A stretch of DNA of 21,935 nucleotides from Pseudobdellovibrionaceae bacterium (GTDB lineage: Bacteria; Bdellovibrionota; Bdellovibrionia; Bdellovibrionales; Bdellovibrionaceae). Below, piece by piece: positions 1 to 21,935 of the stretch (the stretch's first letter is position 1; the number at the start of each line of letters is the position of its first letter). The DNA lies in NCBI GenBank assembly GCA_044359815.1, contig JBIKLL010000043.1, forward strand, positions 1 through 21,935, read 5' to 3'. The translations under genes were made by a program, and so were the position numbers. Under the pieces are notes generated by a model. That model had not been told where the DNA came from. It made no database searches and worked only from the letters and a program-made list of their open reading frames with translations.

Positions 1-502
1 TGCTAAGATGTTGATTTCGTAACCAAAATCTTACAGTAAAGAACCCTGCATGCTTATCTTTTTTGACTCATTGCCTTGTAATGTGAAATGGGAAGAACCC
101 AACCTACTAATAAGTAGGCTTCAGTCGTTCGTCTTTGCTTCCTCGTCTTGCTCGCTTCTTTGAGGTGGTTATTTTTTGCGAAAGCGGGTTTTGTTTTTTG
201 GTAGGGGCTGAAGGACTCGAATAAAGTGAGTGACCTGCGATGAATGCGACTAAAGGGAGCATTTGGCGCAGGGTAAAAAAGCAGGAAGCCATCGAGGCTT
301 TAGCCGAAGAAGCGCTGAAGGCGCAATGGCGGAGGCTTTTTTAAGGGAACGTTGCCGGCTCTGGCAGCATTCGGAAGGAGTCCGAATGCGAGAAGACCGA
401 GTCCATGTCAATCTAGCGGACCTTTAGAAGTCCCCGAGGCTGCATGGTCGAGACTTTGATTGCGATCATAACCATAAATTTACGGAAAGCTTATTGTTCA
501 TG

Positions 503-532
503 AAAGATGTGACGTATCAACGTCACATCTTT
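503..532 (-). terminator. Hairpin downstream of the 562-1050 gene; candidate intrinsic terminator
   Basis: Perfect 12-bp stem AAAGATGTGACG / CGTCACATCTTT with 6-nt loop, about 30 nt past the stop codon, with short A/T tails on both sides. Confidence 0.6.
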
Positions 533-561
533 TCAAACTGGATTTTTAAATACCGGAAAGA

Positions 562-1050
562 TTACTTAAGATTTGAATACTTCTTCATAAGTTCTTCAAA
601 TTCCAACTCTTGCTTTAAGACCTCATCTGAAACCGCTGCGATATTTAAACCTGTGGCAGATGCCAATCTGGTATCTGCTTTGCCATTTGCTACTTTAGAA
701 ATGGATAAGTTCAAGTAACATTCTATTCTAATTGTATTTTTAGAGTCATTTTGAATTAACATCATCAAAGAAGCAGGATCGATTTCCATAGAAGCTAATA
801 AGCTAATGGGTAGATTGCAGTAAACTACTTCAGTTTTACCCGACATGTCCGAAGGCACATAAGCCATCAAAGATAGGGCTTCCTGAGTAATTCTTGTTGA
901 TTGGATTTGCAAGTCAACTTTTTCGTTTATATCAATTGTAGTTTTGCTATTTTGCAAAACATGATTTCCTTCCACTAATCGCACCTTCATAGTCGCAGCA
1001 TTTGATGTTGAGGAAGCTAAAATCAAAAAAATCACTAAAAAAGTTTTCAC
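562..1050 (-). CDS. Hypothetical secreted protein
   Basis: ORF track gives 562..1116. A better start is GTG at 1050, preceded by SD AAGGAG, giving a Sec signal peptide MKTFLVIFLILASSTSNA. No family recognised. Confidence 0.75.
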   Translation of the reverse strand: MKTFLVIFLILASSTSNAATMKVRLVEGNHVLQNSKTTIDINEKVDLQIQSTRITQEALSLMAYVPSDMSGKTEVVYCNLPISLLASMEIDPASLMMLIQNDSKNTIRIECYLNLSISKVANGKADTRLASATGLNIAAVSDEVLKQELEFEELMKKYSNLK

Positions 1051-1086
1051 AAAATCTCCTTTTAAGGTTTGGGTTTTGTAATGGAT

Positions 1087-1101
1087 TGCAAGGCCGTGCC
1101 A
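1087..1101 (-). promoter_or_regulatory. Sigma54-like -24/-12 element, spacing one base short
   Basis: Minus strand reads TGGCACGGCCTTGCA against consensus TGGCACG-N4-TTGC(A/T). Only N3 is present. It lies 36 nt upstream of the GTG start. Confidence 0.4.
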
Positions 1102-1165
1102 TCGAAAAAAGTCCAAATTTCATATAAATTTTGCTTGTGGAAAATTGAATTTGAATCAATTTGTT

Positions 1166-1203
1166 TAAGCTAAGCTAAGCTAAGCTAAGCTAAGCTAAGC
1201 TAA
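1166..1203. repeat. Pentanucleotide tandem repeat (TAAGC)7 plus TAA
   Basis: Read directly: seven perfect TAAGC units. Confidence 0.97.
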
Positions 1204-1234
1204 CTACTGTAGAATTAATGTGATTGTCGATGTT

Positions 1235-1251
1235 TTTGTCAGATTGACAAA
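1235..1251. promoter_or_regulatory. Inverted repeat TTTGTCA-N3-TGACAAA; candidate activator site or weak terminator of the antitoxin gene
   Basis: Perfect 7-bp inverted repeat in the intergenic region. Confidence 0.35.
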
Positions 1252-1268
1252 TTTAAGTCTTAATAGAT

Positions 1269-1601
1269 CTATGCACAAAGCTTGTGGATGATTTTCCCAA
1301 CGGTTTCCAAGGTCGGATTCCCATTCTCAGATAACATTCTAAACAAAGTTCTGCGCGGAATTCCTGCAGCTTTAGATAATTCTTCTTTATTCACAACTTC
1401 TAAATGTGTCCGTAGGATTTCCTTAAAGGCGTCAATGTCATTATCCACCAGGCATTCCCAAAGTGCTTGGGCTATCAATTGCTTGTTACGCAAACGATCC
1501 GAAGCTTTAACCCCTGAAAGTCCCTTTGTAGACTTGAGTTTAATGGGATCGATATCGTTCAAGGAGAAGGCGTGCTGTTTTAATATCTTTTTTTTGCGCA
1601 T
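1269..1601 (-). CDS. Addiction-module antidote protein, HigA-like XRE HTH antitoxin
   Basis: C-terminal LSKAAGIPRRTLFRMLSENGNPTLETVGKIIHKL is typical of the TIGR02684-like antidote family. SD GGAGG lies upstream. Confidence 0.88.
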   Translation of the reverse strand: MRKKKILKQHAFSLNDIDPIKLKSTKGLSGVKASDRLRNKQLIAQALWECLVDNDIDAFKEILRTHLEVVNKEELSKAAGIPRRTLFRMLSENGNPTLETVGKIIHKLCA

Positions 1602-1698
1602 TTTTTAATCCTCCGATTAATAACAAAACTAGCTCTTTCAAAGTCAATTCCCCATGCCAATTCAAATACTCTTCAGTTGCGATAACTTTAATGCTCAT
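1540..1698 (-). pseudogene. RelE/HigB-like addiction-module toxin with in-frame internal deletion (52 aa; not in ORF track)
   Basis: Hand translation: MSIKVIATEEYLNWHGELTLKELVLLLIGGLKNAQKKDIKTARLLLERYRSH*. The N-terminus (T-EEY-NW) and C-terminus (LLL-GG-K--Q-KDI--A) match TIGR02683-like killer proteins, but the central region is absent. It overlaps the antitoxin start. Confidence 0.8.
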
Positions 1699-1704
1699 AT
1701 TATG

Positions 1705-1726
1705 ATAGTGCCATATATGGCACTAT
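1705..1726. promoter_or_regulatory. Perfect 22-bp palindrome, probable TA autorepression operator
   Basis: ATAGTGCCATA|TATGGCACTAT, 7 nt upstream of the toxin ATG. It covers the spacer and -10 of a minus-strand promoter TTGCCA (1733-1728)-N17-CACTAT. Confidence 0.8.
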
Positions 1727-1990
1727 TTGGCAATACAAATAATTGAAGTTGTATAATTTAGAAAACTATCCAGCAAAGGAATGGGCAAGCGAGACGCTAT
1801 CGAATGCGAGAAGATCAAGTCCTCCATTAACCCACCACCTCGAATAAGCGTTGCAATACTTTGCCAGCATCATCCTCAGTCCTTGCAATGAGGTCAGGGA
1901 AAGATATCATCGGATAAATCCTATGGCGGTAAAGGGAAGAACTTAAAAATATGGCAAAGAAGAATGCAATCGATAAATTTAGGAAAGAAT

Positions 1991-2500
1991 ATGATCTGCT
2001 TAAAAAGAAATAGTTTGGCTATCTGCATTTTTATCATTCCACTTTTTGGATGTGTGACTTCATCCAAATATCAAGCGCAAAAACCAAACTCGTTGGGAAC
2101 GGATATAGAAGTAACTCCTGATAGAGTTATTGTTGAGTGTGAATTTATAACTGATTATGAAGGCGATTATAAAAATCCCTATGGATTTATGATTCATATA
2201 CTAGATAATCAGAAAACTGTTTTGACCGTCAGTAACGGGACTGTGCTAGAAAAAAAGGACTGCTTTGATAAGCTAAAGGTATCGGAGAAAATAATAAAAA
2301 ACGCTAATATAGTTTTTGTTCGCGGCAGAGGTGATGCGGAGGCTCCAATTAAAATGGAAAGCTTTACCTATACCTTCCCGAAACATGGGACGTTTCACAA
2401 TAATGGCCGAAGTCTAAATTTTTTGGGTATCTGGAATGACAAGGGTCAATGCTATAGTGCATTTAACGGATCTGGTGACTTTTGCACTTCAATTCGGTAG
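1991..2500 (+). CDS. Hypothetical lipoprotein
   Basis: ORF track gives 1964..2500. ATG 1991 follows AGGAAAG. Signal peptide ends in lipobox LFGC, and the mature part has four further Cys. Confidence 0.75.
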   Translation: MICLKRNSLAICIFIIPLFGCVTSSKYQAQKPNSLGTDIEVTPDRVIVECEFITDYEGDYKNPYGFMIHILDNQKTVLTVSNGTVLEKKDCFDKLKVSEKIIKNANIVFVRGRGDAEAPIKMESFTYTFPKHGTFHNNGRSLNFLGIWNDKGQCYSAFNGSGDFCTSIR

Positions 2501-2588
2501 TAGTATTTAATCAATAGTCCGCAGTCGTTACCAAACTATAAATTATAGGAAGAGCTATTTTTTATTTTGTTATTTAAAAGGAATTTAT

Positions 2589-3113
2589 TTGAACATCTTA
2601 ACTGCTTTCAAAGACCATTCAGACATTCAGTTAAAAGCTGACTTTGAAATTTGGGAATCAGAAATCCGGGTCTTTTTTGAGTGGATGGAATCAGATCAAA
2701 AATTTTCAGATAGTTTTCAATCTAAAAACTATTCAGGGTCCCAATTGCAAAGAAAAGATAATTTGTGGCAGACGACCTGTTTTGAAGCTTTTTGGTCTGT
2801 CCCTGGCAGTAAGCAATATTTTGAACTAAATTTTTCTGCCCAGGGTGAATGGAATGTTTACCAGTTCAACGATTACCGTCAGCCTCAACCGCCCAAACCC
2901 AGTCATCAGTATACTGTCAGCCGGATAATTGTCGGCAAAAACAATATTGAATGCCAACTGCAAGCTGGAGTTTCATTTACCCATTTGGATGTGGGTTTGA
3001 CTGCGATTATTACTACCGCAAAAGACAAATTGTATTTTGCCCTTAGCCACAAATCAGAAAAAGCTGACTTTCATATCAGAAACAGTTTTAATTTAACAAA
3101 AGAGATCAGATGA
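2589..3113 (+). CDS. DOMON-like domain protein
   Basis: Motifs LWQTTCFEAF, YFELNFS--GEWNVYQF-DYR and ALSH----DFH. TTG start. Overlaps the next gene (ATGA). Confidence 0.8.
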   Translation: MNILTAFKDHSDIQLKADFEIWESEIRVFFEWMESDQKFSDSFQSKNYSGSQLQRKDNLWQTTCFEAFWSVPGSKQYFELNFSAQGEWNVYQFNDYRQPQPPKPSHQYTVSRIIVGKNNIECQLQAGVSFTHLDVGLTAIITTAKDKLYFALSHKSEKADFHIRNSFNLTKEIR

Positions 3114-4306
3114 AACTGGGTATTGAAGTTCTACTGCAAAATAAAAAACTGCTGGGTAAATTAAAAAAACAAAGGGTGTCCCTTGTTTGCCATCCGGCAT
3201 CTGTTGATCAGAAACTCAATCACAGTTTTGATTTGCTTCACCAAAAAATCGGTTTGTCATCAGCCTTTGGACCCCAACATGGTGTGAAGGGTGATAAGCA
3301 ATACAACATGGTCGAAAGCGACGACTATCTGGATCCCATTTATAAAATCCCGATTTTTTCACTTTACGGTAAGGTCAGAAAGCCAACACCCGAAATGATG
3401 GAAACCTTTGATGTGTTGATTTTTGATCTGCAGGATTTGGGATGTCGAATCTATACCTTTATCACGACGTTGCTTTACATAATGCAAGAATGCGCCAACC
3501 ATAAAAAACAAATTATTATTTTGGACAGACCGAATCCCATTGGCAGAGCGGTTGAAGGGCTCAGATTAGAATCCGGATGGGAATCTTTTGTTGGCGCAGC
3601 ACCGATACCTATGCGCCACGGTCTGACTGTGGCCGAGATGGCGCTTTATTATAAAAAACATTTTAATCTGGATGTTGATTTAACGGTTATAAAAATGCAG
3701 GGATATAAACCCAATGCGAAACCTGGTTATGGATGGCCAACAGATTTATGCTGGATCAATCCATCACCTAATGCTCCGACATTAAACATGGCCAGAGCTT
3801 ATCCGGGCACTGTCATGATTGAGGGCACGAATTTGTCTGAAGGTCGCGGAACAACCAGGTCATTAGAGGTTGTAGGAGCTCCAAGTTTAGATTTTTCTAA
3901 AATCCATAAAGCCATGATCAAAAAATCTGCTAAATGGCTTGATGGTGCTCTGCTGAGAGAGTGCTTTTTTCAACCCACGTTTTACAAATACAAAGACGAA
4001 TTGTGCCATGGTCTGCAGTTTCATACAGATTTTCCTGGATACAATCCGGCAAAATTTAAACCGTTCAGAGCAGTTATATTAATGCTTAAATGCATTCGAG
4101 AGCTTTATCCTGACTATGTGCTTTATCGCGATTTCGCGTATGAATATGTTTTTGATAAATTGGCTTTTGATGTGATTCATGGTGGTCCCAAGATTCGGCA
4201 GTGGATCGAGGATCCAAAGGCCACCTGTGCCCAGATGGAAAAGATGCTTCAGAGTGATGAAAAATCATGGACCAAAGAATCAAAACAATTTTGGCTGTAT
4301 AAATAA
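3110..4306 (+). CDS. namZ: Exo-beta-N-acetylmuramidase NamZ family (DUF1343)
   Basis: Motifs FGPQHG, DLQDLGCRIYTF, LDRPNP, RHGLT, PSPN and SEGRGTT. Confidence 0.92.
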   Translation: MKLGIEVLLQNKKLLGKLKKQRVSLVCHPASVDQKLNHSFDLLHQKIGLSSAFGPQHGVKGDKQYNMVESDDYLDPIYKIPIFSLYGKVRKPTPEMMETFDVLIFDLQDLGCRIYTFITTLLYIMQECANHKKQIIILDRPNPIGRAVEGLRLESGWESFVGAAPIPMRHGLTVAEMALYYKKHFNLDVDLTVIKMQGYKPNAKPGYGWPTDLCWINPSPNAPTLNMARAYPGTVMIEGTNLSEGRGTTRSLEVVGAPSLDFSKIHKAMIKKSAKWLDGALLRECFFQPTFYKYKDELCHGLQFHTDFPGYNPAKFKPFRAVILMLKCIRELYPDYVLYRDFAYEYVFDKLAFDVIHGGPKIRQWIEDPKATCAQMEKMLQSDEKSWTKESKQFWLYK

Positions 4307-4797
4307 TGGAAAATATGGATTCGCTACAGATGTGGGAACTGGCCAGTTACGTCGTTACAGTTATCGGCTTGCCGCTGGCCATAATGGTTTTTATTTATGA
4401 ACAAAAACTGGAAAGACAAAATGAGGATGAAGAAATTTATCAACGTCTGTCGGACGAGTACGCCGAATTTTCAAAACTGATGCTGGAAAATGCTGATCTG
4501 CAATTATTGTCACAAAATAGTTCGGCTGAAAATCTGACCCCAGAACAACAGGAGCGTAAAAAAATCCTATTTGATTATTTGATATCGCTTTTTGAAAGAG
4601 CCTTTATCCTGGTTTACGAAGAAAAAATGCGACCTCAAACAAAGCGTCTGTGGGCCAGTTGGGAAGACTACATCAGATTTTGGTGCCGCAGAAATGATTT
4701 TCGTGAGGCTTTGTCTACATTGTTATTAGGTGAAGATCCAGATTTTATAGCGTACGTTCAAAAAGTTTCCACAGAAGAGAGCCATCATGCAAAATGA
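4306..4797 (+). CDS. Conserved hypothetical protein with one N-terminal TM helix
   Basis: WELASYVVTVIGLPLAIMVF TM segment followed by a helical domain. Translationally coupled to namZ (TAATG). Confidence 0.8.
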   Translation: MENMDSLQMWELASYVVTVIGLPLAIMVFIYEQKLERQNEDEEIYQRLSDEYAEFSKLMLENADLQLLSQNSSAENLTPEQQERKKILFDYLISLFERAFILVYEEKMRPQTKRLWASWEDYIRFWCRRNDFREALSTLLLGEDPDFIAYVQKVSTEESHHAK

Positions 4798-5524
4798 ATT
4801 CAAAAACAAAAATGTACTGATCACCGGTGCTGGCAGCGGGATAGGTAGGGCCAGTGCTATTTTGTTTTCGAAAGCTGGGGCAAATTTAATTCTTACAGGA
4901 AGAGATCCTAAGAAATTAAAATCTTTGGAAAATGAATTCAAAAAACATAAATCAGAAGTTGAAATTATTGAATGCGATTTAGCTGTGGATAAACAGGTGG
5001 AAAAATTGTTTTCAAAAATCAAAAACCTTGATTGCGCGATCAACAATGCCGGTGTCGAAGGTAAAATGGCACCCATCAACAAACTGACCCTGAAAGATTT
5101 CGATGCCGTTTTTAATGTAAACGTAAGGGCCCTGTGGCTGTGTATGAAGCATGAGCTTTCAATCATGAAAAAGGGATCATCCATTGTTAATTTGTCTTCG
5201 ATTTTAGGACTGCGTGGAATTGCGGAATCTGGTTTGTACGCGGCTTCTAAGCACGCCGTGATCGGACTGACAACTTCGCTGGCCTTAGAGCAAATCAAAA
5301 AGGGAATCAGAATCAACGTGGTCTGCCCTGGTGGGACAAAAACTCCTATGTTGGACAGGATATATTCGGGCCACCTGGAAGCCGCAAAGGACTTTCATCC
5401 CATTGGTAGACTGGCGGAACCCGAGGAAATTGCTGAAGCTATTTTATGGCTATGCTCCGACAAATCCAGCTTTGTGGTAGGGCATTCGCTGGTTTTGGAT
5501 GGCGGCAGAACCGTAGAGTGCTAA
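4787..5524 (+). CDS. SDR family NAD(P)-dependent oxidoreductase
   Basis: TGAGSGIG, NNAG, catalytic YAASK and C-terminal DGG. Confidence 0.95.
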   Translation: MQNEFKNKNVLITGAGSGIGRASAILFSKAGANLILTGRDPKKLKSLENEFKKHKSEVEIIECDLAVDKQVEKLFSKIKNLDCAINNAGVEGKMAPINKLTLKDFDAVFNVNVRALWLCMKHELSIMKKGSSIVNLSSILGLRGIAESGLYAASKHAVIGLTTSLALEQIKKGIRINVVCPGGTKTPMLDRIYSGHLEAAKDFHPIGRLAEPEEIAEAILWLCSDKSSFVVGHSLVLDGGRTVEC

Positions 5525-5565
5525 TAGCAAGTTGACCCAATGGCCCAATCAAGATTAAATCTTTC

Positions 5566-7269
5566 TTGATGAAGACAGAAATTCCCTATCATCTGCAGAA
5601 CTACCTGGCCACTCAAGAATACGATCAATACACAGCTATTGACCACGCCAGTTGGCGATTTATTATGCGGATATCTTGCGAGTTTTTTAAAAAGCATGCT
5701 CATCCGATTTATTTAAAAGGTCTTGAGGAAACTGGAATCACCATCGACAGAATTCCCAGAATCACCGAAATGGATCAGAGGCTTTCTAAATTTGGTTGGA
5801 GAGCAGTGCCGATTACGGGCTTTATCCCACCAGCTCCATTTTTAGAAATGCTTTCGCTGAAAATCATGCCCATAGCCTGTGATATGCGAAAAATTGAAAA
5901 CATTGATTACACGCCATCGCCCGATATTGTTCACGAAGCCGCTGGGCATGCTCCGATCATTGCAGATCCGGCCTATGAGTCCTATTTAAAAAAATTTGGC
6001 GAAATCGCCAGGTTTGTGATTTTTGCCAACGAAGACTGCACCGTTTACGAAGCTGTTTTAAATTTATCGGAGGTCAAAGAAGACCCACATTCAACACCTG
6101 AACAAATTCAGCAAGCGCAGGATTTATTGGATAAGGCTGCTGCCGGTGTTTATTACGTCAGCGAAGCTCAGCAGTTGACCAGGTTAGGTTGGTGGACAAC
6201 CGAATATGGTTTGATCGAAAAAGACGGAAAATATTTAATTTACGGCGCTGGATTGTTGTCCTCAGTGGGCGAGAGCTACAATAGTTTTGATTCAAAGGTC
6301 AAAAAAGTGCCATTGACTATTGGATGTATTGAAACTGACTATGACATTACTAAGCCTCAGCCGCAGCTATTTGTGACCGATGATTTTAAAAAACTTGAAA
6401 AGGTCATTGATGATTTGGCTTCGATGATGTCCTACAAAAAAGGTGGCAAATACGGTCTGGATAAAGCCATTCAGGCCAAAACTGTTGTCACGGTCCAGTT
6501 TGAAAACGGCTTGCAGGTCAGCGGAATTTTAGAAAAGTATCTGATGGATGATCAGGAAAATTTGCAGTTTTTGAAATTTAAGGGCCCATCACAGATTTCA
6601 AAAGATTTTGTGCAGCTGTCAGGGCATTCGCCAAAATATCATTTGAACGGATTTTCATCGCCCTTGGGCCAATGCGAAGAACTTAAAAACATTCAAAATT
6701 GGAAACCAGATCAAAAAATCAATTTAAAATTTGCTTCTGGTTTTGAGCTGACCGGGGTTTATAAAAAAACTTTGAATGATAAAAATCAACCTCTGGTGAT
6801 TACCTTTGATCAATGCCAGGTTAAAAAAGGCAGCGAGGTTTTTTATCAAGCTGACTGGGGACCATTTGATTTGGTGATTGGCAATAAGGCTGTATCAGTT
6901 TTTGGGGGAGCCGCTGACAGATCAGCCTATGTGAAGGAAAATCCGGGTCATTTATTTAAACCAAGGGCTCAGAAGCGCAATCAAACCAAAGAAAACCAGG
7001 ATCTGATCCCTGTGTATCAAAAGGCCAGAATGCTTCGCGAGGAAAAAATTTCTGGTGCTGAGCTGGTAAAACACTCTGCCGAGATGTTAAAATTTTTGGA
7101 TCAGAAATTTCCCAATGAATGGTTGATCAGGATTGAGATTTTAGAATTGTTAACTGAAGCAAACGTCGAGCCGCAATTGTGCCAAAAGTTACGTGATCAA
7201 CTGAAAAAAATCGAAGCTCAGTCTGAAAAACTGCAGATGCTCATCAAACGCGGCCTTGAGCTGATTTAA
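5566..7269 (+). CDS. phhA: Aromatic amino acid hydroxylase (phenylalanine 4-monooxygenase), long form with C-terminal extension
   Basis: PDIVHEAAGH (two Fe-ligand His), WWTTEYGL (Glu ligand), YGAGLLSS and YDIT-PQP. Confidence 0.88.
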   Translation: MMKTEIPYHLQNYLATQEYDQYTAIDHASWRFIMRISCEFFKKHAHPIYLKGLEETGITIDRIPRITEMDQRLSKFGWRAVPITGFIPPAPFLEMLSLKIMPIACDMRKIENIDYTPSPDIVHEAAGHAPIIADPAYESYLKKFGEIARFVIFANEDCTVYEAVLNLSEVKEDPHSTPEQIQQAQDLLDKAAAGVYYVSEAQQLTRLGWWTTEYGLIEKDGKYLIYGAGLLSSVGESYNSFDSKVKKVPLTIGCIETDYDITKPQPQLFVTDDFKKLEKVIDDLASMMSYKKGGKYGLDKAIQAKTVVTVQFENGLQVSGILEKYLMDDQENLQFLKFKGPSQISKDFVQLSGHSPKYHLNGFSSPLGQCEELKNIQNWKPDQKINLKFASGFELTGVYKKTLNDKNQPLVITFDQCQVKKGSEVFYQADWGPFDLVIGNKAVSVFGGAADRSAYVKENPGHLFKPRAQKRNQTKENQDLIPVYQKARMLREEKISGAELVKHSAEMLKFLDQKFPNEWLIRIEILELLTEANVEPQLCQKLRDQLKKIEAQSEKLQMLIKRGLELI

Positions 7270-7282
7270 AGTCGTAACTTGA

Positions 7283-7515
7283 TCTGTGCTGAATAATAAA
7301 TTTAGTCCTTTGTCTGTTGCAGAATTTAAAATTCGAAAATCTACATATTTAATTTTACTTCAAAAGACCCTCTGCGGAGCCTGGACGGCGGGAGCTCTGC
7401 TCGAGCAGAGAAGCAGGAGCTGTGGTTTTTTGAAGTAAAATTAAATATGTAAATTTTCGAATTTTAAATTCTGCAACAAACAAAGTGGATAACTAAATTT
7501 ATCATTCAGCACAGA
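7283..7515. repeat. Long inverted-repeat element: about 87/92-bp AT-rich arms around a 54-nt GC-rich core
   Basis: Arms 7283-7369 and 7424-7515 are reverse complements with 4 substitutions and about 5 nt of indel. The core contains the 16-bp palindrome CTCTGCTCGAGCAGAG (7395-7410). Confidence 0.93.
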
Positions 7516-7546
7516 ATCTATAAAGTTCTGTGCTTTATGAAAAGGC

Positions 7547-8431
7547 CTAAAGCTTTTGGCAGCCAGTTTCGTTTTTGGCTTCAACCCAAGAGCCAAATGC
7601 TCCGGCTTTAAGATTAAAATTTTGAATCACATGAGTGACGTGATCGATTCGCATGTCCAGCTCAATGTCTGTCCCGATTTTTAAAGTGGATTCCCAATCG
7701 ACAGAGTTTCGATCAACTTTGCCTTTTATTTTTGTAGGCCAAATCTGTTGATCCTTTGAGATAGTAAAGAAATTGTACTGTTGTTGCAAAGCTGGTTTTG
7801 ATTGATTTTTCAGGTCTACAAACAAAGTGTAAAATCCATCTTTTAAATCTTCGGTAAATGGATTTGGTGATTGGTCGTGAGTTCTGTTGTCTGAAATTTC
7901 AGGCTTCATTTCAGCCAACCAAGCAGCTTTCATCGGTGCTGATTTTGAAATGTCAGACACGCCGCCTTGGTAGTATTTAACAAAAAAAGCTTTTTGCAGT
8001 TTTAATTTGGCAATCAATGCTGGATCTGTGGCTTTGCCAATCCATTCATCAAAATTTTCCACAGCTTTGGCTCGGATCACCCAAACTGTTGGAACGGCCT
8101 TGCCGCTGCTGCGATCAATGGTCATATGCATCCATTTGTATTCTTTGTTACCAAAGGGTGGTGCTGGTCTAAACTGAAAAAATTCTACCAGTTTTCCATC
8201 TTGAAATTTCAGGTGTTCTTCCATCTGCAAAGTTTTACCGAATGTAACTGTGATTGCTGCTGTGGTTTCATTGCCATTTGTAACTGTGTGAGTGATCACA
8301 TCGCCTTTTTGTGGAAACTCGACGTCGCCTGCATTGCCGTTAACGACAACCGGGCATTTAAAAAGTTCTGTAGTTGATGCGAATGCTGCAGAAGATGCAA
8401 AAATCAAAATGCTGATTAAAATTGTTTTCAT
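7547..8431 (-). CDS. Hypothetical secreted protein
   Basis: SD GGAGG, signal peptide MKTILISILIFASSAAFA, one Cys near each end of the mature chain. No family recognised. Confidence 0.85.
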   Translation of the reverse strand: MKTILISILIFASSAAFASTTELFKCPVVVNGNAGDVEFPQKGDVITHTVTNGNETTAAITVTFGKTLQMEEHLKFQDGKLVEFFQFRPAPPFGNKEYKWMHMTIDRSSGKAVPTVWVIRAKAVENFDEWIGKATDPALIAKLKLQKAFFVKYYQGGVSDISKSAPMKAAWLAEMKPEISDNRTHDQSPNPFTEDLKDGFYTLFVDLKNQSKPALQQQYNFFTISKDQQIWPTKIKGKVDRNSVDWESTLKIGTDIELDMRIDHVTHVIQNFNLKAGAFGSWVEAKNETGCQKL

Positions 8432-8712
8432 ATAACCTCCGTGCTTTTTGCGAGACTAATATGAATTACCCTTCCGAGAAACGAAAACATAACAATAAAA
8501 TTTGATTATGCGGTGCTAATCTAAAATCTGGACCCAAGAAAACCGATTTTCCTAATCTTGGGAAGGATATTTTTTTAAGCCGTCGATTACCTAATTTCAT
8601 GTAAGCAATGCATCCAGGCACCTTAGACTGCTCCTTAGATGATTGCATATTACATGTGTTCGCGTTAGCTTGGCGACATCAACAGACGAGGCATTGTTTG
8701 AGTTTGCTTAAA

Positions 8713-9039
8713 ATGGCTCCTAATCCAAAATTAAATAATTGGGCACAGAATAAAGCCATTGAAGTCCTTAAGTCCGTCCCTTCCTATGATTTGATTTCAG
8801 AAGCCTATCTTTTTGGTTCAGCCGTTGATGGGAATTTTACATATGATTCTGATTTGGATATTTTAATTGTCACAAAAGACGAGGCTTCGATATCTCAGAT
8901 TCAAAACGAGGTTTACAAATTAAATTTCACCGATATCGCCATTGACTGGATATTCAAAACCAAGGAAGCCTTTGATGAGCGTAAGAATTTTGGTGGCGTC
9001 ACTTTTGTTGCTTATCATAGTGGGATGAAACTGAAATGA
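8713..9039 (+). CDS. Minimal nucleotidyltransferase (MNT) domain protein
   Basis: YLFGS-------DSDLDILIV Pol-beta NTase motif. ATG 8713 gives the typical ~108-aa size; the ORF-track start at 8608 is probably too long. Confidence 0.85.
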   Translation: MAPNPKLNNWAQNKAIEVLKSVPSYDLISEAYLFGSAVDGNFTYDSDLDILIVTKDEASISQIQNEVYKLNFTDIAIDWIFKTKEAFDERKNFGGVTFVAYHSGMKLK

Positions 9040-9443
9040 ACCAACATCTAAAAAAGCAGCTTTTTAAAAAAGAATATGCAGCTGAGTTGCTAAATATTGC
9101 TAAGGGTGATCTGGAATCAGCAGAGGCTTTGTCAAAAGTCTCCAAGGGTAGACCAGAAAACATTGTTTTTTTGGCACAGCAGTCTGTCGAGAAATCTATA
9201 AAATCAGTTTTGATTCACCTTCAAGTGGCATTTCCACTGGTTCATGACCTTGGGATATTAATTGCCCTATTGCCTGAAGAGAAAGCTCCACAACAAGGTT
9301 TTTCGCTGACTGAGTTGAACCCCTTTGCGTCCGCTAGGCGCTATGAAGAGGGTCGTATTCCGTTAAGTTCTGAGGAAATTCAAACTTCAATTGAAGTAGC
9401 AAAAAAGATTACTGATTGGGCTACCAAAATCATCGGTAAATAA
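9036..9443 (+). CDS. HEPN domain protein, partner of MNT
   Basis: A-GDL--A, QQSVEKSIK, HDL and RY motifs of PF05168-type HEPN. ATGA overlap with the MNT gene. Confidence 0.88.
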   Translation: MNQHLKKQLFKKEYAAELLNIAKGDLESAEALSKVSKGRPENIVFLAQQSVEKSIKSVLIHLQVAFPLVHDLGILIALLPEEKAPQQGFSLTELNPFASARRYEEGRIPLSSEEIQTSIEVAKKITDWATKIIGK

Positions 9444-9493
9444 TTAGTTAAATGTGTATTTACAAAATTGATTCGTAACTAGTCCAGCACCAT

Positions 9494-9528
9494 GGCCGCG
9501 GACAAAACTACGCGGCCTTTAGTTTTTT
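9494..9528 (+). terminator. Intrinsic terminator after MNT-HEPN
   Basis: GGCCGCG-N10-CGCGGCC stem followed by TTTAGTTTTTT, between convergent genes. Confidence 0.65.
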
Positions 9529-9546
9529 GAGTCCATCGGCAATCGT

Positions 9547-9897
9547 TCACATACCCTTAAACTGAAAACCTTTTTTAGTGAAAATTTCTTTTATTTGTAC
9601 GCGTTTATCGCCCTGGATTTCAATAACACCTTCTTTACCAGCAGTGGAATAGGTGCCGCCAACCCCGCATTTGGATTTTAGCTCTTTGCAAAGATCACGC
9701 AGAAAAATTTCTTGCTTAGGCAGATTGTCGATCACAGTAACGGTTTTGCCACCACGCCCATTTTTCTCCAAACGAAAGACAGCGACAAATTTATATTTTT
9801 TTAGTGTCTCTTCGGTGGACAAAGGTTTTTCAGGTTCAGGATTTAACAGCTTTTGATCTTTAGGATCGTCTGACCAAACCAGTTTTGAATTGCTCAT
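9547..9897 (-). CDS. yciH: Translation initiation factor SUI1/YciH family
   Basis: EKNGRGGKTVTVI, LKSKCGVGGT and IEIQGD. Confidence 0.93.
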   Translation of the reverse strand: MSNSKLVWSDDPKDQKLLNPEPEKPLSTEETLKKYKFVAVFRLEKNGRGGKTVTVIDNLPKQEIFLRDLCKELKSKCGVGGTYSTAGKEGVIEIQGDKRVQIKEIFTKKGFQFKGM

Positions 9898-10769
9898 TGC
9901 AAATACTCTTCCTGCAGGTATTCGACCTTTACGCTGTGGGCGGGCGATCTGTGATGAAATTTATTTTTGACTGTTTCTAAAATCATCTCTTTTATTCTAT
10001 TTTTGTCATGGGCATGCAGTTTTATTTTTTCACCGATAGCTTCAGCAATGAAAATTGAATTTGGCCGTTCCCGAACTAAAAACCTCATGTGATTGTTGAC
10101 GGGATAATCAGACCATTCAAAAATAAACTTCCAGTGAAAATAAGCACCCAGCAACACACAGATATGAAAAATTTCGTGAGGGCCAAAAACACCTTCGATC
10201 AAAAATGGCCAGCGCAGATTTTCTGATAAAGCTCCTACTGTGTAGGCCAATCCACCCAACAATAAAAATTTAGAATTTTCTTTTCCATAAATCTGATGGA
10301 TTTTAATAAACGAAATCACACCCAGCCAACCTAGGCCTAAATAAAAACTCAAACCCAGCCATTCGGGAATATCGTAAAAATAAACTGTTTTTAAAACCAA
10401 TCCTGTGATGGCAATTGCCCACAAAGAAATTAAAAACAACCATCTCCACCGCGCACGAAACAAAATCCAATGAATTGGCGTAAAGGTGCCAGCAATCATT
10501 GTCCAAATCCCTGCGTGATCCAGTCTTTGCATCACTAGCCTGGCGGTATATTCTGTGTCGATCAGGTGAAACACCGCTGACATTGAAAACATAAAAATCA
10601 TGCAAAAGCTGTACAGGGACAGGGCAAAAATCCTGCCCCCGTTGCCATGGCCCCTGCGGATCATAAAAAATGTCCCAACCAACGCCAGGCCCAGACCAGT
10701 AAAGTGGGTCAACGAGCTTATCGGGTCAGCAAAAATCCAAAAAGGTGTGGAGTGATAGGATTCAATCAT
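9894..10769 (-). CDS. Hemolysin III / PAQR family membrane protein with C-terminal HicB-like extension
   Basis: S--TH, S--FH, RLDHAGI---IAGTFTP, GGLAYTVG and HEIFH motifs, about 7 TM helices, and an extra ~65-aa soluble tail. Confidence 0.9.
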   Translation of the reverse strand: MIESYHSTPFWIFADPISSLTHFTGLGLALVGTFFMIRRGHGNGGRIFALSLYSFCMIFMFSMSAVFHLIDTEYTARLVMQRLDHAGIWTMIAGTFTPIHWILFRARWRWLFLISLWAIAITGLVLKTVYFYDIPEWLGLSFYLGLGWLGVISFIKIHQIYGKENSKFLLLGGLAYTVGALSENLRWPFLIEGVFGPHEIFHICVLLGAYFHWKFIFEWSDYPVNNHMRFLVRERPNSIFIAEAIGEKIKLHAHDKNRIKEMILETVKNKFHHRSPAHSVKVEYLQEEYLQ

Positions 10770-10958
10770 TTGAAACTGAGTGTGCTACTGGCCAGGCAAA
10801 TAAGCATCATTTTGCGCAGGTGCTCCTCTTTATTTTTATTATTTTATGGCTTAGGATGATTAAAAGGTGCTTGTTATAGAGTGATTTATTACTCGCAGGT
10901 GCCCTTAAACACATTTTCCAAGAGATTTTATAATTTCTTGCAGAATAAAGGAGTTTTT

Positions 10959-13208
10959 ATGTCAACGACGACTCAGTCTACAGAAGTGGCAAAATCTACG
11001 GCAGCCATTTCAAACCGAACAGCCAGTGTGAACGCAGCCATCAATCCGCCCACCAGAACAGTGGTGCCGCCGGGTGGAGAATTTGGGCCAGTGTCTGAAT
11101 ATTTCGGATCACTGACATTTGGTTTAAAGCACATGCGTGAAAAACTGCCCCGTGAAGCCTATCAAAATTTAATTAAAACTTTAGAGCAGGGAAAAAAGCT
11201 TCCAAAAGAAACCGCCGAAGCCATTGCCAGTTCTGTAAAAGAATGGGCGGTCACGAAAGGCGTGACACATTTTTGTCATTGGTTTCAGCCATTGACTGGT
11301 TTGACTGCTGAAAAACATGATGCCTTTATTTCTATACAAACAAATTATCATTCTGAACTAACTGTTATCGAAAGATTCACGGGATCACAGCTGATCCAGG
11401 GCGAGCCCGATGCTTCCAGTTTTCCAAGCGGCGGAACCCGATCGACTTTTGAAGCCAGGGGATACACGACTTGGGACCCATCATCACCTTTATTTATTAT
11501 CGAAGACGAAGCCGGAAAAACTTTGTGCATTCCAACTGTGTTTTTTGGATATCATGGACAAGCCTTAGATTGTAAAACTCCGCTGTTGCGTTCAGTGGAT
11601 TCATTGAACACATCGGCCTGTGAGTTTTTGAAATTAGTTGGCGACGTGGATGTTAAACGAGTGTCAGCCACATTGGGTGCTGAACAAGAATATTTTTTGA
11701 TCGATAAAAATTTTGTAGCTCAAAGACCCGATCTGATTATGACGGGACGTACGTTGTTAGGTGCTGGATCACCCCGGGGGCAGCAGTTGGAAGACCATTA
11801 TTTTGGTGCCATTCCTTCCCGAGTGAAAAAATTTATGCAAGAGGTAGAATACGAACTGTTTAAATTAGGAATCCCGGCAAAAACCAGACACAACGAAGTC
11901 GCCCCCAGTCAGTTTGAGCTGGCTCCAATTTTTGAAGACGTGAATGTGTCTGCAGATCACAACACATTGACTATGGAAATTTTAAAGAAGATTGCGCTCA
12001 AGCATAATTTCATTTGTTTGCTGCACGAAAAGCCTTTTGCAGGAATCAACGGCAGCGGCAAACACAATAACTGGAGTATTTCTAACGACAAGGGTGAAAA
12101 TTTGCTAGAGCCAGGGACGACACCTCATCAAAATCTCAGATTTCTAGCTGTGCTGTCAGTGGTGGTAAAAGCGGTTCATGACAATGCCGCCATTATCAGG
12201 GCCTCAATCGCCAGTCCCGGTAACGATCATCGCTTGGGTGCTAATGAAGCCCCGCCTGCGATAATTTCTGTGTTTTTGGGATCAATGCTGGAAAAGATTT
12301 TTAATGATATTGAACAGGGAAAATCTTCGCAGGCAACCGAACAGGCAATCATTGATTTAGGTGTTGGCAAGATCCCTTCGATATCAAAGGATTATACTGA
12401 CCGTAACCGAACCAGCCCCTTTGCTTTCACTGGAAATAAATTTGAGTTCAGAGCTGTGGGCTCATCAGCCATTGTTTCAATACCTATGACGTTTTTAAAT
12501 GCTGCAGTTTCCGCGGCTTTTAAGGAAGCCAGTGAAAAACTGAAGTCACTAGTTAAATCTAAGGGTGGACGTGACGAAGCTGTGATGGAATTAATCAGGG
12601 CAAACATCAAAGACTCAAAAGCCGTACGGTTTGAGGGAAACGGGTATTCGCAAGAGTGGAAAGATGAAGCTGCAAAACGAAAATTACCGATTTTAAATTC
12701 AACGGCTGAAGCTTTAGAGGTTCTGACAGATAAAAAACTGACAAAGTTTTTGGTGCAAGAAAACGTCATGAGCCAAGAGGAAATTGACAGTCGATATCAC
12801 ATTGCGGTTGAAAGATACGTTAAAACTATCGACATCGAAATTGATACGCTTAAAGAAATGGTTCAAACATCCATCATACCAGCTGTTGAAAAGCAGTTGC
12901 TGATTTTGACTGGACTGACTGAAAACATCAGCTTGGCTTCGTTGAAAAAACGGCATTCAACCCGTGTTGATCAGTTAGAAAAAGTCCTTGATCAGATTTT
13001 TGTTAGATTTGATAAACTCAGTAAAGAGTACGCAGAAATGCACAACCTGAGCGATGAAACCAAAAAAATGCAGAGCCTTGCCGAAGAAGTTCAGCCTTTA
13101 GCAGTCGGTTTGCGCGAAGTTTGTGATGAAGCTGAAAAATTAGTTTCGGATGATTTATGGCCGTTGCCAAAATACCGAGAGATGTTGTTCGCAAATACAT
13201 TGAGCTAA
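10959..13208 (+). CDS. glnA: Glutamine synthetase type III
   Basis: HWFQPLTG-TAEKHDAF, GEPDASSFPSGG-RSTFEARGYT-WD, HEKPFAGINGSGKHNNWS, HRLGANEAPP and DRNRTSPFAFTGNKFEFR. ATG 10959 follows SD AAGGAG. Confidence 0.96.
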   Translation: MSTTTQSTEVAKSTAAISNRTASVNAAINPPTRTVVPPGGEFGPVSEYFGSLTFGLKHMREKLPREAYQNLIKTLEQGKKLPKETAEAIASSVKEWAVTKGVTHFCHWFQPLTGLTAEKHDAFISIQTNYHSELTVIERFTGSQLIQGEPDASSFPSGGTRSTFEARGYTTWDPSSPLFIIEDEAGKTLCIPTVFFGYHGQALDCKTPLLRSVDSLNTSACEFLKLVGDVDVKRVSATLGAEQEYFLIDKNFVAQRPDLIMTGRTLLGAGSPRGQQLEDHYFGAIPSRVKKFMQEVEYELFKLGIPAKTRHNEVAPSQFELAPIFEDVNVSADHNTLTMEILKKIALKHNFICLLHEKPFAGINGSGKHNNWSISNDKGENLLEPGTTPHQNLRFLAVLSVVVKAVHDNAAIIRASIASPGNDHRLGANEAPPAIISVFLGSMLEKIFNDIEQGKSSQATEQAIIDLGVGKIPSISKDYTDRNRTSPFAFTGNKFEFRAVGSSAIVSIPMTFLNAAVSAAFKEASEKLKSLVKSKGGRDEAVMELIRANIKDSKAVRFEGNGYSQEWKDEAAKRKLPILNSTAEALEVLTDKKLTKFLVQENVMSQEEIDSRYHIAVERYVKTIDIEIDTLKEMVQTSIIPAVEKQLLILTGLTENISLASLKKRHSTRVDQLEKVLDQIFVRFDKLSKEYAEMHNLSDETKKMQSLAEEVQPLAVGLREVCDEAEKLVSDDLWPLPKYREMLFANTLS

Positions 13209-13251
13209 AGTTCAGGTAAAAAGTTTTTGCACTGAAACTCAGTTAATTTAA

Positions 13252-13279
13252 TAGGATGGGCTCTTAGTAGCTCATCCTA
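13252..13279 (+). terminator. Hairpin after glnA; terminator or stabiliser candidate
   Basis: TAGGATGGGCT / AGCTCATCCTA 11-bp stem with one G-U pair. The U-tail is weak, and the hairpin sits just before the SD of the next gene. Confidence 0.45.
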
Positions 13280-13293
13280 ATTTCGGAGGAAAA

Positions 13294-13599
13294 ATGTCTG
13301 AACCAAAAATAAAAACCTACAAAGAATTTTGGCCTTTTTATATGAGCCAACACTCAGATCCAATGAACCGCAAAATGCACTATGTGGGAACTATCATTAC
13401 CTTTGTGTTTTTGTTTTTAGCTATTTCGCAGTCTGAACCATTGCTGTTGTTGGGAATTCCCATTGGTGGGTATGGATTTGCTTGGTTTGGCCACTTTGTT
13501 ATCGAGAAAAACAGGCCTGCGACTTTTACCTATCCTATCTGGAGTTTAGTGTCCGACTACCGCATGTTTTTTCTGTTTTTAGCAGGTAAAATCAAATAA
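13294..13599 (+). CDS. DUF962 / Mpo1-like membrane protein
   Basis: FWPFY---H----NR--H--GT and GYGFAW-GHF--EKNRPATF-YP-WSL--D. SD GGAGG. Confidence 0.92.
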   Translation: MSEPKIKTYKEFWPFYMSQHSDPMNRKMHYVGTIITFVFLFLAISQSEPLLLLGIPIGGYGFAWFGHFVIEKNRPATFTYPIWSLVSDYRMFFLFLAGKIK

Positions 13600-13744
13600 T
13601 TATCATTGATTTCTGGTGACCAAAAAGGGCCTTTGTTGAAGTATTTAACACTGACCTACACCATTAATGAGCTTTCAATCGGCAAGGGCTATCGTACGGA
13701 TTTTGCACAGTAATAGCTAATTACAGTCAGCCTTGGAGGCCCAG

Positions 13745-14230
13745 ATGACATTGAAGGCGTTGTTTGTTTTGGTATCAGTAGTTTCACTGCAAGCGGTTGC
13801 AAAAACCCCAGCAAAATCTGTGACAGTGGTTTGCAATGGCGTGAACGATGATTCCAGATATGCTTTCAATCTGAAATTTGATCGTCAGACATCACAATAC
13901 ACAGGAACCTTGGTTGATAAACAAGCTCCTACGGCAAAACAAATTTTAGTTTCTAGGGATCTGGTGTTTTCAAATTCATCTTATTGGGACGATCTGAGAA
14001 TTTTTGAATTGGTTGGATTAAAAGTTGATTATGCCCAATCAAAAGAACTTGGAAAAACCGTGATGGTGCAAGACCATTCAATCAAATTTTCAGCCATGGG
14101 AATCAGAAAATCAGTGACCCTAAATGGAGTCACCGTCGAGCTGGAACAAATCTGTGCCAAGAATCAGGAATTTTTGGACAACATTTTGAATTACCTAGAA
14201 AACCAAGCCAACCAAACACACGGCGACTAA
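13745..14230 (+). CDS. Hypothetical secreted protein
   Basis: ATG 13745 follows GGAGG. Signal peptide MTLKALFVLVSVVSLQAVA, with two Cys. Confidence 0.8.
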   Translation: MTLKALFVLVSVVSLQAVAKTPAKSVTVVCNGVNDDSRYAFNLKFDRQTSQYTGTLVDKQAPTAKQILVSRDLVFSNSSYWDDLRIFELVGLKVDYAQSKELGKTVMVQDHSIKFSAMGIRKSVTLNGVTVELEQICAKNQEFLDNILNYLENQANQTHGD

Positions 14231-14260
14231 AAGCATTTGGCTTCGGCCTGGATTAAGTGA

Positions 14261-14613
14261 CCTTTGCTGAAATTTAAATTTTGAAAATTATTTTTATGAT
14301 TTTACACCTTGTGAATACTTGCTAACGGCCGCAAGCTCATCTCTCGTATTGCATAAATACAAAGGTAATTTGTTTTTACTGTTTTTAGACACATGCAGCG
14401 AGCGTGCGGGGCATATCTGGTGTTAAATTAAATGACTCAATACGAGAGATGAGCCCGCGGCCGTTAGCGAGTGTTTAAAAATAGTAAAAAAAATTATCTT
14501 TGTATTTACGCATCACCAGATATGCGGCGGTAAATTAAACGTCGCGCTCGCAAATGTATTCACAAGGTGTAAAATCATAAAAATAATTTTCAAAATTTAA
14601 ATTTCAGCAAAGG
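14261..14613. repeat. 353-bp composite inverted-repeat element with perfect 58-bp terminal arms and crossed internal complementary segments
   Basis: 14261-14318 is the exact reverse complement of 14556-14613. Internal pairs: 14319-14351/14438-14470, 14351-14392/14471-14511, 14398-14406/14543-14551 and 14411-14422/14514-14525. Confidence 0.95.
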
Positions 14614-14719
14614 CCTCCTGAATACCCAAGGGTCAAAGGCCTAAAAGCTGGTCCTCTTCTGGATCAAGGTCGGGCCCTGTATCATTTTGTCCATTATTAA
14701 AAATTCCGAACAGTTAAGC

Positions 14720-15568
14720 ATGAAGAAGTCCAAAAAGCTGATTATTCTGCAGGACGAACGTCGCAGGGTAAAAAAACAAAAAACCAATCGTGTGGACTTG
14801 GATCCACAAACGACAGAGCACAGAGGCGTTAAAGGTTTTTACGAACTGTTGTTACGAAAATTTAAAACATTTATGTTTTTAGTCACGCTGGCTCCGGTTT
14901 ACTGTTTGGGTGGATTGTTTATAGGTGTGTCCTTAGCTCCAGGGATTTTGTTTTACAATTGGGTTGCTGAATCCGTTGTTGAAAACACAATTTACACCCA
15001 AGCATTGGCCAAGGGGTTGGCAATTGGTGTGGGATTTTTCTTTTTTGGATTCACGCTAATTTTGATAGTTCCCTTTTCAAATTTTGTTCTGCGTGCAAAG
15101 CCCAGCTTGTTCAGAGGTCCTTATTATTCTGTCGATGTTTTAAAATGGGTTGTTCATAATTCATTGACCTATTTGGTCAGGTATACTTTTTTAGAGTTTA
15201 TCACTCCCACACCATTTAATATTTTATTTTTTAAAATGATGGGTATGAAAATTGGCAAAGCCACACAGATAAACACCAGCAATATCTCAGACCCTGCACT
15301 AATCGAACTTGGAAAATACGTTACCATTGGTGGATCGGCAACCTTGTGTGCCCACTATGGACAGGGTGGTTATTTGGTTTTGGCTCCAATAAAAATCGGC
15401 GACAAAGTTACCGTAGGGTTAAGGTCTTCAATTATGGGCGGAGTCACTATCGGTGAGGGAGCAAAAATATTGCCACATTCAATCGTGCTGCCAAAAACTC
15501 AGATCCCTGCGGGTGAAACTTGGGGTGGAGTTCCTGCTCAAAAGATCATTCTAAAAAAAGCCGCCTGA
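14720..15568 (+). CDS. Membrane-anchored left-handed beta-helix (hexapeptide) acyltransferase-like protein
   Basis: Two TM segments, then GMKIG..., IELGKYVTIG, IKIGDKVTVG, GVTIGEGA and WGGVPA. Start uncertain (14687 TTG, 14720 ATG or a later GTG). Confidence 0.8.
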   Translation: MKKSKKLIILQDERRRVKKQKTNRVDLDPQTTEHRGVKGFYELLLRKFKTFMFLVTLAPVYCLGGLFIGVSLAPGILFYNWVAESVVENTIYTQALAKGLAIGVGFFFFGFTLILIVPFSNFVLRAKPSLFRGPYYSVDVLKWVVHNSLTYLVRYTFLEFITPTPFNILFFKMMGMKIGKATQINTSNISDPALIELGKYVTIGGSATLCAHYGQGGYLVLAPIKIGDKVTVGLRSSIMGGVTIGEGAKILPHSIVLPKTQIPAGETWGGVPAQKIILKKAA

Positions 15569-15610
15569 TTCAAAAGAATTTGGTAAATGAAACGTTCAGG
15601 TTTTTCGGAT

Positions 15611-16381
15611 TTATTCTTTGATGCGCCAGGCGCCCATTAATAATTTCATGGTTTCAGTGTCAGAAAATTCAGGGATAGGAGCTAAATTCCACGTCCAATT
15701 AAAAAATGGCTTACCCATACTGACTCCGACCAATGAAGGCTCTTTACGGATAAATTTTCCGACAGAGTCTGAAAACTCGCGGCCGTTGTCACCGATGAGC
15801 AAAGATCGGCCCGAGTTTTGTTGCAAATGTCTGATGTGATTTTTTAAAAGCATCGAACAAAATTCTTCTTGCTCCTGTTCACTAAAACCCTCTGAAATTA
15901 ATTTTTCGACAAACAAAATAGGAATTTGAGAAATCAGGTTTGCAGAAATCACCAGGTCAGCCTGAGGCCATGGCGGAGCAGCTTTTTCTAACAGCGAAAG
16001 CCATTTTGATTTATCTTGAGTTTTAATAATTTCCCAAAAACCGGTCACGTCTCGGTTCAGAATATTGACTTGTTTTCCCATTTTAAAAGTTTTTGGTCCG
16101 TGAACTATATCGACCAAATAAACTTCTTTAAACGCATTGATCAGCGAAATAATAGGGATCTCATGCAAAAGTCCACTGCCTAAAACCACAACCGAATGTT
16201 TGTTTTTTGTTTGAAGTATTTCTTCGTGGATCACTTGTTTGCAGTATTTTTCGTGATCTTTCCAAAGATCCTTTAATCTTTGGCGGCGGGCATTCAAAGC
16301 AATTAATTGATTCAAGTACCCACTGGATTTAGCTTCAGGTGTGGCTTTCCAAGTTTTTGATTGCAGCCATTCTTTAATCAT
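15611..16381 (-). CDS. Hypothetical protein with SAM-methyltransferase-like Rossmann fold
   Basis: VVVLGSG, YLVD, RDVTG and DLVISANLISQ resemble class I MTase motifs. ATGA overlap with the upstream MTase. Confidence 0.65.
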   Translation of the reverse strand: MIKEWLQSKTWKATPEAKSSGYLNQLIALNARRQRLKDLWKDHEKYCKQVIHEEILQTKNKHSVVVLGSGLLHEIPIISLINAFKEVYLVDIVHGPKTFKMGKQVNILNRDVTGFWEIIKTQDKSKWLSLLEKAAPPWPQADLVISANLISQIPILFVEKLISEGFSEQEQEEFCSMLLKNHIRHLQQNSGRSLLIGDNGREFSDSVGKFIRKEPSLVGVSMGKPFFNWTWNLAPIPEFSDTETMKLLMGAWRIKE

Positions 16382-17208
16382 TTTTTTGGGGTCCTTGCTG
16401 TTGCTCGAACAAACATATCAAAAAACACAGCGTCCTTTGCTTTTTTGACTTTTTCGATTTCTTTGTGCATTTGATTGATCAGTTTTTTGTCCACACGCTT
16501 GGTTTCCAACAAGGCTTGTTCCGCTGACAACAAAACCTTAAAAAATTGCTCTGAAAATAAAGCACGTTTTTTGGATTGCCTTGAATCAAAATGAAAAGGT
16601 TTAAACTCGACATTGATGTCAGTGTACCCGGCTTCATTCAGCACATGTCCCAAAAGTGCGCCCATAAAAGGATGGCCTTTGTTCGCCCATTGCCAATCAT
16701 TGAATTCAAACCAATATTTTAAAATGGCCGGAGAATAAGGTTCCATAAACATGGCCTGATTGAAAATCTCAGTGCAATAAATTTTGGCACCTGGTTTCAG
16801 ATAGGGCCTAATCCCTTTAAGCACTTTAACCGGATCTGGAACATGTTCTAAAAACCAGCATATAAACGCTGAATCGAACTTGCTGCCCACTAAATTTGCA
16901 GGAATGTTTGGCTCAATTGCATTGCGATTAAGCAATTGTACCCTTTTGTCTTTGATTTCTTGCTTCAGGAACTGGGATGCGACCTTTAGCTGGTTTTCGC
17001 TCAGATCCAAACCAACTACCTTTAGCTTTGGAAACCGGCGGCAAATGATCTTGGTTTGAGCTCCAACTCCACAGCCGACCTCTAGAAGTCGTTCTTTAAA
17101 CTCAAGGTCGACGCCCTGAAACACGTATGGTTCTAGGAACTCCGCCTGCTCTATCAGTCTATTTTGCTCACGAGACGAAAACCCGTGAAGATATGTGAAT
17201 TTTCCCAT
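16378..17208 (-). CDS. Class I SAM-dependent methyltransferase
   Basis: LLEVGCGVG, VGLDLS, FD-----WFLEHV-DP and LKPG. Likely start is ATG 17208 (MGKFTYLHG). Confidence 0.92.
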   Translation of the reverse strand: MGKFTYLHGFSSREQNRLIEQAEFLEPYVFQGVDLEFKERLLEVGCGVGAQTKIICRRFPKLKVVGLDLSENQLKVASQFLKQEIKDKRVQLLNRNAIEPNIPANLVGSKFDSAFICWFLEHVPDPVKVLKGIRPYLKPGAKIYCTEIFNQAMFMEPYSPAILKYWFEFNDWQWANKGHPFMGALLGHVLNEAGYTDINVEFKPFHFDSRQSKKRALFSEQFFKVLLSAEQALLETKRVDKKLINQMHKEIEKVKKAKDAVFFDMFVRATARTPKK

Positions 17209-17260
17209 TTGTTCTGATTCATATTTTCTACAAGATTTCTTACGCAAGCAAGCTATTGCG

Positions 17261-17300
17261 TGACATCAATCTTGATAAAACCCTGACATGACAGAAACAA
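17261..17300 (+). promoter_or_regulatory. Candidate Pho-box-like direct repeats
   Basis: TGACAT (17261), TGATAA (17273), TGACAT (17284) and AAACAA (17295) at 11-12-bp spacing upstream of pstS. Confidence 0.4.
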
Positions 17301-17370
17301 CTCTTCTGGTACCTTGGGGCCACAAATTAGATCGTGTTTATAGGTATTTAAACAATTAAAAGGGGGCTCT

Positions 17371-18420
17371 ATGATTCAATCTCTAAAATCTTTAAACCGC
17401 CAAATGGATAAATACATTGATACTCAGTTATTGATGACTTCATTGATTGCGGTAGCCATTTTGATGCTTTCATTTAAAGCCCTTGCTGACGCAGTTCCAG
17501 TTATCAAAATTGACGGGTCCAGCACTGTGTTTCCAATCACTGAAGCTGTGGCTGAAGAGTTTCAAAAAGACCAAAAGGGTAAAGTTCGCGTGACAGTGGG
17601 AATCTCTGGCACAGGCGGCGGATTTAAAAAGTTTTGCAGAGGCGAAACTGATGTTCAAGATGCTTCCAGACCTATATCAGCTTCAGAAATGGCAGACTGT
17701 AAAACTGCAGGCATTAAATATTTTGAATTGCCAGTGGCTTACGATGCTTTGGTTGTAGCTGTTAACCCGCAAAACACTTGGGTCACAGAAGTGACAGTGG
17801 AAGAACTGAAAAAAATGTGGGAACCGGATGCTCAAGGCAAAATCACAAAATGGAATCAGGTAAATCCTAAATGGCCAGATGCTCCTTTGAAATTGTTTGG
17901 TGCGGGTTCAGATTCTGGAACCTTTGACTATTTTACTGAAGCTGTTGTGGGCAAAGCCAAATCTTCACGAGGTGACTACACAGCCAGCGAAGACGACAAC
18001 ACATTGGTTCAAGGCATTTCGGGTGACAAAAACGCTATTGGTTACATCCCACTTTCGTATTTTGAGGAAAACAAAACCAAAATGAAAGCTCTTGCAATCG
18101 TAAACCCAAAAACTAAAAAAGCTGAGTTTCCCTCTGAAGCTACAGTGAATCAGGGTAAATACATTCCGTTTTCAAGACCCCTGTTTATTTATGTATCTGA
18201 AGCTTCGTACAAACGTTCAGAAGTTTCTAATTTTACAAAATTTTATTTGGCTCAGACTCCAAAATTAGTGGGTTCGGCAAAAATGATTGCTTTGCCTAAC
18301 AAGGCTTACGAAATGGGTTTGAATATTTTGAACAAAAATAAATTTGGAACTATCTTTAGCGGACATTCTGAAATCGGCATGAAAATCGAAGACATGCTAA
18401 AAAAAGAAGGCAAATTGTAA
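17371..18420 (+). CDS. pstS: Phosphate ABC transporter substrate-binding protein
   Basis: IDGSSTVFP, SGTGGGFKKF, ASR, DSGTFDYF and SRPLFIY. Confidence 0.96.
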   Translation: MIQSLKSLNRQMDKYIDTQLLMTSLIAVAILMLSFKALADAVPVIKIDGSSTVFPITEAVAEEFQKDQKGKVRVTVGISGTGGGFKKFCRGETDVQDASRPISASEMADCKTAGIKYFELPVAYDALVVAVNPQNTWVTEVTVEELKKMWEPDAQGKITKWNQVNPKWPDAPLKLFGAGSDSGTFDYFTEAVVGKAKSSRGDYTASEDDNTLVQGISGDKNAIGYIPLSYFEENKTKMKALAIVNPKTKKAEFPSEATVNQGKYIPFSRPLFIYVSEASYKRSEVSNFTKFYLAQTPKLVGSAKMIALPNKAYEMGLNILNKNKFGTIFSGHSEIGMKIEDMLKKEGKL

Positions 18421-19359
18421 TTGGGTATTCGCACCAAGCAAGCCATAGCCCAGTTTACATCTCCGAATCATCCAACACGGAGAATGAGAAAAATGAAAGA
18501 GCTTTTAATAGAAGCTCTTTTGTTTTTAGCAGCAGCTTCGAGTGTGTTTGTGACCATCGCGATTTTTATGATTTTGGTCACGGAATCGATGCCATTTTTT
18601 AAACACGTTTCAATATCAGAATTTTTAACAGGCACAGAATGGACACCGCTTTTTTCAGATGCAAAATTTGGAATTTTGCCATTGATCTGTGGAACATTTT
18701 TGTCATCATTTGTGGCGCTGGTGGTAGCCATTCCTGTTGGCAGTGTTATCGCCATTTACCTGAGCGAATACTGTCCCGCAAAAGCTCGTGAATTGCTAAA
18801 ACCAGCACTAGAGTTGTTGGCAGCGGTACCGACAGTTGTGTATGGGTATTTTGCATTTTTGTTTGTTTCTCCGTTGGTCAAAAAAGTTTTTCCAGAAATT
18901 TCGGGATTTAATATTTTATCTGCAGGTTTGGTCATCGGTGTGATGATTATACCCTATGTGTCTTCGTTAACTGAGGATGCCATGCGGGCAGTGCCTACAT
19001 ATTTACGTGAAGGGTCACTAGCCATGGGCGCGACAAAACTGCAGACGGCGATCAAAGTGGTGTATCCAGCTGCTTTGTCGGGTATTACATCTGCATATAT
19101 TTTGGGGATTTCCAGAGCTGTTGGAGAAACCATGGTGGTCGCCATAGCGGGTGGTATGCAACCCAATTTTACATTGAATCCCCTTGAACCCGCAGCCACA
19201 ATCACAGCCTTTATTGTGCAGGTATCCTTGGGTGATTTGCCCCATGGATCAATTGGCTATCAGTCAATTTACGTGGCTGGATTGACTTTGTTGGTAATCA
19301 CTTTATTTTTCAATATTATTGGATTTTGGCTTAAGCGCAGATTTCGAGAGGCTTACTAG
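18421..19359 (+). CDS. pstC: Phosphate ABC transporter permease
   Basis: ELLAAVPTVVYG, EAA-type loop and SRAVGETM. Start uncertain. Confidence 0.95.
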   Translation: MGIRTKQAIAQFTSPNHPTRRMRKMKELLIEALLFLAAASSVFVTIAIFMILVTESMPFFKHVSISEFLTGTEWTPLFSDAKFGILPLICGTFLSSFVALVVAIPVGSVIAIYLSEYCPAKARELLKPALELLAAVPTVVYGYFAFLFVSPLVKKVFPEISGFNILSAGLVIGVMIIPYVSSLTEDAMRAVPTYLREGSLAMGATKLQTAIKVVYPAALSGITSAYILGISRAVGETMVVAIAGGMQPNFTLNPLEPAATITAFIVQVSLGDLPHGSIGYQSIYVAGLTLLVITLFFNIIGFWLKRRFREAY

Positions 19360-20267
19360 TGAAATTGGATTCAAAAGAACTTTCACGAAGGCAATTGATT
19401 AACCAATTATTTTCAATTTTTGGTTTGTTGTTGTTGATGTCAGCATTGATGATTTTATTGGTGTTGATATCAGATTTATTTGTCACTGGATTTGGCAGAA
19501 TAAGCAGCCAGTTTTTGACCAGTTTTCCATCCAGATTTCCACAGGAAGCGGGGATTTTATCTGCCTGGGTGGGTTCATTGTGTGTAATGCTGACCACTGC
19601 GATGTTGGCAATACCCTTGGGAATAGCTGCAGGCATTTATCTGGAGGAATATTCATCCAAAAACTGGATCACCGGTATCATTGAAATTAACATCGTGAAT
19701 TTAGCCGGCATTCCATCAATCACATTTGGACTGATGGCATTGGGATTATTTGTTTATCAATTTAAATTGGGTCAAAGCATTTTAACAGCAGGTTTAACAT
19801 TGGGATTATTGATTTTGCCAATTGTGATTGTCACCACACGGGAATCCATTCGCGCAATCCCACAAACGATTCGTGAAGCCGCTTACGGATTAGGGGCTAC
19901 AAAATGGCAGGTGATTCAGCATCATTTGCTGCCATATTCTACAGGTGGAATCATCACAGGCGTTATTATTTCATTATCACGAGCCATTGGCGAAACAGCG
20001 CCATTGATCACTGTGGGGGCGTTAACCTTTATCGCCTTTTTACCATCAGCTCCAATTTCGGATCAGGCTCCGTATATCAGTTTCCAATGGCTTATGGATC
20101 CATTTACGGTTATGCCGATTCAAATGTTTAATTGGATATCGCGACCACAGGCAGATTTTCACATCAATGCGGCAGCCACTGGATTAATTTTATTGGCGAT
20201 GACTCTTGTATTAAATGGGATAGCAATTGTGATAAGGTACCGTTTTCGTAAAAAAATCAAATGGTGA
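19359..20267 (+). CDS. pstA: Phosphate ABC transporter permease
   Basis: NLAGIPSI-FGL, REAAYGLGATKWQ and SRAIGETAP. Confidence 0.95.
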   Translation: MKLDSKELSRRQLINQLFSIFGLLLLMSALMILLVLISDLFVTGFGRISSQFLTSFPSRFPQEAGILSAWVGSLCVMLTTAMLAIPLGIAAGIYLEEYSSKNWITGIIEINIVNLAGIPSITFGLMALGLFVYQFKLGQSILTAGLTLGLLILPIVIVTTRESIRAIPQTIREAAYGLGATKWQVIQHHLLPYSTGGIITGVIISLSRAIGETAPLITVGALTFIAFLPSAPISDQAPYISFQWLMDPFTVMPIQMFNWISRPQADFHINAAATGLILLAMTLVLNGIAIVIRYRFRKKIKW

Positions 20268-20270
20268 TAA

Positions 20271-21089
20271 ATGATGACTGAGACAGCTGCTGACAAGAAT
20301 TCAATTTTAAATGCTTCAAAGGCTTTGGCCAAACGGGCAGAAGTCAAAGACCTGACTTTTTCCTATGATGGTGACAAACAAATTCTAAAAAACGTAACTA
20401 TGCCCATTCATGATCGCACAATCACTGCTCTGATTGGCCCCTCGGGTTGTGGTAAGACAACTTTGCTAAGATGCTTTAACAGAATGCATGATTTATATTC
20501 CAAGGTGAAATATACGGGTCAGATAATTTTGTTGCCAGAAAATCAAGATCTGTTGGCAAATGATATCGATCCCATCGAAGTCAGGATGAGAATCGGGATG
20601 GTGTTTCAAAAACCAAATCCCTTTCCGAAATCAATTTATGAAAATGTGGCCTATGGTTTAAGAGTCCGAGGCATTAAAAAACGCAGTTTTATTGATGAAC
20701 AGGTTGAAAGATCCTTACAAAATGCGGGTCTATGGTCTGAGGTAAAGGATCGTTTGAAATCGCCGGCGCAATCGTTGTCGGGTGGACAGCAGCAAAGACT
20801 GTGTATCGCTAGGGCTTTAGCAACTGAGCCTGAAATATTATTGCTGGACGAACCAACATCTGCTTTGGATCCAATTTCGACAGCTCATATTGAGGAACTG
20901 GTAGTTCAGTTAAAAAAGGACATCACCATTGTGATGGTGACCCATAATCTGCATCAAGCATCACGGGTTTCGGATTACACAGCATTTATGTTTTTGGGTG
21001 ATTTGATAGAATTTAATGAAACTGCAAAATTATTCACTACACCCAAGGATAAAAAAACCGAAAGCTACATCACTGGGCGATTTGGTTAA
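20271..21089 (+). CDS. pstB: Phosphate ABC transporter ATP-binding protein
   Basis: [44 protein letters not shown] and YITGRFG. Confidence 0.97.
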
Positions 21090-21154
21090 TCTGGCCTATT
21101 CAGATATTGAATTAAGATAAAATAAAATTTTTAAAACACAAAAGGGAATAAAGA

Positions 21155-21541
21155 CTAGTTGTCTTCGTCCTCTGATTCTTCTTCCTCTTCATCGTTATCA
21201 TCATCGTCATCTTCGTCTTCATCCAAATCATCTTCTGATTCAATTTTTACAAGCCATGAATCATAAGGGTCTTCTTGGATCAAACTGGGTTCTTCGATAA
21301 CAGCTGCGTTGACTTCGATCACTTTACCGCTGACGGGTGAATAAATATCCAGAGTGCCATCATCAGTTTCGATGGTACCTATAACAACATCTGAATCCAC
21401 AGTTTCACCATCGTTAGGCATTTCAACTGAATTAATTTCGGTGATTTCTTCAATCCCGTCCTCGTTGATGCCTATGGTGTAGACATTGTCTTCCTTTTGA
21501 ACCCACATGTAGCCCATAAAATTTTGATGATTGTCGCTCAT
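21155..21541 (-). CDS. Glycine cleavage H-protein-like protein lacking the lipoyl-Lys, with acidic tail
   Basis: W, TIGI, DIYSPVSGKVIEVN and DPY-SWLVKI match GcvH. The ESVK motif reads ETDD. Confidence 0.85.
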   Translation of the reverse strand: MSDNHQNFMGYMWVQKEDNVYTIGINEDGIEEITEINSVEMPNDGETVDSDVVIGTIETDDGTLDIYSPVSGKVIEVNAAVIEEPSLIQEDPYDSWLVKIESEDDLDEDEDDDDDNDEEEEESEDEDN

Positions 21542-21728
21542 ATAATTCCTTTGCCTACAAGGTCTAACAGCAGATTTTCGAAAAAGGAAGAGCCTAAAAA
21601 AGTGATTCTAAAGAATTTTTTCCTGTGCTTATTTTTGTAACTTGCGAAACATTCTGAATTTTGATAATTCAAGACCCCTAAAATTATATGACAGCATGGC
21701 GACAGTGAAATTTTGAGGGGGGAAATTG

Positions 21729-21935
21729 ATGACTGAATCAAAGTTTTTTGTTTATGGCTCATTGACTGAGGGTTTGGTTCATTTCAATCGAATTAGAGAC
21801 TTTGTAGTCAATAAAGTTGATGCCACACTAACAGGATCTGTTTACCGTTTAAAAGTGGGTTACCCAGTATTTGTTGAACAGGGCCAGGACACGGTCATCG
21901 GCCAACTGCTGACAATTAGAACTTCTGACCTGCTG
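21729..21935 (+). CDS. Gamma-glutamylcyclotransferase (GGCT/AIG2-like) family protein, 5' part, runs off the window
   Basis: Hand translation MTESKFFVYGSLTEGLVHFN...GSVYRLKVGYPVFV...VIGQL shows FVYGSL and GYP motifs. G-rich SD upstream. Absent from the ORF track because no stop lies in the window. Confidence 0.85.
   Translation, partial: MTESKFFVYGSLTEGLVHFNRIRDFVVNKVDATLTGSVYRLKVGYPVFVEQGQDTVIGQLLTIRTSDLL

Follow-up and report, generated by a model that had tools for sequence, protein, structure and literature searches.

A dispersed, hairpin-shaped and nested non-coding repeat, probably REPIN/MITE-like, in a Pseudobdellovibrionaceae genome

REPINs are REP doublets that form hairpins and occur with RAYT transposases, as set out by Bertels and Rainey (2011, PMC3116915), and BIMEs are presented in a review as mosaics of REPs (PMC3184786). 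The element reported here is a member of a lineage-specific, non-coding family of hairpin-shaped (foldback) DNA repeats that is probably REPIN/MITE-like. Bacterial MITEs, with bcr1 of the Bacillus cereus group beside them, are a further point of comparison. In IS200/IS605 transposition, as at integron attC sites, the enzyme reads a folded single strand, and which strand is active is signalled by mismatches or extrahelical bases conserved in an imperfect hairpin.

The element occupies positions 14261-14613 (353 bases) of the window, the whole 21,935-nucleotide stretch of contig JBIKLL010000043.1 (assembly GCA_044359815.1, Pseudobdellovibrionaceae bacterium, an uncultured predator akin to Bdellovibrio) that was analysed. 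A preliminary description, made from the sequence letters, had read it as five pairs of complementary segments in the crossed order O-A-B-C-D-x-A'-B'-D'-x-C'-O', specifying a four-way and a three-way junction. The order was recovered as described, and so were the complementarities: O/O' (14261-14318 with 14556-14613) is 100% complementary over 58 nt and D/D' (14411-14422 with 14514-14525) 100% over 12 nt, A/A' (14319-14351 with 14438-14470) makes 31/33 standard or G-U pairs, the C/C' core (14398-14406 with 14543-14551) makes 9/9 pairs, and B/B' was found split into two imperfect stretches of 39 nt (82%) and 23 nt (87%). The TAAATTAAA shared by the two linkers is part of a direct repeat of 20 nt (14413-14432 and 14520-14539, 80%). 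Within 14261-14613 no ORF reaches 50 aa; a small core ORF (ATG at 14393) was rejected as a candidate, as it runs into the variable hairpin and its end is not conserved. The parts of this copy, named by the units to which they belong, are:

14261-14318, + strand: outer left arm O, pairing with 14556-14613; varies among copies, complementary within a copy.
14319-14351, + strand: module A of the outer unit ('AA' variant, TTGC...GCAAGC...); invariant in the alignment.
14352-14392, + strand: arm B, left arm of the inner inverted unit, pairing with 14471-14510 (37 pairs in the consensus fold).
14393-14424, + strand: reverse complement of the inner-unit module Z (rcZ), which includes C (14398-14406) and D (14411-14422); matches rc(Z) of basic elements in alignment and pairs with A' in the consensus fold.
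14425-14437, + strand: what is left of tip hairpin H, namely the right half of its stem base; the first x linker lies here.
14438-14470, + strand: inner-unit module A as reverse complement (A'), the 'GG' variant TCGC...GCGGGC, which takes the inner position in composites.
14471-14510, + strand: arm B', right arm of the inner unit, placed by the inverted-repeat pieces, the consensus fold and the alignment.
14511-14555, + strand: module Z of the outer unit, a long allele with a small GCGGCG...CGTCGC hairpin, placed by the Z alleles seen in copies.
14514-14525, 14531-14539 and 14543-14551, + strand: D', the second x linker and C', all inside outer Z.
14556-14613, + strand: outer right arm O', the 58-nt perfect complement of O.

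A blastn search places copies of this dispersed repeat family at 96 sites in the 2.95 Mb genome, roughly 1% of its length if estimated as ~96 places of ~300 bp; the element at 14261-14613 is one of them. The basic unit, a hairpin, consists of module A (33 nt), hairpin H, which varies, and module Z (33-46 nt), which complements A imperfectly. Modules A and Z are highly conserved and pair with each other imperfectly, with fixed mismatches, and the stem of the intervening H is variable yet paired. The unit is surrounded by long arms whose sequence is specific to each copy and complementary inside it, and basic elements accordingly read O-A-H-Z-O'. Whole elements are AT-rich and span 200-560 bp, with copy-specific arms of 55-95 nt. 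The copy at 14261-14613 has the commonest, two-storey form, in which the H of the outer unit is replaced by arms B/B' and an inverted inner unit (rcZ-H-A'); in module order, composites read A+ D- A- D+ E+. With the inner unit upside-down, A is set opposite A', C opposite C' and D opposite D': the inverted inner unit alone gives the crossed A/A', C/C' and D/D' complementarity. About 12 simpler members have A and Z and lack A', B, C and D, so that A does not depend on A'. The segment connectivity first seen in a single copy recurs in 23 complete composites away from contig ends, with 5 more that lack only a recognisable Z end and 2 near contig ends; 11 basic units lie away from contig ends. The inner unit is always inverted, but this regularity comes from only two amplified architectures and so counts as two independent events.

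Several properties of the modules were established across the genome. First, module A has 129 matches at up to 5 mismatches and the D' 12-mer 136 matches at up to 1 mismatch; the exact 33-mer of 14319-14351 occurs 54 times and the GG variant 44 times, in composites always in the inner position. Second, alleles of A and Z are paired in basic units, the GG variant of A occurring with the Z allele CCCCGCACGC in 3/3 and the AA variant with CCATGCGCGC in 5/5. Third, H is exactly 68 nt long in 27 units, and the polarity of its loop motif matches the A-to-Z direction in 27/29 units, the tip loop being inverted in 2/29. In the alignment of 21 copies, H is a 45-46- or 68-nt hairpin in the other 20, and the copy at 14261-14613 is gapped over its left half and loop. 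Fourth, arm B is almost invariant in the 21 copies and the B/B' mismatches are conserved. Fifth, 58 outer ends share the consensus A[AG]CT directly followed by GGCCCACTTG... Lastly, deletion and truncated forms are common, including deletion derivatives that retain only the base of B/B'. Within A, a short stem of 5 bp could form locally (CTTGC/GCAAG in 62 cases, CTCGC/GCGGG in 51); ~10 copies have it disrupted, and the consensus fold does not contain it. The same genome carries a second family of the same design in 38 copies, for which TwoAYGGAY RNA was considered and rejected: it scored 33-34 bits on both strands against a gathering score of 43, and we took these as generic hairpin matches.

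When a strand folds on itself, it would form a long rod in which O pairs with O', A with Z, B with B' and rcZ with A', with H as a further hairpin. Covariation shows this fold for O and H; for the invariant parts it is predicted from complementarity. Across 21 copies the rod model comprises 160 pairs with 97.7% of cells paired, and 57 pairs have double changes, a number reached by 0/500 shuffles and compared with 14-23 in slid controls. In the first helix of the rod (O/O'), 44/63 pairs have changed on both sides. The family probably acts at the DNA rather than the RNA level, because arm mismatches across the family are unbiased (G·T 43 vs A·C 42), the orientation of copies in co-directional spacers is 6 vs 5, and no Rfam family matches at the gathering score. 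The preliminary description had stated that all substitutions are transitions, which is correct for A/A' (one T·G, two A·C) and does not extend to a strand bias across the family. It had also recognised no described family, in agreement with the Rfam scan, which gave only sub-threshold matches to plant miRNA precursors and similar long hairpins.

The family appears confined to a narrow lineage. An exact 23-mer of module A had 0 matches in 185,579 species genomes, blastn in 40 relatives returned nothing except one 33-nt match (E 3.6e-4) that we took as chance, and a covariance model (R1) run on 150 genomes from the organism's family, with 16 candidates scored per genome, detected no homologue. 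In a synteny search for an empty site, three genes that follow glutamine synthetase III on its downstream side gave no tblastn match (E <=1e-5) in 80 related loci. In contigs of a related strain, 8/8 map to loci that are also occupied here, the contigs having been found by searching for the element, so that empty sites could not appear. Flanks of the shared loci differ by 3-14% between the strains, and A, B and Z are almost invariant. Orientation of the element is the same at 5 loci, flipped at 2 and unclear at 1 (2/7 assessable loci flipped), the flip calls resting on arm-to-core junctions ~55-70 nt from unique flank sequence. Interior architecture differs at 3 loci and the Z allele at 1; all strain comparisons are between short-read assemblies and the interior exceeds the read length, so these interior differences could be path choices.

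Copies are concentrated at gene ends. By crude gene calls, 25/37 lie between convergent genes, an arrangement that makes up 16.6% of all gene pairs in the genome (p ~8e-12), and 1/37 lies in a divergent spacer. ORFs of at least 100 aa overlap copies by more than 30 nt in 2/40, and both of these ORFs lie mostly inside an element. Copies between convergent genes often stand within a few bases of both flanking stop codons.

To identify a mobilising enzyme, the neighbours of family copies and the genome (91% complete, in a fragmented assembly) were searched, and no cognate transposase for the family was found in them. None of the genes proposed as candidates in the preliminary description (HUH/RAYT, IS110, tyrosine recombinase) adjoins a copy. 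A RAYT-like gene (C8:9501-10160) scores 72.5 bits against NF047646, for which the cut-off is 80, and is flanked by a different 22-mer repeat; its flanks contain neither A nor Z. A Y1-like gene, with a 211-aa product, is present in 8 copies, none adjoining an element, and the genome has no match to IS110 (PF01548), DDE_Tnp_1 (PF01609), DDE_3 (PF13358) or TnpB (PF07282). No TnpA or TnpB gene lies inside or beside the element. As candidates for a parent insertion sequence there are a single ISL3 and a single rve gene, and their ends are unlike those of the family. The two tyrosine recombinase genes (PF00589; C96:31633 and C26:7200) adjoin no element, the nearest being ~7 kb away. In the flanks of 40 copies no direct repeat was found at the ends that would mark a target-site duplication; A[AG]CT reads alike on both sides and is thus part of the inverted end. 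An attC-like reading was also rejected, there being no arrays and the AAC/GTT-like boxes of a unit not facing each other.

Taken as REPIN/MITE-like, the family would be a selfish or tolerated DNA repeat that has settled at gene 3' ends. Extrusion of a hairpin or cruciform may be important for its copying. The complementarity of the arms may be kept by arm-to-arm exchange, through inversion or gene conversion, or by selection for folding, and interiors may be altered in place by inversion, by hairpin deletion and possibly by exchange between copies. The earlier proposal of a mobile or invertible element stands in outline, as to a non-coding, dispersed hairpin repeat, the inverted tip loops and whole-element inversion at 2/7 loci; mobility itself stays putative. 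The exotic 'origami' of RNA or DNA gives way to a simple cause, a unit nested upside-down in another unit. Near-identical internal modules at ~100 old loci contrast with arms that drift yet stay complementary, with no strand bias. The near-invariance of A, B and Z is not predicted by neutral junk and needs purifying selection or between-copy homogenisation.

Purifying selection on the modules would favour a host or cis function, and the leading alternative, which we hold to be possible and a good deal less probable, is a domesticated cis-element at gene ends whose conserved, mismatched A x Z duplex is a binding or processing site under such selection. By analogy with REP/BIME it might, equally tentatively, end transcripts in both directions, affect mRNA stability, be cut by RNase III, or bind a nucleoid protein or a topoisomerase; REP/BIME sequences, as covered in the review, bind IHF, gyrase and Pol I and favour convergent genes (PMC3184786). 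The placement of 68% of copies between convergent genes, often a few bases from both stop codons, fits this alternative, as do the conserved mismatches of A x Z and B/B' and the near-invariance of modules over ~100 loci, even though these are so old that a strain with 3-14% divergence in the flanks shares them. However, no T-run follows the hairpin of the family, a terminator scan was empty at the element, orientation relative to transcription is even and wobble-type mismatches show no strand bias; deleted and truncated forms are common, and absence from the 150 other family genomes means that any host function is dispensable in relatives.

Somewhat less likely still is an undescribed class of self-nesting foldback element, in which an enzyme would recognise the conserved, mismatched A x Z duplex once a single-strand hairpin is extruded, and would insert the element into hairpin tips. 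Just one of the arms would travel with the element, its partner being made anew by fold-back priming; this would account for arms that, down to their substitutions, vary from copy to copy and still agree inside each copy. On the same self-nesting account, the two polarities present in a composite would make it active on either strand, which would explain the composite's success. If any copying mechanism, and not selection, is responsible for the invariant modules and the paired arms, it would be a general route for making and keeping long palindromes at bacterial gene ends.

Inversion of the element raises the prospect of a programmed switch, with the long inverted arms as recombinase sites and the asymmetric interior flipped to alter expression of neighbouring genes. 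The two flipped loci among the seven assessable, the two flipped tip loops among 29 units and the outward promoter-like hexamers in both arms agree with it. We nevertheless judge it improbable: the ~100 copies sit mostly at convergent 3' ends, where there is nothing for a promoter to drive, and neither of only two tyrosine recombinase genes is near an element. The promoter reading of the arms was itself rejected, since the hexamers are not commoner than in shuffles (6 vs 4.4 ± 1.8), and the -35-like hexamer covers variable arm positions. Homologous recombination between arms of 58 nt or more needs no dedicated enzyme.

The reading from which the analysis started, a pseudoknotted or switching ncRNA or ssDNA in which each of the five segment pairs would have a function and together they would make a four-way and a three-way junction, has very little probability left. 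All of the listed complementarities exist, the DNA-parameter minimum-energy fold of the 14261-14613 copy uses A/A' and not B/B', and forcing A/A' leaves the energy within ~1.5-12 kcal/mol of the rod for this copy, a rough figure as two constrained folds fell below the unconstrained minimum. Against this, the crossed pairs A/A', C/C' and D/D' have double changes at 0/54 base pairs in 21 copies, no better than shuffles, and one D/D' pair (columns 167/318) is broken in 9/21 copies. Basic members do without A', B, C and D, the fold of intact copies is a rod, Rfam gave no match, and from their geometry helices of 33 bp and 41 bp joined with no linker could not both form in an H-type pseudoknot.

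That the element is an assembly artefact, a chimeric repeat path in a short-read metagenome bin, is scarcely credible even though 39 module clusters are found no more than 400 nt from a contig end, no contig of four lake-water runs spans the whole 14261-14613 element and its H truncation is peculiar to that copy, since the same architecture was assembled at least 23 times here and independently in metagenome contigs L041 and L046, and both flank-to-arm junctions of this copy were seen in contigs of several independent lake-water runs. The invariant interior measures ~165 nt on one side, and short reads therefore cannot phase the interior of this copy with its flanks; repeats at ~39 contig ends are a main reason for the fragmented assembly.

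Compared with known systems, the REPIN/MITE-like reading draws on both names. With REPINs and BIMEs, in the features that the two cited papers describe, the family shares inverted, imperfectly complementary conserved end modules in pairs, a spacer that matters by its length and hairpin ability and takes compensatory changes (in A-H-Z, the stem of H has double changes), an extragenic position in many copies with a bias to convergent gene ends and persistence at fixed loci, and higher-order arrays of units in alternating orientation. It differs in flanking no RAYT gene, in its copy-specific arms of 55-95 nt, in elements that are AT-rich and longer (200-560 bp against ~100 bp for REPINs as described), and in units nested in one another's hairpin rather than side by side. 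IS200/IS605 elements and attC sites offer a looser parallel, as the fixed A x Z mismatches would suit single-strand reading; unlike IS200/IS605, the family has no two separate subterminal hairpins and no TnpA or TnpB inside or beside the element, and unlike attC sites its copies are not in cassette arrays and have no integrase nearby. With MITEs such as Correia, ERIC and RUP, as treated in the review (PMC3184786), it shares a non-coding, intergenic character, terminal inverted repeats, a long stem-loop, sizes up to ~400 bp and deletion variants. A target-site duplication and a parent insertion sequence, neither found for this family, separate it from MITEs, as does the fact that its best-conserved parts are internal rather than terminal, the arms being copy-specific yet pairing. 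The element at 14261-14613 itself, with perfect 58-nt terminal arms and no transposase gene inside, has the form of a MITE.

The element at 14261-14613 lies in the spacer between two + strand genes: it starts 30 nt downstream of a 165-aa ORF without a Pfam family, and a hexapeptide-repeat transferase gene begins 73 nt past its end. The order of its segments, O-A-B-C-D-x-A'-B'-D'-x-C'-O', matches that given in the preliminary description. An inverted-repeat scan recovered O/O' and D/D' as perfect pairs and B/B' as two imperfect pieces (37 pairs in the consensus fold); A/A' pairs at 31 of 33 positions and the C/C' core at nine of nine.

14261-14318 / 14556-14613, outer arms O/O', 58 nt, perfect pair
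14411-14422 / 14514-14525, D/D', 12 nt, perfect pair
14559-14587 (+), outward-facing sigma-70-like hexamers in the right arm
14315-14287 (-), outward-facing sigma-70-like hexamers in the left arm

The hexamers (TTCACA, 17 nt, AATAAT; 10/12) occur in both arms, those on the + strand being directed toward the gene starting at 14687, and the count of such hexamers in the element region showed no excess over shuffles.

The element is a repeat. Searching the genome of the window (2.95 Mb, 125 contigs, 91% complete) yielded 131 matching pieces, and blastn located the family at 96 places. At ≤5 mismatches, module A (33 nt) is matched 129 times, and 98 of these matches belong to two variants, TTGC...GCAAGC (AA, 54 times) and TCGC...GCGGGC (GG, 44 times). 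With 39 module clusters within 400 nt of contig ends, the family is a major cause of the fragmentation of this assembly. The window stretch occurs in lake-water metagenome runs, and in four such runs summed contig depth was ~100x for the element relative to its flanks. The host belongs to the Bdellovibrionales and is uncultured; its glutamine synthetase III has its nearest relatives in Bdellovibrionaceae and Pseudobdellovibrionaceae bins (identity up to 78%).

About a dozen simpler elements of ~226 bp, ordered O-A-H-Z-O', reveal the basic unit. Modules A and Z are nearly invariant, and Z complements A imperfectly, with 21 of 33 A positions paired with Z and the mismatches fixed (consensus fold). 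Between them, the hairpin H has a variable stem and a conserved base and loop, and is exactly 68 nt long in 27 units and 45-46 nt in 22 others. Since the loop motif follows the polarity of A to Z in 27 of 29 units (inverted in two), A-H-Z is one oriented unit. The architecture of the window element is the commonest, with 23 complete copies at a distance from contig ends, five in which only the Z end could not be recognised, and two close to contig ends. This composite keeps A and Z of an outer unit and replaces H with arms B/B' enclosing an upside-down inner unit, rcZ-H-A': the inner unit contributes its A as A' and the reverse complement of its Z as C and D, and D' and C' belong to the outer Z. 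Nesting of an inverted unit in an outer one is therefore sufficient by itself to give the order O-A-B-[C-D-x-A']-B'-[D'-x-C']-O'. In the window copy, H is without its loop and left half, and the sequence shared by the two x linkers, TAAATTAAA, differs in origin between them: its first occurrence is the leftover right half of H, and its second forms the loop of a small hairpin allele within Z. In a third architecture (four complete copies, several partial), a whole long-armed element sits inverted within the H of another. Each of the nested architectures represents one amplified lineage, so that the consistent inversion amounts to two independent events and carries little weight. A divergent member at C48:9006-9182 in the same genome has different arms and an altered 5' part of A and 3' part of Z; it retains GCTCATCTCTCGTAT and CACCAGATATGC, suggesting that constraint is strongest on these two stretches.

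Folding models were compared on an alignment of 21 composites. A rod formed by O/O', A with Z, B/B', rcZ with A', and H comprises 160 pairs, with 97.7% of cells paired and 57 pairs changed on both sides (222 cells), a result reached by 0 of 500 shuffles; when the partner was slid by 1-3 columns as a control, 14-23 double-change pairs remained. The double changes all lie within O/O' (44 of 63 pairs) and H. The long stems are maintained. The 54 crossed pairs (A/A', C/C' and D/D') showed zero double changes in the same composites, no better than shuffles, and the CACGAG allele of D' breaks one D/D' pair in nine of the 21 copies. Invariant pairs say nothing about either model. Module A is also present in basic units without A', B, C or D, where the GG variant occurs with Z allele CCCCGCACGC (3/3) and the AA variant with CCATGCGCGC (5/5), an association which fits pairing of A with Z and may reflect a single event. 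The preliminary description was right in its observation and wrong in its headline interpretation of a four-way junction, as the crossed complementarity results from nesting. Intact copies fold as the rod under both RNA and DNA parameters. The truncated H weakens the window copy, whose DNA minimum uses A/A', and the rod and A/A' forms lie within ~1.5-12 kcal/mol of one another (rough figures); a conformational switch is therefore thermodynamically possible in this copy, though the family gives it no support.

Nothing marks out either strand of the element as functional. The outer arms of 40 complete elements contain 2469 matches, 179 mismatches and 84 gap positions, and their wobble-type mismatches number 43 on one strand vs 42 on the other. 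Elements in co-directional spacers are oriented with transcription in six cases and against it in five, and an Rfam search returned only sub-threshold long-hairpin matches. The 58-bp arms of the window copy differ from those of copy C122 at three positions, all three altered on both arms. Such unbiased complementarity fits better with arm-to-arm exchange during inversion, or with copying of one arm from the other, than with selection at the RNA level.

The location of the family is biased to convergent gene ends. Based on crude gene calls (ORFs ≥100 aa, covering 88% of the genome), the 37 elements with two called neighbours were convergent in 25 cases, co-directional in 11 and divergent in one, compared to 16.6% convergent among neighbouring pairs genome-wide (binomial p ~8e-12 for the excess); many copies abut both stop codons. 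The outer end of the main arm subfamily, A[AG]CT|GGCCCACTTG.CTGC.GT, is recognisable at 58 ends. No target-site duplication was seen at element flanks, and in several copies (e.g. C91, C62 and C49:127462) arm complementarity extends past the outer end into sequence unalignable between copies.

The exact 23-mer of module A was found in none of 185,579 species genomes and in eight metagenome contigs (L041-L048) of a related strain, whose flanks are 86-97.6% identical to the window genome. All eight map to loci that also hold the element there, as expected for old insertions, in a sample that is biased because it was found via the element. Blastn against 40 relatives, covering 24 genera within the family plus 16 genomes from the order, found nothing, nor did a covariance model of the basic unit (201 positions, 81 pairs) in 150 other family genomes from 41 genera, with strict filters and 16 candidates scored per genome. 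At two of the shared loci (L048 / C49:51664 and L041 / C110), the matching flank and arm are joined to A in one strain and to rcZ in the other, so the element is in flipped orientation; the left arm of L048 resembles the reverse complement of the window genome's right arm, as whole-palindrome inversion predicts. These arm-to-core junctions lie ~55-70 nt from unique sequence and can be spanned by single reads. Orientation is the same at five of the remaining loci and ambiguous at one. The interiors differ between the strains as well: C110 and C34:14852 are deletion forms keeping just the base of a hairpin.

Exchange between copies would explain identical modules across old loci. Differences in architecture (L046 has a B-armed inner unit, C6 at that locus a long-armed one) and in Z allele (L043 vs C87) hint at such exchange, with the caveat that these are short-read assemblies in which the invariant interior (~165 nt) exceeds the read length, so that interior differences may be path choices. 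Purifying selection on a cis-element would also explain the identity.

Domain searches of the genome yielded no nameable mobilising enzyme for the family. The Y1 HUH transposase domain PF01797 matched nine places, eight of which are copies of one gene for a ~211-aa protein, with short tandem repeats rather than these elements on its flanks:

C23:186-821
C48:48162-48797
C56:2966-3616
C47:11949-12584
C49:93316-93951
C100:633-1268
C125:2378-3013
C8:23373-24140

An HUH-like motif (NHLHLKV) is present in this protein, which matches Y1, RAYT and IS200 models only weakly (21-25 bits; RAYT model 21.5); ~675 bp is conserved between copies, and the non-conserved flanks are rich in different 6-8-nt tandem units. 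The ninth place is a RAYT-like gene (72.5 bits vs NF047646, cut-off 80), bracketed at C8:9478-10287 by inverted copies of a 22-mer, AGAGACCGTACGACTTTTTCTG, distinct from the family studied here and present at 52 other sites. With 54 genome matches, mostly inverted pairs 95-300 bp apart, the 22-mer is a separate REPIN/MITE-like family, and the RAYT-like gene is likely its transposase. IS110, DDE_Tnp_1, DDE_3 and TnpB-type domains had no match in the genome. The DDE transposases found were just one ISL3-family gene at a contig end (C79:13190-14428) and one IS3-like (rve) gene (C40:about 1-1200, at the start of a 6.1-kb contig), with ends unlike the element's. Neither of two tyrosine recombinase genes is near an element, and where elements lie close together, the genes between them are ordinary.

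A second hairpin repeat family, with at least 38 copies, has a GC-rich core of ~60 nt tipping long AT-rich arms that are very different between loci, yet pair:

C101:4329-4516
C67:11900-12130
C109:15395-15600
C21:12930
about 34 more

A few of these copies share the outer arm GGCCCACTT... with the family studied here. The second-family core (…CTGCTCGGGCCAAGCCCCCGCC…) shows an apparent double change from CTGC/GCAG to CCGC/GCGG, and T-runs follow the hairpin on both strands, as in terminators.

We infer that the element functions at the DNA level, as REPINs and MITEs do. The basic unit agrees with the published description of REPINs (PMC3116915), in which the inverted ends are conserved and the spacer forms a hairpin and shows compensatory changes. 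The element is a sequence-novel, lineage-specific variant within the known class of extragenic hairpin repeats, of moderate interest for its nested composite form and conserved mismatched core.
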